Source: Syntrophorhabdaceae bacterium (GTDB taxonomy: Bacteria; Desulfobacterota; Syntrophorhabdia; Syntrophorhabdales; Syntrophorhabdaceae). From it: 64,000 bases of DNA. The notes below the pieces were generated by a model that made no database searches, had not been told where the DNA came from, and worked only from the letters and a program-made list of their open reading frames with translations. Position 1 is the stretch's first letter; each line of letters opens with the position of its first letter. Below, piece by piece: positions 1-64,000 of this stretch. The stretch is from positions 1 through 64,000 of the forward strand of contig CAXXUO010000001.1 in assembly GCA_963666485.2 (NCBI GenBank). Direction: 5' to 3'. Position numbers and translations under genes: made by a program.

Positions 1-918
1 ATGATGGCGTACCGACCGTCAGCAAACCCCCGCTGCGTTGGGCCACGAGATCGCCGGTACCGTTATCGCCGGCGACCCGGCATGGGTAGGGAAAGAGGTT
101 ATTATCCCGGCAGTTATGCCCTGCCGTCAGTGCGACCTTTGCAAGACCGGCCGCGGCAACAGGTGCCTCGCACAGAAAATGCCCGGCAACTCGATCGGCT
201 TCTGGGGCGGCTTCGCAAGCCATATCGTCGTCCCTCGATCGACCTTTGCCTTGTCCGCGACAAGAAAGGGTATAACCTGAACAGCTCGCAGTCGTTGCGG
301 ACGCTGTTACGACACCGTACCAGCAGCCAAAAGAGCAGACCTGCAGCCTGGCGACAACTGCATCGTCATCGGCGCGACCGGCGGCGTGGGCGTCTACATG
401 GCCAGACCCTGAAAGCACTCGGCGCGAAAACGGTCATCGGCATCGCCCGGAACCCCGAGAAGTTGAAAAGGGCCCTCGACTACGGCTGCGACATGACGAT
501 CTCGACACTCGACAAGACGAACAAAGACGTCGTCGGCGAGTGGAGGAATTACTGCAAGGCCAACGGCCCTCCCGAACACGGGATGGAAAATATTCGAAGT
601 TACCGGCGCCAAGGCTGGTCAGGAACTCGCGCTTGACCTTCTGTCCTTCGTCGGCAAACTCATCCTCCTCGGCTTCGGCATGGCGAGAGCGAATACATGT
701 TCTCGAAACTGATGGCCTTCGACGCCGAAGTTATCGGCACATGGGGCTGTCTCCGCGAGTATTACCCGATCGTCCTCAACATGGTCCTCACCAAGAAGAT
801 CCAGATCGACCCGTTCGTTGACGTACGGCCGATGAGCACGATCGCGGCAACATTTGACGAGATCCACAAAGCAGGGTCACCCGCGAAACGCGTAGTCCTG
901 ACACCTGACTTTAAGTAA
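1..918 (+). CDS. had: 6-hydroxycyclohex-1-ene-1-carbonyl-CoA dehydrogenase (Zn-dependent ADH), 5'-truncated by the window and broken by several frameshifts
   Basis: Fragments in different frames: GHEIAG, structural Zn motif [17 protein letters not shown]-terminus [17 protein letters not shown]...RVVLTPDFK. Lies directly upstream of oah and dch. Confidence 0.85.
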
Positions 919-951
919 GGTTGTTCTACACAAAAACTTTAGGAGGAAAGT

Positions 952-2101
952 ATGGGATTAGAATGGATGCCAAGAGAAGGCGGATTGAAAGACCACAGCA
1001 GGCATGGAAAAGAATGGTGGGGCACGGAAGCTCCTTCTACGGTCTATGAAAAAGTACCGTTGAAAGACCCGAAGGGCAACGAAATTCCCGGGCTTTACAA
1101 TGCAGTCATCAGGCTCAACAACCCCGAACCAGTACAATTCCTACACAACGGAAATGGTAAAGGGTGTCATCGCCGGCTTCGAGAACTCCTCGACCGACCG
1201 CGAAGTTGTTACCGTTATCTTCACCGGTACAGGCCCGAATGCATTCTGCACCGGCGGCAACACGAAAGAGTACTCAGAATATTACAGCAAAAGGCCGGAA
1301 GAATACGGCTCATACATGGAACTCTTCAACAATATGGTTGACAGTATCCTTATGTGCAAGAAACCGGTTATCTGCCGCGTAAACGGCATGCGCGTAGCCG
1401 GCGGCCAGGAAATCGGCCTTGCATGCGACATCGCAATCTCCTCTGACCTCGCGATCTTCGGTCAGGCAGGCCCGAGACACGGTTCAGCCCCTGTCGGCGG
1501 CTCCTCTGACTTCCTCCCGTGGTTCCTCAGCATGGAAGATGCAATGTGGAACTGCGTCAGCTGCGAGATGTGGTCAGCATACAAGATGAGAGCCAAGAAC
1601 CTCATCTCCAAGGCACTCCCCGTCCTGAAAGACGACAAGGGCGCCTGGGTACGCAACCCGCAGGTCATCACCGACACATACGTCAAAGACGGCGAGATCG
1701 TCTACGGCGAACCGAAGTCCGGCCAGGAAGCAAAAGACGCCAGGGCATGGGTCGGCGAGAAACTGAAAAACAACGACTACGACTTCGCACTGATCGATGC
1801 GGAAGTCAACAGGATCGCCTGGATCTTCGCGAACCTGTTCCCGGGCTGCCTCAACAAGTCAATCGACGGCATCCGCCAGAAGAAGAAATTCTGGTGGGAC
1901 CAGATAAAGAACGACCACCGTTACTGGCTGGCCACCAATATGATGGGCGAGGCCTTCGCAGGTTTCGGCGCATTCAACACGAAGAAGATCACCGGTATGG
2001 ATACGATCGACTTCATAAAGAACCGCCAGCTCATCGCAAAGGGCGCCCTGAACAACGACGAGTATTTCGAACAGATTTTCGGCAAACCGCAGGCGAAGTA
2101 A
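952..2101 (+). CDS. oah: 6-oxocyclohex-1-ene-1-carbonyl-CoA hydrolase (BamA/Oah), one frameshift near 1125
   Basis: AGGAGG RBS. N-terminus MGLEWMPRE...IRLNNP continues in another frame as QYNSYTTEMVKGVI...FCTGGNTKEYSEYY...GGQEIG...GSAPVGG, the BamA crotonase signature. Confidence 0.92.
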
Positions 2102-2115
2102 TAAGCCTGAAAACC

Positions 2116-2147
2116 ATAGGGGGGATATTATCCCCCCTATTTTTTTT
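2116..2147 (+). terminator. Intrinsic terminator-like hairpin after oah
   Basis: ATAGGGGGGAT/ATCCCCCCTAT stem followed by a T run. Confidence 0.7.
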
Positions 2148-2167
2148 GAATAATAAGGAGTGTAGCT

Positions 2168-2940
2168 ATGGCCTTTACACATATCACGTTTGAGAAGAAG
2201 AACAAGGTTGCAACGATAACCCTGAATGAACCGCGTCTCCAACTGGCTGACGATCCTCATGATGAGGGAGATCGTCGAGGCGATAAACGACGTCAAGAAA
2301 GACCCGACGATCCAGCTGCTCGTTTTCGATCATGCCGGCGACAAGGCATTCTGTGACGGCGTCGACGTTGCTGACCACAGCGGAAGACAAAGTCCTCGAT
2401 ATGATCGAGATCTTCCACCGGATGTTCCGGCTCATGGACGAGCTCGACTGCACGACCGTGGCGCTCGTGAACGGCAGGTCACTTGGCGGCGGCTGTGAGC
2501 TCATGGCATTCTGCGACATCGTCATCGCGTCGGAGAAGGCAAAGATCGGCCAGCCCGAGATCGCAGTCGGCGTATTCCCGCCGATCGCCGCGGCATGGTT
2601 CCCGAAGATCATCGGCCTCAAGAACACCTATGAACTGCTCCTGACGGGCAAGATCATCGGCGCCCAGGAAGCGAAGCAGATGGGCCTCGTGAATGTCGTT
2701 CTTCCCGTCGAAAATTTCAAGGCGGAAGCCGAGAAATTCATGCAGGGATTCTTAAACCAGAGCCGCCCGGTCGCCATGTGGACGAAGCGCGCCATCAAGG
2801 CAGGGCTCAATGTCAATTTCCTCGAAGCCCTGCGGGCATCCGAGATATGCTACCTCGACGGCTGTATGAAAACCAAAGACGCGGTCGAAGGCATAAAAGC
2901 GTTTATGGAGAAGAGAAAAGCAGTCTGGAAAGACGAGTAA
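2168..2940 (+). CDS. dch: Cyclohexa-1,5-dienecarbonyl-CoA hydratase (enoyl-CoA hydratase family), frameshifts near 2230 and 2380
   Basis: Crotonase motifs AFCDGVDVADH, GGGCEL, GQPEIAVGVFPP spread over three overlapping ORFs. Context with had and oah. Confidence 0.8.
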
Positions 2941-2963
2941 AAATCAGTTAGACTAGACTGAAT

Positions 2964-4138
2964 ATGAAATATGCTCCAAAAGAAGAAATAGATTCACGCA
3001 TCGAAAAGCTGAAAATGTTAATGGAGAAGGCCTCGCTCGAAGGGGCCTTTTTTCATTACAAGGTCGATTATTATTACCTCTCCGGGACGATGCAGGACTG
3101 CCTGCTCTTCGTGCCCGTTGACGGGGAGCCGACCCTTTTCGTCAAGCGCGAGATGTCCCGGGCGCGCAGGGAATCGCCGCTCGCAAACCTTATCTCGTAC
3201 CGGTCGATCAAGGACATCCCGCAGCACATAAAACCGATGAAGCGCATCGGCATGCAGCTCGACGTCATTCCTTACAACGATGCGGTCAAATTCGAACAAT
3301 TATTTGGCGGCGCCGAGTTTGTCGACTGCTCACCGCTCACAAAAGAGATCCGCAGAAAAAAATCGCCTTTCGAGCTGGCCATGATGGAAAGGGGCCGCGG
3401 ATATCGGCCGGAAGGTCTATGCAAAGGTCCCCGAGTTCCTCCATGAGGGCGTGACCGAGATCGAGGTCGGCGGCAAAATGGAAGCCTATGCCAAATCACT
3501 CGGGCACGAGGGACTGCTTCGTGTGGCGCTCGCTTAACTACGAGGCCTACACATGGCACGTCCTGAGCGGACGGACGGGCAGCATCGTCAGCCAGTCCGA
3601 CTCGCCGATGGGAGGATTGGGCCTCTCCCCCGCCTTCCCCGTAGGCGCCAGCTTCAAAAAGATCAAGAAGAACGAGCCCATTCTCATCGATTTCGGGATC
3701 TGCTACCACGGGTACCAGGTCGACCAGACCAGGATGTACGCGATCGGGTCCATGCCCGACCTGTTCGTAAAAGGCTATTGGGCCTGCAAGGATATCCATG
3801 ACCGGGTCCTCGAAAAGGTCACCGAAGGCTACACCAGCAAGGAGCTTTTTGAGTATTCGAAAGAGATCGCCGAAAAGGCGGGTTATGGCGATTGGTATCT
3901 CGGCTTCAAGCCGCACAAGGTAAGATTCCTCGGCCACGGGATAGGCATCGAGCTTGCCGAGTTCCCGTACATTGCCGCGACGCACACCTATCCGATCGAG
4001 GATGGAGAGGTCTTCGCCATCGAGCCGAAGATGGTCTGGCCCCGGAAGGGTTGCTGCGGCTATGAGAACACCATCCACTACACGAACGGGAAATGCCGCA
4101 TCATCACCGATACTGATGACAACATCATTATCGCATGA
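2964..4138 (+). CDS. M24 family (Xaa-Pro) peptidase, frameshifts near 3390 and 3530
   Basis: Creatinase-like N-domain plus metal ligands IDFG, DQTR, GHGIG, IEP, YEN. Confidence 0.85.
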
Positions 4139-4933
4139 AATATATCTTCTCCACAGGCTGCCTTTATATCCTCCCCATCGAAGAGATATTCATCCTCGCG
4201 CAGGAAGCCGGCTTTGACGGCTGTGAGGTCGTCATCGACCAGCGATTCATGAGTGACGGCTATCTCGACAGGGTCGTGGCCTGCCGCGATATCCTTCCTG
4301 TCCATACCGTTCACGCACCCTTCCTCAAGATGAAGAAATGGGGCACCAAGGTCGACGAGCTGAAAAGGGCCATCGATATCGGGCGCATCCTCGGGGCAAG
4401 CGTCGTCAATTTTCACCCCCCGGCCTGGCTTACAATGGAGATAGGATTTGCAAAATGGCTCAATAGCATTGACGATTTCCAGAAAGAGCTCGACTGCAGT
4501 GACATAGCGCTCACGATCGAGAACATGCCGCGCGCCGGCAAGCGCCTGATGCTGGAATCGTACCTGCTGAACGATATCAACGACCTGGTCGGCTTCGGGG
4601 TCGCGCATAACCTTTATTTCACGTTCGACACGACCCACCTCGCTACCTTCGGGAATGATATTATCGCCCCTTTTATCAAGGTCGTAAAAACCGGGCGCCT
4701 GAGGAACATTCACCTGAGCGACCATGGCGATCATAACAGTCATCTCTTTCTCGGCCGGGGCGATCTCCCGATCGCGAGATTCTTGAATACAGTCCGGCGC
4801 ATGGGATTATGACGGGATGATCACCTACGAGGTCGGGCCGCGGGAGCTTCCCCGGAACCGGGAATGGCTCGTGAAGCTCATGGAATACCAGGTACGGCTC
4901 ATACGGCTCCACACGGGGGCACCCTTTGAGTAA
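4135..4933 (+). CDS. Sugar-phosphate isomerase/epimerase (xylose isomerase-like TIM barrel), frameshift near 4807
   Basis: GFDGCE, IENMP, FDTTH and IHLSD motifs. A shifted frame continues YDGMITYEV... to TAA at 4933. Confidence 0.8.
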
Positions 4934-6266
4934 GGCAACGAAGAAAACCGTCTTCGCCTGTACGACCTGCGGGTATGAGACCCTGAAATGGCTGGGCAAA
5001 TGCCCGATGTGCCAGGGATGGGACACCTTCAAGGAGATGGCCCCTGCCGTAAGTCCTGATGGAAAGGAACCGAAACGGCCGGTCATCCTGTCCGACGAAG
5101 ACCTTGCCGACGAGCAGCGCATTGCAATCGGCATCGAAGAGATGGACCGGGTCCTCGGCGGCGGCATGACGATAGGCTCCGCCATACTTCTTGGCGGCGA
5201 CCCCGGGATAGGCAAAACGACCTTATGTTTCGAGATCGCGGCGAAGCTGACCGACTGCGGGGTCAAGGTCCTCTACGTTTCGGGAGAGGAGTCGCTCAAA
5301 CAGCTGGCATCCCGCAAGAAAAGGCTCGGGCTCGGCGCCGGTTTCGCATTCCTGACGACAAATCACCTCGACGACGTGCTGTCGGCCATGGCCGCCGACC
5401 GGTACGGCCTCGTCATCGTCGATTCCGTGCAATCCATCTACAACCCGAAGCTGCCGATGCTGCCCGGAAGTATGGGCCAGGTCAAAGAGGTGGCGACCCG
5501 CCTCACCATGGAGGCCAAGGACGTCGACACAAGCCTCGTCATTATAGGCCACGTCACCAAAGAGGGTGTCATAGCCGGCCCCAAGATACTCGAACACATG
5601 GTCGATACCGTCCTGTACTTCGAGGGTGACAAAATGCTCCCCTACCGTCTCCTGAGGACGATCAAGAACCGGTACGGGGCCGTGGAGGAGGTTGGGATCT
5701 TCCAGATGTCCGGCAGCGGCCTCATAAGCGTCGAAAACCCGTCCCAATTCTTCATGTCACAGCGCGGTGATATCGGCGAAGGCAGCAGTCTCTTCCCCTA
5801 TATCACCGGCTCGCGTCCCATCATCCTCGAGGTCCAGGCGATCACCCAGAAGACCAACTTCTCGATGCCGAGGCGCCTGTCGCTCGGCTATGACGTCAAC
5901 CGCCTGTTCATTCTTATCTCTGTCATTGAAAAAGCCATCGGGAAACCTCTCTTCGACAGGGACATCTACGTGAACGTGACCGGCGGGATGAAGGTCAACG
6001 AGCCTGGCATAGACCTGCCCGTAGCCGCCGCGATACTTTCCAGCTTTAAAGAAACCCCCCTCGGCCGCGACACCGCCTTCTTCGGAGAGATCGGCCTCAC
6101 AGGCGAGATACGTAAGATAGTCAACATGGACATGAGAATAAAAGAATGTCAACGCATCGGCATCAAGCACATATTCTGTCCCGCCGACGGACACCAGTCA
6201 ATTGGAAACGTTGAGATCGTACATATTCGGAATATAAAGGAATTGTACAAAAAGATAGGGGCGTAA
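4926..6266 (+). CDS. radA: DNA repair protein RadA/Sms
   Basis: C4 zinc finger, GGDPGIGKTT Walker A, KNRYG motif, Lon-like C-terminus. Confidence 0.97.
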   Translation: MSKATKKTVFACTTCGYETLKWLGKCPMCQGWDTFKEMAPAVSPDGKEPKRPVILSDEDLADEQRIAIGIEEMDRVLGGGMTIGSAILLGGDPGIGKTTLCFEIAAKLTDCGVKVLYVSGEESLKQLASRKKRLGLGAGFAFLTTNHLDDVLSAMAADRYGLVIVDSVQSIYNPKLPMLPGSMGQVKEVATRLTMEAKDVDTSLVIIGHVTKEGVIAGPKILEHMVDTVLYFEGDKMLPYRLLRTIKNRYGAVEEVGIFQMSGSGLISVENPSQFFMSQRGDIGEGSSLFPYITGSRPIILEVQAITQKTNFSMPRRLSLGYDVNRLFILISVIEKAIGKPLFDRDIYVNVTGGMKVNEPGIDLPVAAAILSSFKETPLGRDTAFFGEIGLTGEIRKIVNMDMRIKECQRIGIKHIFCPADGHQSIGNVEIVHIRNIKELYKKIGA

Positions 6267-6379
6267 AGACGGTTCAAGGTTCAAAGTTCAAGGTTCAATG
6301 AAGAAACAGGAGCAGTCATTCGGCCAAGAGCCGCCTTTTTTAACTTTGAACCTTGAACTTTGAACCTTGAACCGTCTTT
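6265..6379. repeat. Inverted pair of heptamer arrays (RGTTCAA)4 ... (TTGAACY)4 forming a perfect 34-bp inverted repeat
   Basis: 6265-6298 is the exact reverse complement of 6346-6379. Sits between the convergent radA and usp stops. Confidence 0.95.
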
Positions 6380-6380
6380 T

Positions 6381-6836
6381 TTACGGCATCTTGAACTGTT
6401 TCCCCTTCGGCCGTATCGTCATCACCGGGCAGGGGGACTTCCGTACAACTTTTTCCGCCACATTGCCGATCAGTATATGCTCGAGTCCCGTATGTCCGTG
6501 CGTACCCATGACGATGAGGTCTATCGATTCTGACCTGGCATAATCGATGATCTCGACGAAGGGGACGCCCGTTTTGATGACCCTCTTCGTGGGCACTTTA
6601 TCTTCTTTGAGCAGTTTCGTAAAATTCCTTTCCACCTCATCCTGGATATTTTTTTCGATCGCCACCAGGTTCTCCGGGGTCAGGAACGATTCGTACGGGG
6701 TAAAGTATGTCATATTCGGGACGACGTGCATGATATGAAGCTCGGCGCCATACTTCTTCGCGAGGTCTAATGCGTAGTTCACCACGTCTTGTGTGAATTG
6801 TGAAAAATCAACCGGGCACAATATTTTTTTGAACAT
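6381..6836 (-). CDS. Universal stress protein
   Basis: KKILCPVDFS, DLIVMGTHG, GNVAEKVVRKSPCPV. Confidence 0.96.
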   Translation of the reverse strand: MFKKILCPVDFSQFTQDVVNYALDLAKKYGAELHIMHVVPNMTYFTPYESFLTPENLVAIEKNIQDEVERNFTKLLKEDKVPTKRVIKTGVPFVEIIDYARSESIDLIVMGTHGHTGLEHILIGNVAEKVVRKSPCPVMTIRPKGKQFKMP

Positions 6837-6944
6837 TTTTTACCCCTCCCTTACCCACTTTATAACTCCTTTTCCGCTTTAGTCAATCCATTTATGATCG
6901 ATAATTGATAAGTGGATAAATTCACAAACAGCTTAAAATCCGCC

Positions 6945-6974
6945 TTGACAAAAATACGGCCTAATCGCTATAAT
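6945..6974 (+). promoter_or_regulatory. Consensus sigma70 promoter upstream of rpoD
   Basis: TTGACA-18 nt-TATAAT. Confidence 0.75.
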
Positions 6975-7054
6975 TACATTAGAGTCGATTGACTGATGCC
7001 AGCAAATGCCCTAAAAACAGTCACTTAGGGCATTTTTTACTGTCCGGAGATTGA

Positions 7055-8578
7055 ATGACAATTAAAAATCACAGCGAGATACAACACCTCGTCGACATCG
7101 GCACTGAGAAGGGCTACCTGACGCCGGACGAGATCAACGACTACCTGCCGCAGAACATCTTTTCACCCGAAGATATCGAGGATATCTTTGATTTTCTCAC
7201 GGAATCCAACATAGATATCGTCGATACGATCAAGGAAAAGATAGAGGCCGCCCCCGAGGAAGAGTCCCAGGAATGGGGCGAGATGGAACGCTTCCCGTCG
7301 GAGCGGACCGATAATATCATCTGGGCATACCTCAAGGACATTGGCCGCGTATCCCTTCTCAATTCCGAGGAAGAGTACATGATCGCCAAAAGGATCGAGG
7401 ACGGCGAGCGGATGATCCGGAACCTGCTTTTCGACCTTCCCCAGGCGATCCTGGAGTTGATGGAGATCGCAAGCCTCCTCAAGAAAGAAGCGATCAACAT
7501 CGTCGATGTCGTCAAAAATATCGATGAATTGAACTACACGAAGAAAGACGAAGACAAATATAGAAAGAAAACTGTTTCCCTCATCAACAGCATCAAGAAC
7601 CAGCACGAAAAGAAGGAAGAGTTGAGAAAGGGCACGGGCAGGGCAAGGGTGCCCGAGGCGACCAAGAAGCTCAATGAGAAAAAACTCAAGGCCCTCGAAA
7701 AGAAGGTCGAAGAGAACCTCATCAACCTGAACCTGAACAAGAAGGTGCTCGAAGAGATCATCCGCAAGGTCCAGAGACAGCTCAAGTTCATGGATGACAA
7801 GGAAGCGCGGAAGGTCAAAAAGAGGCTTATGGAGATCGGGGAGATCGAAAATGGTCTCAAAACGGTGAAAAACCGCCTTATCCAGGCAAATTTACGGCTC
7901 GTTATCAACATCGCCAAGAAATATCTTAACCGCGGCCTCTCTTTCCTTGACCTCATCCAGGAAGGGAATATGGGCCTCATGAAGGCTGCCGAGAAATATG
8001 ATTACCAGAAGGGCTACAAGTTCTCGACGTACTCCACCTGGTGGATCCGGCAGGCGATCACGAGAGCGATAGCAGATTACGCCCGTACCATCAGGGTCCC
8101 TGTCCACGTTCTCGAGACGATGAACAAGATCACGAAGGTCACGATCTCCCTCTTCCAGGAACTTGGCCGGGAGCCGAACCTCGACGAGATATCGCTGAAG
8201 GCCGGCCTTCCCCTGGAGAAGGTCCGGAAGATCATGAAGGTATCCAATGAACCGATATCGATCGAGACGCCGATCGGCGACGATGAATCAAAGCTCGGGG
8301 ACTTCATAGCAGACCCGAAATCGCCCTCGCCTTTCAATGAACTCGTCAGCATATCCCTCAAGGAAGAGATCGACAAGGTCCTGTCCACCCTGACCCCCCG
8401 CGAGGAAAAGGTCATACGGATGAGGCTCGGAATCGGTGAAAAGACCGATTACACCCTCGAAGAGGTCGGTGAGGTCTTCGGCCTCACCCGCGAGCGCATC
8501 CGCCAGATAGAGGCAAAAGCATTGAGGAAACTGAAACACCCCTCAAGGCGGAAACGCCTGGAAAGCTTCCTCGAATAA
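7055..8578 (+). CDS. rpoD: RNA polymerase sigma factor RpoD (sigma70)
   Basis: Region 1.1, [30 protein letters not shown], region 4 [16 protein letters not shown]. Confidence 0.93.
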
Positions 8579-8596
8579 CACGAATTGCCAAGAACC

Positions 8597-8630
8597 AAGG
8601 CCTGCAGGTTCGATCCCGCAGGCCTTTTTT
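8597..8630 (+). terminator. Intrinsic terminator of rpoD
   Basis: AAGGCCTGC/GCAGGCCTT stem plus T run. Confidence 0.8.
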
Positions 8631-8665
8631 ATACTCGTACGCTAAGAAGAAACATTTAAAAGACG

Positions 8666-8693
8666 CTAGATTCCCGCTTACGCGGGAATGACG
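8666..8693. repeat. GTCAT-type REP palindrome
   Basis: CTAGATTCCCGCTTACGCGGGAATGACG, same family as the copies at 18232, 25990-26240 and 45530. Confidence 0.8.
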
Positions 8694-8715
8694 GCGGGGG
8701 GCAAGTATTTAAGCG

Positions 8716-8743
8716 TTGAACTTTGAACCTTGAACCTTGAACT
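8716..8743 (-). repeat. Heptamer array (RGTTCAA)4 just after the nrdG stop
   Basis: TTGAACT TTGAACC TTGAACC TTGAACT on the + strand. Confidence 0.9.
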
Positions 8744-8747
8744 CTTT

Positions 8748-9524
8748 TTACTGGTACAACTCTTTGCCTCGTGTCGGGCTCGTGTCCGGCAGCCGAATAC
8801 CCCGTTCCCGTCTCCAGCCCTTCCCCGCCATGATATCCGCCACGTTTTGCTTTATCTGCGACATTTTGTCGGGACTGAAGGGTTGTATCTTTTCGTAGGC
8901 GGGATTCAGGGTGATGTCCGGACGGAAGGTCTGAATAATGAGGTCTTTCGCGCCTTCGAGCTCCTCGGCCACCGTGTAAACATCGTTCTCCTGGTGAAGG
9001 AAGGGAACGACCGTCATCCTGAAATAATAATCGATCCCGGAACCCATGATGAAATCGATGCTTTCCCGGATCTTGCCCTCGTCTACCTTGCTGCCGCACC
9101 ACCGGGAATACCGGTCAATCGGGCCCTTGACGTCCATCGCTATGCAGTCTATGAGCCCGTCACTGACAAGCCCCTTCACGACGTCGGGGTTCGACCCGTT
9201 CGTGTCGAGTTTGATCGACATGCCTTCGCTCTTCAGAAGGCCGATCAACCCATAGAGGTTCTTGTGCATCGTGGGTTCGCCGCCCGTCACGACGATCTTG
9301 TCGACCCAGTGGACCCGGTATTTCCTGATCGTCGCCACCAGGTACTCGAGAGGGACGTCCTCGAAGCCGCCGGGGTTCAGGACCAGGTCCCGGTTGTGGC
9401 AAAAAGGGCACCTGAAATTGCACCCGCCGAGGAAAATGACGGATGCAAGGTGACCCTTCCAGTCAACGAAACTCGTTTCTATGAACCCTTTTATGGCCGG
9501 GCAATCAGGCGCTCTGGACCGCAC
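8748..9524 (-). CDS. nrdG: Anaerobic ribonucleotide reductase activating protein (radical SAM)
   Basis: GCNFRCPFCHN, TGGEP, KLDTNG. In operon with nrdD. Confidence 0.92.
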   Translation of the reverse strand: MRSRAPDCPAIKGFIETSFVDWKGHLASVIFLGGCNFRCPFCHNRDLVLNPGGFEDVPLEYLVATIRKYRVHWVDKIVVTGGEPTMHKNLYGLIGLLKSEGMSIKLDTNGSNPDVVKGLVSDGLIDCIAMDVKGPIDRYSRWCGSKVDEGKIRESIDFIMGSGIDYYFRMTVVPFLHQENDVYTVAEELEGAKDLIIQTFRPDITLNPAYEKIQPFSPDKMSQIKQNVADIMAGKGWRRERGIRLPDTSPTRGKELYQ

Positions 9525-9768
9525 TTAACACCTCGTCGATAGGGGGGACATTTCCCCGCCACTCACCGACGGAATTCTCGGCATCGTCCTCCACAAGAAT
9601 GGTAGGCAATGCCATCACGCGGTAAAACGTAGCCTCGGCCAGACCGTCCGTTGTCCCGACATTGTAATCATCCACAGAAACGTTCATTTCCCGGAGATTG
9701 TCTTTGAGTTTCTTTGCTGCCGGGCACATCGGGCAATCATCTTTATAAAATATCTTTACTATCCCCAT
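9505..9768 (-). CDS. Thioredoxin/glutaredoxin-fold redoxin (NrdH-like)
   Basis: CPMC motif, cis-Pro ALPT. Lies between nrdD and nrdG. Confidence 0.88.
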   Translation of the reverse strand: MGIVKIFYKDDCPMCPAAKKLKDNLREMNVSVDDYNVGTTDGLAEATFYRVMALPTILVEDDAENSVGEWRGNVPPIDEVLSAVQSA

Positions 9769-9804
9769 CTTCCCCCACCCCTTTGGTTGATATTGGTTAT
9801 ATTG

Positions 9805-11895
9805 TCAATCGTTTACTACTTTTCTCGGGCTTTCCGGTGAAAAGAAGGCGACGTTGCGATACCGGTCCTTGAGTTCCCCCAGCTTGCCCTTGTTCCAGCT
9901 CGAAACCTTTGTAAAATAACCGGTTATCCTCGTTATGCCGTCAACATCCGTGGAACCGCAGTATGAACAGGTGTCGGAGAGCCCCCTTGCCGTCCTGTGG
10001 CATTTGTTGCATGTCGTGAATTCCGGTGAAAAGGCGATCTGGTCGCTCGTTGTATGCTTAAAGGTCTTTATAACAAAATCCGCAATGGCCTCTTTCGACG
10101 GCTGGGCCTCGCCGAGCCAGACGTGTGATATCGAGCCTGCCTCGATAAGCGGGTGGAACAATCCCTCGGTCGTGACCCGCTCTATCGGGTTCATCGCGTG
10201 CTTGACATTGAGATGTGTCGAGTTCGTATAGTACACCTCGCCGGAGGCGATATCGCCCTTCATGACCCTTCCGGCGTGCGGTGAGAAATATCTCAGGTCG
10301 AGACGCGCGAAACGGTAGCTCGTGCTCTCCGCAGGGGTCTGCTCGAGCACTATCTTCATATTCTCCTGGCGGCGCATCTTGTCGGTGAGAAGCTTCATGT
10401 GCGCCATGACCTTGAGGCCGAACTTGAGGGCGCGCTTTGATTCGTGCATCTGCTCCCCGGTGTGTATCTCGACCATCTCGTTGAGGCCTACCATGCCGAT
10501 GAGGTGAGATGCGAGGTTGAATCTCAGGTAGGGCATCCCGTCGCGGTTCATCGTGAGCAGGGCAAGCGGGCCGTTCTCGCCGAGGGAAAGGAGTTTTTCC
10601 ATGAAAACCCTCTTTTCCTTGTGTGCTTTCACGGCAAGGACAAACCGCTCGGTGATGAGGTTCATCAGCTTCGTGTCGTCGTTCTTCGCAAGGTACGCGA
10701 GGCGCGGGAGGTTCAGCGACACGTTCTGCAGGGCACAGTAGCGCATCCTCCAGGGCTCCTTCGCATCGAGGAGGTCCGCCTCCTCCAGTTTGAAGCTCAG
10801 GCGGCAGCACTCGGATATCTTTGCCGTCTCGCCCCTGTCGAAGACGTAATAGGTGTTGCCTTTGTCGGAGGCGACATCGCAAATAAGGTACAGAAAATCC
10901 ATGTGGCCTTCGGTATGAAAGAACTTCTCGGTGATATGGACAATAGGCTTCGGGAAGAAGAACGGGCGGCCTGCGCCGTCGCCCTCTTTATAGACCTCGA
11001 ACAGTTTCCATGCAAAGCGCTGGGCTTCCTTCTCGTATTCGCCGTACGTCTTGCCGGTGAATTTCCCGTTCGGGCCAATCGCCGGTACGTTGACGAAATG
11101 TTTCGGTATCTCCCAGTAGATATTGATGTCCGTGAAAATAGCCTGCCCTCCCCGCGCGACGGCCTGCTGGGAGAACTCGAAAATAAGCATCTGTGCGAGC
11201 TGTTTCACGTCATTGTCGGACATTCCCTCGATATAGGGAGCGAAGAAAATGTTGATCGCATCCCAGCCGATGGCGCCGGCAAAATGGCTCTGCAGCGCCG
11301 CGGCAAACTTGACGAGATGGGCAAGCAGGACCTCTGCGTGCTTTGCCGGCTTCGCCATGGAAAGGGAATGAGGAAGGTCAAGGCCGAATTTTTTGATATA
11401 TTCAAGCGACTGGCCGCTGCAATACGGACGGTCCACAAATCCCAGGTCATGCAGGTGGATATCGCCGTTCATATGGGCATCGGCGACCTCCTGAGAGAAC
11501 ACGGACAGGAGGGCATATTCCTTCTTGATGGTCTCGGCAAGCGTCAGGTTCGTCGCTTCCGGCCCGTGCGGGACATTGGCGTTCTCCTTGTTGGGATGAA
11601 GGATGAGGCTGTCGACGTCATAGATCGGCATACCGAGCCTGGTGTGCATTTTACGCGGGCCTTCCAGGCCTTTTTCGATCAATCGCGCATTGACGAGCTC
11701 CCTGATAAGGGGGGCCGTGATCATCTCGATGCCGGAACGCCTGATCATCTGCTCGACTTCTTTACTGATCTCCTGTGCCGTGTCCCGGTCGATCAATGTT
11801 TCGCGGACAAGCGCGTCAACGATCCTCGATCGGTCCCAACCGGAAATATTCTCTTCAGACGTCCTGACAAAAAGATTCAGATCCGTTGTTTCCAT
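9805..11895 (-). CDS. nrdD: Class III (anaerobic) ribonucleoside-triphosphate reductase
   Basis: N-terminal ATP cone, HLHDL, TPAES, YYTNS, C4 Zn site, glycyl loop RITGYF. ATG at 11895 follows a GGGGG RBS. Confidence 0.96.
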   Translation of the reverse strand: METTDLNLFVRTSEENISGWDRSRIVDALVRETLIDRDTAQEISKEVEQMIRRSGIEMITAPLIRELVNARLIEKGLEGPRKMHTRLGMPIYDVDSLILHPNKENANVPHGPEATNLTLAETIKKEYALLSVFSQEVADAHMNGDIHLHDLGFVDRPYCSGQSLEYIKKFGLDLPHSLSMAKPAKHAEVLLAHLVKFAAALQSHFAGAIGWDAINIFFAPYIEGMSDNDVKQLAQMLIFEFSQQAVARGGQAIFTDINIYWEIPKHFVNVPAIGPNGKFTGKTYGEYEKEAQRFAWKLFEVYKEGDGAGRPFFFPKPIVHITEKFFHTEGHMDFLYLICDVASDKGNTYYVFDRGETAKISECCRLSFKLEEADLLDAKEPWRMRYCALQNVSLNLPRLAYLAKNDDTKLMNLITERFVLAVKAHKEKRVFMEKLLSLGENGPLALLTMNRDGMPYLRFNLASHLIGMVGLNEMVEIHTGEQMHESKRALKFGLKVMAHMKLLTDKMRRQENMKIVLEQTPAESTSYRFARLDLRYFSPHAGRVMKGDIASGEVYYTNSTHLNVKHAMNPIERVTTEGLFHPLIEAGSISHVWLGEAQPSKEAIADFVIKTFKHTTSDQIAFSPEFTTCNKCHRTARGLSDTCSYCGSTDVDGITRITGYFTKVSSWNKGKLGELKDRYRNVAFFSPESPRKVVND

Positions 11896-11986
11896 GCAAC
11901 CCCCTATTTGGATTAACAGCTTTATATTTCGTTGTAAAACAGAGTTACTTCCTGACCTGCCCCAGCTGCCCTGCAACCCCTTTTAA

Positions 11987-12033
11987 ACACTACATGTAGT
12001 ATGTCCACTAAATATCCATACTACATGTAGTAC
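11987..12033. promoter_or_regulatory. Tandem NrdR boxes
   Basis: ACACTACATGTAGTAT (11987-12002) and ATACTACATGTAGTAC (12018-12033), 31 bp apart, just downstream of a minus-strand TTGACA-18-TAAAAG promoter. Confidence 0.88.
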
Positions 12034-12195
12034 TTTTACCTGAGTGGCCGGATATTTGTCAAGAGATTTTTTGGATTTTTTTTACGGGGATCCTTCCCAA
12101 ATAATTGTTGAAAATGTGATACATAGACAAACATGTTCAAGAAATTTCTCATATGTGCGGAACCATACGATAAAATTCAGAGATTCGTCGCAGGG

Positions 12196-13167
12196 TCACT
12201 GTGCTTTCATTGCCTCGGCGGCCTGTTCGGGAGTGATTGCCGATACGGAGAACTCATCTTCCCGTTTGTATTTCGAGGACCGGAAATCTCGGGGCAGTAT
12301 CTCGATATGCCAGTGGTAGTATTCCCTGAACGGAAGGTCATCGCCATGCGATTCTGCGTACGCCAGGTTGGGTGAGGTATGGATCTCGATAGTATAGGCG
12401 TTCGTAAATTGCTCTATCCTTTTCATGACATCGAGGAGCATGTCCGCGAGGTCTTCCCTGACGGCCTGATTCGTCATATTCTCGTAATCCGAGTCATGAA
12501 ATCTCGGTATGATCCACGTTTCATACGAAAACCGTGACGCAAACGGGCAAAGGGCGATAAAGCCCCGGTTCATGCTGACAAGCCTCTTTGCCTGGCGAAT
12601 CTCCTGGCTTAAGATGTCGCACATCAGGCACCGGTCTTTCTGGATGAAATGATTCCGCGTCGCTATCACCTGGCGGGACACCCGCGCGGGCACGATAGGC
12701 GTGGCAAGAACGTGTGAATGCGGGTGCAGGAGGTACGAGCCTGCCAGTTCGCCGTGGTTCTTGAAAACCTGGACATGCTTGAAACGCCTGTCCCCTTTCA
12801 GGTCGACGATGCGTTCCCTGTACATCTCGAGGACGAGCTGAAGCTCATCCCGCGTGTACATCGACATGGTCCTTGAATGGGCCCTGTTCTCGACGATGAT
12901 CTCGTGGGCCCCGACATTGCCCATCTTGTCATAAAGCCCTTCCCCGCGCCGGTCTTCCGCCACCTCTATCATAAAAATAGGGTTCGCTGCGGGAAAACAC
13001 CGGACGATCCAGTCGCCTTTCTCATCGGTATATTGCCGTATCGTTGCAGGGGTGGAAGATTCATGACCCGGGCAGAACGGGCACAGGCCCGTGCCGCTCG
13101 ATTTCGATCCCCCGTAACCAACCACGACCCAATTCCCGGAGAGGGGGTCCTTTCGTAATTCCGCCAT
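12196..13167 (-). CDS. GalT-like nucleotidyltransferase (HIT superfamily)
   Basis: ELRKDPLSGNWV, CPFCPG, GAHEIIVE, FKNHG...HPHSH, YHWHIEILPR. Alternative start at 13179. Confidence 0.85.
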   Translation of the reverse strand: MAELRKDPLSGNWVVVGYGGSKSSGTGLCPFCPGHESSTPATIRQYTDEKGDWIVRCFPAANPIFMIEVAEDRRGEGLYDKMGNVGAHEIIVENRAHSRTMSMYTRDELQLVLEMYRERIVDLKGDRRFKHVQVFKNHGELAGSYLLHPHSHVLATPIVPARVSRQVIATRNHFIQKDRCLMCDILSQEIRQAKRLVSMNRGFIALCPFASRFSYETWIIPRFHDSDYENMTNQAVREDLADMLLDVMKRIEQFTNAYTIEIHTSPNLAYAESHGDDLPFREYYHWHIEILPRDFRSSKYKREDEFSVSAITPEQAAEAMKAQ

Positions 13168-13251
13168 TTCGCTAATCATAGACCAGAATCAGGGCCATGT
13201 CAATCCGAGTGTGCCCTTGCAAATAAAAGAAATTATCGATTAGAATTATGT

Positions 13252-14040
13252 ATGATAGATCCATTGCAGGCAGCCGTCGAAATGGCCCTGGAATCGGGGC
13301 GTATCCAAAAGGGGTCCCTCTCGAAAAACTTCGCCGTTCGCCATAAAAGCGAAGAGACCAACCTGGTGACGGATGTCGATATCGCCTGCCAGGAAAAGAT
13401 AATATCCATGATCCACGATTTTTTTCCCGACGATGATGTCATCGCCGAAGAAAAGGCCAATGTCTATGACGGGCACAGGAACAGGTGGATCATCGACCCG
13501 GTCGACGGGACGACCAATTACGCCCACGGGTACCCTTTTTTCTGCACCTCCATCGCGTATGAGTCGCACGGCAAGGTAACGGCGGGCGTCGTGTACAACC
13601 CTGTCATGGATGAGCTTTTCTTTGCGGCTGCGGGCAAGGGGGCGTACCTCAACGGCAACCGCATCGCCGTGTCGGGGATCGGCAGTCTCAAGAGGTCCCT
13701 TCTCAGCACGGGGTTCCCGTATGACATTGCTACCAATCCGAACAATAACGTCGATCATTTCTGCAATTTTCTCTTCGAAGCCCAGGCCGTGCGCAGGGAC
13801 GGCTCGGCGGCCCTGAACCTGAGTTATGTGGCCTGCGGCAGGTTCGACGGGTTCTGGGAACTGCACCTCAACCCCTGGGACCTCGCGGCAGGGGCCCTTA
13901 TCCTGGAAGAGGCGGGGGGCCGCATCACCAACTTGAGCGGCGGGGTTTTCGATATCTACCTCGGGGAGTGCCTTGCGTCGAACGGTCTTATCCATCCGGC
14001 CATGGAAAGCGTCATCAGGAAAGGGTGCAAAACATTATGA
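13252..14040 (+). CDS. suhB: Inositol monophosphatase family protein
   Basis: WIIDPVDGTTNY, GSAAL, PWDLAAG. Confidence 0.9.
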   Translation: MIDPLQAAVEMALESGRIQKGSLSKNFAVRHKSEETNLVTDVDIACQEKIISMIHDFFPDDDVIAEEKANVYDGHRNRWIIDPVDGTTNYAHGYPFFCTSIAYESHGKVTAGVVYNPVMDELFFAAAGKGAYLNGNRIAVSGIGSLKRSLLSTGFPYDIATNPNNNVDHFCNFLFEAQAVRRDGSAALNLSYVACGRFDGFWELHLNPWDLAAGALILEEAGGRITNLSGGVFDIYLGECLASNGLIHPAMESVIRKGCKTL

Positions 14041-14486
14041 AAGATTACGCGGTAGATGATGTTAAGAACATTCTTCGCCCGAGGCTCGGCGACGATGTCC
14101 CGCTCTTGCTGTTCAGGATATTGCGGATCATCGGCATGCGCAGCATTCTGGGTGAGACGTCGGGAGCGACCCTCTACATGATGGGAAAACGCGTCGGGAA
14201 CATGCTTCGCGCCACCACGATGGAGGAATTCGCCGAGACGATACAGGACCTCAAGATCGGCATTCCGAAAGTGGACGTCGTCGACGAGGACCACATCAAC
14301 GTCAAGCTCTTTGAATGCATTACGTGTGCAGGCTTTGCCTATACCGGGGAAATGTTCTGCGACATGGAAAGCGGGATCATAGCCGGGCTCCTCGAGAATG
14401 TCCATGGCAAAAAAGCGAAATCCACCCAGACGAAAAGCTGGTCGATAGGCTACAAATACTGTGAATTCGAGGTCTTTCTCTACTGA
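14037..14486 (+). CDS. Stand-alone V4R (4-vinyl reductase) domain protein
   Basis: ECITC...FCDMESGIIAG...WSIGYKYCEFEV. ATGA overlap with suhB. Confidence 0.85.
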   Translation: MKDYAVDDVKNILRPRLGDDVPLLLFRILRIIGMRSILGETSGATLYMMGKRVGNMLRATTMEEFAETIQDLKIGIPKVDVVDEDHINVKLFECITCAGFAYTGEMFCDMESGIIAGLLENVHGKKAKSTQTKSWSIGYKYCEFEVFLY

Positions 14487-15376
14487 TGGCCGGCCGCAAG
14501 AAAAAGGAAGAATGTAGTCCCCCGGGCCAGGTCCGGGACCTCGAGATAGCCCTCGAAGAAGAGAAAAGCCTGTCCCGCGCCCGCAGCATACTCCTGGAAT
14601 CCAACATCAAGGAATTGAACGATGTCTATATCGTCCTCAACGATAAGCTGAAGGCCCTCCGATTGCGGGACGAGCGCATCAAGGGTTTCGAGGCCCAGCT
14701 CGTCCGGGCGAACAAGCTCTCGGCGCTGGGGGAACTGGCAGGTTCCATCGCGCACGAGATAAAGAACCCCCTCATATCGATCCAGGGATTTGCAAAAAGG
14801 ATATCGAAGGCCGACGATATAGAGAAAGCGAAGCGATACTCTTATTTTATAGACCAGGAAGCCGGCCGGCTCACGAATGTCCTCTTGAAGCTTCTCGATT
14901 TTTCCCGCATGGACGAGCCGAAAATGGAAGAGACAGAGCTCGGCTCACTCGTCGACGATACCCTTCTTTTCATGGAGCATCACCTGACCCGCTTCAAGAA
15001 CGTGCGCGTGCATATCGTGCGGGCCAGCGACCCGGTCGTTACGGTGATAGACAGGATACATATCCAGCAGGCCCTCGTTAACCTCATAAACAATGCCGCG
15101 CAGGCAATGCCCGAGGGGGGAGCGATCAGGATAGAAACAGGCATAGAGAACAACTTCGGCTTTATCGATGTCTCAGACGAAGGAACCGGCATCGACGAGG
15201 AGACCCTCGAAAAGATATTCGAGCCCTTTTTCACCACAAAACCCAAAGGCGAAGGCACCGGCCTCGGCCTCTCCTTAAGCAAGCGCCTCCTCGAAGCCAA
15301 CGGCGGTACGATCGTCGTCAAAACAAAACCGGGGGAAGGCAGCACTTTTAGGTTATTAATTCCGCTGAAATCGTAA
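14486..15376 (+). CDS. Cytoplasmic histidine kinase with a coiled-coil N-terminus and no sensor domain
   Basis: AHEIKNPL, NLINNA, DEGTG, FFTTK, GTGLGL. TGATG coupling to the V4R gene. Confidence 0.92.
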   Translation: MAGRKKKEECSPPGQVRDLEIALEEEKSLSRARSILLESNIKELNDVYIVLNDKLKALRLRDERIKGFEAQLVRANKLSALGELAGSIAHEIKNPLISIQGFAKRISKADDIEKAKRYSYFIDQEAGRLTNVLLKLLDFSRMDEPKMEETELGSLVDDTLLFMEHHLTRFKNVRVHIVRASDPVVTVIDRIHIQQALVNLINNAAQAMPEGGAIRIETGIENNFGFIDVSDEGTGIDEETLEKIFEPFFTTKPKGEGTGLGLSLSKRLLEANGGTIVVKTKPGEGSTFRLLIPLKS

Positions 15377-15382
15377 ACGGCA

Positions 15383-15735
15383 AAAAGACATCCTCTCACC
15401 CGCTTCGCTCGAGCTCACAGAGAGCACAGAGAACTGCGAAGGAAAAAGACTTTGCCGGCTGGTCGCGGAGCCGACCACGACCAGCCGGCACTTTCGTCGG
15501 CTTCGCCGAGGAAAAGAAAAAAAACAATACAAGAAGATTGACAGTCCAAGTGGTCCATCCTGCCGAAAGGCAGGATCGAAGATGCCGCCCTGATAGCCGG
15601 GTACCCGCCTCCGAGCTTGCTATTGGCGGGTGGCAATGGTAAGGCTCCGGGCTCCCGCGGCCTCCGCCTTTCTCCGCGAACTCTGCGAGCTCGAGAGAGG
15701 AGCTTTAGCGACGAACGGGCGAGAGAATGTCTTTT
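15383..15735. mobile_element. MITE-like or structured intergenic element with imperfect terminal inverted repeats
   Basis: AAAAGACATCCTCTCACCCG...CTCGAGCTCACAGAG pairs with CTCTGCGAGCTCGAG...CGGGCGAGAGAATGTCTTTT. Four internal GC-rich hairpins and no credible ORF. Confidence 0.55.
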
Positions 15736-16507
15736 AGAATTCCCACTTCATCCCGTCACGTCCCGCAATGACGTTCACTCCTGTTTTCTTCGACAGCTGC
15801 CGGGCGAGCAGGCCGGGCTTGTTTTTGACGATGTGCATGCCGAAATGGGTCAGGATGGCATTGCGGGGGCGTATGTCCCGCAGGAGCTCTTCGACGTCGT
15901 TGAGCGCGAGGTGGTCGACTATTTCGTGGTTCTCGATGGGCTTCAAGCGAAGGACGTTGATGATGAGGTTCTCGGCGCGGTAATGATCGGCCAGTTCGGG
16001 AAAGTACCGTGTGTCGGAGATGAGCCCGACCGTCGTGTCGAGGTCGAAATAGAGGCCGTACGTCTCGACCGGGTGCCGGTGCCTGACCGGGGCCCGGAAA
16101 CGAATGTCACCCAGGGAATATTCCCCGCCTTCCTTGAGGAAAACGATATTTTCCAGGTAATTCCTGGCGAAACTGAATATTACCGGGTCTTCGGAGATGG
16201 CGTCCTCCGGGCAGAACAGCGTCCCCCGTTTCCTGAAACCCCCCTCGGTCATGGTCTCTATGAGAATGTTGACATCGTTCGCATGGTCCATGTGCTTATG
16301 GGTGATGATTATCCCGTCGAGGGCCGCCGGTTCGTATTTCTCCCGGGACGCCCGGATGCGGACGATCGCTCCGGGACCGGGATCGATATAAACGTTTGTC
16401 TTCCGGTAGTTGAGCCATAGCCCGCCCGTGGCCCGCAATTGCTTGAGTGCCATAAAGCGTGCTCCGCCCGTCCCGAAAAATTTGAAGAACCCTTGCATAA
16501 CCGGCAC
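15734..16507 (-). CDS. MBL-fold metallo-hydrolase
   Basis: FFGTGG, IDPGPG, THKHMDH, ISDT, LTHFG. True start may be the ATG at 16498. Confidence 0.9.
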   Translation of the reverse strand: MPVMQGFFKFFGTGGARFMALKQLRATGGLWLNYRKTNVYIDPGPGAIVRIRASREKYEPAALDGIIITHKHMDHANDVNILIETMTEGGFRKRGTLFCPEDAISEDPVIFSFARNYLENIVFLKEGGEYSLGDIRFRAPVRHRHPVETYGLYFDLDTTVGLISDTRYFPELADHYRAENLIINVLRLKPIENHEIVDHLALNDVEELLRDIRPRNAILTHFGMHIVKNKPGLLARQLSKKTGVNVIAGRDGMKWEF

Positions 16508-16642
16508 GCTTATTGTAGAGCCTGTGCGACCGGCTTGTCAATTCACTCCTCGCATCCCGGTCTTTAGTTTTTGCTTTTCTCACCCTTGCATGGCACCATC
16601 GAATATGTCATGCTATAAGGAGTCGAAAAGAAGGAGGGTGTT

Positions 16643-17110
16643 ATGAGCACAAAGGACCTGGGAGACATTCTTAGCCTTGCAATAACCAAAGAACAGGAAG
16701 CGTTCGATTTCTACATGGACCTGACCAAAATAGCGGCGGACAAACAGGCAAAGGATGCCCTCGAATACATAGCCGGGGAAGAAAAGAAACACAAGGAATT
16801 CCTGATCGGTTACCGCGACAAGGGCGCGGGCGGAGCGGGCCTCAAGCCGGGGACGGCTGTCGATTACAAGATAGCCGAACACCTCGAGGCGCCCGAACCG
16901 AAACCGGGCATGGAACAGAAAGACGTGTACCTGATCGCCGCCCATCGCGAAAAGAACGCACATGAGTTCTATCTTTCGCTCGCAGAGGTCCATCCCGAGG
17001 GGGAAGCGAAGAATGTGCTCCTGAAGATGGCCGACGAGGAACTCAAGCACAAGGAAAAAATGGAGTATTTCTATACGAACGCCGCCTTCGTCCAGACCGA
17101 GGGGGGCTAG
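16643..17110 (+). CDS. Ferritin-like/rubrerythrin family protein
   Basis: Two E-x6-Y and EExxH di-iron motifs (EQEAFDFY/EEKKH, EKNAHEFY/EELKH). Confidence 0.9.
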   Translation: MSTKDLGDILSLAITKEQEAFDFYMDLTKIAADKQAKDALEYIAGEEKKHKEFLIGYRDKGAGGAGLKPGTAVDYKIAEHLEAPEPKPGMEQKDVYLIAAHREKNAHEFYLSLAEVHPEGEAKNVLLKMADEELKHKEKMEYFYTNAAFVQTEGG

Positions 17111-17133
17111 GGATATCATCCGGGGATGCACGT

Positions 17134-17640
17134 TTGCCGGTTATACAATTTGCCATTTTTGAATCGTGGTTCGGCACTATATCTGTTGTCAAAAGGGACG
17201 ACCGCATCATTTGCCTCGACCTTTCCGAGAACGATATATACCAGGAACACAGGGAAATACTGAGGCGGTATCCCACTGCCGTGGAGACGGACCAGCCCTT
17301 TAAGAGGGTACGTACCCTCTTGCACCGGTACCTGAAAGGTCAGCAGGTGGATTTCGACGTCGAGGTCGATATATCCGACCTTCCCGCGTTTACTCAGAAG
17401 GTCCTTGAAGAGCTTCGGCGAATACCCTACGGCGAAACCCGCAGTTACTCGGAGATAGCCGCGCTGGCCGGACGCCCGAAGGGGTCCCGCGCCGTCGGGC
17501 AGGCAGTGGGGCGCAACCCCATACCCATAATAATCCCGTGCCATCGGGTCGTCAGGCAAGATGGATCGCTCGGCGGGTTTTCACTGGGGGAAAAGATAAA
17601 GAAAAGGCTCCTGTTTCTTGAGGGTGTTCAGAAAACCTGA
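17134..17640 (+). CDS. ogt: Methylated-DNA--protein-cysteine methyltransferase
   Basis: IPYGETRSY, RAVGQA, active site PCHRV. Confidence 0.93.
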   Translation: MPVIQFAIFESWFGTISVVKRDDRIICLDLSENDIYQEHREILRRYPTAVETDQPFKRVRTLLHRYLKGQQVDFDVEVDISDLPAFTQKVLEELRRIPYGETRSYSEIAALAGRPKGSRAVGQAVGRNPIPIIIPCHRVVRQDGSLGGFSLGEKIKKRLLFLEGVQKT

Positions 17641-18099
17641 TTTTTCGAGACACAAATAGTGCGCAATTTTCTCTGAATAATGATCCGCGACGGAAGCGTA
17701 GTACTGCCGTTCTCCATATTCCACGCGGGACAAGAGGTTGTCGTCTGCATCAAAGAACTTGATCTCCGAAAAATGTATCAGCCTCGTACGGCAATCGATG
17801 GCCATCGTTCCGATAAAATAATTGAACGTGCCCGAAATGACCCCGCTCGTATCAAGGGACTCCCTGATCTCGTCAGCCAGTAAACTGTCTTTCCCCGGAA
17901 CGCACTTCAAAAATGCCCGTGAATTTGTCACCTTGCCGTGCTTGTTTTCATACGCAAGCGTCTGGTCGACATACCACGTATCTCCCCCGTCTGACTTCGC
18001 CACCTTAGACCACATCCCCTTCCCATCCGCATTGACCGCAGCCAGAATGCAGAAAATTGCAATCGCAAGGATAACCGTCAGATTTCTCAAACAGATCAT
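17581..18099 (-). CDS. Exported hypothetical protein (surface-adhesin-E-like)
   Basis: Signal peptide, WYVD and IDC motifs, C-terminal Cys. Confidence 0.6.
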   Translation of the reverse strand: MICLRNLTVILAIAIFCILAAVNADGKGMWSKVAKSDGGDTWYVDQTLAYENKHGKVTNSRAFLKCVPGKDSLLADEIRESLDTSGVISGTFNYFIGTMAIDCRTRLIHFSEIKFFDADDNLLSRVEYGERQYYASVADHYSEKIAHYLCLEKSGFLNTLKKQEPFLYLFPQ

Positions 18100-18231
18100 A
18101 AAGTATTATCGCACGTTTCATCGCCGACGTTAAGTTCCTTCATCCTCCATTCCCGCCGGGTACCCTCCGGGTGCAGGAATCTAAGGTTTTGTCGTCCAGG
18201 AATTGGAGGTATCGCCGCAATTACCTGACCC

Positions 18232-18342
18232 CGTCATTCCGCCGTCTTTTGCGGCGGAATCCAGCGTCTTTTGAGATATTTATCACTGGCTGATAATGTG
18301 GCGAATTCAAAACGGGTTTATAAAGGCAAGCCGGAATGACGG
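18232..18342. repeat. GTCAT-type REP plus a degenerate inverted partner
   Basis: CGTCATTCCGCCGTCTTTTGCGGCGGAATCCAG (18232-18264) and CCGGAATGACGG (18331-18342). Confidence 0.7.
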
Positions 18343-18360
18343 TGATCTGAAGGGGTTACT

Positions 18361-18394
18361 TTGAACTTTGAACTTTGAACCTTGAACCGTCTTT
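18361..18394 (-). repeat. Heptamer array (RGTTCAA)4 just after the uvrA stop
   Basis: (TTGAACY)4 followed by the same GTCTTT flank as the 6346-6379 copy. Confidence 0.9.
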
Positions 18395-18397
18395 CGC

Positions 18398-21256
18398 CTA
18401 TTTCCGTGCGCGCCGGCCACGGGATACGGCAGAAAGATCTTCCGCGGCACCGCTTTCCTCCAGGTACCGCTTGAGGAAAACACCGGTGTAGCTGTTTTCA
18501 ACCGACATGATCGCTTCGGGGCTGCCCTCGGCGATGATTGTCCCGCCGCGGTCCCCTCCTTCCGGGCCGAGGTCGATTATGTAGTCCGCGCTCTTTATCA
18601 CGTCAAGGTTGTGCTCGATGACGATCACGGAATTGCCGCGCTCGACGAGTTCATTGAGGACATGGAGAAGTTTTTCTATATCGACAAAATGGAGGCCTGT
18701 CGTCGGCTCATCGAGGATATAGAAGGTCTTTCCGGTATCTCTCTTCGAAAGCTCGCGCGACAGCTTGATCCTTTGCGCCTCGCCGCCTGAAAGCGTGGTC
18801 GCCGATTGGCCGAGCCGGATATACCCGAGGCCGACGTCAAAGAGGACCTTGAGCTTGCTGCGGATGTGGGGGTGGGCTTCGAAGAACTCCATGGCCTGGG
18901 TCACGGTCATCTCGAGAATATCCGCGATGCTCTTTCCCCGGTACTGTACCTCGAGCGTGTCCCTGTTGTACCGTCTACCCTTGCATGCCTCGCATACGAT
19001 GTAAACGTCAGGCAGGAACTGCATCTCGATCTTCACAAAGCCTTCCCCCGCGCATGTTTCGCACCGGCCGCCCTTCACGTTGAAGCTGAACCGCCCCTCC
19101 CGGTACCCCCTCATTCTCGATTCCGGCAAACGGGCGAAGAGTTCACGGATATGCGTAAATAGACCGGTGTATGTCGCCGGGTTCGATCGCGGCGTCCTCC
19201 CGATCGGGGACTGGTCTATATCGATGACCCTGTCTATCGCCTCGAATCCCCGGATGCCGTCGAATTCACCTACCCGCTCCTTCGACCTGTACAGTTTCTG
19301 CTTGAGAGCGGGGTACAGGGTATCCACGACAAGCGTGCTCTTCCCCGAGCCGGAGACCCCGGTAACGGCCGTGAAAATACCGAGGGGGACCGTCACGTCG
19401 ATATCTTTCAGGTTATTTGCCCTCGCACCCTTTATCGTGAGGTGCCCGGTCGGCTCCCGTCTTTGTGCAGGCCGTGGTATGGATAACCTGCCCGATACGT
19501 AAAGACCTGTGACCGAATCGGAATGCACCTTCAGTTCGTCCGGTGTACCTTGAAAAACGATGTTGCCGCCATTTTCCCCGGCGCCCGGCCCAAGATCGAT
19601 GACATAGTCGGAGGTAACGATAGCATCGTAGTCGTGTTCGACGACGATGACCGTATTGTCGAGATCACGGAGACGGCGCAGCGTATTCAAGAGCCGGTCG
19701 TTGTCTCTCTGGTGAAGCCCGATGCTCGGTTCATCGAGGACGTAGAGCACCCCGGTAAGCCCTGAGCCTATCTGGGTCGCAAGCCGTATACGCTGTGACT
19801 CACCCGAAGAAAGGGTCGCCGAGTTGCGGCTTAAACTTATATAATCGAGCCCGACATCGAGAAGGAACCTCAGGCGCGATGTGACCTCCTTGAGGATCGC
19901 CCGCGCAATCTCCTGTTCCTTCTCGGACAGACGGACCTCGCCGAAAAACCGGGCGCACTCCTCGATGGTCATCCGGGATACCTCATATATATTGAGACCG
20001 CCTACCCTGACCCAGAGCATCTCTTTTCTGAGCCGCGCCCCGTTGCATTCCGGGCACGGAATGAGGTTGATAAAACGTTCGAGCTTGTCACGCTCGTAAA
20101 AATCGGCGTGTTCCCAATCATTCTGCAATTCACCTATCACGCCCTCAAAAGGTTTCTGGCTGAAGGTGCGCCTGCCGCGAAAATCGGTGAAAAACTCTAT
20201 ACTCTCACCTTTCGACCCGTACAGGATGGCTTCCTGGACGTCCTTCGGCAGTTCCCGGAAAGGCTTCCTGATATCTATTTTGTAGTGCTTGACAAGGGCC
20301 TCGAGAAAGGGGAGAAAGTGGACGGGGTTTTTCTCCGCCCAGGGGACAACTGCCCCGTCCCGAAGAGACAGGTCGTGGTTCGGCACGATCAATGCCGGGT
20401 CGAAATACTCCTTTACGCCAAGTCCGGCACATGCCGGGCAGGCGCCATAGGGGTTGTTGAAGGAGAACATCCGCGGCGCGATCTCCGGGTAGCTGATCCC
20501 GCAGTCAGGACAGGCAAATTTCTCGCTGAACAGGCGGGTTTCCTTTTCAGTCTCTACCTTGACAAGGCCCGCCGCCCGCTGAAGAGCGAGTTCCACGGCC
20601 TCGAAAAGCCTGCGTTCGATCCCGTCCCGGAGCGTAATGCGGTCCACGACCACATCGATCTCGTGTTTCTTGTTCTTGTCCAGTTCGATATCGTCGGCAA
20701 GGTCGACGATCGTACCGTCTATCTTGACCTTCGTGAACCCGTGCTGCCTCAGTTCATCCAGTTCCTTGCGGTACTCCCCTTTCCTGCCCCGCACGATCGG
20801 CGCGAGGATGGTGAGACTCGTCCCTTTGCCCATCGCGGCGATGCTGTCGACGATCTGGGGCGCGTGCTGGCTTTTTATCTCCTTGCCGCAACTGTAGCAG
20901 AATACATGGCCGACGCGGGCGAAAAGAAGGCGCAGGTAATCGTAGATCTCCGTCACCGTGCCTACCGTGCTGCGGGGGTTTTTGCTTATGCTCTTCTGTT
21001 CGATGCTGATCGCCGGGGAAAGCCCTTCAATATACTCGACATCCGGTTTCTCCATGAGCTCGAGGAACTGGCGGGCATACGAGGACAGCGATTCGACGTA
21101 CCGTCTCTGGCCCTCGGCATAGATCGTGTCAAAGGCCAGCGTTGATTTTCCCGAACCGCTTGGCCCCGTGATGATCACCATTTTATTCCGGGGAATTGTT
21201 ACATCGATGTTCTTGAGGTTGTGCTCTTTTGCGCCTTTTACGAAAATACTATCCAT
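18398..21256 (-). CDS. uvrA: Excinuclease ABC subunit A
   Basis: Two ABC ATPase domains ([16 protein letters not shown]), Zn fingers, [11 protein letters not shown]. Confidence 0.98.
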
Positions 21257-21489
21257 AATCGATACTGCTTCATTATCCTTTTTGAGCCTAAGAGTATAGC
21301 AGAAAAGCGCTGTAATTGAAAGCTCGCCCTCCTTTCCGGCCTACTTCTCCTCTTGCCCGGGACAGTGAAGCAAGCTTATAATTATAGTGCCTACCGGCTA
21401 CAGGTGACAGGAGGCCGGGCCGGGATAGTGCGGGGATACGGGAATTCTCGTGCATATGTTACGGGATCGACACAAGAAAGGAGGCGTTC

Positions 21490-22017
21490 ATGGATGACAG
21501 CAAGGAGCCGAAAGGCTGGAACCCTTATATCGCCGGGGCCCTGACCGGGCTTCTCCTCATCGCTTCCGTCTGGGTGGCGGGAAAATACTTCGGGGCATCG
21601 ACAACGTTCGTCAAGAGTGCGGGGCTCCTGGAGTCGACGTTCTCCGCAGAGCGGGTCACCCGGATGGAATATTTTATCAAGGAGCTCCCCAAGATCGACT
21701 GGCAATGGATGTTTGTCGTCGGCATATTCTTCGGGTCGCTCATCGCAGCGTTGACGTCGGGCACGTTTCGCTGGCAGATGCCTCCGGACATGTGGGAGCA
21801 GAGGTTCGGGCCGGGGAAGTTCAAGCGCGGTATCGTCGCGTTCATCGGCGGGGCGGTGGCCATGTTCGGCGCCCGCCTGGCAGACGGGTGACCGAGCGGT
21901 CACGGGCTGAGCGGTTCGCTCCAGCTGGCTGTTAGCGGTTATATATCACTCATCTGTTTCTTTGTCGGAGGTCTTATCGTCGCAAATCTGATCTATCGGG
22001 GAGGTAAGGCACAATGA
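21490..22017 (+). CDS. YeeE/YedE-family sulfur/selenium transporter subunit, probable selenoprotein (UGA at 21889-21891)
   Basis: Frame continues past TGA: GARLADG-U-PSGHGLSGSLQLAVSGYISLICFFVGGLIVANLIYRGGKAQ*. This matches the family motif GARxAxGCxSGHGxSG, and the extended stop overlaps the next ATG (ATGA). Confidence 0.88.
21906..21925 (+). promoter_or_regulatory. Putative bacterial SECIS hairpin
   Basis: GCTG-AGC-GGTTC-GCT-C-CAGC stem-loop, with apical G's 22-23 nt after the UGA. Confidence 0.7.
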
Positions 22018-22541
22018 CCGATCTCATCTATGGACTAATAACCGGCGCGATCTTCGGTTTCCTCCTCCAGAAGTCCCGGGTTATCCGCTATGATAAGCAG
22101 CTGGCGGCCTTGAGGCTCCTCGACATGACCATCGTAAAATACATGTTTACCACGATCCTCGTCGCAATGGTCGGGGTCTATCTCCTCAAGGACCTGGGGC
22201 TCGTGAAACTCTCCATAAAGGCGACATCGCTCGGGGGAAACATCCTGGGCGGGCTCATATTCGGCATAGGCTGGGCACTCTTCGGCTATTGCCCCGGCAC
22301 ATCGCTCGGGGCCCTCGGCGAAGGCCGGTACGATGCCGTCTGGGGGATAATCGGGATGCTCTGCGGGGCGGCCCTTTTTGCCGAGCTTTATCCCCTCATG
22401 AAGAAAACGGTCCTCACATGGGGCAACCTCGGCAAGATCACCCTGCCGCAGGTCCTCGGGATAAACCACTGGATAGTTATAGTGATAATGGTGATCATCG
22501 GGATCGGGATGTTTTGGTATTTTGAGAAGAAGGGCTTATAA
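22014..22541 (+). CDS. YeeE/YedE-family membrane protein (partner subunit)
   Basis: GAIFGFLL, GGLIFGIGWALFGYCPGT. Multiple TM helices. Confidence 0.92.
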   Translation: MTDLIYGLITGAIFGFLLQKSRVIRYDKQLAALRLLDMTIVKYMFTTILVAMVGVYLLKDLGLVKLSIKATSLGGNILGGLIFGIGWALFGYCPGTSLGALGEGRYDAVWGIIGMLCGAALFAELYPLMKKTVLTWGNLGKITLPQVLGINHWIVIVIMVIIGIGMFWYFEKKGL

Positions 22542-22727
22542 AAAGAATAGTTCAAGGTTCAAGGTTCAATGGAAAAGACAAAGATTTCGAAAAAGATCGG
22601 CATCAGGGCAGTTTCATTGAACTTTGAACTTTGAACTTTGAACCCCATTTTTTACCGGATAGTTATATTGATAATGGTGATAATCGGGATCGGGATGTTT
22701 TGGTATTTTGAGAAGAAGGGACTTTAG
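22471..22727 (+). repeat. 71-bp diverged direct repeat of the gene 3' end (22471-22541 and 22657-22727)
   Basis: Both copies encode IVI[V/L]IMVIIGIGMFWYFEKKGL*. Confidence 0.93.
22549..22644. repeat. Inverted heptamer arrays (RGTTCAA)3 ... (TTGAACY)4
   Basis: 22549-22569 and 22617-22644. Confidence 0.9.
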
Positions 22728-22731
22728 AAAC

Positions 22732-22804
22732 CGTAAAACGCAAGACGCAAGACGCAAGACGTAGAAAAAAGCGGCATTTTACGTTTCCCGTTTTCCGTTT
22801 TACG
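22732..22804. repeat. Second heptamer family, inverted arrays (CGCAAGA-type)5 ... (TTTTMCG-type)4
   Basis: CGTAAAA CGCAAGA x3 CGTAGAA, then TTTTACG TTTCCCG TTTTCCG TTTTACG. Confidence 0.85.
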
Positions 22805-22823
22805 ATTTTTTCCGGAGGAAAAA

Positions 22824-24248
22824 ATGGATCGTCTTGTCGTGATCGGGGGGGTGGCGGCGGGGATGAGCGCGGCGAGCAGTTTCAAGCGGCTCAGACCGGA
22901 AGCCGAGGCGATAGTGCTGGAGAAGGACCATTTCATTTCGTACGGGACCTGCAGCCTTCCCTACTATATCTCCGACGACATAAAGGATATCAACAGGCTC
23001 CTGTCACTTACCCCGGAGACGGCCGGGAAGGAGCGGGGCATTACCGTGCTCACGCGGCACGAGGCGGTATCGATCGACCCGGCGGCCAAAACGGTCTCTG
23101 CGATCAATCTCAACGCAAACGAGAAGAAGGTCATTCCCTACGACAAGCTTGTCATAGCAACGGGGGCGCTGCCTATCCGCCCGCCTTTCCCCGGGGTTGA
23201 CCTGGAACATGTTTTTACCCTGCGCAACCTCAATGACGGCCTCCAGATCAAGAGGTTCATCGATCACTGGCTGGCTTTCGAGCCATGCATCGGACCGAAT
23301 TGCGTGTACGAAAACCCGTACGGGATAGAGAAGAGGCCCATGCAGGCCTCTATCGTGGGGGGCGGATACATCGGAATGGAGGTATGCGAGGCCCTGAGAA
23401 AAAGGGGTGTCGAAGTGACCGTGTTCGAGAAGATGGACAGGGTCCTCGGCAACATGGACACCAGTATTACCGGCATCATCGAAGAATGCATAATCGCAGA
23501 GGGGGTAAGGCTCAACAAGGAATTTTCCGTAGAAGCCTTCGAGGCGGACAACGGCAGGGTTGCCCGGGTCGTAACGGACAAGGGTGTTTACCCGGCAGAT
23601 ATGGTCCTTCTCGTTATCGGGGCCCGTCCCAACACCTCCCTTGTGGTGGACCTCAAGATGGACCTGGGAGCCGGGGGGGCCATCAAGCTGGACGAGCATC
23701 TCCGGACCAGCATTCCCGATATATACGCCGCCGGTGACTGCGCGGAATCCACACATATCGTTACAGGGAAAAAGGTCTACATACCGCTCGGGACGACCGC
23801 GAACAAACAGGGCCGGATCGCCGGGGAGAATGCAGCGGGAATGACAAACATCTTTGAGGGCGTCGCCGGGACGGCAGTAACGAAGATCTTCAACCTCGAG
23901 GTCGCCCGGACGGGCCTTTCACCTCTCGAGGCATCCCGCGAGGGGCTCGACCATTTCGTGTCCACCATTCAAGGCTGGTCGCGCAGCAGCGCCTACCCGG
24001 AAGGAAAACGCATCACCGTGACATACATTGTCGAAAATGGATCGGGGCGCCTTCTCGGTGCGCAAATGGCCGGCGCCGAAGGCGTCGCCCACAGGATCGA
24101 CACGCTCGCCACCGCGCTGTACAGCAAGATGACCGTCTCCGATATCGCCCGCCTCGATCTCGGGTATGCCCCGCCATTCGCCACGGTGTGGGACCCTATT
24201 TTGGTGGCCGCAAATGTAGCAGTGAAAAGATTGCATAATAAAACATAA
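22824..24248 (+). CDS. CoA-disulfide reductase/NADH oxidase-family flavoprotein
   Basis: IGGVAAG, SYGTCSLPY (redox Cys), GGGYIGME, YAAGD, YAPPF. Confidence 0.92.
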   Translation: MDRLVVIGGVAAGMSAASSFKRLRPEAEAIVLEKDHFISYGTCSLPYYISDDIKDINRLLSLTPETAGKERGITVLTRHEAVSIDPAAKTVSAINLNANEKKVIPYDKLVIATGALPIRPPFPGVDLEHVFTLRNLNDGLQIKRFIDHWLAFEPCIGPNCVYENPYGIEKRPMQASIVGGGYIGMEVCEALRKRGVEVTVFEKMDRVLGNMDTSITGIIEECIIAEGVRLNKEFSVEAFEADNGRVARVVTDKGVYPADMVLLVIGARPNTSLVVDLKMDLGAGGAIKLDEHLRTSIPDIYAAGDCAESTHIVTGKKVYIPLGTTANKQGRIAGENAAGMTNIFEGVAGTAVTKIFNLEVARTGLSPLEASREGLDHFVSTIQGWSRSSAYPEGKRITVTYIVENGSGRLLGAQMAGAEGVAHRIDTLATALYSKMTVSDIARLDLGYAPPFATVWDPILVAANVAVKRLHNKT

Positions 24249-24298
24249 ACATAGTATAAATTGAGAGGATCAAATCTTCAGGACCATAAGGAAATTAC

Positions 24299-24781
24299 GT
24301 GCTCCACAACATCCTGTCAACCGTAGAAGAACGTGTCTCGATGATCGAAAGAACTCAATGGGGTGACGGCCTCAGCCGCGAGGAGATGCAGCAGTTCGCC
24401 CAGTATCTCTACGTGGCGACAGCACAGGCCGACGAGCCCATCTTCAATGAGGGTGCCCGCGAACCTTACATGTGCTTCGTTATACAGGGCCTCATCAGGA
24501 TAACGAAGGGCGATTCCCGGAAAAACGTCAAAACCATAGGCGATGTCGCGGCCGGCCGAAGCGTGGGTGAGATGAGCATTATTGACGGCCTCCCCCGTTC
24601 CGCGTCCGCGCGTGCGATCGAGGAGACCGTAGTACTCGTTTTGACCAAGGAAAATTTCGACCTGCTGCTCAAGGACAACCCGAAGCTCGGCGTGGTCCTC
24701 CTGAAAAAACTGGCCCAGCTCGTAAGTCATCGCCTCAGGGTATCGGACTGGATGCTGGCGGAATACATATACGAATCGTAA
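24299..24781 (+). CDS. Stand-alone cyclic nucleotide-binding domain protein
   Basis: IFNEG, VGEMSIIDGLPRSASARA. No HTH. Confidence 0.88.
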   Translation: MLHNILSTVEERVSMIERTQWGDGLSREEMQQFAQYLYVATAQADEPIFNEGAREPYMCFVIQGLIRITKGDSRKNVKTIGDVAAGRSVGEMSIIDGLPRSASARAIEETVVLVLTKENFDLLLKDNPKLGVVLLKKLAQLVSHRLRVSDWMLAEYIYES

Positions 24782-24788
24782 AAAAGAT

Positions 24789-24894
24789 GGTTCAAGGTTC
24801 AAGGTTCAAGGTTCAAGGTTCAAAGAAAGAGCGGTACGTCTGCCTTTGCAGCAGGACCATCCAGCGTTGAACCTTGAACTTTGAACCTTGAACC
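24789..24894. repeat. Inverted heptamer arrays (GGTTCAA)5 ... (TTGAACY)4
   Basis: 24789-24823 and 24867-24894, between convergent stops. Confidence 0.92.
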
Positions 24895-24904
24895 GTTTTT
24901 GTTT

Positions 24905-25333
24905 TTACAAGGTTTTCAAGTACCCCGACTGGCATTTCGGGCATCTTTTATCGGTTATTTCGAGGAAGGTCCTGACGTGGTCTGATCTGCAGCCGGGGCA
25001 TTCGATCGTGTCTTTTCTTAAGTCCAGCCCGAACTGGTCGAGACAATTCATACATAGACAGGCGGACATATAGCCTACGCATTCTTCCATTATATCTATA
25101 TCTTTATCAAACTGACCCGGGTCATCACCCTGAAAGGAGAATTCATCGTTGAGGAGGATACGGGCGATCGCTTCCTGCTCGTCCTTGCCTTTCAGCGGCA
25201 TTCGTGTCCCGTTCACATTCTTGACGTAGAGAAACCCGCCGTTCGATGCATCGAGCGTAAAACCGCATGCGGTACAGCGGAAACCGTCTGCTGCCTCATA
25301 ATCCAAATTTGCCTCAGCTTTTCCTGGGTTCAT
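24905..25333 (-). CDS. Hypothetical Cys-rich (multi zinc-ribbon) protein
   Basis: Four CxxC pairs: CTAC, CMNC, CPGC, CPKC. Confidence 0.75.
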   Translation of the reverse strand: MNPGKAEANLDYEAADGFRCTACGFTLDASNGGFLYVKNVNGTRMPLKGKDEQEAIARILLNDEFSFQGDDPGQFDKDIDIMEECVGYMSACLCMNCLDQFGLDLRKDTIECPGCRSDHVRTFLEITDKRCPKCQSGYLKTL

Positions 25334-25793
25334 AACCGTCCCGTTCCCGTGATACGCGATACCATTCCAGCATGCGCGCGAGTTTTGTTATCTGTTCATC
25401 GTCGAGTATATAATTGAACCTTTCCCTGGCCGCCCCGATCAGCATTGCATTGGCTTCGGCGCAATCGGACCGCGATATAAGAATGAGCGGTATGCCTATC
25501 GCGTGTGCATAACCCGCCTCGAATGCCACTCCCGTGTCGCCCCCGTCGACGAGCGCAACGATCATGTCACACTCCACGAGCATCTTGATGCATGTGTCCT
25601 TGACAAGGCGGCTTAACTTTAGTTTTGTCTCCCTGTTCCCTTCGATGTTCGGAGAGTCGGTAAAAGGATCTATGATCCGGATCGTCGTGCCGTGCTGGGT
25701 TTTGGTAAGCGCATCCCGAAGCTTTTCCAGGAACTCTTTCTTGAACTGTTCCTGCGCTTCGTTGAAACATGGATGGGCGAAATAAATTTGCAT
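25314..25793 (-). CDS. Nucleoside 2-deoxyribosyltransferase family protein
   Basis: IYFAHPCF, DTGVAFEAGYAHAIGIP, NAML. Confidence 0.88.
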   Translation of the reverse strand: MQIYFAHPCFNEAQEQFKKEFLEKLRDALTKTQHGTTIRIIDPFTDSPNIEGNRETKLKLSRLVKDTCIKMLVECDMIVALVDGGDTGVAFEAGYAHAIGIPLILISRSDCAEANAMLIGAARERFNYILDDEQITKLARMLEWYRVSRERDGYEPRKS

Positions 25794-25950
25794 GATATTG
25801 CGATGTCCTTGCTCAAATATATGGGGAATCCGTTGTCTCTGCAAGATGTAGAATTAATTTACAGGATAGTATGATTTTACAGGTTAACGGCTGCCATCGC
25901 CGTCATGCCGCCGGGTGCCCCCCCAAATTCGGGGTCCGCCCCCCCTTGCA

Positions 25951-26240
25951 GTCATCCTGGCGAAGGATTGTGTCGCAATTTTAAAAGGTCGTCATTCCGG
26001 CGCTTGACGCCCGAATCTAAGGTTTTTCTTTTGGGTCTTTTCACAAGAACGAAATAGAGAAAAACTAATAGGAACAAAACCTTGGATCCCGGTGTCAGGC
26101 ACCGGGATGACGAAGAAGGCTTACTCTGACTGGTATGGTATCCTGCTGCACATAGCAGGCGAGGAATTGGGACACACTCTTGAAGGCCGGGACCCACTGT
26201 TCCACAAGCCGTCATCCCGGTGCTTGACACCGGGATCCAG
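25951..26240. repeat. Cluster of GTCAT-type REPs with a nested MITE-like insert
   Basis: REP copies at ~25990-26020, ~26082-26112 (inverted) and 26210-26240. Split REP halves at 25951 and 26182. Confidence 0.75.
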
Positions 26241-26284
26241 TGTCTTCGTCTTTACTTTTTTTATTTCGATTCCATGCTTAATCT

Positions 26285-27394
26285 TTAGTTCGCTTGAGGC
26301 AGCGGCTCGACGACAGCCGGCGCGATGCCCTTGGGCAGAGTGACGGTAAATTCCACTCCCCGTACAGTATTCGCGACGGTCATATTTCCGCCGAGTTTTT
26401 TCACGATATGACGCGCCTGGAAAAGCCCGATGCCGAGCCCCGCACCCTTGGTCGTGTAAAACGGCTCGAACATCCTGTCGACATTCTTGATGGGGCTTCC
26501 CGTATCACAGATGATGACGGTAAGCGATCCGTCCTCTTCCTGCACGGATGCGAAACATTCTATTCCCGGCTCCCGCGCGGCCTTTTCCCGGACATTCTTT
26601 ATTATATTGTCAAAAACGGTGACCATTTTGTGCTTCTGCGTGAACAAGGTCCCCTGTCCCGTTGCCTTGCCCTTAATGTCGTAGAGCGCAAAAAGGTCTT
26701 TTGTAAGCTGGGCAAGATCGATCTCCTCCCCTGCTTCATCCTCGTCTGTCTCCGATCCGATCTCCAATGTAGCAAGTATCTTGTCCGCCCGGACATTGAG
26801 CGCCGGGGCCGATTCCCTTAAATAATCGATGAACCTGCTTTCCCGCTCCTGTCCGCTTATATGGCCGATATTGTAAATAAGCCCTTTAATGAACTGGGTG
26901 ACGTTCTTGACATCGTGCAGCAGAAAGGTCTGGAGTTTTGAAAAATTGTGCAGCGCGTCGTTGGCCACCTTAATTTTCATCAGGATATCCATCTCGATGA
27001 GAAGAAAGAGTGTCTCGAAAATGATCATGTATATGTATCTCTTATAGCCCCGCGGGCTCAAAGGGACAATGCCGAGGCTGACGGAATAATCCGGCCTGAC
27101 GATCTTCCGCACGATGGTGCGCCGGGTCCCGGGAGGAGGCCGTGTGACTGTGCTTTCGCCATAGGTGATGTCGTAGAATATCTCCTTTATCTCGGCCACT
27201 TTGACAAGCTCATTCACCTTCGGCAGGAACTGGGAGATGTCGTAGTTGCACTCCCTGTTGGCATCGACCATCTGCAGCTGAACCTTGAAAGCCCGGTTCG
27301 TCAGGTACCGCAAATAAAAAAGAATGACCAGCGCAACAGCGCCGGCCACAATGACAAAAAGGTACATCGACTGGATAAGCCTAAGCGTCATCAT
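26285..27394 (-). CDS. Membrane histidine kinase (PrsK-like H-box)
   Basis: N-terminal TM, FLLHDVKN, DTG, FYTTK, GLGIGLFQ. Confidence 0.87.
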   Translation of the reverse strand: MMTLRLIQSMYLFVIVAGAVALVILFYLRYLTNRAFKVQLQMVDANRECNYDISQFLPKVNELVKVAEIKEIFYDITYGESTVTRPPPGTRRTIVRKIVRPDYSVSLGIVPLSPRGYKRYIYMIIFETLFLLIEMDILMKIKVANDALHNFSKLQTFLLHDVKNVTQFIKGLIYNIGHISGQERESRFIDYLRESAPALNVRADKILATLEIGSETDEDEAGEEIDLAQLTKDLFALYDIKGKATGQGTLFTQKHKMVTVFDNIIKNVREKAAREPGIECFASVQEEDGSLTVIICDTGSPIKNVDRMFEPFYTTKGAGLGIGLFQARHIVKKLGGNMTVANTVRGVEFTVTLPKGIAPAVVEPLPQAN

Positions 27395-27989
27395 CGATGT
27401 CTTCCCTCTTGAAGCCGAACTTCTTAATGAAATAATAGAGGCTTTCCCTCTTCACGCCGAGGAGCTTCGCGGATTTATAGATATTGAAATTCGTGTCCTT
27501 GAGGACCGTCAGGATAACGTTCTTCTCCGCCTCTTCACGGGCAGGCTGCAGCCCCTTGCCCACCTCGATACCGAAGCTCACCTTCGCCACGCCCTGGCGC
27601 GAGAGTTTCTGTTCCGTGTCCCGGAAAAGAATTGCCCGGTCGATGGAGAACATGAGCTGTTCCATGGAAACAGGCTTCATGAGATAATCGAAGGCCCCGG
27701 ACTTGATGGATTCGAGGGCCGCGCTCTCTGTCTTCTGCCCTGTAAGGATAATGCATTTGATGCCGAAGTTTTCGAGAATATAATGAAGGAGCCGTAAGCC
27801 TTCGTCGGGAGTGTTCTCGTTAGGAGGCAGCCCCAGGTCCAGAACGGCCAGGTTCACTCGTTCCGAATTAAGGATATACATCGCTTTCTGGACATTCTCC
27901 GCCTCGAGGACCTGGAAGCGTTCTTCAAGGGCGAACCGTATCTGGCCCCTGAGTGCGGCATCGTCTTCGGTAAGAAGGATGGTCTCCAT
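27381..27989 (-). CDS. Response regulator, REC plus Fis-type HTH without an AAA+ domain
   Basis: LDLGLPP receiver, C-terminal NIYKSAKLLGVKRESLY. Only 202 aa. Confidence 0.88.
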   Translation of the reverse strand: METILLTEDDAALRGQIRFALEERFQVLEAENVQKAMYILNSERVNLAVLDLGLPPNENTPDEGLRLLHYILENFGIKCIILTGQKTESAALESIKSGAFDYLMKPVSMEQLMFSIDRAILFRDTEQKLSRQGVAKVSFGIEVGKGLQPAREEAEKNVILTVLKDTNFNIYKSAKLLGVKRESLYYFIKKFGFKREDIDDDA

Positions 27990-28008
27990 TCGATTCTCTA
28001 TATTAGTA

Positions 28009-30324
28009 CTATGGGGTCTGTTTTGAAAGAGATTTTTTATCTTTGCGCCACAGCCAGACGCATAACAGTATTCCTACGAACGTCAGGCCGCAGCCAATAT
28101 AAAATGATACCGGCACATATCGAAAGACGATCGTATGTTTTCCGGCGGGCACCTCTATGGCCCTGAATGCCAGGTTTGCCCGGTATATTTTCGTTTCCTG
28201 TCCATCGACATATGCGCGCCACCCGGGATAGTATGTGTCGCTCACATAAAAGAATCCATCTCCGTCCGATTCCGATGTCAAAATGACCTCGTTCGGCCGG
28301 TATGACACAAGACGGATAAACCCCCGTGATGCCCTGTTTCCTGACTGACGCGGCACGGGCTGTAGTCCTGAAATTATAAGCTCTGTCTTAAAATCTGATT
28401 CGGGATTGATCATCCTGAGCATGACATCTTTCTCATCATCCATGAATTGAGCTTTCGGGAAGAAGAGGAACCTGCCGGGATATCCCCGATATTCGTAGAG
28501 ATAGACGTACTTATCATTCAATGTGTCTTTTTTTACGAGTATAAAATCCTTATCGGTCAGGGGATAGGAGAGGATGGCATACTTGATGCCCCCCACGTCC
28601 AGCAAACTGCGCGCCTGAACGATATTTTGTACGCAGTTGAAAAGCCCCAGGTATTTTTCGTGATGCCCGATGCGCATCACCTCTGCCCCGCCGATGCTGT
28701 ACAGTCCATACAATGCCGAATATGGTGCAACGAGATAATTCTTACCGATCAAAATGCTATTGAGCTCATTTTCTGTCTTGACCGAGACCATAAATCTTTC
28801 GGTCTCCGTATTATGCAGCAATTCGCGGGTGAACCCGTCCGGCTTTTCAAACCATTTCCAGGATGTCGTGCCATAAAAACCGTAACTGGCCAGAAAGAGG
28901 TCCGCTGTCAGGACGACCAGCACGAAACCCAGGGCAATCCTTTTTGCGCGAAGCCTGACATAGAGCAGCAGGCCTGTGCAGAAAAGGAAAGAGAACGCGA
29001 GGAAACGTTTTGCATTGTGCAGGTTGAACCAGATCTCATTGTACAGGGGAGGGCGCACGTTCCGCCGGGCAAGGAAGTCCACAACCTGGTCATGATAGAA
29101 ATTGAGAAAAGCCCATGAGAGAGCAAAAAGGAATCCCAGGTAGAAGAACGCGATGGTTAGCCGCCTTATCGTCCGGTCATTTTCTTTGAGCCCTGCTATC
29201 ACGGCGTCGAGGCCCATCGCGGCGACGGTGCTGACTGCGAAAAACAGCAGGAAAAGGAATTTTACAGGATAACGGACAGAACTGAAAGGAGGCATCTTGT
29301 GGAGCAGTTTATAGACCGGGGTATTTCCGCCGAGGCCCAGTATCAGGCTGAAGACAATAAGACCGAGAAAGAAATATTTCCTTTTGTCCCCCTTCACAAA
29401 ATAGACAAGTGCAAGAAGTACCGGCCCCAGCCCCAGGTAGACGGTCTTGAGCCAGGACTGGTTCAGCCAGTATTTTTGAAGATTCTGCGCATACCCGAAA
29501 ACATCGGGAAGAAAGAACTGGGCAAAATCCTTCCAGGCCAACGACCACGTTATTGCCTGGAGATAGGGCAGTCCCGACGACCTGATGCTCTGTTTGTGCA
29601 GTTCATAGAAGCTCGTCCACTGGACCCCGGACAACAGGATGAAGAGCCCGGCTATGAGGACAAGCCCGAAAGCCCGGCCCGTCAGTTTCGTGGGCCGTAC
29701 CGTGAACCACGGGACAAAAAATAATGATGCAAAGAGCACAACGCCCGTAAGGATGACGATCTCCGGGGCTCCCGCAAGGTATTGAAAGACGAGGAACAAC
29801 GCGCAAAGGACGCTATTCCGGTATTCTCCTGTTTCAAAGTACTTCAGGAAATAGAGGAGGATCAGGGGAAACCAGGATACCCCGAAAAGATGGGGAAGCA
29901 GATTGTGAACCGAGAGGAGGTATCCCGAAAGCATAAAGACCATCCCCCCGACCGCGGAAGAGAGTGGCGTGACTTTCATATAGCGCAGGAACGCGTACGT
30001 CGAGAAGGCCGCAAAAACGAAATGCAGGATGATGAGCCAGTTCCACACGACGTTGAAAGGGAGAAAGAGGTAGAAGACGTGGGGCGGATAGAGCACGCCC
30101 GGCTGAAGCGTCGCGAGAAGAGGGATGCCGGAATAGTTGTAAGGGTTCCAGAACGGGAATACGAGACTCTTTACCTGGGAGACCCAGAGAAACTTCGGAG
30201 GGATAAAAAAGGGCGCAAGGTCCCTCTCGCAAAAAATGAGTTTCGAGGAAAGCATCGGGTGAAAATAGACAACGCCAAGAAATAAAAAAAACAGGAGGGC
30301 GAAGAAATTTTTGGATCGGTTCAA
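28009..30324 (-). CDS. YfhO-family multi-TM protein (probable GT-C glycosyltransferase)
   Basis: PFWNPYNYSGIP, many TM helices, SDTYYPGWRAYVDG...ANLAFRAIEVPAGKH. Confidence 0.9.
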   Translation of the reverse strand: MNRSKNFFALLFFLFLGVVYFHPMLSSKLIFCERDLAPFFIPPKFLWVSQVKSLVFPFWNPYNYSGIPLLATLQPGVLYPPHVFYLFLPFNVVWNWLIILHFVFAAFSTYAFLRYMKVTPLSSAVGGMVFMLSGYLLSVHNLLPHLFGVSWFPLILLYFLKYFETGEYRNSVLCALFLVFQYLAGAPEIVILTGVVLFASLFFVPWFTVRPTKLTGRAFGLVLIAGLFILLSGVQWTSFYELHKQSIRSSGLPYLQAITWSLAWKDFAQFFLPDVFGYAQNLQKYWLNQSWLKTVYLGLGPVLLALVYFVKGDKRKYFFLGLIVFSLILGLGGNTPVYKLLHKMPPFSSVRYPVKFLFLLFFAVSTVAAMGLDAVIAGLKENDRTIRRLTIAFFYLGFLFALSWAFLNFYHDQVVDFLARRNVRPPLYNEIWFNLHNAKRFLAFSFLFCTGLLLYVRLRAKRIALGFVLVVLTADLFLASYGFYGTTSWKWFEKPDGFTRELLHNTETERFMVSVKTENELNSILIGKNYLVAPYSALYGLYSIGGAEVMRIGHHEKYLGLFNCVQNIVQARSLLDVGGIKYAILSYPLTDKDFILVKKDTLNDKYVYLYEYRGYPGRFLFFPKAQFMDDEKDVMLRMINPESDFKTELIISGLQPVPRQSGNRASRGFIRLVSYRPNEVILTSESDGDGFFYVSDTYYPGWRAYVDGQETKIYRANLAFRAIEVPAGKHTIVFRYVPVSFYIGCGLTFVGILLCVWLWRKDKKSLSKQTP

Positions 30325-30365
30325 ATCATATGGGTACGAAATATTCTTGCCTGGGCCCTACACCT

Positions 30366-30788
30366 TTACCAGGTCGTGCACCGATCGGCCGGCGTACCGG
30401 CGGACGCACTGGAACACACAATGGATGCTGGAGTGGTCGGCAACGAGGCCGCTGTATTTATTGTCAATGTATATGTTGCAGCGCCGGGGACCTGGATCTG
30501 GACCTGGCTCGCGTCGGTGGCCGCAAGCGTGACCCCCTGAATACTCGCAGCGCCTATAATATCACCCATCGTGTAAGCAGCGGCCGTACCCTTGATATTA
30601 TACTGGGCGAACAGGATACCGCTCGCGCCGCGCAGTGCACTCAGGACGCCTTTGGCCGTTGCATCACCGGCATCCTGCTTGATCTCGAGGTATTTCGGCA
30701 AAGCCACGGCTGCAAGGATACCGATTATGATAATGACGATGATCAGTTCTATCAGGGTAAAACCTTTGTTATTCTTAAGAGTCTTCAT
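30366..30788 (-). CDS. Type IV major pilin (MshA/PilA-like)
   Basis: [27 protein letters not shown]-terminal Cys pair, GGAGG RBS. Confidence 0.93.
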
Positions 30789-30831
30789 AAAAGATCCTCC
30801 CGGTAATTGCTATATATGCTGCTGTCTATGT

Positions 30832-30847
30832 TGCAAATGCAATGCCA
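30832..30847 (-). promoter_or_regulatory. Sigma54 (-24/-12) promoter of the pilin gene
   Basis: Minus strand TGGCATTGCATTTGCA (GG-N10-GC), adjacent to a sigma54 activator gene. Confidence 0.8.
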
Positions 30848-31024
30848 TAAATGATTTTTTTTCAGTTTGGCTGATGAATGCCTTTTTATAACGCCCTGCC
30901 TGCCAAAAAGCAACAAAAACCGCTCAAGTTAATGGCCCGGAACATCGTGACGGCACGCTTGATAACGGGAAACAACAATTTTTGTGACATCGTACTACAA
31001 TTTTTGTAGTTCCGCGAGCTAATG

Positions 31025-32371
31025 TCATATGCCGATCTCGTATTTTTTCACGCGGTACCACATGCTTCTGTCGGAAATCCCGAGAAGCCGCGCCGCCTTT
31101 GTCTGGGACCCGTTCGATTTTTTCAGGGCATCGATGATCATGGTCCTTTCGAGCGCAGAGATCGCGTCGTCAAGCAGGGTATACGAATCGACCGACCCTG
31201 AAAGAAAATGCTCGGCCCGAAGATGCAAAGGAAGATCATCGAGTCCGATCACGTCGCCATCGCACATGACCGAGGCCCGTTTGATCGTCCCGATGAGTTC
31301 CCGGGTATTGCCCGGCCAGGGATAGTCCGCGAGCACTTTCATGGCATCCTCGGACACCATCAGCACCCTGCCCGTATCGTTCTCTATGTTTCTCAGGACG
31401 AAATCCACGAGGACCTGGATGTCGTCACGTCTCTCGCGCAGAGGCGGGACCCGTATATGTATCTGGGAGAGCCGGAAAAAAAGGTCTTCCCGAAACTTGC
31501 CTTCCTGTATCTCATTTTCGAGAACGCGATTTGTCGTCGAAATAATATGTATATCGACCTTGTTAGGCTTTGTGGAGCCGAGGTGTTCTACCTCCTGCTT
31601 TTCGACGACTCTCAGCAATTTTGCCTGAAGATAGGGGCTCATCTCGCCGATCTCATCAAGGACTACACTCCCGCCATGGGCCACCTCGAATTTCCCGGCC
31701 TTCTGCTGAGTTGCCCCTGTGAAAGCACCCTTCTCGTAGCCGAAAAGCTCGCTCTCCAGAAGATTGTCCGGTATAGATGCGCAATTGACAACAATGAACT
31801 CTCCCTTGCGCTTTGAAAGAACGTGGATAAGTTTCGCTATCTCCTCTTTACCGGACCCCGTCTCGCCGGTGATGAGGACGTTAAGTCCCTTCCCCGCTAT
31901 CTTTTCCGCTTCCTTGAAGATATCCTTCATCTGCGGGGACCGTCCGACCACCCCATGGAAAACGTGATTTTCCAATTCTTTTTCGCGAAGAAGCTCCACT
32001 TCTTTTTTTAACCGCCGCGTGCCGAGGACCCTTTTCAGGATGACCTTCAGTTCGTCGAGAAGGATGGGCTTCACAAAGAAATCCGTTGCGCCCCTTTTGA
32101 TGGCATCGAGAGCGTTCTTTTTCGTGCCGTAGGCCGTAATGATAAGTATGGGGACATCAAACCTTGCCTTTATGGCGCTTGTTGCCGAGAGGCCGTCGAG
32201 CCCCGGCAGGCTGATGTCCATTATGACAAGGTCGATATTGTTTCCAATCGAACGGTAGGCGTCCTCGTAACTTTCAAAGGCGTTTACCCTGTAGCCTTCC
32301 CCTTTCAGGGCCTCTTCCAGGAAGAACCGGACGCCTGCGTCATCCTCTATTATCACGATCCGTTCGCTCAT
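31025..32371 (-). CDS. Sigma54-dependent response regulator (PilR/NtrC-like)
   Basis: REC, GETGSGKE, GAFTGA, WPGN, Fis HTH. Confidence 0.95.
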   Translation of the reverse strand: MSERIVIIEDDAGVRFFLEEALKGEGYRVNAFESYEDAYRSIGNNIDLVIMDISLPGLDGLSATSAIKARFDVPILIITAYGTKKNALDAIKRGATDFFVKPILLDELKVILKRVLGTRRLKKEVELLREKELENHVFHGVVGRSPQMKDIFKEAEKIAGKGLNVLITGETGSGKEEIAKLIHVLSKRKGEFIVVNCASIPDNLLESELFGYEKGAFTGATQQKAGKFEVAHGGSVVLDEIGEMSPYLQAKLLRVVEKQEVEHLGSTKPNKVDIHIISTTNRVLENEIQEGKFREDLFFRLSQIHIRVPPLRERRDDIQVLVDFVLRNIENDTGRVLMVSEDAMKVLADYPWPGNTRELIGTIKRASVMCDGDVIGLDDLPLHLRAEHFLSGSVDSYTLLDDAISALERTMIIDALKKSNGSQTKAARLLGISDRSMWYRVKKYEIGI

Positions 32372-32387
32372 GCTTTCCTTGAATATG

Positions 32388-33458
32388 TCAGTTAACGGCC
32401 GGTTGCGCCGTCATTTTCTCCAATGCCTGCCCGGCGGCGTTGTGCACGGGCAGCTCGATCGTGAACGACGTGCCGGACTCCGAGCTCCCGACCTTGATAT
32501 CCCCGCCATGGAGCTTCATATTGCGCATCCCGATGAAAAGGCCCAATCCTTTGCCTTCCTTTTTCCTCGTGAAGAAAGGCTTGAAAATAGAATCATAATC
32601 CTCCGGCAGTATCCGGGAATTTTTATTCGATATTACGATGGAGATGTTCTTTTCGTCCTGGCGCACATCGATCTTTACTGTGCCGCCGTCTTTTTCGTAC
32701 CCCGCCGCATTCTTGAGAATGTTATAGATCACCTGGTAAAGCTTCACCTTGTCAGCGAAGCAGATAAGTTTTCCCTTTTTGAGATCGATACGAACATCCT
32801 CATAGGCCTCGGCTATCGCTTCGACGGAGTCCTCTATGACCTCGTACAGATCGAACTGTTCCCCTGAAAATTCGTTGTCGGTAAAATCAAGGAGCTCCCG
32901 GGTGAAGATATCTATCTTCTTTGACGCATCGAGCATCGCCGCTATATATCGTTTCTGGGACTCGTCGGTTATCCTCTGTTTCAAGAGCTCACTCATGCCC
33001 GTGATCGTATTGAGGGGGTTGCGCACCTCGTGTGCAACCATGAGCGACATGTACCCGAGAGGGATGATATAGTCCAATTTTTCCATGCTTTCGATGAGCC
33101 CCCTGCGCTCGCTTTCGTCGGCACGGGTCTGAACATGTTCCATCAGGCGCTCGATGAGATTATAGACCTCCAGCATCTGCCCGCGCTCGTGCCTGAATTC
33201 CTCGAGCCGGACAAAGCTCTCCGCTTTCTTTACCAGGTCATTGATCGGCTGCATGACGGCGCGAACGATCACGAGTGTACACAGGGCGGAAAAAAGGCAT
33301 ACGCCGAAGATCCATGCCCACCCGACATTCCCCTTCGTAGAAGCGATGACGTTGAGAGCGATGGTCACGGCAAAGAGGCTTGTCAGGAATGACACGAGCG
33401 GTATCAAGGTATTGAGGCTGTAGCGCAAATTGCCCGGGTCCTTGAAGAAGCCTTTCAA
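32388..33458 (-). CDS. Membrane sensor histidine kinase (PilS-like by context)
   Basis: Two TMs, AHEVRNPL, NILKNA, FFT, GKGLGL. Probable TTG start overlaps the upstream stop. Confidence 0.88.
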   Translation of the reverse strand: MKGFFKDPGNLRYSLNTLIPLVSFLTSLFAVTIALNVIASTKGNVGWAWIFGVCLFSALCTLVIVRAVMQPINDLVKKAESFVRLEEFRHERGQMLEVYNLIERLMEHVQTRADESERRGLIESMEKLDYIIPLGYMSLMVAHEVRNPLNTITGMSELLKQRITDESQKRYIAAMLDASKKIDIFTRELLDFTDNEFSGEQFDLYEVIEDSVEAIAEAYEDVRIDLKKGKLICFADKVKLYQVIYNILKNAAGYEKDGGTVKIDVRQDEKNISIVISNKNSRILPEDYDSIFKPFFTRKKEGKGLGLFIGMRNMKLHGGDIKVGSSESGTSFTIELPVHNAAGQALEKMTAQPAVN

Positions 33459-34681
33459 CCGGCACCCCTCATGGCGCTCATGATGTTCCACCAGGGCATG
33501 AATATGGCAAGTGCGAGAAACAGGACCATTCCGGCAAGCCCCACGGTCAGGATGGGCTCGATGTAGGCCGACAGCCTGCCGACCGTGTACGTCACCTCCC
33601 GGTCGTAGTGCATGGAGATCTCTCTCAACATGTCTTCGAGCGACCCCGTTTCTTCCCCCGTCGCGATAAGATGGATAACAAGGGGCGGGAATATCTTCGC
33701 ATCCTTCAACGGCCGCGCTATGCCATGTCCTTTCTCGATGTTCTCCGCTATCTCGAGGACCTTTCGCGCGATAAATTCATTGCCGACCGTCCGCGAGACA
33801 ATATCGAGGGTCCGTATGATGGGCACACCTGAACTGACAAGATTCTCGAGGGTGAACGCGAACCGGCTCATGCATGTCTTCAGGACGATCTCGCCGATAA
33901 GAGGTATCTTAAGCTTCAATACATCGATGGCATATTTCCCGCCGGCACTTCTCTTGTATAAGAAAAATGCGACGATCAATGCGGCGAGGATGACGAAAGA
34001 GACCCCGAGATATTTCTGGAAGATATCGTTGATCACGAGGAGAATCTGCGTGGGAAGCGGCAGAGCTATCTTGGCGCTGCGGAACAACGGCGCGAATTTA
34101 GGCACAACGACGTTGACGAGTATGATGAACGCCGAGACCAGCGTTATCACAACGAAGGTCGGGTACCGCATGGCGGATTTGATCGTTTCCTTCGTCTTCA
34201 TCTGGAATTCCAAAAGGGCCGACAATCTTTCCAGGACTTCTTCCAGGCTGCCGCTCGTCTCCCCGGAACGCACCATTGCCACGTAGATCTCGGAAAACAC
34301 TCCTTTGTGTTTCGCGAGTGCGTCGGAAAAACTTGACCCCTTGTCAATGTCCTGTGCCACGGCCGTTATCGCTTTTTGTAAGCGGGGATTCGACGTCTGC
34401 TCCGAGAGCGCCCTCAAACCCGATACGATGGGTATGGCCGATTTTACCACCGTCCGGAGCTGCCGCGTAAAGAATATGAGGTCGTCGAACTTGACGCGCT
34501 GGAAACGCGCCAGGATATCTTCGGACGATCCCGAAGCGGCTTTGCCTGTTTCCTTCGCTGAGACGGGGATATAGCCCATCGAGTCGAGCTGCATCATAGC
34601 TTCCCGCTGTGTTGCAGCCTCGATGTTCCCCTGGACCATGAGGCCTCTTTCATCGCGGGCCTTATATGCGAATGTGGCCAT
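33455..34681 (-). CDS. Type II/IV secretion platform protein (PilC/GspF/MshG)
   Basis: FTRQL, GETSGSL, AMRYP, GEETGSL, IEP. Confidence 0.95.
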   Translation of the reverse strand: MATFAYKARDERGLMVQGNIEAATQREAMMQLDSMGYIPVSAKETGKAASGSSEDILARFQRVKFDDLIFFTRQLRTVVKSAIPIVSGLRALSEQTSNPRLQKAITAVAQDIDKGSSFSDALAKHKGVFSEIYVAMVRSGETSGSLEEVLERLSALLEFQMKTKETIKSAMRYPTFVVITLVSAFIILVNVVVPKFAPLFRSAKIALPLPTQILLVINDIFQKYLGVSFVILAALIVAFFLYKRSAGGKYAIDVLKLKIPLIGEIVLKTCMSRFAFTLENLVSSGVPIIRTLDIVSRTVGNEFIARKVLEIAENIEKGHGIARPLKDAKIFPPLVIHLIATGEETGSLEDMLREISMHYDREVTYTVGRLSAYIEPILTVGLAGMVLFLALAIFMPWWNIMSAMRGAG

Positions 34682-34696
34682 AATTATCGTGTGCCT

Positions 34697-36390
<1,694 letters not shown>

Positions 36391-36391
<1 letters not shown>

Positions 36392-37467
36392 TATCTCTTT
36401 CCCCTTTCCTCAAGATAGCGCAGCCTCTCGAGAGCCCCGTCCCTTTCCCGGGAGGATTTCGCCAGGCTTAAGTATTGACGGTAGTACTTTATCGCATCAG
36501 CGGACTGCCCCATATTGTCCTTTGCTACGGCATATGCCAGGTAAAGGTTAACGTCCCTGACATTCTTGTTTATCGGGACCTCGAGGACCCTGGCTGCTTC
36601 CGCATATTTCTTTCCCGTTCTGAAGAGCGCCGCGAGATTCAGGTACGGTTCGAGGCTTTCCGGTTCCAGGGAAATGGCCTTTCGGAAATATTCTTCCGCC
36701 AGACCGGGATCATCGGTTATCAGGAGGAGCCCGATGTTATTATATGCCTTCGGGTAATTAGGGCGATATTCGAGCACTTTTTTGAAATAGGTCACGGCAT
36801 CTTTTCTGTTTCCCAGGGACGCGCAAACGATGCCCATATTATTGAGGGCCTCTACGTGGTCCGGCTTGCGACCGAGGACAACCAGAAACGCCTTCTGCGC
36901 CTCTTTGTACTGACCCGCGGCCATTAGCTGGAGGGCCTCGTTGTATTGCCTGTTTATTGAATCGTCTTCCATCTTCCGGGCAGGTGTATACCGTATCAGC
37001 TCGTCTTCCGCGGCCGGCTGTGCAGCCTTCGACCTTTTGGAAGGGCGCTCGGGTTTGAAGGCAACGTCACTGACATCGGGTGCCGGAACTGAAGCCGCAT
37101 TGACGGTCTTGGGTGCGTCCTTTACGGCAGTCAGGGCCTGTGTATTTGCGGCCACCTGTACGGCCGGTGCAGCCGGTTTCGCGGCTGCCGGCTGGGTTTC
37201 AGGGGTCTTCTGCGGGGCAGGCTTTACCGGCACAGCAGCCTGGGCAGCAGTCTTGACACCCGCCATCTGCTGCTGCGGTGTTTTCTTCTGGTGAAAAGCG
37301 GGGATATAGAGGTACGCAATAATAACTACCGCCACCAGGGCAACAATTCCGATCACGATGTATGGCGGCTTTTTCTTCGGCTCAGGCGCATTGCCGAAAG
37401 GGACACCATCCGGCTTATCCTTTCTGTCTTCCTGCGCCTTTTTCAGGGCATCATGGATTATGCTCAT
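36391..37467 (-). CDS. TPR protein (MshN/GspB-like)
   Basis: MSIIHDALKKA N-terminus, TM, Pro/Ala linker, TPR repeats. Confidence 0.85.
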
Positions 37468-37482
37468 TACGTACCCTTACCC

Positions 37483-38952
37483 TTACCTGTCATGAATTAT
37501 TTTTGGCGTCAGGAACAGCACCAGCTCGGTGTTACGTTTTTCTTCCGTGTCGGCCCTGAAGAGAGGACCGAGGAGCGGAATGTTGGCGAGACCGAATACG
37601 CCCGTCCTGTCCTTGTATTTTCTTTCCTGTATGAGACCGGCGATAACCACGGTCTCCCCATCTTTTACCCGCACGATCGTGTCCGCTTCCCTGGTTGTGA
37701 TAATCGGTACACCGACCGTCGTTTCTATAATATCGCCCGACTGTTTGGGATAGGGCACCGTACCGGAAAGGGTTGAATAAACCGGGTGTATGCTGAGGAT
37801 TATGTTATTGTTCTCATCTATCTGGGGTATAACATCAAGCGCAACGCCGGTATTCAAGAATTTCGGGGTGTACGTCGCCAGCGTGCCGCTCGTGGTGTTC
37901 GATTGGGTCTGGTCGAAATACACCTCCTGCGTGGTCGCTTTTATGACGGCCCGTTGATTGTTGAGGGTAGCGACCTTGGGGCTCGAAAGCACCTCCACTT
38001 TATAATCCTTCTGAAGTGCCTCGATATAAGTATTCGTTATATTCAGGTCACCGGACGCGATGGAACCGGCATTGAACTGGACGATATTCTCCGTGATGGA
38101 GAAATCGCTCGGCCGGGGGAAATACTGCCGGGCGGAGATATTCGCAAATTGCCCTATCCGTACATTGACCATCTGCCAGTTAATACCGACGCGTGACCCT
38201 GCGGCCAGTATGACCTCGACGATCTTAGCCTCGATCATGATCTGCCGGTGCATCGGCCCTTCGAGGCTGTCGAGAAAGAGGGAAACCTGCTTGAGGTTCT
38301 TCGGGTAGTCGAGGACCATGATCGTGAAGGCCTGCCGGTTTACCGCAAATTTTCCGTCCGGCGAAAGAATGGACTTCATGTTGTCTTCAAGGTTCTTCCA
38401 GAGGTCGGTTTCACTCTCACTTCTTATGTCTATGGTCCTGTCCTGCGCGCTCGTTGTGCTTCCGCCCGTCGTCGTGCTCGATGAACTTCCTTCCCTCCAC
38501 TGGACCCGGCTCACGGACGACTTTTTCAAGGAAAGATAATTTACCGTGAAGAGCTTTGTCTCAAGTTTCGGTTTCGAGACATACACGGTCCTGCCTTCGA
38601 TCTTATAGGTGTAATTGAGAGGCTCGAGAATATACTCAAGTGCCTTGGGGAGGGTGACCTGCTTGAGGTCGACCGTGGTCGTACCCCGCACATCCGGTTC
38701 GATCACCACGTTGTAGTCCGTCTGTTTGGCGATCGCCCGCAGGATGTCCTTGACGTCGGCCTCCCTCAACGAAAAAGAATAAAGGTCATCTGTCTGCTTC
38801 GTTACCACCTTCTGTTCCCTGTCCGCCTGGAATGAAACCGGGCTCGGTATATCCGGCGGTTTCGGTACGTCTTTCGTATCAAGCGCGTTCTGCGTACTCG
38901 CGCACGACACCAGGAAACAGAGAAGTATTAAAGGGATCCATCGTATTTTCAT
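37483..38952 (-). CDS. mshL: Lipoprotein secretin (MshL-type)
   Basis: Lipobox LVSC, STN domain, Ser/Thr-rich linker, QIMIEAKIVEV, TVVIAGLI, TELVLFLTP. Confidence 0.88.
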   Translation of the reverse strand: MKIRWIPLILLCFLVSCASTQNALDTKDVPKPPDIPSPVSFQADREQKVVTKQTDDLYSFSLREADVKDILRAIAKQTDYNVVIEPDVRGTTTVDLKQVTLPKALEYILEPLNYTYKIEGRTVYVSKPKLETKLFTVNYLSLKKSSVSRVQWREGSSSSTTTGGSTTSAQDRTIDIRSESETDLWKNLEDNMKSILSPDGKFAVNRQAFTIMVLDYPKNLKQVSLFLDSLEGPMHRQIMIEAKIVEVILAAGSRVGINWQMVNVRIGQFANISARQYFPRPSDFSITENIVQFNAGSIASGDLNITNTYIEALQKDYKVEVLSSPKVATLNNQRAVIKATTQEVYFDQTQSNTTSGTLATYTPKFLNTGVALDVIPQIDENNNIILSIHPVYSTLSGTVPYPKQSGDIIETTVGVPIITTREADTIVRVKDGETVVIAGLIQERKYKDRTGVFGLANIPLLGPLFRADTEEKRNTELVLFLTPKIIHDR

Positions 38953-39581
38953 TTGGCCTTCTCCGTCGGTTTGTCTTTTGCAGGCAATTCCTCTTTTACC
39001 GGCTTTGATTCCTGGGTCACGGTATCGGGGTCAGCGAGGACCAGGGTCCTTTTAATGCCGCCCCGGGCCAGTACGACCCTGTCTTTACCTATATCGACAA
39101 CCTTTTCATTGCCGATAAGATCGCCCTTCTTTACGACTTCTTTATCGATGACCGCTACGCGGCTGCCCCCTCTTTCGAGGATGGCCACAAGCCTTACCGC
39201 CGAACCGGCTTCTTTTTTTCTTTTTTCCGTAAATACCGGCAGCGCAAAAGGATCGGACGCCCAACTGACATTGATCTTGTTGAATTGCGGTTTTGGCTGG
39301 ACCTGCGCAGGGGGTGCATCCCCGGGTTTCGCCGGGGCTTGCGGGCCTGCCGCCTGAGGCGCCTGGGCCTGCTGCTGCTGAGTTTGCTGCTGCGGTTGGC
39401 CCGCCGGGACGGGCTGACCGGGTTTTGCCGGGGCTCCTTGCTGGCCCGCGGGCTGCACCTGTGCCTGGGCAGGAGGCTGAACAGGGCCTTTCGGTTTTTT
39501 CTTTCCGGTGAAGAATTGAACGTATCCGGCGATAAGCAGGATCACGATACCGAAGATGAGGACCGGTTTACTTACCTTCAC
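38949..39581 (-). CDS. Pilus assembly protein (PilP/MshK-like)
   Basis: TM, Pro/Gln linker, DPF motif, AVID...GDLI. Operon position. Confidence 0.7.
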   Translation of the reverse strand: MKVSKPVLIFGIVILLIAGYVQFFTGKKKPKGPVQPPAQAQVQPAGQQGAPAKPGQPVPAGQPQQQTQQQQAQAPQAAGPQAPAKPGDAPPAQVQPKPQFNKINVSWASDPFALPVFTEKRKKEAGSAVRLVAILERGGSRVAVIDKEVVKKGDLIGNEKVVDIGKDRVVLARGGIKRTLVLADPDTVTQESKPVKEELPAKDKPTEKAK

Positions 39582-40122
39582 CTGGCCTCCCTTTCAGTGC
39601 TTTGAACTCAACAACAAACCTGCCCGCCAAAACTGTACTGTCCTTATCATCAAAAGCGATGCGGGCCTTCTGAACCCCTTTGAAGGCAGTCTTGTTCGAT
39701 ATCTCTTCGAGGAATTTCCCTATGTCAAGAAACTCCCCCTTTATATTCATTTCAAAAACGGGGTTGACAATACCCCTGTGGGCCGAATCCAGGGAATTGT
39801 AGTTCCCGTTGAGGTTCCCGACCGCCATGCCTTTTGACCTGGCGTCGCGCAACAGGCCGCTCATAAACCCCGGCATCCTGTCTATACTCGGCGTCTGGGC
39901 CAGAAATTCGTTGTACGCTTTCCTGGCATTCTCCTGCGTCTGGACCCGCTGGGACATCGTCATGATGCTGGTTTCCATGTCCTTGCGTTCCTTCAGGATC
40001 GCGTTGATCATACCCTGTTTCTTTTTAGCCCCCGCCTCTATGGGAAGGTAGATGGCGAGTGCCCACACCACGATCATGGCGAGAGGTATACCGAACCATA
40101 TAGCGAGTTTTTTATAGTTCAT
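39568..40122 (-). CDS. PilO/MshJ-like assembly protein
   Basis: TM, coiled coil, GEFLDIGKFL. Confidence 0.8.
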   Translation of the reverse strand: MNYKKLAIWFGIPLAMIVVWALAIYLPIEAGAKKKQGMINAILKERKDMETSIMTMSQRVQTQENARKAYNEFLAQTPSIDRMPGFMSGLLRDARSKGMAVGNLNGNYNSLDSAHRGIVNPVFEMNIKGEFLDIGKFLEEISNKTAFKGVQKARIAFDDKDSTVLAGRFVVEFKALKGRPGEGK

Positions 40123-41722
40123 GCTTCGCGCACCTCGCCGTCAATGCAAATTCCAGGACCGGCCTTCCGCGTAATGTCTTATTTTCTTTGCTGACGACCT
40201 CGATCTGCCTGATAAAGGTCGAGTCTTTCAGCGCGAGGATGAAATTGAAAAGAGCCAGTTCGAGCGCATCTGATTCGCCAAAAACGTAACCCTTGAGGGC
40301 AACCGAATATTCACCGTCCGGGAGCTTCTGGGCCTGCGTCGCCGCGGGCTTCGCAGGCTCGGGCGGCGGCTGCCCCGGTGTCTTTTTTGCATCCGGTGCC
40401 GCCGGATCGGCGGGAAATTCTCCGCCGAACTCAATCGATTTCAGGTAGACATCCTTCGGCGTCCGGGAAGAAAGATACTTTAACAGGGTTACAAAGGTCA
40501 GGTCTTTCTTCTGGATCTCGCTGCGTATGAAGGCAATGTCACCGGGATCGACCGTTTCGACATTTCTCACACCCAACGCCGCCATGCCTTTCTTTACATT
40601 TTCCAGGGTCCTCTGTTCGACGGAAAGCCTCAGGTCGACGTTCTGAACCGACCGCCACATGCCGAGGGAAACGAGGATGAGGATCGCGGCGACAGCGACA
40701 GTCCCGAACATGCTGAATTTCTTTATAAGCCTCGTCTGCTCCCTGCGCTTCGCGCCTTCGGGCAGAAGGTTCGGCAGGACATCCACGTTCATGCAGAGCG
40801 TCTGCGACGGGATATATTTGTCCTCAATGTTGTGAATGGCATCCAGGTGATCGATCTCCTCGACCAGCGTCTCCTGCAGTTTTTCGAAGAACTTCGGTAT
40901 CTTCGCGCCCCTGCCCGTCACATATACCTGGGTCACGGCCTTGTCAGGATAATGCTGGTTGTAGACGCTGAACGTCCTCTGTATCTCGCCGGCAAGGCGC
41001 TCGAAAGGAATTTTCAGGATCTCCGTCAACTCCTCGTCGAAGCCCCTTTCCTTCTTGAACTGCTCGGCCTCATCGAATGAGAGCCCGGGCCCGCTCATGA
41101 GTGCATCCGAGAAGCTCTCCGATGCCGTAAGTATCTCGCGGGCGAACATGAGCCTGCGGCCGCTCGCAATATAAAGACCTGTCCTCTTGCCCCCGATATC
41201 GATCACGGCGACAGACCTTTCGCCTATTTCGCCGAGCGCATAGATATAGGCAAACGCGATATCGGTGATAAGAACGAGTTCCTGGAAACCAACCCGCTCA
41301 AAAGCGGAACGCACGCGATCTATATACCCTTTCTGCGCGCCGACAAAAAGGACCTCGTCCTTCATGACGCCCTTTTCGTCGACCCGTCCGAGCATCAGGT
41401 GCTCATACGCCATGTCGTCGAGGTTGATAGACAATACCTTGGACGCTGTCCAGTTCAGGGCTTCCTTCTGTTCTTTTTTCGGCAGAATGGGAATGGTGAA
41501 TGTTTTCTTGAGTATGTCCGGAGACGATATGCCGACCGCCACTTCGCAGTCCGCGCCTTCCTTCATCCGGATATCTTCTACAATAAGCCTGAGATCTTCG
41601 AAATCTCCCTTGTAGGGATAATCGCCCTGGGATGTGATGATACTATTGCCGGTAGTGCCTTTGCACCGCACATATTTGATGCTGACGGTTCCGATATCAA
41701 TACCAAGGATATCCAAGCTCAC
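40112..41722 (-). CDS. pilM: PilM-PilN fusion assembly protein
   Basis: GIDIG, DIGG, VTGRGA actin-like motifs, followed by NLLP, TM and a PilN-like domain. Confidence 0.85.
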   Translation of the reverse strand: MSLDILGIDIGTVSIKYVRCKGTTGNSIITSQGDYPYKGDFEDLRLIVEDIRMKEGADCEVAVGISSPDILKKTFTIPILPKKEQKEALNWTASKVLSINLDDMAYEHLMLGRVDEKGVMKDEVLFVGAQKGYIDRVRSAFERVGFQELVLITDIAFAYIYALGEIGERSVAVIDIGGKRTGLYIASGRRLMFAREILTASESFSDALMSGPGLSFDEAEQFKKERGFDEELTEILKIPFERLAGEIQRTFSVYNQHYPDKAVTQVYVTGRGAKIPKFFEKLQETLVEEIDHLDAIHNIEDKYIPSQTLCMNVDVLPNLLPEGAKRREQTRLIKKFSMFGTVAVAAILILVSLGMWRSVQNVDLRLSVEQRTLENVKKGMAALGVRNVETVDPGDIAFIRSEIQKKDLTFVTLLKYLSSRTPKDVYLKSIEFGGEFPADPAAPDAKKTPGQPPPEPAKPAATQAQKLPDGEYSVALKGYVFGESDALELALFNFILALKDSTFIRQIEVVSKENKTLRGRPVLEFALTARCAKHEL

Positions 41723-41991
41723 CCCGTACCGCGCGATACAAATGATAACTGTTCAATGGGCCGGTAAGGACAAAACACAAAAATATTTGTCATATCACTC
41801 ACTTACAAATGTATCCCGATGTTACAAATTAATAGTTTGTCATATCTTGCTATAATTCCCATAATTATAAGTACTTTTATATTGTTTTGGAAAAAATAAG
41901 TCAACAGGAAAATAAAGTCTGACAATACGGACATTGCCAGTAATAGAACATCATTTCGCAGAAGATTACGGCACAGCGGCGGGACAGGTTT

Positions 41992-44148
41992 TTACGGTTT
42001 GAAAGTCAGTCTGAATTTCCACACATCCGCTTTCTGGGTGGCCCCGCCCGATGCCGTGGTCCAGCCGAAGAGGAATTTATTGAATGCGGCGTTGTATGCT
42101 GAGTCAAGGGTGATGGTTCTGTCCAATGTTGGGCTGGCAACGGTATAATCGGTTGATACATTCCCGAGAGTTCCATTTGTATATTTGTCACATACAGGCA
42201 TTGCGATTGGCACCCACACAACCGTGCCATCGGTAATTGCCTGACTTACGGACCATGTGGGCTCGGTACTACCGCTTGTTCCGGCCGTCTGAGCCATAAA
42301 GTAATATCCCTTATTCGTTGTAGGTCTCACTTGATCCCCTATTGCATACGTGGTGGATGCGCTCCATAGGGGAGGTATTTGAATTGGGACCCATGTGACC
42401 GTTCCGTCGGTTACCGTTCCGCTTGGGGGCCAGGCCGGTTCGGCAGGGCCGCTTGTTCCGGCCGTAGCGGCGACATAATAATATCCATTGTTCACCGTCG
42501 GCCTTATTTGGTCATTGATCGTGTACGCGGTGGATGCGCTCCATACGGGATCGCAGGGTACGATCCATGATTTTATTCTATACGTTCCTGCTGTGCTATT
42601 GCGCACCACTTCCATCCTGTAGGCATAGGTGGTATTCACCGTAGTAGAGCTCGTTCTGTCCGCCAGCCATTTGGTCGGGTTGGTCGGGCTTGTGTAGTAA
42701 CTGCTGCTTGACGTTGCATTTGTCGGTCCGGTCGGACCGGTACTACTTGTACTGTCTCCCGAATCGGCTCCCGTGCCGGCGGTATGTTTGTTATCATCAT
42801 AGGTACGAGAATTTGTGGCATAATTAACAGACAAAGTCGGTGTACCGTAGAAAGACGCATTCTGCCACCACGCCGTCCCAGGCCAGTTTTCATAGCACAC
42901 AGCCCCGGAGCTAATACAGTTTGTCCAAGTCGGTTCTCCAGCAGCTGTCGTCCAGTTCCCAGAGCGTGATTCCCGGAAGAAGTAGCCGTTAGACGCGGTT
43001 GGAGCAATAACCTCACCTTGAGCATAGCTTGCATTTTTCCACCACGAACACTCCTGCCATTGTACGCCTGATTCCATGACGGTACTGCCTTTTGTCCCAG
43101 GCCAGGATGGTTCAGGTTCAGTTGCGCCCGTGGTCAAGTTATTCATTAATCTATACAGATAAGTAGTTCCCCCTGTTGTTCCATAGACAACCGTGTTGGC
43201 CAGGAACGAAAATGAACTCATCCATCTGGTATAATCATCCTTGCAGTTGATCCTGCTATCATCCCCCCAAAAAACATACGCCATATGCTCGTTGGAGGGG
43301 CCGTCGCATCTGTTATTCGAACCGCAGGCTACGCAGCTTGTGTTGGGATAAATGTCAAATTCAACAGCAAATTTTGGCGGCCTTAAACCATTTCCCAAGC
43401 CATCCAAGAATGACTTGATGTAATTGTCGGTCCCATATAATCGTGAATCCCCTCCATACGCCATGAGTTCTCCCATGCTGGAATCTCCACCAATGGAATT
43501 CGCTGTATTGCTGGTGCCATTCATTATTGCAAAGGTGAAGCCATCCCCCGTGGAGCCCGAGGCGTATTGAAAAACAAAATATGTTCTGAAACCACTCCCA
43601 AAATCACAGCTTCCACTGACACAGTTCCCGGCCGTGCTGCTCCCGCCATACCACACGGCGCCGGAGGCGCCTGATACTCCAAGGCCAAGGTGTACGACCC
43701 CGGTTTCTTCCACGGCGATCGATCTACCGGCCTGCGATTCTATCGGCTTGAAACTGCCCATGGACAAGGGAAAACTTACGTCACCGATCTTTAAATACCG
43801 GCGGAAATTCGAAAGAGTTACTCTTTGCACGGCTCCTTGATAAGTACCGTCAACCGTCAGAACATCCGTGTTATCATTGTAACTCGAGCTGAATGAGCCC
43901 TCTTTAGGTGTTCCGGGAACAAAATCCCTGCTGCCGCTGACGGGATTTCCTTCCGATGCAAAACGTATCGCCCATTCGACGCCTGCCCTGGCTATCATAT
44001 TTGCACGATGACCATTCAGCAGAAGCGTGAAACCCTGCTGCTTTGAAATGACCATCGATACGAAACTGGCGCCAAGAACCGCTATGAGTGTCATGGCTAT
44101 GATCAAGACCATGAACATGCTGCCTTTATTATTATTGAATTGCTTCAT
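41992..44148 (-). CDS. PilX/MshP-like pilin fused to a large adhesin (L-type lectin-like core with repeat inserts)
   Basis: KG|SMFMVLII prepilin N-terminus, GDGFTF, FAVEFD, FGWTTASG, repeated W-x4-Y...TAGTSG.EP.W modules. Confidence 0.8.
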   Translation of the reverse strand: MKQFNNNKGSMFMVLIIAMTLIAVLGASFVSMVISKQQGFTLLLNGHRANMIARAGVEWAIRFASEGNPVSGSRDFVPGTPKEGSFSSSYNDNTDVLTVDGTYQGAVQRVTLSNFRRYLKIGDVSFPLSMGSFKPIESQAGRSIAVEETGVVHLGLGVSGASGAVWYGGSSTAGNCVSGSCDFGSGFRTYFVFQYASGSTGDGFTFAIMNGTSNTANSIGGDSSMGELMAYGGDSRLYGTDNYIKSFLDGLGNGLRPPKFAVEFDIYPNTSCVACGSNNRCDGPSNEHMAYVFWGDDSRINCKDDYTRWMSSFSFLANTVVYGTTGGTTYLYRLMNNLTTGATEPEPSWPGTKGSTVMESGVQWQECSWWKNASYAQGEVIAPTASNGYFFRESRSGNWTTAAGEPTWTNCISSGAVCYENWPGTAWWQNASFYGTPTLSVNYATNSRTYDDNKHTAGTGADSGDSTSSTGPTGPTNATSSSSYYTSPTNPTKWLADRTSSTTVNTTYAYRMEVVRNSTAGTYRIKSWIVPCDPVWSASTAYTINDQIRPTVNNGYYYVAATAGTSGPAEPAWPPSGTVTDGTVTWVPIQIPPLWSASTTYAIGDQVRPTTNKGYYFMAQTAGTSGSTEPTWSVSQAITDGTVVWVPIAMPVCDKYTNGTLGNVSTDYTVASPTLDRTITLDSAYNAAFNKFLFGWTTASGGATQKADVWKFRLTFKP

Positions 44149-44662
44149 AATAGTCGCCGTTAAAAAATCTATTGCTTACGCCAAAATCGCCCGGGTAGTT
44201 ATTCGGGATAACTTTTGTCCTCAACACATAAACAGGAATCGAAGGATCGGACATGCTGTTCATAGTGAGTTCAATTGTAATGGTTCCATCAACCGTCGCG
44301 CTTCTTGATGTATTAAATGCCTGTATATTTGTTCCAATAACCGTACCGTTCCTTTTCAAAATCCTGCCGTCCTGTTCAAAGACCACTGTGCTGGACGGAT
44401 GTGCCCTGGTCAGCGTTAACGTACTTGACGAAGCTCCCGCTCCCGGGCTTGTGACCCCCGTTGCATCGCTCAATTCACGGGTGATCCGCTCCATGATATA
44501 GGTCCCGTCAGCGTAAAGAGGGCTTTGCTGCTTAACAAGTCCAAAAGTTTTAATGGCATTGTCTATAAAAGAAAAAGTAAACAGGCCGAGAATGGACAGC
44601 ACGAGTATTACGGTAACAAGTTCTATAATAGTGAAAGCCCTGTCATCGTCCCGGATCATCAT
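44132..44662 (-). CDS. Minor pilin (PilW/MshO-like)
   Basis: RA|FTIIELV, MERITREL. Confidence 0.88.
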   Translation of the reverse strand: MMIRDDDRAFTIIELVTVILVLSILGLFTFSFIDNAIKTFGLVKQQSPLYADGTYIMERITRELSDATGVTSPGAGASSSTLTLTRAHPSSTVVFEQDGRILKRNGTVIGTNIQAFNTSRSATVDGTITIELTMNSMSDPSIPVYVLRTKVIPNNYPGDFGVSNRFFNGDYYEAIQ

Positions 44663-45084
44663 GGCTGGGCCGGCCTTCTTGTTACGATGGTTGAAATCGT
44701 ATAATCACTCAAGAGACGAGAATACCTGACAGTCACCGTGATCTTTTTATAATAGTTGCTCGTCGGGGATTTCGTGCTCAGATCGAAGGGGTTGATCGAT
44801 TCAATAATGCACCCGGTCGTATACCCGTCGTCGGGGGATGATTCAGCCGTAAAGACAGCGGGAGTGGAACATGACAAGCCTGCCGCGGTAATATTATCGT
44901 ATGAATTGCCCGTAATCTCCGCCATTCTCTTATCGGCATAGAACTTGGCTTTGACGTAATAATCCGGTCTTGAATAATTGCTCATGACGCTTGTAAAAGC
45001 GATCATGGAGGCGGGCAGAAAAATTGCACCGATTATGATGAACATAATAAGTTCGATCAGAGTAAACCCTTTCTTATTCATCAC
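44659..45084 (-). CDS. Minor pilin (PilV/MshD-like)
   Basis: [17 protein letters not shown]. Confidence 0.88.
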   Translation of the reverse strand: MMNKKGFTLIELIMFIIIGAIFLPASMIAFTSVMSNYSRPDYYVKAKFYADKRMAEITGNSYDNITAAGLSCSTPAVFTAESSPDDGYTTGCIIESINPFDLSTKSPTSNYYKKITVTVRYSRLLSDYTISTIVTRRPAQP

Positions 45085-45578
45085 TGGATTTCCGCTCTCC
45101 CTGTCGAAGCATAAATTCTAACCGTTTGACCTCCTGACAGGTTTATTGTCCCGGCCACATCCGGTTCCCCCATCGAATTGTATGTCACCGGGCCGCTAAA
45201 ACTTGTTCCTGTTATTGTTACTGTGCCCGGCAATCTCTTTTGCACCCCTGCCACCCTGTATAACCCATAATCACCTGCATTGATCCTGAATGCTATGTTC
45301 TGGGACTGTCGTAGCCCCATGGCTCTCATTTGGACATACTGGATATCCGCTACAAGTTGACCGGCAGCTATAGAACTATAATCGCTTATCGAGAAAGGGT
45401 TTTTCAGCATGATGGCCCCAACAAGCAAGCCCAATACGACAATAACAACTACAAGTTCTATTGATGTAAAGCCTTTCATCGTACGATAGTTTTTCACAGA
45501 CTGTCGCATAAATGCATGAAACCAAAACCCTGGATTCCGGCCTTCGCCGGAATGACGAGAATGAACACTAGTTCTCAT
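45081..45578 (-). CDS. Minor pilin (FimT/MshC-like), start uncertain (45578, 45509 or 45479)
   Basis: KG|FTSIELV, DIQYVQMRAM, YNSMGEP. Confidence 0.85.
   Translation of the reverse strand: MRTSVHSRHSGEGRNPGFWFHAFMRQSVKNYRTMKGFTSIELVVVIVVLGLLVGAIMLKNPFSISDYSSIAAGQLVADIQYVQMRAMGLRQSQNIAFRINAGDYGLYRVAGVQKRLPGTVTITGTSFSGPVTYNSMGEPDVAGTINLSGGQTVRIYASTGRAEIQ
45530..45557. repeat. GTCAT-type REP within the possible prepilin leader
   Basis: Minus strand CGTCATTCCGGCGAAGGCCGGAATCCAG. Confidence 0.85.
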
Positions 45579-45601
45579 TTATTATATTTTTGCCTCACCT
45601 G

Positions 45602-46282
45602 TCACTTGAACACATTAAACCTGATTATCGTAAACAACGCCTTTATCCCGTCCCGCCACGTTATTTTTTTGCCTTCTTCGTACGTCCTGCCGTAATACGA
45701 GATGGGGACCTCGAATATCCGCCACCCGCCTTTCGCCACCTTTGCCGTTATCTCCGGCTCGACGCCGAAGCGCTTCGACTCGATCGTTATCCCCTTCAAC
45801 GCCTCGCGCCTGAAAACTTTATAGCAGGTCTCCATGTCGGTAAGGTTGAGATTCGTGAACATGTTCGACAGGAGCGTTATCGCGCTGTTGCCGAGGTAGT
45901 GCCAGAAGTAGAGAACCCGGTGGGGCCCGCCAAGAAAGCGCGACCCATAGACAACATCCGCCTTGCCTTCAAGGATCGGCTGAAGGAGGACCGGGTATTC
46001 CCGCGGGTCGTACTCCAGGTCAGCGTCCTGGATGAGGACGATATCGCCGGTTGCCGCAGCCATGCCTGCCTTAAGCGCCGCCCCCTTCCCCTGGTTCTTC
46101 TCCTGGAAAAGCGTCTTTATTCCCGCGCCGTCGAGCTTCTTCAAGTATTCCCGTGTCCCGTCGGTCGAGCAGTCATCGACAATGATGATCTCCTTTTCAT
46201 AGGGCGTCTCCCTGACCTTCCGGAGGATCTCATCGATGAACTCGATCTCGTTATATGCGGGTATAATAACGGATAAAAGCAT
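45602..46282 (-). CDS. Glycosyltransferase family 2 (polyprenol-phosphate glycosyltransferase-like)
   Basis: [38 protein letters not shown]. Confidence 0.95.
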
Positions 46283-46351
46283 AGTCTCCCCTGCCGCCTA
46301 ACTAACCGTAATGTTATATGGATGGGGGTAAAAAGGCAAGAATGAAAAAAC

Positions 46352-46460
46352 GGGCGGTGGGCGATGGGCGATGGGCGATGGGGAAAATACCGCATTTACC
46401 TATTGCCTATGTCCGTTCATTTCCGTTACCTATCGCCTATTGCCCATTGCCTATTGCCTA
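46352..46460. repeat. Third heptamer family, inverted arrays (GGGCGAT)n ... (CCYATYG)n
   Basis: 46352-46386 and 46399-46460, between the divergent GT2 and ExeA-like genes. Confidence 0.85.
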
Positions 46461-46489
46461 TTATTTCCATTTATGCCATAGTCTAAAAA

Positions 46490-47842
46490 ATGGAAATCCC
46501 GTATCTTGAATTTTTCGGCTTGACGGAGAAACCATTCGGGATGTCGCCGGACCCGGCGTTCTATTTCGATTCCGCAGAGCATCGCCAGGCCATCGAATAC
46601 CTGAACTTCTTCATTGCGCAGCAGGAAGGGTTCGCACTTATCTACGGTGACGTCGGGTCGGGCAAGACGATGATGTCGAGGATATTCCTCAATACCCTCG
46701 ATCGCGCGAAATACAACACCGCACTTATCCTGAACCCGGTGTCCGATGATACCGAGTTCATGAAAGAGGTTCTCCATGAATACGGCGTGGCGGATATCCC
46801 GGAGACAAAGAAAGAACTGTACGACCGCGTGAGGTTTTACCTCCTGCAGGAGTTCCAAAAGGGGAAAGTCAATATCCTCATTATCGACGAGGCCCAGCTT
46901 CTGTCGTATGAACTTCTGGAATTCGTCAGACTTCTTTCGAACATCGAGACGGACAAACAGAAGATACTTCACACGGTGTTTTTTGCCCAGCCGGAGTTCC
47001 TTGATAAATTGAAAGACCCTGCGATGCGCCACCTGGCGCAGAGGATCACGGTCACATACTGTATCACGCCCCTGACATACCCGGAGGTCAAGGCGTATAT
47101 AAACTACCGCCTGTTCAAGGCCGGGGCGAAGGGACCGCTCGAATTCCAGGACAGGGCGATGAAGCTGATACACACGGCATCACGCGGGTACCCCCGCCTC
47201 ATCAATTACATCTGTGACCGTTGTCTCCTCGTCCTGTATGCCAATTCTCAGTATACCGTCGACGGCCATGTCGTATCGAAGGTCATTATCGAGGAAAGCA
47301 TACCGCTCGGAACAGCAAAGCATACGGAAGACTCGAAAAGGATAGCGGTGAGGCGCCCCATCCTGATCGGGGCGGTCGCATGCGTGGTCGTTATCCTCGC
47401 GCTCGGCGCATATTATTTTCTATCGAATGGATTCTTTACACCCTCCACGCCAAAACCCGTGACAGCGGTGACAGCACCGGCGGCAAAACCGGAAGCGGCA
47501 CCCGCTGCGGTTCAGCAAGCGGCACCTGCCGCAGGATCAACGACATCTGCGCAACCAGCCGCGCAGCCGACGGCCGCACCTAAAGTCGCCGCACCAAAAC
47601 CCGCCGCACCTGAACCGAAGAAAGAAACACCCCTCAAAAAAGTCGTCGTGAACACGGACATTGCCAACGTCCGGGCCCGCCCGGACATCGAGTCCGACCG
47701 TGTCGGTATCATTCCAAGGAACGAAACGCTGTCAGTCCTCGACGAAAAAAACGGCGCCGATGGGAAGAAATGGTACAAGGTCAAACTCTATGAAAGCAGG
47801 GAGGGGTGGATAGCGGCGGTGGTAGTGAAACCAAAACAGTAA
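46490..47842 (+). CDS. ExeA/MshM-family AAA ATPase with TM and C-terminal SH3 domain
   Basis: GDVGSGKT, IIDEAQ, GYPRLIN, ANVRARP...WYKV...GWI. Confidence 0.92.
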   Translation: MEIPYLEFFGLTEKPFGMSPDPAFYFDSAEHRQAIEYLNFFIAQQEGFALIYGDVGSGKTMMSRIFLNTLDRAKYNTALILNPVSDDTEFMKEVLHEYGVADIPETKKELYDRVRFYLLQEFQKGKVNILIIDEAQLLSYELLEFVRLLSNIETDKQKILHTVFFAQPEFLDKLKDPAMRHLAQRITVTYCITPLTYPEVKAYINYRLFKAGAKGPLEFQDRAMKLIHTASRGYPRLINYICDRCLLVLYANSQYTVDGHVVSKVIIEESIPLGTAKHTEDSKRIAVRRPILIGAVACVVVILALGAYYFLSNGFFTPSTPKPVTAVTAPAAKPEAAPAAVQQAAPAAGSTTSAQPAAQPTAAPKVAAPKPAAPEPKKETPLKKVVVNTDIANVRARPDIESDRVGIIPRNETLSVLDEKNGADGKKWYKVKLYESREGWIAAVVVKPKQ

Positions 47843-47861
47843 GTGACAAGTTTTTTTCCGT

Positions 47862-48194
47862 TTATGTATCTGAAGATGGATCCGTCAGTTTAAGTCGAAT
47901 TAATTTCCGGGCGAGCTTGTAAATATCATTTTTATCTCCGTCCTTTCTCAAACCGATAGCAACGATCACAACAACAACCTTTTTATCCTCAATTTTGAAA
48001 ATAACCCGAAAACGCTGATTCGCTGCGCGCACGCTGTGGTATCCGCCCAAACCGCCGAGCAGTGGCTTGCCCTGTTTTTCGGGGTTATCCTGGAGTCGGT
48101 CAATTCTCTCTACAATTTGTCGGGTTATGCGCCGATCCTTTATTCCTTTCAGCATCTTAAGGGCCGTAGGAGTGATCTCGATCTTGTACTTCAA
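47862..48194 (-). CDS. RelE/ParE-family toxin
   Basis: YKIEITPTA, GKPLLG, RFRVIF, VVAIGLR. Overlaps the antitoxin stop. Confidence 0.9.
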   Translation of the reverse strand: MKYKIEITPTALKMLKGIKDRRITRQIVERIDRLQDNPEKQGKPLLGGLGGYHSVRAANQRFRVIFKIEDKKVVVVIVAIGLRKDGDKNDIYKLARKLIRLKLTDPSSDT

Positions 48195-48469
48195 TCTTCA
48201 AGCCCTTTTTTAGCGATCTCCCAGGGGATAGTTTTTCCTTCCTTGATATCCTTTATGCTTTGCTGTAAAGATCTCATCAGAACTTCGTCGCCCATGACTT
48301 CCAATGTCTCTGAGATAGCCTCGAAAAAATCCCATGACATTATGGCGAGCACAGGCTTTCCCCGACGGGTAACCGCTATCGCATTATCCCCCACGCGGCC
48401 TTCCAGTTCTTCAGGAAGTGTTGTCAATTTTCTCCTCGCCTCCATTATAGGTAACGTCTGCATGCTCAC
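48191..48469 (-). CDS. Phd/YefM-family antitoxin
   Basis: IMEARRKL, VTRRGKPVLAIMS, ETLE. Acidic C-terminus. Confidence 0.9.
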   Translation of the reverse strand: MSMQTLPIMEARRKLTTLPEELEGRVGDNAIAVTRRGKPVLAIMSWDFFEAISETLEVMGDEVLMRSLQQSIKDIKEGKTIPWEIAKKGLED

Positions 48470-48472
48470 CTC

Positions 48473-48510
48473 TAAAAGTACTTTATAACGTACATATTAG
48501 AGTACTTTTA
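48473..48510. promoter_or_regulatory. Toxin-antitoxin autoregulatory operator
   Basis: TAAAAGTACT/AGTACTTTTA inverted repeat with three GTAC cores 12 bp apart (48478, 48490, 48502). Confidence 0.75.
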
Positions 48511-48580
48511 AACCTTTGTCAACACTAACGTTGCGATGACGACCCTTCGCCTGAAACTTGAAACCGCAGTTTTATGCCGT

Positions 48581-49777
48581 TCACGTTATCGAGAGAAAGA
48601 AAGACCTCAGATTTTCCTTTTTGTTGTTAATCCCTAGTTTTTTCCGTATGTTGTACCTATGATTATCTATGGCAACCTTCGATGTATGGAGCAGACTGGC
48701 AATGTCCTTCGTTGTGCGGCCGTCTTTGATCAGGTTCGCCACCTGAATTTCCATGGGGGTCAGGTTGAATTGTCTCATGTCATGGATTAACGGCGACGCG
48801 AGCTTATTAAGATTTGATTCTATCAGGTCCACGTATGCTATCTGCACATCATTGAGCCGCATCTTTTTTAAATTCTCTACGTGAGGCAGGACGAAAGTCC
48901 TTATGTTGGAGAACATGGTCTCCTCGAGGTTCTTACTCGATTCCTTCATCTTGTCTATGAGGATATTCAGGGTCGTATTGATCTCTTCAAGCCTTACGGT
49001 CTTCGCTTCCAGCTTGCCCTGCGTCGTTTTCAATTCTGTAATGTCCCGCGCCACGCATAATGCGAGGTCCTGCGTTATGGGTGATATCGCCGCCGTAAAC
49101 CAGTTCTCTCCGTCGTCATTCACAACGCTGTATTCAAAATTGATGGTCTTGTGCGACTTCAGGGACTTCTGGACATTCTTGACAAAAAGTGCGGCGATGG
49201 CCGGGTCGTAGGCTTCATTCAGGGTTTCGCCCTCGAAGTTGTCACCTTCGATATAAACCCGGCCTGGCTTTTGCGCATCTATTCTCGAGAACTTCCCGGT
49301 CTTGTGAATGACCAATATTATATCGTTCATTGCCTGGACGAGCGCCCTGAGTTGCGTTTCCGCGCTTTCCCTCAGGAGCCTTTCCTGTTCCCTGATCGTG
49401 AGCTGCGCTTTGATCCTCGCCTCAACCTCGAGCGATTCGAAGGGCTTCGTGATATAGTCAACGCCTCCGACACCGAAGGCCTTGATCTTTTCCGAGGTCT
49501 CTGTAAAAGCCGTAAGGAATATGACGGGGATGTCCCTTAAAGCCGGGTCGGCCTTGATCTGCCTGCATACCTCGTAGCCGTCCATTTCCGGCATGTTGAT
49601 GTCGAGCAGAACGAGATCGGGGGGATCAGCCCTCGCCACCCCCAAGGCGATCTCCCCTGAGGGAACAGGACGGACAACATACCCTTTGGCGTTGAGCATG
49701 CCAGTAAGGAGCTCAAGGTTTTCCTGTGTATCATCCACGACAAGAATGCTCTGTTCATGGTTCTTATTTTCGGTCAT
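48581..49777 (-). CDS. REC-PAS-LuxR response regulator
   Basis: LLDINMPEMDG, PAS (VARDITE), LTPMEIQVA...HRYNIRKKLG. Confidence 0.92.
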   Translation of the reverse strand: MTENKNHEQSILVVDDTQENLELLTGMLNAKGYVVRPVPSGEIALGVARADPPDLVLLDINMPEMDGYEVCRQIKADPALRDIPVIFLTAFTETSEKIKAFGVGGVDYITKPFESLEVEARIKAQLTIREQERLLRESAETQLRALVQAMNDIILVIHKTGKFSRIDAQKPGRVYIEGDNFEGETLNEAYDPAIAALFVKNVQKSLKSHKTINFEYSVVNDDGENWFTAAISPITQDLALCVARDITELKTTQGKLEAKTVRLEEINTTLNILIDKMKESSKNLEETMFSNIRTFVLPHVENLKKMRLNDVQIAYVDLIESNLNKLASPLIHDMRQFNLTPMEIQVANLIKDGRTTKDIASLLHTSKVAIDNHRYNIRKKLGINNKKENLRSFFLSIT

Positions 49778-51570
49778 AGCTTGACCCCCAGTATTTCAAA
49801 GATAGATTTGTAATCGTATCTCTTTATAAGCTCCCGGAGCCGCTGAGCAAGGCCCGCGTTATATGCCCCGGCTTCATCCGTGATCTGAAGAAGTATATCA
49901 AGCCTCGCACTTCTTGCCGCTTCCTGCATTCTCTCAACAATTTCGTGAGGCATTTCGGATACGATCATGGCTTCGGAAAGTACCTGCTCAGGCGTGTGGT
50001 CTGCATCGTTTCGCCAGGAGACCGTATTTATACTGACAAATTCCTCTATTTTCTTGCGTATTGTATCTTCGTCATACGGTTTTAAAATAAATCCGTCCAT
50101 TCCGGATTCTCGTATTTTTTCCCTGTCGCTGTCCGTTATATCACCGGTCGCGGCAAATATTACGGTGTCTTTGCCTGACTGTCCTGAGCGGATCATCCTG
50201 GCCGCTTCATACCCGTCCATCCCGGGCATGCGCAAGTCCATCATAATGATATGCGGCTTCCACTGATCGTACTGGCGCACAGCCTCCTCGCCGTTTTCAA
50301 CACAGCGGACATCAAAACCCAGGTGTTCCAGTATCTCTGTGAATACGACACAGTTCTCGTCTGCATCATCCGCCACAAGCACGCGAATCGCTTCTTCGCT
50401 GCCGCTGACGATGAGAGGCCGGTGTGATATCCTCGTTTCTACGGGCTGCGTCGGACCTTCCCTGACAGGGAGTTCAAAATGGATGCGGTCCCTGCCCTCA
50501 GTGTCACTCGTCATCTTGAACGTCCCGCCCATGCAGTGCAAGAATTCCCGGCCTAAAGCAAGGCCATATTGCATTCTTGACGTCCCTGTCCTCTCGACAA
50601 CCTTCCCCGGGGCCTGGCGTGAACTTGCCGTTTTTTTGGGCCGATCTTCCCGATCATGGCTGATCTCCCCGGTAAGCTTCAAACCTTCTTTGTCACGAAC
50701 AGTATGCATCCGCAGGTATATCGCCTCGCCCTTTCCTGTTTTAACGAAATGCTCTACCAGATTTACAATCGCGCGCATCATCCTTTCGCGGTCGGCAATA
50801 ATGACCTCGATCGCATTGCACGTTGCATCCGTTTTTATATCGGCTTGCCGTCCGCCCGTACTTTGTCCTGTCGCTCTTTCAATGTCCCGCATAAAGGTTT
50901 CGAGGGCAAAAGACGTCATATTCAGTGCGCTGCGGCCCGTTTCGATCCTGCATATGTCAACCAGGTCATCTATCAGCAGCGAGAGGTGCTTTCCGTTTCG
51001 ATGAATGGTATCCACCTTCTCGCGGTGAACTGCAGCCAATGACCCGTCTTCCCGCAAAAGTTCGCTGAAACCAATAATCGCATTGAGCGGCGTTCGGATA
51101 TCGTGCGACATATCGGACAGGAGCGCTCCTGCCCGATGAACCTGGTCGCCGGTACGGATCTCGTCAAGAAGCTTCTTGAGATAACGGTTCTCGAGATATA
51201 CCCCAACGCGTGCTGCAAGTTCTTCGCTCTGTATGGGACTTATTATACAATCTTCGGCCCCTGCCTTGAGGATCGCACCGGCTTCCCGCGGCCCTGTCAC
51301 CACAAGAAGCGGAATGTCTTTTGTCTCTTTCCCTTCTTTCAGTTTGCGGCATATTGCGAACCGGTCCTCCGGCGAAAGATTCTTATCGACAATATTGAGA
51401 AGTATGAGATCCGGCTTTATATACGGCACCGATGCAAGGCATTGCTGCCAGTTTTCCGAGATGAGAACGCTGACATTGTTATTTTCCAGGGTGTTTTTTA
51501 TGACGGCCTTGCCGCTCATGTCATCGCTGATAAGGAGAACGGTCATTTGCCCGCCTGCTGCGCCTGCCAT
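49774..51570 (-). CDS. Hybrid REC-HisKA-(degenerate HATPase)-REC protein
   Basis: SHDIRTPLN, C-terminal MDLRMPGMDG. N and G1 boxes not recognisable. ATG at 51570 follows GGAGG. Confidence 0.85.
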   Translation of the reverse strand: MAGAAGGQMTVLLISDDMSGKAVIKNTLENNNVSVLISENWQQCLASVPYIKPDLILLNIVDKNLSPEDRFAICRKLKEGKETKDIPLLVVTGPREAGAILKAGAEDCIISPIQSEELAARVGVYLENRYLKKLLDEIRTGDQVHRAGALLSDMSHDIRTPLNAIIGFSELLREDGSLAAVHREKVDTIHRNGKHLSLLIDDLVDICRIETGRSALNMTSFALETFMRDIERATGQSTGGRQADIKTDATCNAIEVIIADRERMMRAIVNLVEHFVKTGKGEAIYLRMHTVRDKEGLKLTGEISHDREDRPKKTASSRQAPGKVVERTGTSRMQYGLALGREFLHCMGGTFKMTSDTEGRDRIHFELPVREGPTQPVETRISHRPLIVSGSEEAIRVLVADDADENCVVFTEILEHLGFDVRCVENGEEAVRQYDQWKPHIIMMDLRMPGMDGYEAARMIRSGQSGKDTVIFAATGDITDSDREKIRESGMDGFILKPYDEDTIRKKIEEFVSINTVSWRNDADHTPEQVLSEAMIVSEMPHEIVERMQEAARSARLDILLQITDEAGAYNAGLAQRLRELIKRYDYKSIFEILGVKL

Positions 51571-51840
51571 GCTTTCGCCACCTCCGGCATAAGGCCGATA
51601 CATAAAAAAATAAAAAAGCGTTTCAGATTTCACCCAAAAACAGGGTCAATAATCAGATATAGCCTGCCTGAAATACGTGCATTGCATATACTTTTTTAGC
51701 AATCCTCAAGGCGGCGGTAAATATACTGTAAATACATGTATAGTACTTGTGGAAAACATGTACAAGAAAAAAGTGAGACGTGACAGATCCCCCTTCCGAA
51801 ACAAACGGAGGATCAATACGTTACAAGTGATCTGCGCTTT

Positions 51841-54714
51841 TTACCACTTATACTGAATACCCACCATTCCCGAGTGTTGTGTCGTATCGTTCGAGAAATA
51901 ACTGTCATAGTAAATGCTCAGGTATATGTTGCTCCTCGTCCTGAGGGTCAGGCCAAGCCCCGCTCCGAGCCTGTCCCGGTCCGGCCTGTCCGCCCTGACG
52001 GTGAATGCCGACACGGGATAGCCGCTGAACGATGCATTGAGGACATGGTTGTCGTTTGAGAACTCATGGTCCCAACGAAGCCTGAATTCAGGGCTCAATA
52101 TACCGGCGGTCGTCACATAATCCTTGCGCACGGTGACGCCCAGAGAGCCCAGGTACGAGGATACGGCTTCCTTGTCGGCATCGAGAGAAAGGGTTCCCGC
52201 GCCATCCTCGCTGAAGCTGTCCCTCCACAAACGCATCGCCTGGAAGGATGCGCGGGGGATGATGTCCGCATACCTCGTCGTGATCCTGTACCCCCCCTCA
52301 ACGTATCCCGAGAGCAGGTGACCATAATAGGTCGCATCCGCCGACCGGGATATTGTCCCAAAGCTCATTTCCCGGTTCGTGTCGTATTTGTTATAGACGT
52401 ATCCCGCAATGCCGTTCACGTACCAGGGGCCATTCGTCCAGATACCGTAGAGCGACCCCATGTAGCTCGCTATCTTCGCATCCTCAGCGAGGTCTTTCAT
52501 AGTGACCTTTGTGTAGGAATAACCGAGGGTCCCGCCGAGGAGCAGCGATGGCCCGATCTTCCTGTCGAAGCCGAGCATGATGCCCGTCGTATTGTAATCA
52601 TACCGCGACGAAATGTCGTTCGCCCTCCTTTCGCCAAGCCCGCCATACGTTTCCATCCAGGCACCCCACGGGAGCGGCCGGGTGCCGGTTGCCGGCGTGG
52701 CGGAACCTGCCGGGAGGTTCGCCTGTGCGTCCGTGCCGGAATCCGTCCTGCTCGCGAGCATGGGGAACCTGGCTCCGAGCATTGACGACGCTCCCCCCGG
52801 CAGGAAACCGGACATTCGTGCGGTCATCATATCCCTGTACTGGTTGAAGGACGAGAAGGTCACCGCGGGGACGCTCGTGTGGATAAGACCGCCCATTTGA
52901 TCATAAGCGCTCCGGGCCTGGTAGGCACTGAGGTTGAGCAGAGCATTGAGCACATCCCGCATATCGCCTGTCGCTACGGGATAGGCCCGCTCGAGACCAT
53001 TCGCGACCGCGCACTGGTTTTCCGTTTCACAGATACTGTCGAAACCCCTTCGGGTCAGGGTCAGATCGACGAAGGTGGGGAAATAAGACAGGTACAGGTC
53101 AAAAAAAGTGGAGTTATTGACCAGGCCTGTGAATGTCCCGGCAACCCCCCCGGCAGCGGTAAGGAACGTGTATGTATAGGGTACGTTCCTGGCAAACATG
53201 CCGGAATATACGGGTGTAATCTTGCCGCCGTTCAGGGTTGCGGTGCCCGTTATGATAAGTTTGTCGGCGCTCTTGTCATCCAGTTCTATCTCGAGGTATG
53301 ATCCGGGGTTATGGGTATAATTCCCTATTATTGTCATGGTGCCGATGGAATCGCCCGGTGCGACGGTACCATTTAACTCGTTGATCACGATGCCTTCCAG
53401 GGAACCCTTGCCCGTAATAAGGCCCTGGTTCGTCATCATGCCCGGGCCCGCTTCTTTCGTATGGTATCTGTCCTGCCACCCATCCGGGTAGACGATGAAC
53501 TCGCTGCCGTGTTTCGAACTTTTCAAAACGATCTCGCCGTCGTTGCGAAGAAGGCCGAAATTCCTGAAATAGCCCGGTTTGTTGCCGTTTATCTGGAGCT
53601 TGCCGTCATACCCGTCGTAGCCGCTATACTGGCCGCTCGTGAATTCGATCCTTCCCTGATTCATGAAAGTCCCGTTGTTCACCATGTTCGCCGTGAATTG
53701 TGTCCTGACAATAGACCCGGGATGATTGTACCAGGTCCCGTTGTTCTCAAAATATGAGCTTCGGACATAGGCGGGAACAGGGACCCCGTGATACCAGTCG
53801 AAAGACTGGAACCCTGAGCTCGTGACAGTTCCAAAGTTGTGCACGACGCTGTTATTAATGAAAAGACCGCCATGGCGGTTGAACGATTCGGTGCCGGGAC
53901 GAAACGTCATTGTGCCGTTATTGGTAAAAGTGCCGCCGGAAAGGGTCAGGCCGGTTGACCGATCTCCCTTATAAATATTTATGACCGCACCCGGGTGGTT
54001 GATAAAATATGTGGGGTCCGGCTGTTTATTTGCCCTCCGGTCGTCGTAATCAATGTTCGTGGAGTCAATATGAAAGGACCCGGAGCTTTCGATCGTGCCA
54101 AAATTATTGAAGGTCCCCCTGTAAATAGCGAGCGCGCCGTATTTGTACATGTTATTGAACATGCCATAATTGTCGAAACGAGGCGTCAGGTTGTCGCGGC
54201 CGGGTTCTTTACCCTCGCCCATCACCGTTGCGAACCAGTTATGCCAGGTGCCGTAATTAGCGGTATATCCGTAGTTGCATATTGCCCCCCGGTTGAAGAC
54301 CTGCCCGCCTTTTTCTATAATGAGGGTGCCGCTATTCATGACGATCAGGGGATTGGCCTCGACAAGATACAGGGTCTTCGGGTTTGGCTTATCGTTGTCG
54401 TAATATGTGTAATCGGTCCTAAGCTGTCCGCCCTGCCGGACATTGATGGTACCGTAATTGTATGTGGTTGAACCATTGTATTCCGATGCGGGGTCCCCGT
54501 TGCCGTGGGACCTCGTTGCTCCTGCCCCGATATCGACAACCTCGTCGGCATTAATCCGGAATAGCTTCCTGCCCAGTTGATCGGTGCTTACGTAATATCC
54601 AAGCTGCTGCGCCCCGGCGTCCGGGCACCATGCATTGATCACGGCTGCACATACTACCCACAGAGCTATAGCTGCGGCATTTCGCCGCACAATTCCCTTT
54701 CCTCTCGAATTCAT
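51841..54714 (-). CDS. Autotransporter (type Va) with beta-helical passenger
   Basis: Signal peptide, N-x-G-T rich passenger, VAPGDSIGT junction, beta-barrel ending YKW. ATG at 54714 follows AGGAGG. Confidence 0.92.
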   Translation of the reverse strand: MNSRGKGIVRRNAAAIALWVVCAAVINAWCPDAGAQQLGYYVSTDQLGRKLFRINADEVVDIGAGATRSHGNGDPASEYNGSTTYNYGTINVRQGGQLRTDYTYYDNDKPNPKTLYLVEANPLIVMNSGTLIIEKGGQVFNRGAICNYGYTANYGTWHNWFATVMGEGKEPGRDNLTPRFDNYGMFNNMYKYGALAIYRGTFNNFGTIESSGSFHIDSTNIDYDDRRANKQPDPTYFINHPGAVINIYKGDRSTGLTLSGGTFTNNGTMTFRPGTESFNRHGGLFINNSVVHNFGTVTSSGFQSFDWYHGVPVPAYVRSSYFENNGTWYNHPGSIVRTQFTANMVNNGTFMNQGRIEFTSGQYSGYDGYDGKLQINGNKPGYFRNFGLLRNDGEIVLKSSKHGSEFIVYPDGWQDRYHTKEAGPGMMTNQGLITGKGSLEGIVINELNGTVAPGDSIGTMTIIGNYTHNPGSYLEIELDDKSADKLIITGTATLNGGKITPVYSGMFARNVPYTYTFLTAAGGVAGTFTGLVNNSTFFDLYLSYFPTFVDLTLTRRGFDSICETENQCAVANGLERAYPVATGDMRDVLNALLNLSAYQARSAYDQMGGLIHTSVPAVTFSSFNQYRDMMTARMSGFLPGGASSMLGARFPMLASRTDSGTDAQANLPAGSATPATGTRPLPWGAWMETYGGLGERRANDISSRYDYNTTGIMLGFDRKIGPSLLLGGTLGYSYTKVTMKDLAEDAKIASYMGSLYGIWTNGPWYVNGIAGYVYNKYDTNREMSFGTISRSADATYYGHLLSGYVEGGYRITTRYADIIPRASFQAMRLWRDSFSEDGAGTLSLDADKEAVSSYLGSLGVTVRKDYVTTAGILSPEFRLRWDHEFSNDNHVLNASFSGYPVSAFTVRADRPDRDRLGAGLGLTLRTRSNIYLSIYYDSYFSNDTTQHSGMVGIQYKW

Positions 54715-54923
54715 TAAAAATATCCTCCTGAGCGTTGACATCATGCCTGGCCTATTTGTAACAGGAGGATGTATCATAGGTAAATACAGATAAACTCATA
54801 TTTAAATACAGACTAAATACCTATATTTTGTGGGGCAATACAAGGAATGAGAAATGCGTGTTATGTATCTTAACGGACCGAGGAAAAATAAATATGAATT
54901 ATATACAATCGAATGAGCACCAT

Positions 54924-57900
54924 TTAATGCAAACCCCGGGTTACCTTCAACCCCTCCTCAAGCGCCGTCTCAAGCTCATGAAGGGGCGGTTCGCAGTCAG
55001 CGCCTTCCCGTATCGCCATCTCCAGGTTCAAGGCCGTGCGGTGCACGTCATAGGCCGACAGGGTCGATGCGGTGCCTTTCAGGGTGTGGGCGAGCGTCCG
55101 TGCAAGCTCGCGGTCATCCTTCTCGAGGTGCGACCTGATGTCTGCCGGGACGGAGACGTTCTTCCTGAAGAAGCCGACAAGGAGCTTCCTGTAGAGGTCC
55201 TCCTTCCCCATGAGGCGGCGTATCCCCGCGTCCATGTCGATGCCGGGCAGGCGTGCCGACGCGGCAGGCGGCGGGGTGCAGGCGGGGGCGGGTCCTTCCG
55301 CCGGGCGGTTTTTCGTCCACCTTGCGAGCATGGTCACAAGGAGGTGGGGCTCGATGGGCTTCGGGATGTAGTCGTTCATCCCTGCTTCGAGGCAGGCCTC
55401 GCGGGCCCCTCCCATGGCGTGGGCGGTCATGGCGATGACGGGCGCGGTGATGTTCCTCTCCCTCAAGAGGCGGGCCGCCTCGTGGCCCCCCATGACGGGC
55501 ATCTCGATGTCCATGAGGATGACGTCGCAGGCACCCTTCAAGGCCATGTCAAGGGCTTCTTTCCCGTTGAGCGCATGGGTGACGGACGCGCCGGCCTCCT
55601 TCAGGATCTCTATCGCCACCTCGGCGTTCACCTGGTTGTCCTCGGCAAGGAGGACGCGGGTGCCGGTTAAGGCCCCCTTGATATCGGGGGCGAGGGAGCC
55701 GGCGAGGTCGATGATCGTCTCGTCCTTCCCCGGGTAGGGGAAGGCGACAGGGAAGGTGAACTCGGTGCCCTTCCCGGGTGCGCTTTTCACCGTGAGCTTT
55801 GAGCCCATGAGCTCGAGGATCTGCCGGGATATGGCAAGCCCTAAGCCCGTCCCCCCGTATTTGCGGGTGATCGAGTCGTCCGCCTGGGCGAAGGCGTCGA
55901 AGATGACGGAGAGCTGCTCGGCCGTCATGCCGATGCCCGTGTCCCTGACGGTGAACTTAAGGACGCAGGAGGCGTCGTCCCGGGATAGGACCTCCGCCTT
56001 TAAGAGGACGTAGCCCTCGGGGGTGAACTTGACCGCGTTGTTGATGATGTTCGTTAAGACCTGGGTCAAGCGGTAGGGGTCGCCCTTCACATGGGGAGGG
56101 ATACCGGGGGAGATGTCGGAGATGACCCCGATGCCCTTCTCGGATGCGAGGACGGACATGATGCCGGTCAAGCCTGTGACCATGTCGGCAAAGGCGAAGG
56201 GGACGGACTCCACCTTTAACTTGCCCGCCTCTATCTTCGCGAAGTCGAGGATGTCGTTGATGAGCTGGAGGAGGATCTTCGCGGAGAGGTGGATCCTCCC
56301 GGCGTAGCCTGACTGCTTCGTGTCGAGGGCCGTGCGGGAGATGAGCCCGGAGAAGCCTAAGATGGCGTTCATGGGGGTGCGGATCTCGTGGCTCATCTTC
56401 GCGAGGAACTCGCCCCGGGCTTTCGTGGCCGCCTCGGCCGCCTCCTTGGCGATGCGCATCTGCCCGGACCGCCTCTTCTCGGTTATGTCCTGCACCATGC
56501 CCTCGATGTAGAGGGGGGAGCCCTTTGCGTCCCTCACTGTGTGGGCGTTCATCGTGAGCTCGATCGGGGCGCCGTCTAAGCGCACGGCGGTGAACTCGAA
56601 GCCGCTGACGGTGCCCGAGGAGGAGAGCTCGTCGAGGAACAGGGTGTATTTCAAGGGGTCGGCAAAGATCTCGGCGTAGAGGTCGGGGACGGCCCGTATG
56701 AGCTCGGCGGGGGAGGCGTGCCCGAGCATCCGCGCAAGGGACGGGTTCACGAGAAGGGGCCTTCCCTGTAAGTCGGACTGGAAGATGCCCTCCGCGGCGT
56801 TCTCGACTATCGAGCTGTAGCGCTCCTCCGCCTCCTTGAGGCCCGCATAGAGCAAGGCGTTCTGGAGGGATATGGCGATCTGGGAGGAGAGGATCGTGAG
56901 CACCTCGACCCTCTCGGGGGTGAAGGCGCCTGCGACGGAGGTGTTCTCGAGGTAGAGGAGGCCCAGGGTCCTTGCCTGGCGTATGATGGGCATGCACAGG
57001 ATGGACAAGGGGTGTGTCTTTACGACGTAGGGGTCCCGCATGAAGGTGCCCTCTTGAGAGGCGTTACTTAAGATGACGGGCATCGATGTCCTGTCGGCGT
57101 AGCGGATGACGGCGGTGCAGATGTCGTGGCAGTCGTTAAGGGGGAGGTGCTCGTGAAGGGATGTGCCGTCACGTGAGCTCTTCGCCCTGACGGTGAGGCG
57201 GTTCGCTGCCTTAAGGATGAGGGCGCCCCTGTTCGCCCCTGCGTTCTCCATGACGGTCGTCATGAGGGAGCCGATGAGCTCGTCGAGGACGATCTCCTGG
57301 GAGATGGCCTGGGAGGCCTTCATGACGGAGGCGAGGTCGAACAGCATCCCCGTCGTGCCTGAAGACGACGGGGATGCGGCTTCAGCCGCATCCGCCCGAA
57401 GGGGCCTTGCGAAGGATGGCGCGGCAGGGAGAATACGGCGGTACGTCTCCTCGAGCTGCCTCACTTTGGCGGCCGCACCCCAGCGGTCATACAGGTAGCG
57501 GGCCTCGGCGAGGTAGACCGCGGCGATCTTCGGCTTGTCGAGCGACAGGTAGAACCTTCCCGCCAGCTCATTGGCCAGGGCCTCCTCGTTGATGTACCGG
57601 TTCTCGCCGGCGAGTTTGATGGCGTGGTCGAAGAGAGCCGCCGCAGCCGCGCTATGTCCGGCGAGCATTGCCAGTCCGGCCTCAATAAGGTGCACTTTGT
57701 GGGCATAATTCATCGGTCCGTGCCTGGCCCAGTTCAACAGGAATTTTTTGTTCCGCCCGATCCGCCGGAGAATCTCCCTGCGATCGCGTTCGCCCCGGGT
57801 CTCATAAATGGCGAGATTGATCAGGGAATCATAGAAATAGTAAAAACCGCAAGAGGAGCCGCCGGCCCGGCTCTCTATAAATCGAAAAGCCGTCTGCGAA

Positions 57901-60900
57901 TTCTCCCATGCCCGGTCAGCCAACCCGAACAGGTAACACAGGATCATCTTGAGGAAATAAATATCGAACAATGACCCGAAGTCATTTTTGAGTTCGTACG
58001 CCTGTATCATTTCATCCTCCCGGGATTCGCCATCGAGAAAAGTACAGGGGTCTTCCGCGGGGTTACGAAGGCTGGCGACAAATTGCCGGGAGAGCAGGAG
58101 GGCCGATACCGCCCTTTCCTGCTTGAGCACGCTTAAGCGGAGGTATGTGGTCGCTTATGAGTTTTTCGCACCGTGACAGTTCTTCGCCGCACAGAAGCAT
58201 ATTCCTTGCAAGAACAAGGACCGAGTTTCCCGCATACACAAAATTGCCATACTCGAGCCCGATGCGGTACGCCTCGCGGCAGACGGGGAATGTCACCCTG
58301 AGATTGTCGACCCTGTGAAAATAGAAAAATGCCGTTGCAAACCGCATCGTCGCTTCATCCGCCTTTGCGTCGGGGCCGGCGGCCAAGCAGATCGTACAGT
58401 CTCTCGACCTCACGGCCGAGCTCGACCTTGCCCCTGATGCCGACAAGGAACACCATGCCGAACATGCACAACAGCATCCTGCTGTATCTGCAGGACACCT
58501 TATGCCGTAAGAGCAGGCAGACGCTTTTGAAATTGAGCAGGGCGAGTATCTCCGGTGAACTGTTGAACGCGGCGTTTATCAGGCAATCGACAAGGCCCAA
58601 TGATTGCCAGAAGCCTCTCGTCTTTCAATTCGGGAAACGCGGCGATCTCTTCGGGCGTTTTCCCGTGCATTCTTGCCCGTGCTTTCGTAAAGGCCATAAC
58701 AATCTGCAGCTTTTGCGGACGGCGGGGGACATGAAAACCCAGCCCGCCCAGGACGCCAAGGCCTATGTCCAGTGCGTGCCTGAACTTAGCCTGCGAAGAG
58801 AGCGCGATTATGTTCACAATATGGAAGGGGACCTTATCGATAAGTGTCCGGGCCCTCTCGAGGATAACCCTTCCAATCCCCAGCATTTCGGCGTAATTAC
58901 CTGGACAGGTAGGCCGTCTCGGCTGCATCGGAATAGATGGCCAGGGTGAGGGTCGTACTCATTTTCCCAGGAAGCCCCCTCGAGAAGGTCGATTCCGGCC
59001 CGGAGAACTTGATACGCGAGGTCAAATGCGGTCATTTGTCTCGCCTTCTGCCCCGCCCGGTAATTGAGCCGTGCCACCCGCGCCCTTTCTTCGGCGGACG
59101 CGATGAGCGCCCTGCCTTTATTATACTGATCCAGAACCGCAAAGAGGTTTTCATCCAGTTCATCTTCGGGTATCCCGGCGAGGAGAAGACGGCCGGCCCT
59201 TAAATGCTCGGCTGAGAGCATATCCTCTCTCATCATCCCGTACGTACCCTGCTGAATGCGGTCATGCGCGAAGGAAAATGTGTCCCCTCCCCAGGCCAAA
59301 GATAAAACCTTCGCGGACCGCTTCGGCACACTCCCGTGCAATATCCCCCGGCAGGCCTTTCGGCCAGGATAGCCACCCGCGCGAGGGTCGAATGTATTGC
59401 CCGAGCATTGACGCATAACGCAGGAACGCCTGGGTCTCGCCACGAAGCTTCCTGATCTTTCCCCACCACAAGTTCCCACGACATTGCTCGTGAAGCTCCT
59501 GGCATGTATCTTGCTCAATTGTCCCAACACCATGACGATCTTCCCGCATCATAACCAAGGAGCCCTTCTTCGTTGAGCGCCTTTAAGAATTCACCCAGGA
59601 AGAAGGGGTTGCCCCCGGTCTTCTCGTGGACCAGGCCGGCAAGGGGCTCTACTTTGTCGGGTGCCTGGCGGACGATGTCTGCAATGATGTCTGCCGTATA
59701 GCTGACCTTTAAGGGCCCCACCATGATATCTTCCCGGAACTGCGCGGGTATGCTCCTCAGCATCCCCATGAACGGGTGCGTATCGTCCACCTCGTTGTCC
59801 CGGTACGCCAGGATGAGCATGAAGGCACCGTCCTCGATACCCATCATCGTTTCGATAAGGTTGAGAGATGGAAGGTCCGCCCACTGCAGGTCGTCCAGGA
59901 ACAGGACCAGGGGACGCTCGCGGGTACAGAAAAGTGCCGCGAAATTATAAAAAAGCACCCTGAAACGGTTCCGGGATTCCTCCGGTTTTAACGTAATGGC
60001 GGGGGGTTGGGGGCCGATGATAAGCTCAAGTTCAGGGATGAGATCGATGAGGACCCGGCCGTTTGGCCCCGCAATGTCCAGGATCTTGTGACGCCACTCT
60101 TTAATGTTTTCGTCGCGTTCGGGCAAAAGCTGATGGACCAGTTCCCGGAGGGCCCCGATGATCCCGCTGTAAGGCACGCTGCGGGCAAACTGGTCGAATT
60201 TTGAGGATATGAAATACGCGTGCCGCTCGATGACAAAGCCTTGAAGCTCGTTTACAAGGGCCGTCTTGCCAATCCCCGGGGGGCCGGAAACAAGCACCAT
60301 TTTTCTTGAACCCGATGCTGCCCGGTCATAACATGAGGCTAACCTCCGGACCTCTGCGTCGCGGCCGTAAAGTTTTGACGGCAGCAGAAATCTATCGGGA
60401 ACATCTTTCAGGGCGACCGGAAAGGGCTCTATCATTCCGGTGCCTTCCAATTCCGCAAGGCACCGCTCGAGATCGGCCCTGACACCGGCGGCACTCTGGT
60501 AACGTTCGCCCGCCTCCTTCGACAGGAGCTTCATGATGATCGAAGAGATAGCCTGCGGGATCCCGGGCCTTATTTCGCCGGGAGGAACGGGCTCCCGGGC
60601 TATATGCGCGTGCACAATTTCAAGGGGCGTGGCGCTTTCAAAGGGCAGCCTGCCTGCAAGCATTTCATACAGGGTTACGCCCAAAGAGTAAAGGTCTGTC
60701 CGCCAGTCTGCTCCGCGGTTCATACGGCCTGTCTGCTCGGGAGATATATAGGCGAGCAGGCCTCGTTCATGGTCATTACCGCCTGGAATGACACCATTCT
60801 TCGCCAATGGTACTGCAATACCGAGATCGATCAGGTAAGCCCGATCGCATTTGGGGTCATAAAGATAACGGGAAGGATTAATATCCCTGTGAGCGATACC

Positions 60901-61269
60901 GGCATTGTGGACGTGATGCAAGGTGCCGGCCATGCCGGCGGCTACCGACAGGAACGATCTGAGCGACAGGTGATGTTTCCGGATATGATGTTCTAACGAT
61001 CCGCCTCCCGCATCTTCGAACATGATGAACAGGAGGTTGCCATGCTCTTTGAGCGCCAGTGCCCTGGCTATCCCGTCAATTCCCGTGAGGCGGCAAAATG
61101 TTTGATATTCTCGTCTGAACCGATCTATCTCCCCGGTTTTCGGATACTGCCGGTTCAAGAATTTGATGAGGACCGGGTCGCCGCCCGAGTCTTCTGCGGC
61201 GCGCACGACCAGCGAGCGATCGCTTTCATGGAGTAGTTCCTTTATCTCGAAACCAGGCACAAAATACAT
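54924..61269 (-). pseudogene. Giant Ser/Thr kinase-AAA-TPR-GAF-PAS-HisKA-HATPase-REC-HPt hybrid sensor, multiply frameshifted between ~58130 and ~59530 (pseudogene or sequence error)
   Basis: 59515-61269: HRDINP, YISPEQTGR, GPPGIGKT, LDDLQWAD, GGNPFF. Middle fragments: FAHDRIQ, KFRHAL. 54924-58130: GAF, PAS, SHEIRTPMN, GGTGLGL, MDIEMP, AHTLKG. Confidence 0.8.
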
Positions 61270-61381
61270 AATTCATTCGGATGTCGGACTAGCTTTATTC
61301 TCTCGCCAAACGTGGCCCGCCGGGGACTTTAGGGCAATGGCGCGCCCGCCAGGGTCCCCGGCATATGTCCCTTGAAACATG

Positions 61382-62308
61382 TCACTGATTACACGCATAT
61401 TGTTCCAGGGGTTCGACCGCGTTTTCGGTTTCAGTCCTTCTTCGCCGGGTAATTTCGTGGACTTTGGGGTGTTCTGACCTTGCCATCTCCGGGGCATGCC
61501 GTGCGGCAACATCCCCGGTCTTCGTAACATGCGAAAAATCCTCGATCATCGAATTGTCGGGAATAACAGCATACTCATCGATTATAACCCCGTGGCCTAT
61601 CCTGCAGTCATTGCCTATTTTCGCCCCGTAATGAATGATGGTGTTCACGCCTGTCCTGGTGTTGTCGCCAATGTCGACATCGACGGACAACAGGTTCTCA
61701 AACCCGATAATGACATTGTTCCCTATCTTGCAGCCGGGAGCTATGCACGATCTCGCCTGGATCTGCGTATTATCACCTATGACAAGTTTCTTCAGGATGT
61801 GGATATTCGTATCGAGCGCGAGGTGCGTTGACAGGAGCACTTCGGAGCCGATCGCGGCATTCTTCCCGAAGTACAGAAGATTGTTGGCATCCTGCATGTC
61901 CACCGTTTCCGCAAAGTACGTGGAGTAGTGGATGTTCACACGAAGCATCCGCAAGAATATGTACCGCACGGTCTTATTGTAAAAGAGATACTGCCTGAGA
62001 AAAAGAAAGACATACGAATAGAAATTCCAGTTCAGTCTCCACATCATATGCCTTTTGGAATTCACTCTGTACTTGCCTTCCTTAAGGGGCCTCACACACA
62101 ACCGGAAGGCAAGCCCGGTGATAATGATGTATGAATTAATAAATACGAATGCACAGAAAACCAGGCTGGCTATCACGGGAATGTATTTCGTCAACGAATA
62201 ATAGATCGAAGCGGTCAAATAGATCGCTGCGCCCAGTATCAGGCAAATGCCTGAAAGCCAGGTGATCTCACTGAAAAGGAGGTTAAATAAACTCTTCGCT
62301 GTTTTCAT
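61382..62308 (-). CDS. Membrane-anchored hexapeptide-repeat (left-handed beta-helix) acyltransferase-like protein
   Basis: N-terminal TMs, IGDNTQI/IGNNVII/IGDNTRT/IGNDCRI repeats. Confidence 0.82.
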   Translation of the reverse strand: MKTAKSLFNLLFSEITWLSGICLILGAAIYLTASIYYSLTKYIPVIASLVFCAFVFINSYIIITGLAFRLCVRPLKEGKYRVNSKRHMMWRLNWNFYSYVFLFLRQYLFYNKTVRYIFLRMLRVNIHYSTYFAETVDMQDANNLLYFGKNAAIGSEVLLSTHLALDTNIHILKKLVIGDNTQIQARSCIAPGCKIGNNVIIGFENLLSVDVDIGDNTRTGVNTIIHYGAKIGNDCRIGHGVIIDEYAVIPDNSMIEDFSHVTKTGDVAARHAPEMARSEHPKVHEITRRRRTETENAVEPLEQYACNQ

Positions 62309-62783
62309 TATGCTGTCTCCCTTAAAAATATTGACAATCCTTTTCTGGAAAACTCTCCGGTCATTCCCGTATATTCAGCACCATCTGCTAAGACATTGCC
62401 CACCTCCCCTATATGATCCGCCGTCATTTTCGCTTGATCCTTCCCGTCAGTTCCTGTGTGATCTTTCATCGTCACAGACTGTTATAACAGGTCATATAGG
62501 CGCATACAATACAGGAGGAATACATTAATAATATAGGTATAAAACCAGTACATTATGAAAGCCATCAGGCACCTGGAGCACACACCTTTATCGTTGATAA
62601 ACATCAATAATATTGAAGAACTAAAACGACACACACGGATATGGCGCACGGGTGCATCGGGTCATGCAGTAACACCTGCTCACATTAGGGTGGTATGTCA
62701 GGGACCTTACGCGTAATTGTTTATCTTTTACGTATTCTCCGTAGATTTATCTCGCATCGGGGATACGGGAACATTCACTTCGA

Positions 62784-63263
62784 TCAACAGATCCGGATAA
62801 GCTTCTGATAGTCGGAAAGGTGGGCATTAACAAAATCCGCACCCAGCTCGCAGGCATTTCCACCGCACTCTATCACCCTTCGCGCAATACACCGTATCGT
62901 AACCGGGGTTTTTTCGTTCGGTATGGTGAATATCGTATCGAATTCATCATCTTCGGCTACAGTGCAATTGTGGGGTATATATATTTTTAAACCGACAAGG
63001 GAAATATCAACAACAGTCCCGGCCATTCCGGGAGACCCGTTGGACCCGTGTTTATGTACGAGGGCAGGTAAAAGGACCGTTTTTCTTACGTACCTCCTCT
63101 TGTCCTGCCCGGGCTCCTTCACGTGAACCCTCTCCCTGATATGATCACACAGAACGTTTTCTATGAATGATGACAATGTCCTGCGTTCTATGACTGCTAT
63201 TTCCTCCAGGGCCTGTTTTATCGCATCTGTGGTCCGGAAGCATATACCGACATCTCGTGCCAA
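62784..63263 (-). CDS. Ribbon-helix-helix plus PilZ domain protein
   Basis: ICFRT...LEEIA...RTLSSFIENVL, then RRYVR and DISLVG. GGAGG RBS before TTG. Confidence 0.85.
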   Translation of the reverse strand: MARDVGICFRTTDAIKQALEEIAVIERRTLSSFIENVLCDHIRERVHVKEPGQDKRRYVRKTVLLPALVHKHGSNGSPGMAGTVVDISLVGLKIYIPHNCTVAEDDEFDTIFTIPNEKTPVTIRCIARRVIECGGNACELGADFVNAHLSDYQKLIRIC

Positions 63264-63627
63264 TTGCTGTTTTCTCCTCCGTGTGTCAGATTATGAAACT
63301 CATTTCTGCATTATGTTGTACAACAGGTGTTTATCGAGTTAAATATGGTATTAATTCTTGGTAAATAACAGCAAAAATCTCATATATTCCGGGAGCGGGT
63401 GGCAGACAAGGAGCGCAGTTGCCGGCGCCCCTTGTCTTCTCGATGGTTTTGATGCTTCCGTCCCTGACCAAGGGGCGGAAAATTGGGAGCAGCCTGATGA
63501 TACATACCAGCCCAAAGCTGGGCTGTTCTTGGATTTTACCAGCGACCGCGCACCTGAGCTATATCATCAAAGTACATGCTTTATCCGGTAGAAATCGCGC
63601 GGACTCATGCCAACCTTTAGATCTTCT

Positions 63628-64000
63628 CTAAAGCCCGAGGCCGCCGATCCATAAATGAGAATTGTTGAGTCTCATGCCTCCATTGAGAGATTTGGCATAC
63701 AGCATCGAGTCGAAGCCGAGCCGGATAAACCCGGTGAGGTCTTTGACCGCTGCATGCCCGTCATTGCATACAAAACAAACCTGATCGATCTTTGAATCAA
63801 CAGCCAGGTTATTTATATGCGTGAGCAGGATCTTAAAATCTTCAATCGAGGAAAAGGCGAAATTTATCAAGCACCATTGTTTCAAGGCCTTTCCCGGCCT
63901 TGTCAAAACCGGGACCTCGCGGAATACCCGGGCGACACCAAGCGCTGCCGATGTCAGTTTTATCCGGGCATTCCACGATCTCACCGTGATCTTCGTTATC
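63628..64000 (-). CDS. Partial hypothetical protein (C-terminus only, possibly GNAT-like)
   Basis: Open frame running to the window edge. No firm motif. Confidence 0.5.
   Translation of the reverse strand, partial: ITKITVRSWNARIKLTSAALGVARVFREVPVLTRPGKALKQWCLINFAFSSIEDFKILLTHINNLAVDSKIDQVCFVCNDGHAAVKDLTGFIRLGFDSMLYAKSLNGGMRLNNSHLWIGGLGL

Follow-up and report, generated by a model that had tools for sequence, protein, structure and literature searches.

The locus considered here raises the question of whether a short open reading frame from a Syntrophorhabdaceae bacterium truly ends where gene callers end it, or whether its terminal TGA is a selenocysteine (Sec) codon inside a longer transporter gene. 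The window is the whole stretch of DNA that was analysed, 64,000 nucleotides in length, and all features located in it below lie on its forward strand. A Shine-Dalgarno-like AGGAGG (21479–21484), read from the sequence, stands 5 nucleotides 5' of an ATG at 21490, which opens an ORF (gene 1) called as 133 codons and ending at the TGA at 21889–21891. Past this TGA, translation with TGA read as U runs on through 41 further sense codons (PSGHGLSG...GGKAQ) to another TGA at 22015–22017, just as an earlier note on this DNA had described. The second TGA shares bases, as ATGA, with the ATG at 22014–22016 of the next ORF (22014–22541, gene 2), and a GGAGG is found at 22000–22004. Homologues of gene 1 terminate within a few codons of this position, and the true stop is placed at 22015–22017. 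Gene 1 would then occupy 21490–22017 and encode 175 residues, with Sec at residue 134. The TGA at 21889 is followed by no in-frame ATG, GTG or TTG from which the 41 residues could be made as a product of their own, and the list of ORFs of at least 40 amino acids holds no separate ORF for these residues.

The extended product was assigned to the YeeE/YedE family, the identity that the note had proposed from its motif. Pfam PF04143 (Sulf_transp) scores 87.9 bits against a gathering cut-off of 27, and the match covers residues 8–162, crossing the TGA, and profile positions 175–309 of 310. A crude hydropathy scan finds four hydrophobic stretches, the fourth of which (residues 143–170) lies behind the TGA. 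Residues 133–137 read G-U-P-S-G, within G-U-P-S-G-H-G, and correspond to the GUxSG motif catalogued for PF04143 proteins with one Sec. In a search of a plasmid collection with gene 1, all homologues were below 40% identity.

The TGA is widely shared among relatives. In the pooled set, the same codon is TGA in 124 of 147 related loci and TGC or TGT in the rest; expressed as distinct 54-nt sequences, 100 carry TGA and 22 carry TGC or TGT. Among 41 related genomes, exactly one internal TGA was found in 26 of 29 rows, two of the remaining three being 40–42% paralogues and the third a fragment whose start lies past the TGA site. A sample of the phylum gave matches to gene 1 in 90 of 401 genomes, and in its best 65 rows the Cys codon is TGA in 39, while 25 have no stop and 1 has TAA; all 7 of the stop-free rows that were inspected have TGC. 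The best 80 named loci comprise 68 with TGA, 9 with TGC and 3 with TGT, and the TGA carriers among named loci include Syntrophorhabdus aromaticivorans UI (L147) as well as MAGs labelled Nitrospirota and Negativicutes. Cys occupies the residue-134 column in all 14 full-length database homologues aligned. The peptide PSGHG(L/I/M)SG...Q(L) and the helix that follows are kept in every one of the 147 loci. The Cys/TGA pairs with conserved downstream sequence that the earlier note had expected in homologues are thus present.

These comparisons bear directly on the plainest alternative, in which the TGA is a real stop, the product is a decaying or naturally truncated protein of 133 residues and the open frame beyond is only a relic. 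Gene callers do give a product of this length: the protein collection holds the window's gene 1 product only as 133 amino acids (P0008), and an entry from another source (P0058) is likewise 133 amino acids long. However, 100 distinct sequences, down to 48% overall identity, conserve the peptide encoded by the 41 codons after the TGA, and a dead remnant is therefore unlikely. The same codons include the fourth hydrophobic helix and part of the Pfam match, the TGA always falls on the codon that is Cys elsewhere, and there is no build-up of other stops or frameshifts. A genuine stop at 21889 is consequently regarded as extremely improbable. Smaller still, to the point of being negligible, is the chance that sequencing or assembly turned a TGC or TGT into this TGA, as the same TGA occurs in 124 loci of independent assemblies. 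The note had also called for the TGA to be checked in reads, and a 4,163-nt contig from run X1 covers 21400–22526 with zero differences; because this contig may derive from the source sample itself, it is the other assemblies that provide the independent check. The sequencing data over the stretch consist of contigs and three raw reads, which add little beyond the X1 contig.

The earlier note had further drawn a hairpin (21906–21925) with apical Gs 22–23 nt after the UGA, and folding recovers it as a bacterial SECIS-type element at 21905–21926. Folded alone, this segment forms 9 pairs at -10.3 kcal/mol, arranged as 5 bp, one bulged C (21921), 4 bp and a 3-nt loop, G-U-U (21914–21916), closed by the pair G21913–C21917. 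The G-G-U sits 22–24 nt behind the UGA, its two Gs (21913–21914) being at +22 and +23. The published bSECIS model (PMC13188914) describes a loop of 3–9 nt, an upper stem of 4–16 bp, a G in the first two loop positions, a distance of 16–37 nt from the UGA and a minimum free energy (MFE) of -7.5 kcal/mol or lower; the G-U-U loop, the 4 + 5 bp, the 22-nt spacing and the folding energy found here agree with all of these values. In the single sequence the hairpin is modestly unusual (z -2.17, with 5 of 200 shuffles folding equally well), and its weight rests on comparative evidence, not on the single-sequence fold.

Across 55 sequences, 92.1% of hairpin cells are paired versus 25–51% with slid partners, although, the relatives not being independent, significance is overstated by the shuffle controls. 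Pair 21906/21925 is GC in 37 sequences, AU in 11, GU in 3 and UA in 1, with double changes in 12 sequences, and pair 21907/21924 is CG in 38 and UA in 9, with double changes in 9. This covariation proceeds through synonymous changes (G-C to A-U, C-G to U-A), and the hairpin is also retained at the same place where the peptide varies (SGLAQL, SGSVQL). Among the 100 distinct Sec forms, 92 pass a stricter version of the published criteria, and GGT serves as loop codon in 91 and GGC in none; of the 22 Cys forms, 6 pass and 12 use GGC. Over the hairpin, codons vary less than in the flanks (1.41–1.49 bit), with an entropy of 0.80 bit for Sec forms and 1.25 bit for Cys forms. Synonymous variation across the hairpin is suppressed in Sec forms only. 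Of the six Cys forms that pass, L099 and L119 have the same hairpin sequence as Sec forms, and L055 forms a strong one of its own (-16.4 kcal/mol); these three may be recent conversions. In L057, L133 and L140, which make up the remainder, the sequence is a different one. A comparison of the MFE of the +10 to +45 segment between 51 Sec and 11 Cys forms gave no significant difference (-11.0 versus -10.2 kcal/mol, p = 0.16) and was superseded by the position-specific hairpin criteria and the codon statistics.

The single-sequence fold also suggests a long lower stem, with the UGA in it, which was dropped: it is 73% paired over the 55 sequences, several of its pairs are mostly unpaired and its covariation is poor. 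No SECIS-type hairpin was found after the true stop at 22015–22017 (52-nt fold, z -0.08). An Rfam scan of 21400–22900 at E values up to 10 returned 8 weak matches, none on the hairpin. All eight fall on a palindromic repeat or elsewhere.

Selenocysteine insertion also calls for dedicated machinery, whose presence the note had wanted confirmed, and the genome contains it: two selA (618 and 565 bits), two selB (402 and 338 bits), a tRNA-Sec (73.7 bits) and a selD (372 bits), all over their cut-offs, with selD carrying one in-frame TGA of its own. Because selA occurs in 371 of 401 phylum genomes, its presence was rejected as too common a marker for separating Sec from Cys carriers. One TGA-form genome (G153, 98% complete) gave no selA match; its tRNA-Sec and a TGA-containing selD are both present.

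The same machinery helps to judge a further alternative, in which the UGA is read through by a near-cognate Cys or Trp tRNA or a suppressor, no Sec is inserted and the hairpin merely slows termination. Cys would work at residue 134, and many relatives carry it there, which gives this explanation some footing. Against it, the full and costly Sec machinery is kept in this genome and in relatives, the spacing of the hairpin and its apical G-G/U fit the bacterial SECIS model, only the TGA forms have a fixed loop codon, and TGA otherwise acts as a stop here, for instance at 22015. Read-through of this kind is judged very unlikely, and, from the sequence evidence taken together, the UGA at 21889–21891 is almost certainly decoded as selenocysteine at the key Cys position of the transporter.

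What kind of transporter this would be is indicated by the adjacent gene. Gene 2 (22014–22541) encodes 175 amino acids, the same length as the recoded gene 1, and has five hydrophobic stretches in the crude hydropathy scan. PF04143 matches it with 61 bits (cut-off 27) over profile positions 18–153, and the two genes therefore match complementary halves of one profile, gene 1 being of the C-terminal-half (PmpA-like) type and gene 2 of the N-terminal-half (PmpB-like) type. Gene 2 lies directly 3' of gene 1 in all 47 loci examined. It aligns with residues 4–179 of Spirochaeta thermophila YeeE, placing its Cys93 (TGC, 22290–22292) on Cys91 and its Ile24 on Cys22; not all three pore cysteines of YeeE/TsuA (Cys22, Cys91 and Cys293) thus have a counterpart. 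Sec134 of gene 1 aligns with Cys293. In S. thermophila YeeE, Cys293 is a periplasm-facing essential residue that contacts thiosulfate, the C91A and C293A variants are inactive and C22A is tolerated (PMC7449682). The suggestion in the note that Sec lies in the substrate path is in keeping with this alignment.

Split members of the family have been described, with PmpA as the C-terminal and PmpB as the N-terminal half of a proposed heterodimer (PMC11582611), and the split YedE1E2 imports zero-valent sulfur via two essential cysteines (PMC10812762). By sequence, genes 1 and 2 are two halves of a split YeeE/YedE-family transporter of the PmpA/PmpB or YedE1E2 type, with the C-terminal half first. 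NCBIfam TsuA models, of which each gene spans only half, score far below their cut-offs of 400 (NF041049) and 645 bits (NF052577), at 48 and 32 bits for gene 1 and 54 and 35.6 bits for gene 2. The exchange of Cys for TGA is largely confined to the first gene, as the central Cys of gene 2 was found swapped for TGA in only 2 rows of the 401-genome sample.

In the window, the pair is flanked by uvrA and by a gene at 22824–24248 for a flavoprotein resembling CoA-disulfide reductase (CoADR), NADH oxidase and CoA-persulfide reductase. Its product (474 amino acids, with a Cys in Y-G-T-C-S-L-P) contains Pfam Pyr_redox_2 and Pyr_redox_dim, scores 425.8 bits with the NCBIfam CoA-disulfide reductase model, under the cut-off of 578.8, and has NADH oxidase, CoADR and CoA-persulfide reductase as relatives in the PDB. 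A CoADR-like gene comes after the pair in 22 of 47 loci. All 22 belong to this order, and none of the 18 loci in other orders has it there; the flavoprotein is probably a functional partner of the pair. Outside the order, neighbours vary and no recurrent partner was seen among 56 flanking ORFs. An adjacent YeeD/TsuB (TusA-like) gene is absent, the only PF01206 matches in the genome (C3:382962-383150 and C1:596829-597026) being far from the window.

This setting is relevant to the possibility that the recoding is the same and the pair is a selenium-specific importer or carrier of the YedE/FdhT kind, feeding selenoprotein synthesis. YedE-like proteins have been tied to selenium metabolism by comparative genomics and in Methanococcus (PMC9312934; PMC11582611), and the selenium-metabolism YedE models of NCBIfam do match weakly. 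However, the matches are far under the cut-offs, at 30.2 versus 350 bits for gene 1 (NF033796) and at 36.1 versus 200 (TIGR04112) and 26.2 versus 350 bits (NF033796) for gene 2. In addition, no selenium gene, be it selD, yedF or another, was found next to the pair, either in the window or by Pfam on the 56 flanking ORFs at 24 other loci; the neighbour in this order is instead the CoADR/persulfide-reductase-like enzyme, and the split relatives studied by experiment transport zero-valent sulfur (PMC10812762). A dedicated selenium importer is considered unlikely.

The reading preferred here, to which a probability of about 0.86 is given, is that of a Sec-decoded UGA in a split YeeE/YedE transporter that likely takes up reduced or sulfane sulfur. 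The hairpin at 21905–21926 would recruit SelB with Sec-tRNA(Sec), and the UGA at 21889 would be read as Sec. Translation would then run on to the real stop at 22015, over the start codon of the partner, and because stop and start overlap, synthesis of the partner is probably coupled to successful read-through. If the two products form a heterodimer, homology would put Sec134 in the place of the periplasm-facing, substrate-capturing Cys293 and Cys93 of the partner in the place of the central essential Cys91, such that the pore would hold a Sec-then-Cys relay. We infer the substrate and the role of selenium by analogy with the studied relatives, from which the likeliest job would be the uptake of polysulfide/S0 or thiosulfate; the selenolate, being more nucleophilic, would catch the substrate at the outer mouth, by covalent or hydrogen-bond chemistry. 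In this lineage, the imported sulfur may pass to a low-molecular-weight thiol and be reduced by the CoADR/CoA-persulfide-reductase-like enzyme encoded next.

A bolder version can be offered as speculation, and one that we consider doubtful. Here the selenolate would attack polysulfide/S0 or thiosulfate to form a covalent Se-S intermediate; Cys93 of the partner would take this over and pass it on to a cytoplasmic thiol. The YeeE/YedE family as a whole would then operate as a covalent chalcogen relay instead of a passive channel, and the Sec transporter of Syntrophorhabdus-like anaerobes might, with the CoADR-like reductase, constitute a selenium-dependent module for the uptake and reduction of sulfane sulfur, with the ATGA overlap tying synthesis of the partner to Sec insertion.

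With regard to novelty, the claim of the earlier note that this is a hidden selenoprotein missed by annotation holds in part: annotation does give 133 amino acids, and the novelty was overstated, as the family already stands in published lists. The "YeeE/YedE family, PF04143, motif GUxSG" is entered as a selenoprotein family by Zhang et al. 2022 (PMC9312934) and Zhang et al. 2026 (PMC13188914), and the supplement of Peng et al. 2016 (PMC5029168) counts 5 Sec-containing YeeE/YedE proteins in 5 organisms. The main texts of PMC2398784 and PMC5029168 mention neither YeeE, YedE, COG2391 nor DUF395, and literature searches aimed at an experimental demonstration or at a Sec-containing PmpA turned up only the two reviews and comparative-genomics papers. 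On the sequence evidence gene 1 is thus a real, mis-annotated selenoprotein from a family that is already catalogued.

Automatic annotation shortens gene 1 and will affect the other TGA loci alike (124 in all in the set examined), and transporter inventories of the Syntrophorhabdaceae and many other anaerobes are therefore wrong at this point. The published figure of 5 organisms is far too low given these 124 loci. Sec and Cys seem to have been exchanged repeatedly at precisely the position that meets the substrate at YeeE's outer mouth, and almost never at the central Cys of the partner; since the exchange is confined largely to the entry site, it points to nucleophilic chemistry there. The natural Sec/Cys pairs are available for probing how transporters of the YeeE family move sulfur.

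Compared with known systems, the hairpin shares with the bacterial SECIS consensus a stem-loop directly behind the UGA, within the coding region, with G then U in a loop of 3 nt, or of 5 nt on counting the closing G-C as N1-N2; it differs in that no curated RNA family covers it. YedE/FdhT proteins (NF033796, TIGR04112) belong to the same superfamily and are likewise linked to selenium biology, but selenium is presumed to be the cargo of these proteins, which are not selenoproteins themselves. PmpA/PmpB of Serratia and YedE1/YedE2 of Cupriavidus pinatubonensis resemble the present pair in that the half genes are neighbours and each encodes a single conserved chalcogen residue; compared by description, they are proteins of about 130 amino acids that have four helices, and Cys occurs in each half, whereas here the chains have 175 amino acids, gene 2 has five hydrophobic stretches and one residue is Sec. 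YeeE/TsuA of S. thermophila and E. coli (PDB 6LEO, 6LEP and 8J4C) has the same fold family and both essential pore-Cys positions, which correspond to Sec134 and Cys93. It is a single chain of about 330–350 amino acids, in contrast to two 175-residue chains with the gene for the C-terminal half first; its outer-site Cys is replaced by Sec and its Cys22 by Ile here, where no YeeD/TsuB gene is adjacent. The closest counterpart is the catalogued Sec-containing YeeE/YedE family itself, which, compared by catalogue entry, shares the Pfam family, the single Sec and the motif, G-U-P-S-G in this case. Its entries come without SECIS analysis, mapping onto a solved structure or operon context and cover 5 organisms, versus the 124 TGA loci brought together here.

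Gene 1 begins at ATG 21490 on the forward strand, behind a Shine-Dalgarno-like AGGAGG (21479–21484), and its open reading frame runs for 133 codons to TGA 21889–21891. When this TGA is translated as U, the frame continues for 41 further sense codons to TGA 22015–22017, which overlaps the ATG (22014–22016) of gene 2, a reading frame of 175 codons on the same strand (22014–22541). The sequence, the ORF list and the translation thus agree with the earlier note, which had placed a TGA inside an open frame ending across the next start codon. Because the 41-codon extension contains no in-frame ATG, GTG or TTG, a separate small gene behind TGA 21889 is excluded. It had also been predicted that annotation would miss the extension, and in the protein collection the product of gene 1 and that of one relative are indeed present as 133-residue proteins. 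Gene 1 is almost certainly a genuine selenoprotein gene that annotation has cut short.

Homologues were expected to pair Cys and TGA at this codon, and they do. Matches were found in 26 of 41 genomes spanning the genus, family and order, and 26 of the 29 rows had exactly one internal TGA; the other three were two paralogues at 40–42% identity and one fragment starting behind the site. In a phylum sample of 401 genomes, a match was found in 90. The best 65 rows of that sample (E up to 1.5e-46, 48–99% identity) had the TGA at the Cys codon in 39 cases and no stop in 25, with TGC in all 7 of the 25 that were inspected; one row carries TAA. Four weaker rows flagged as having one TGA proved to have TGC at the site and the TGA elsewhere. 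Of the named loci in the genome collection, the 80 best carry TGA (68), TGC (9) or TGT (3). TGA carriers among these include many Syntrophorhabdus/Syntrophorhabdaceae MAGs (at up to 87% identity), the isolate Syntrophorhabdus aromaticivorans UI, and MAGs labelled Thermodesulfovibrionales, Nitrospirota and Negativicutes, whereas all Geobacter-labelled loci encode Cys. Because the phylum rows and named loci share genomes, distinct 54-nt sequences were counted: the pooled 147 loci comprise 100 distinct TGA sequences (124 loci) against 22 distinct TGC/TGT sequences (23 loci). An alignment of 14 full-length protein homologues has C in the Sec134 column, where U would also be displayed as C, so that Cys is proven by the DNA.

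The hairpin described in the earlier note, with apical G's 22–23 nt after the UGA, was located at 21906–21925, and the G's do fall at +22 and +23. The bacterial SECIS consensus has an apical loop of 3–9 nt, a stem of 4–16 bp, a G at loop position 1 or 2 with, in most cases, a G or U after it, a UGA-to-loop distance of 16–37 nt and a minimum free energy of −7.5 kcal/mol or lower (PMC13188914, section 5). Here, a G-U-U loop is closed by G-C, 4 + 5 pairs flank one bulged C, and the spacing is 22 nt. Folded alone, 21905–21926 gives −10.3 kcal/mol (z −2.17), which 5 of 200 shuffles equal. No comparable hairpin follows the true stop TGA 22015 (fold z −0.08), and Rfam returned no match on the hairpin. 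A long lower stem seen in the single-sequence fold was dropped, as it is not conserved across relatives.

To assess covariation, 55 distinct TGA forms were aligned without gaps; 92.1% of cells pair, against 25–51% when the 3′ partners were slid by 1–3 columns. Since the relatives are not independent, significance is overstated by the shuffle controls. Pair 21906/21925 is G-C in 37 forms, A-U in 11, G-U in 3 and U-A in 1, and pair 21907/21924 is C-G in 38 and U-A in 9; the changes at both are all synonymous (Gly third base, Leu first base, Gln third base). Lineages with other peptides here (SGLAQL, SGSVQL, I-S-G-S-L-Q) have hairpins of different build at the same location, one type having a 6-nt loop, G-G-U-C-U-G, without a bulge. 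Codons +7, +8 and +9 are fixed in TGA forms (AGC in 55/55, GGT in 53/55 and TCG in 41/41 Ser codons), whereas four-fold and six-fold codons nearby are free to vary. When all loci are pooled, 91 of 100 Sec forms use GGT as the loop codon and none uses GGC, which occupies this position in 12 of the 22 Cys forms. Sec and Cys forms could not be told apart by the plain folding energy of this region; by our own hairpin criteria, 92 of 100 Sec forms passed versus 6 of 22 Cys forms. Two of those six, L099 (a Syntrophorhabdus MAG) and L119, share the Sec-form hairpin sequence, and a third, L055, forms its own strong hairpin at the equivalent place, which suggests that Sec was converted to Cys (or Cys to Sec) recently at these TGC loci.

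The genome (99% complete, 10 contigs) was searched for the selenocysteine machinery, as the earlier note had proposed, and was found to encode two selA genes (618 and 565 bits), two selB-like genes (402 and 338 bits) and a selD with one in-frame TGA of its own, all above family cut-offs (C3:20129–24445, C4:168611–170485, C1:229833–231191 and C2:512556–513467), together with tRNA-Sec (73.7 bits). A selB and a selA gene are close neighbours on contig C3. In the phylum sample, selA is present in 371 of 401 genomes. One TGA-form carrier, G153, gave no selA match, likely through an assembly gap, since tRNA-Sec and a TGA-containing selD are present. The stretch was found in three runs of one sample, and a 4,163-nt contig from run X1, which may be the source sample, covers 21400–22526 with zero differences. 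In the wastewater metagenome runs X4 and X5, contig depth peaks at 21851–21932, at 5–10x the flanks, where many short contigs from other organisms cover only the TGA-plus-hairpin stretch; this fits with its being the part of the gene best conserved in DNA across organisms.

The partner gene lies directly downstream of gene 1 in 47/47 loci. TGA in the partner half was found in only two rows of the 401-genome sample, an N-half-type gene with two in-frame TGA (G221:C4:58616–59092) and a 46% paralogue with one (G362:C85:29311–29826); these may be pseudogenes, or this half may also encode selenocysteine there. A gene for a CoADR/NADH-oxidase/CoA-persulfide-reductase-like flavoprotein (22824–24248) follows the pair in 22 of 47 loci, all of the same order, and in 0 of 18 loci of other orders (1.5-kb flanks), where the neighbours vary (56 ORFs). 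No TusA/YeeD-like gene was found near the pair. After the CoADR-like gene, 24299–24781 encodes a 160-residue protein whose sole domain is cyclic-nucleotide-binding (PF00027, 62 bits); at locus L027, its homologue stands directly behind the transporter pair and the reductase gene is a 50-residue remnant. Between gene 2 and the reductase gene, a 109-nt palindromic element (22545–22653) with arms of GTTCAAGG / TTGAACTT units is flanked by two 77-nt copies of the gene 2 3′ end, 91% identical (22468–22544 and 22654–22730). Genome-wide, 92 matches to its family were counted, among them a tandem 14-nt array (C1:407390–407585), and the element has the appearance of a dispersed REP/MITE-like repeat inserted at the gene 2 end, carrying or having duplicated its last codons. 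Just ahead of the CoADR-like gene, a 30-nt inverted repeat (22728–22808; 77% complementary, 21 nt between arms, CGCAAGA-like units) could serve as an operator or end transcription of the transporter pair.

The read-through product of gene 1 matches Pfam PF04143 (Sulf_transp, YeeE/YedE family) with 87.9 bits over residues 8–162, spanning the TGA, at profile positions 175–309 of 310, and gene 2 matches it with 61 bits at positions 18–153. From these complementary ranges, the genes are therefore C-terminal-type and N-terminal-type YeeE/YedE halves, the C-type first. Both score far under the cut-offs of the NCBIfam models for TsuA and YedE/FdhT, so the pair was placed in neither equivalog. Against the solved structures of Spirochaeta thermophila YeeE (6LEO, 8J4C), gene 1 aligns with residues 227–330 and gene 2 with residues 4–179; Sec134 maps onto Cys293 and Cys93 of gene 2 (TGC 22290–22292) onto Cys91, whereas gene 2 has Ile at the position of Cys22. 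Cys293 is described as lying in the periplasmic indentation and touching bound thiosulfate, with C91A and C293A mutants inactive and C22A still complementing (Tanaka et al. 2020, PMC7449682). The proposed location of Sec in the substrate path would agree with this alignment.

On these grounds, SelB would read the hairpin and Sec would be inserted at UGA 21889; translation would stop at the ATGA junction, with that of the partner probably coupled to read-through. The two halves may form a pseudo-symmetric dimer resembling single-chain YeeE, as structure alignments and the PmpA/PmpB proposal suggest, placing Sec134 at the outer site of substrate capture and Cys93 in the middle. Because split YedE1E2 was reported to import zero-valent sulfur via two essential cysteines, forming glutathione persulfide (PMC10812762), and YeeE to take up thiosulfate (PMC7449682), sulfane sulfur or thiosulfate is the favoured substrate, a tentative assignment at somewhat below even odds at best. 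In this order, the neighbouring CoADR-like reductase may consume the imported product; in Thermotoga, co-induction of a yeeE gene with a CoA-stimulated NAD(P)H polysulfide/thiosulfate reductase has been described (PMC9431562).

The reading of gene 1 as a selenoprotein gene in the earlier note is supported, but its novelty was overstated, the Sec-containing YeeE/YedE family being already catalogued in a 2026 review (PMC13188914) and listed in one of 2022 (PMC9312934), while the supplement of Peng et al. 2016 (PMC5029168) gives 5 proteins in 5 organisms. In the literature searched, we found no experimental study and none mapping Sec to Cys293 or tying Sec to PmpA. Split relatives are described by Li et al. 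2024 (PMC11582611), who do not use the word selenocysteine: PmpA is matched to the C-half and bears the Cys293 cysteine, PmpB is matched to the N-half and bears the Cys91 cysteine, and the two are proposed to form a heterodimer. Relative to these known systems, the present analysis raises the count from 5 organisms to 124 loci, shows that the SECIS covaries, maps the Sec onto the solved structure, and documents both how rarely TGA occurs in the partner half and the CoADR-like gene next to the pair.
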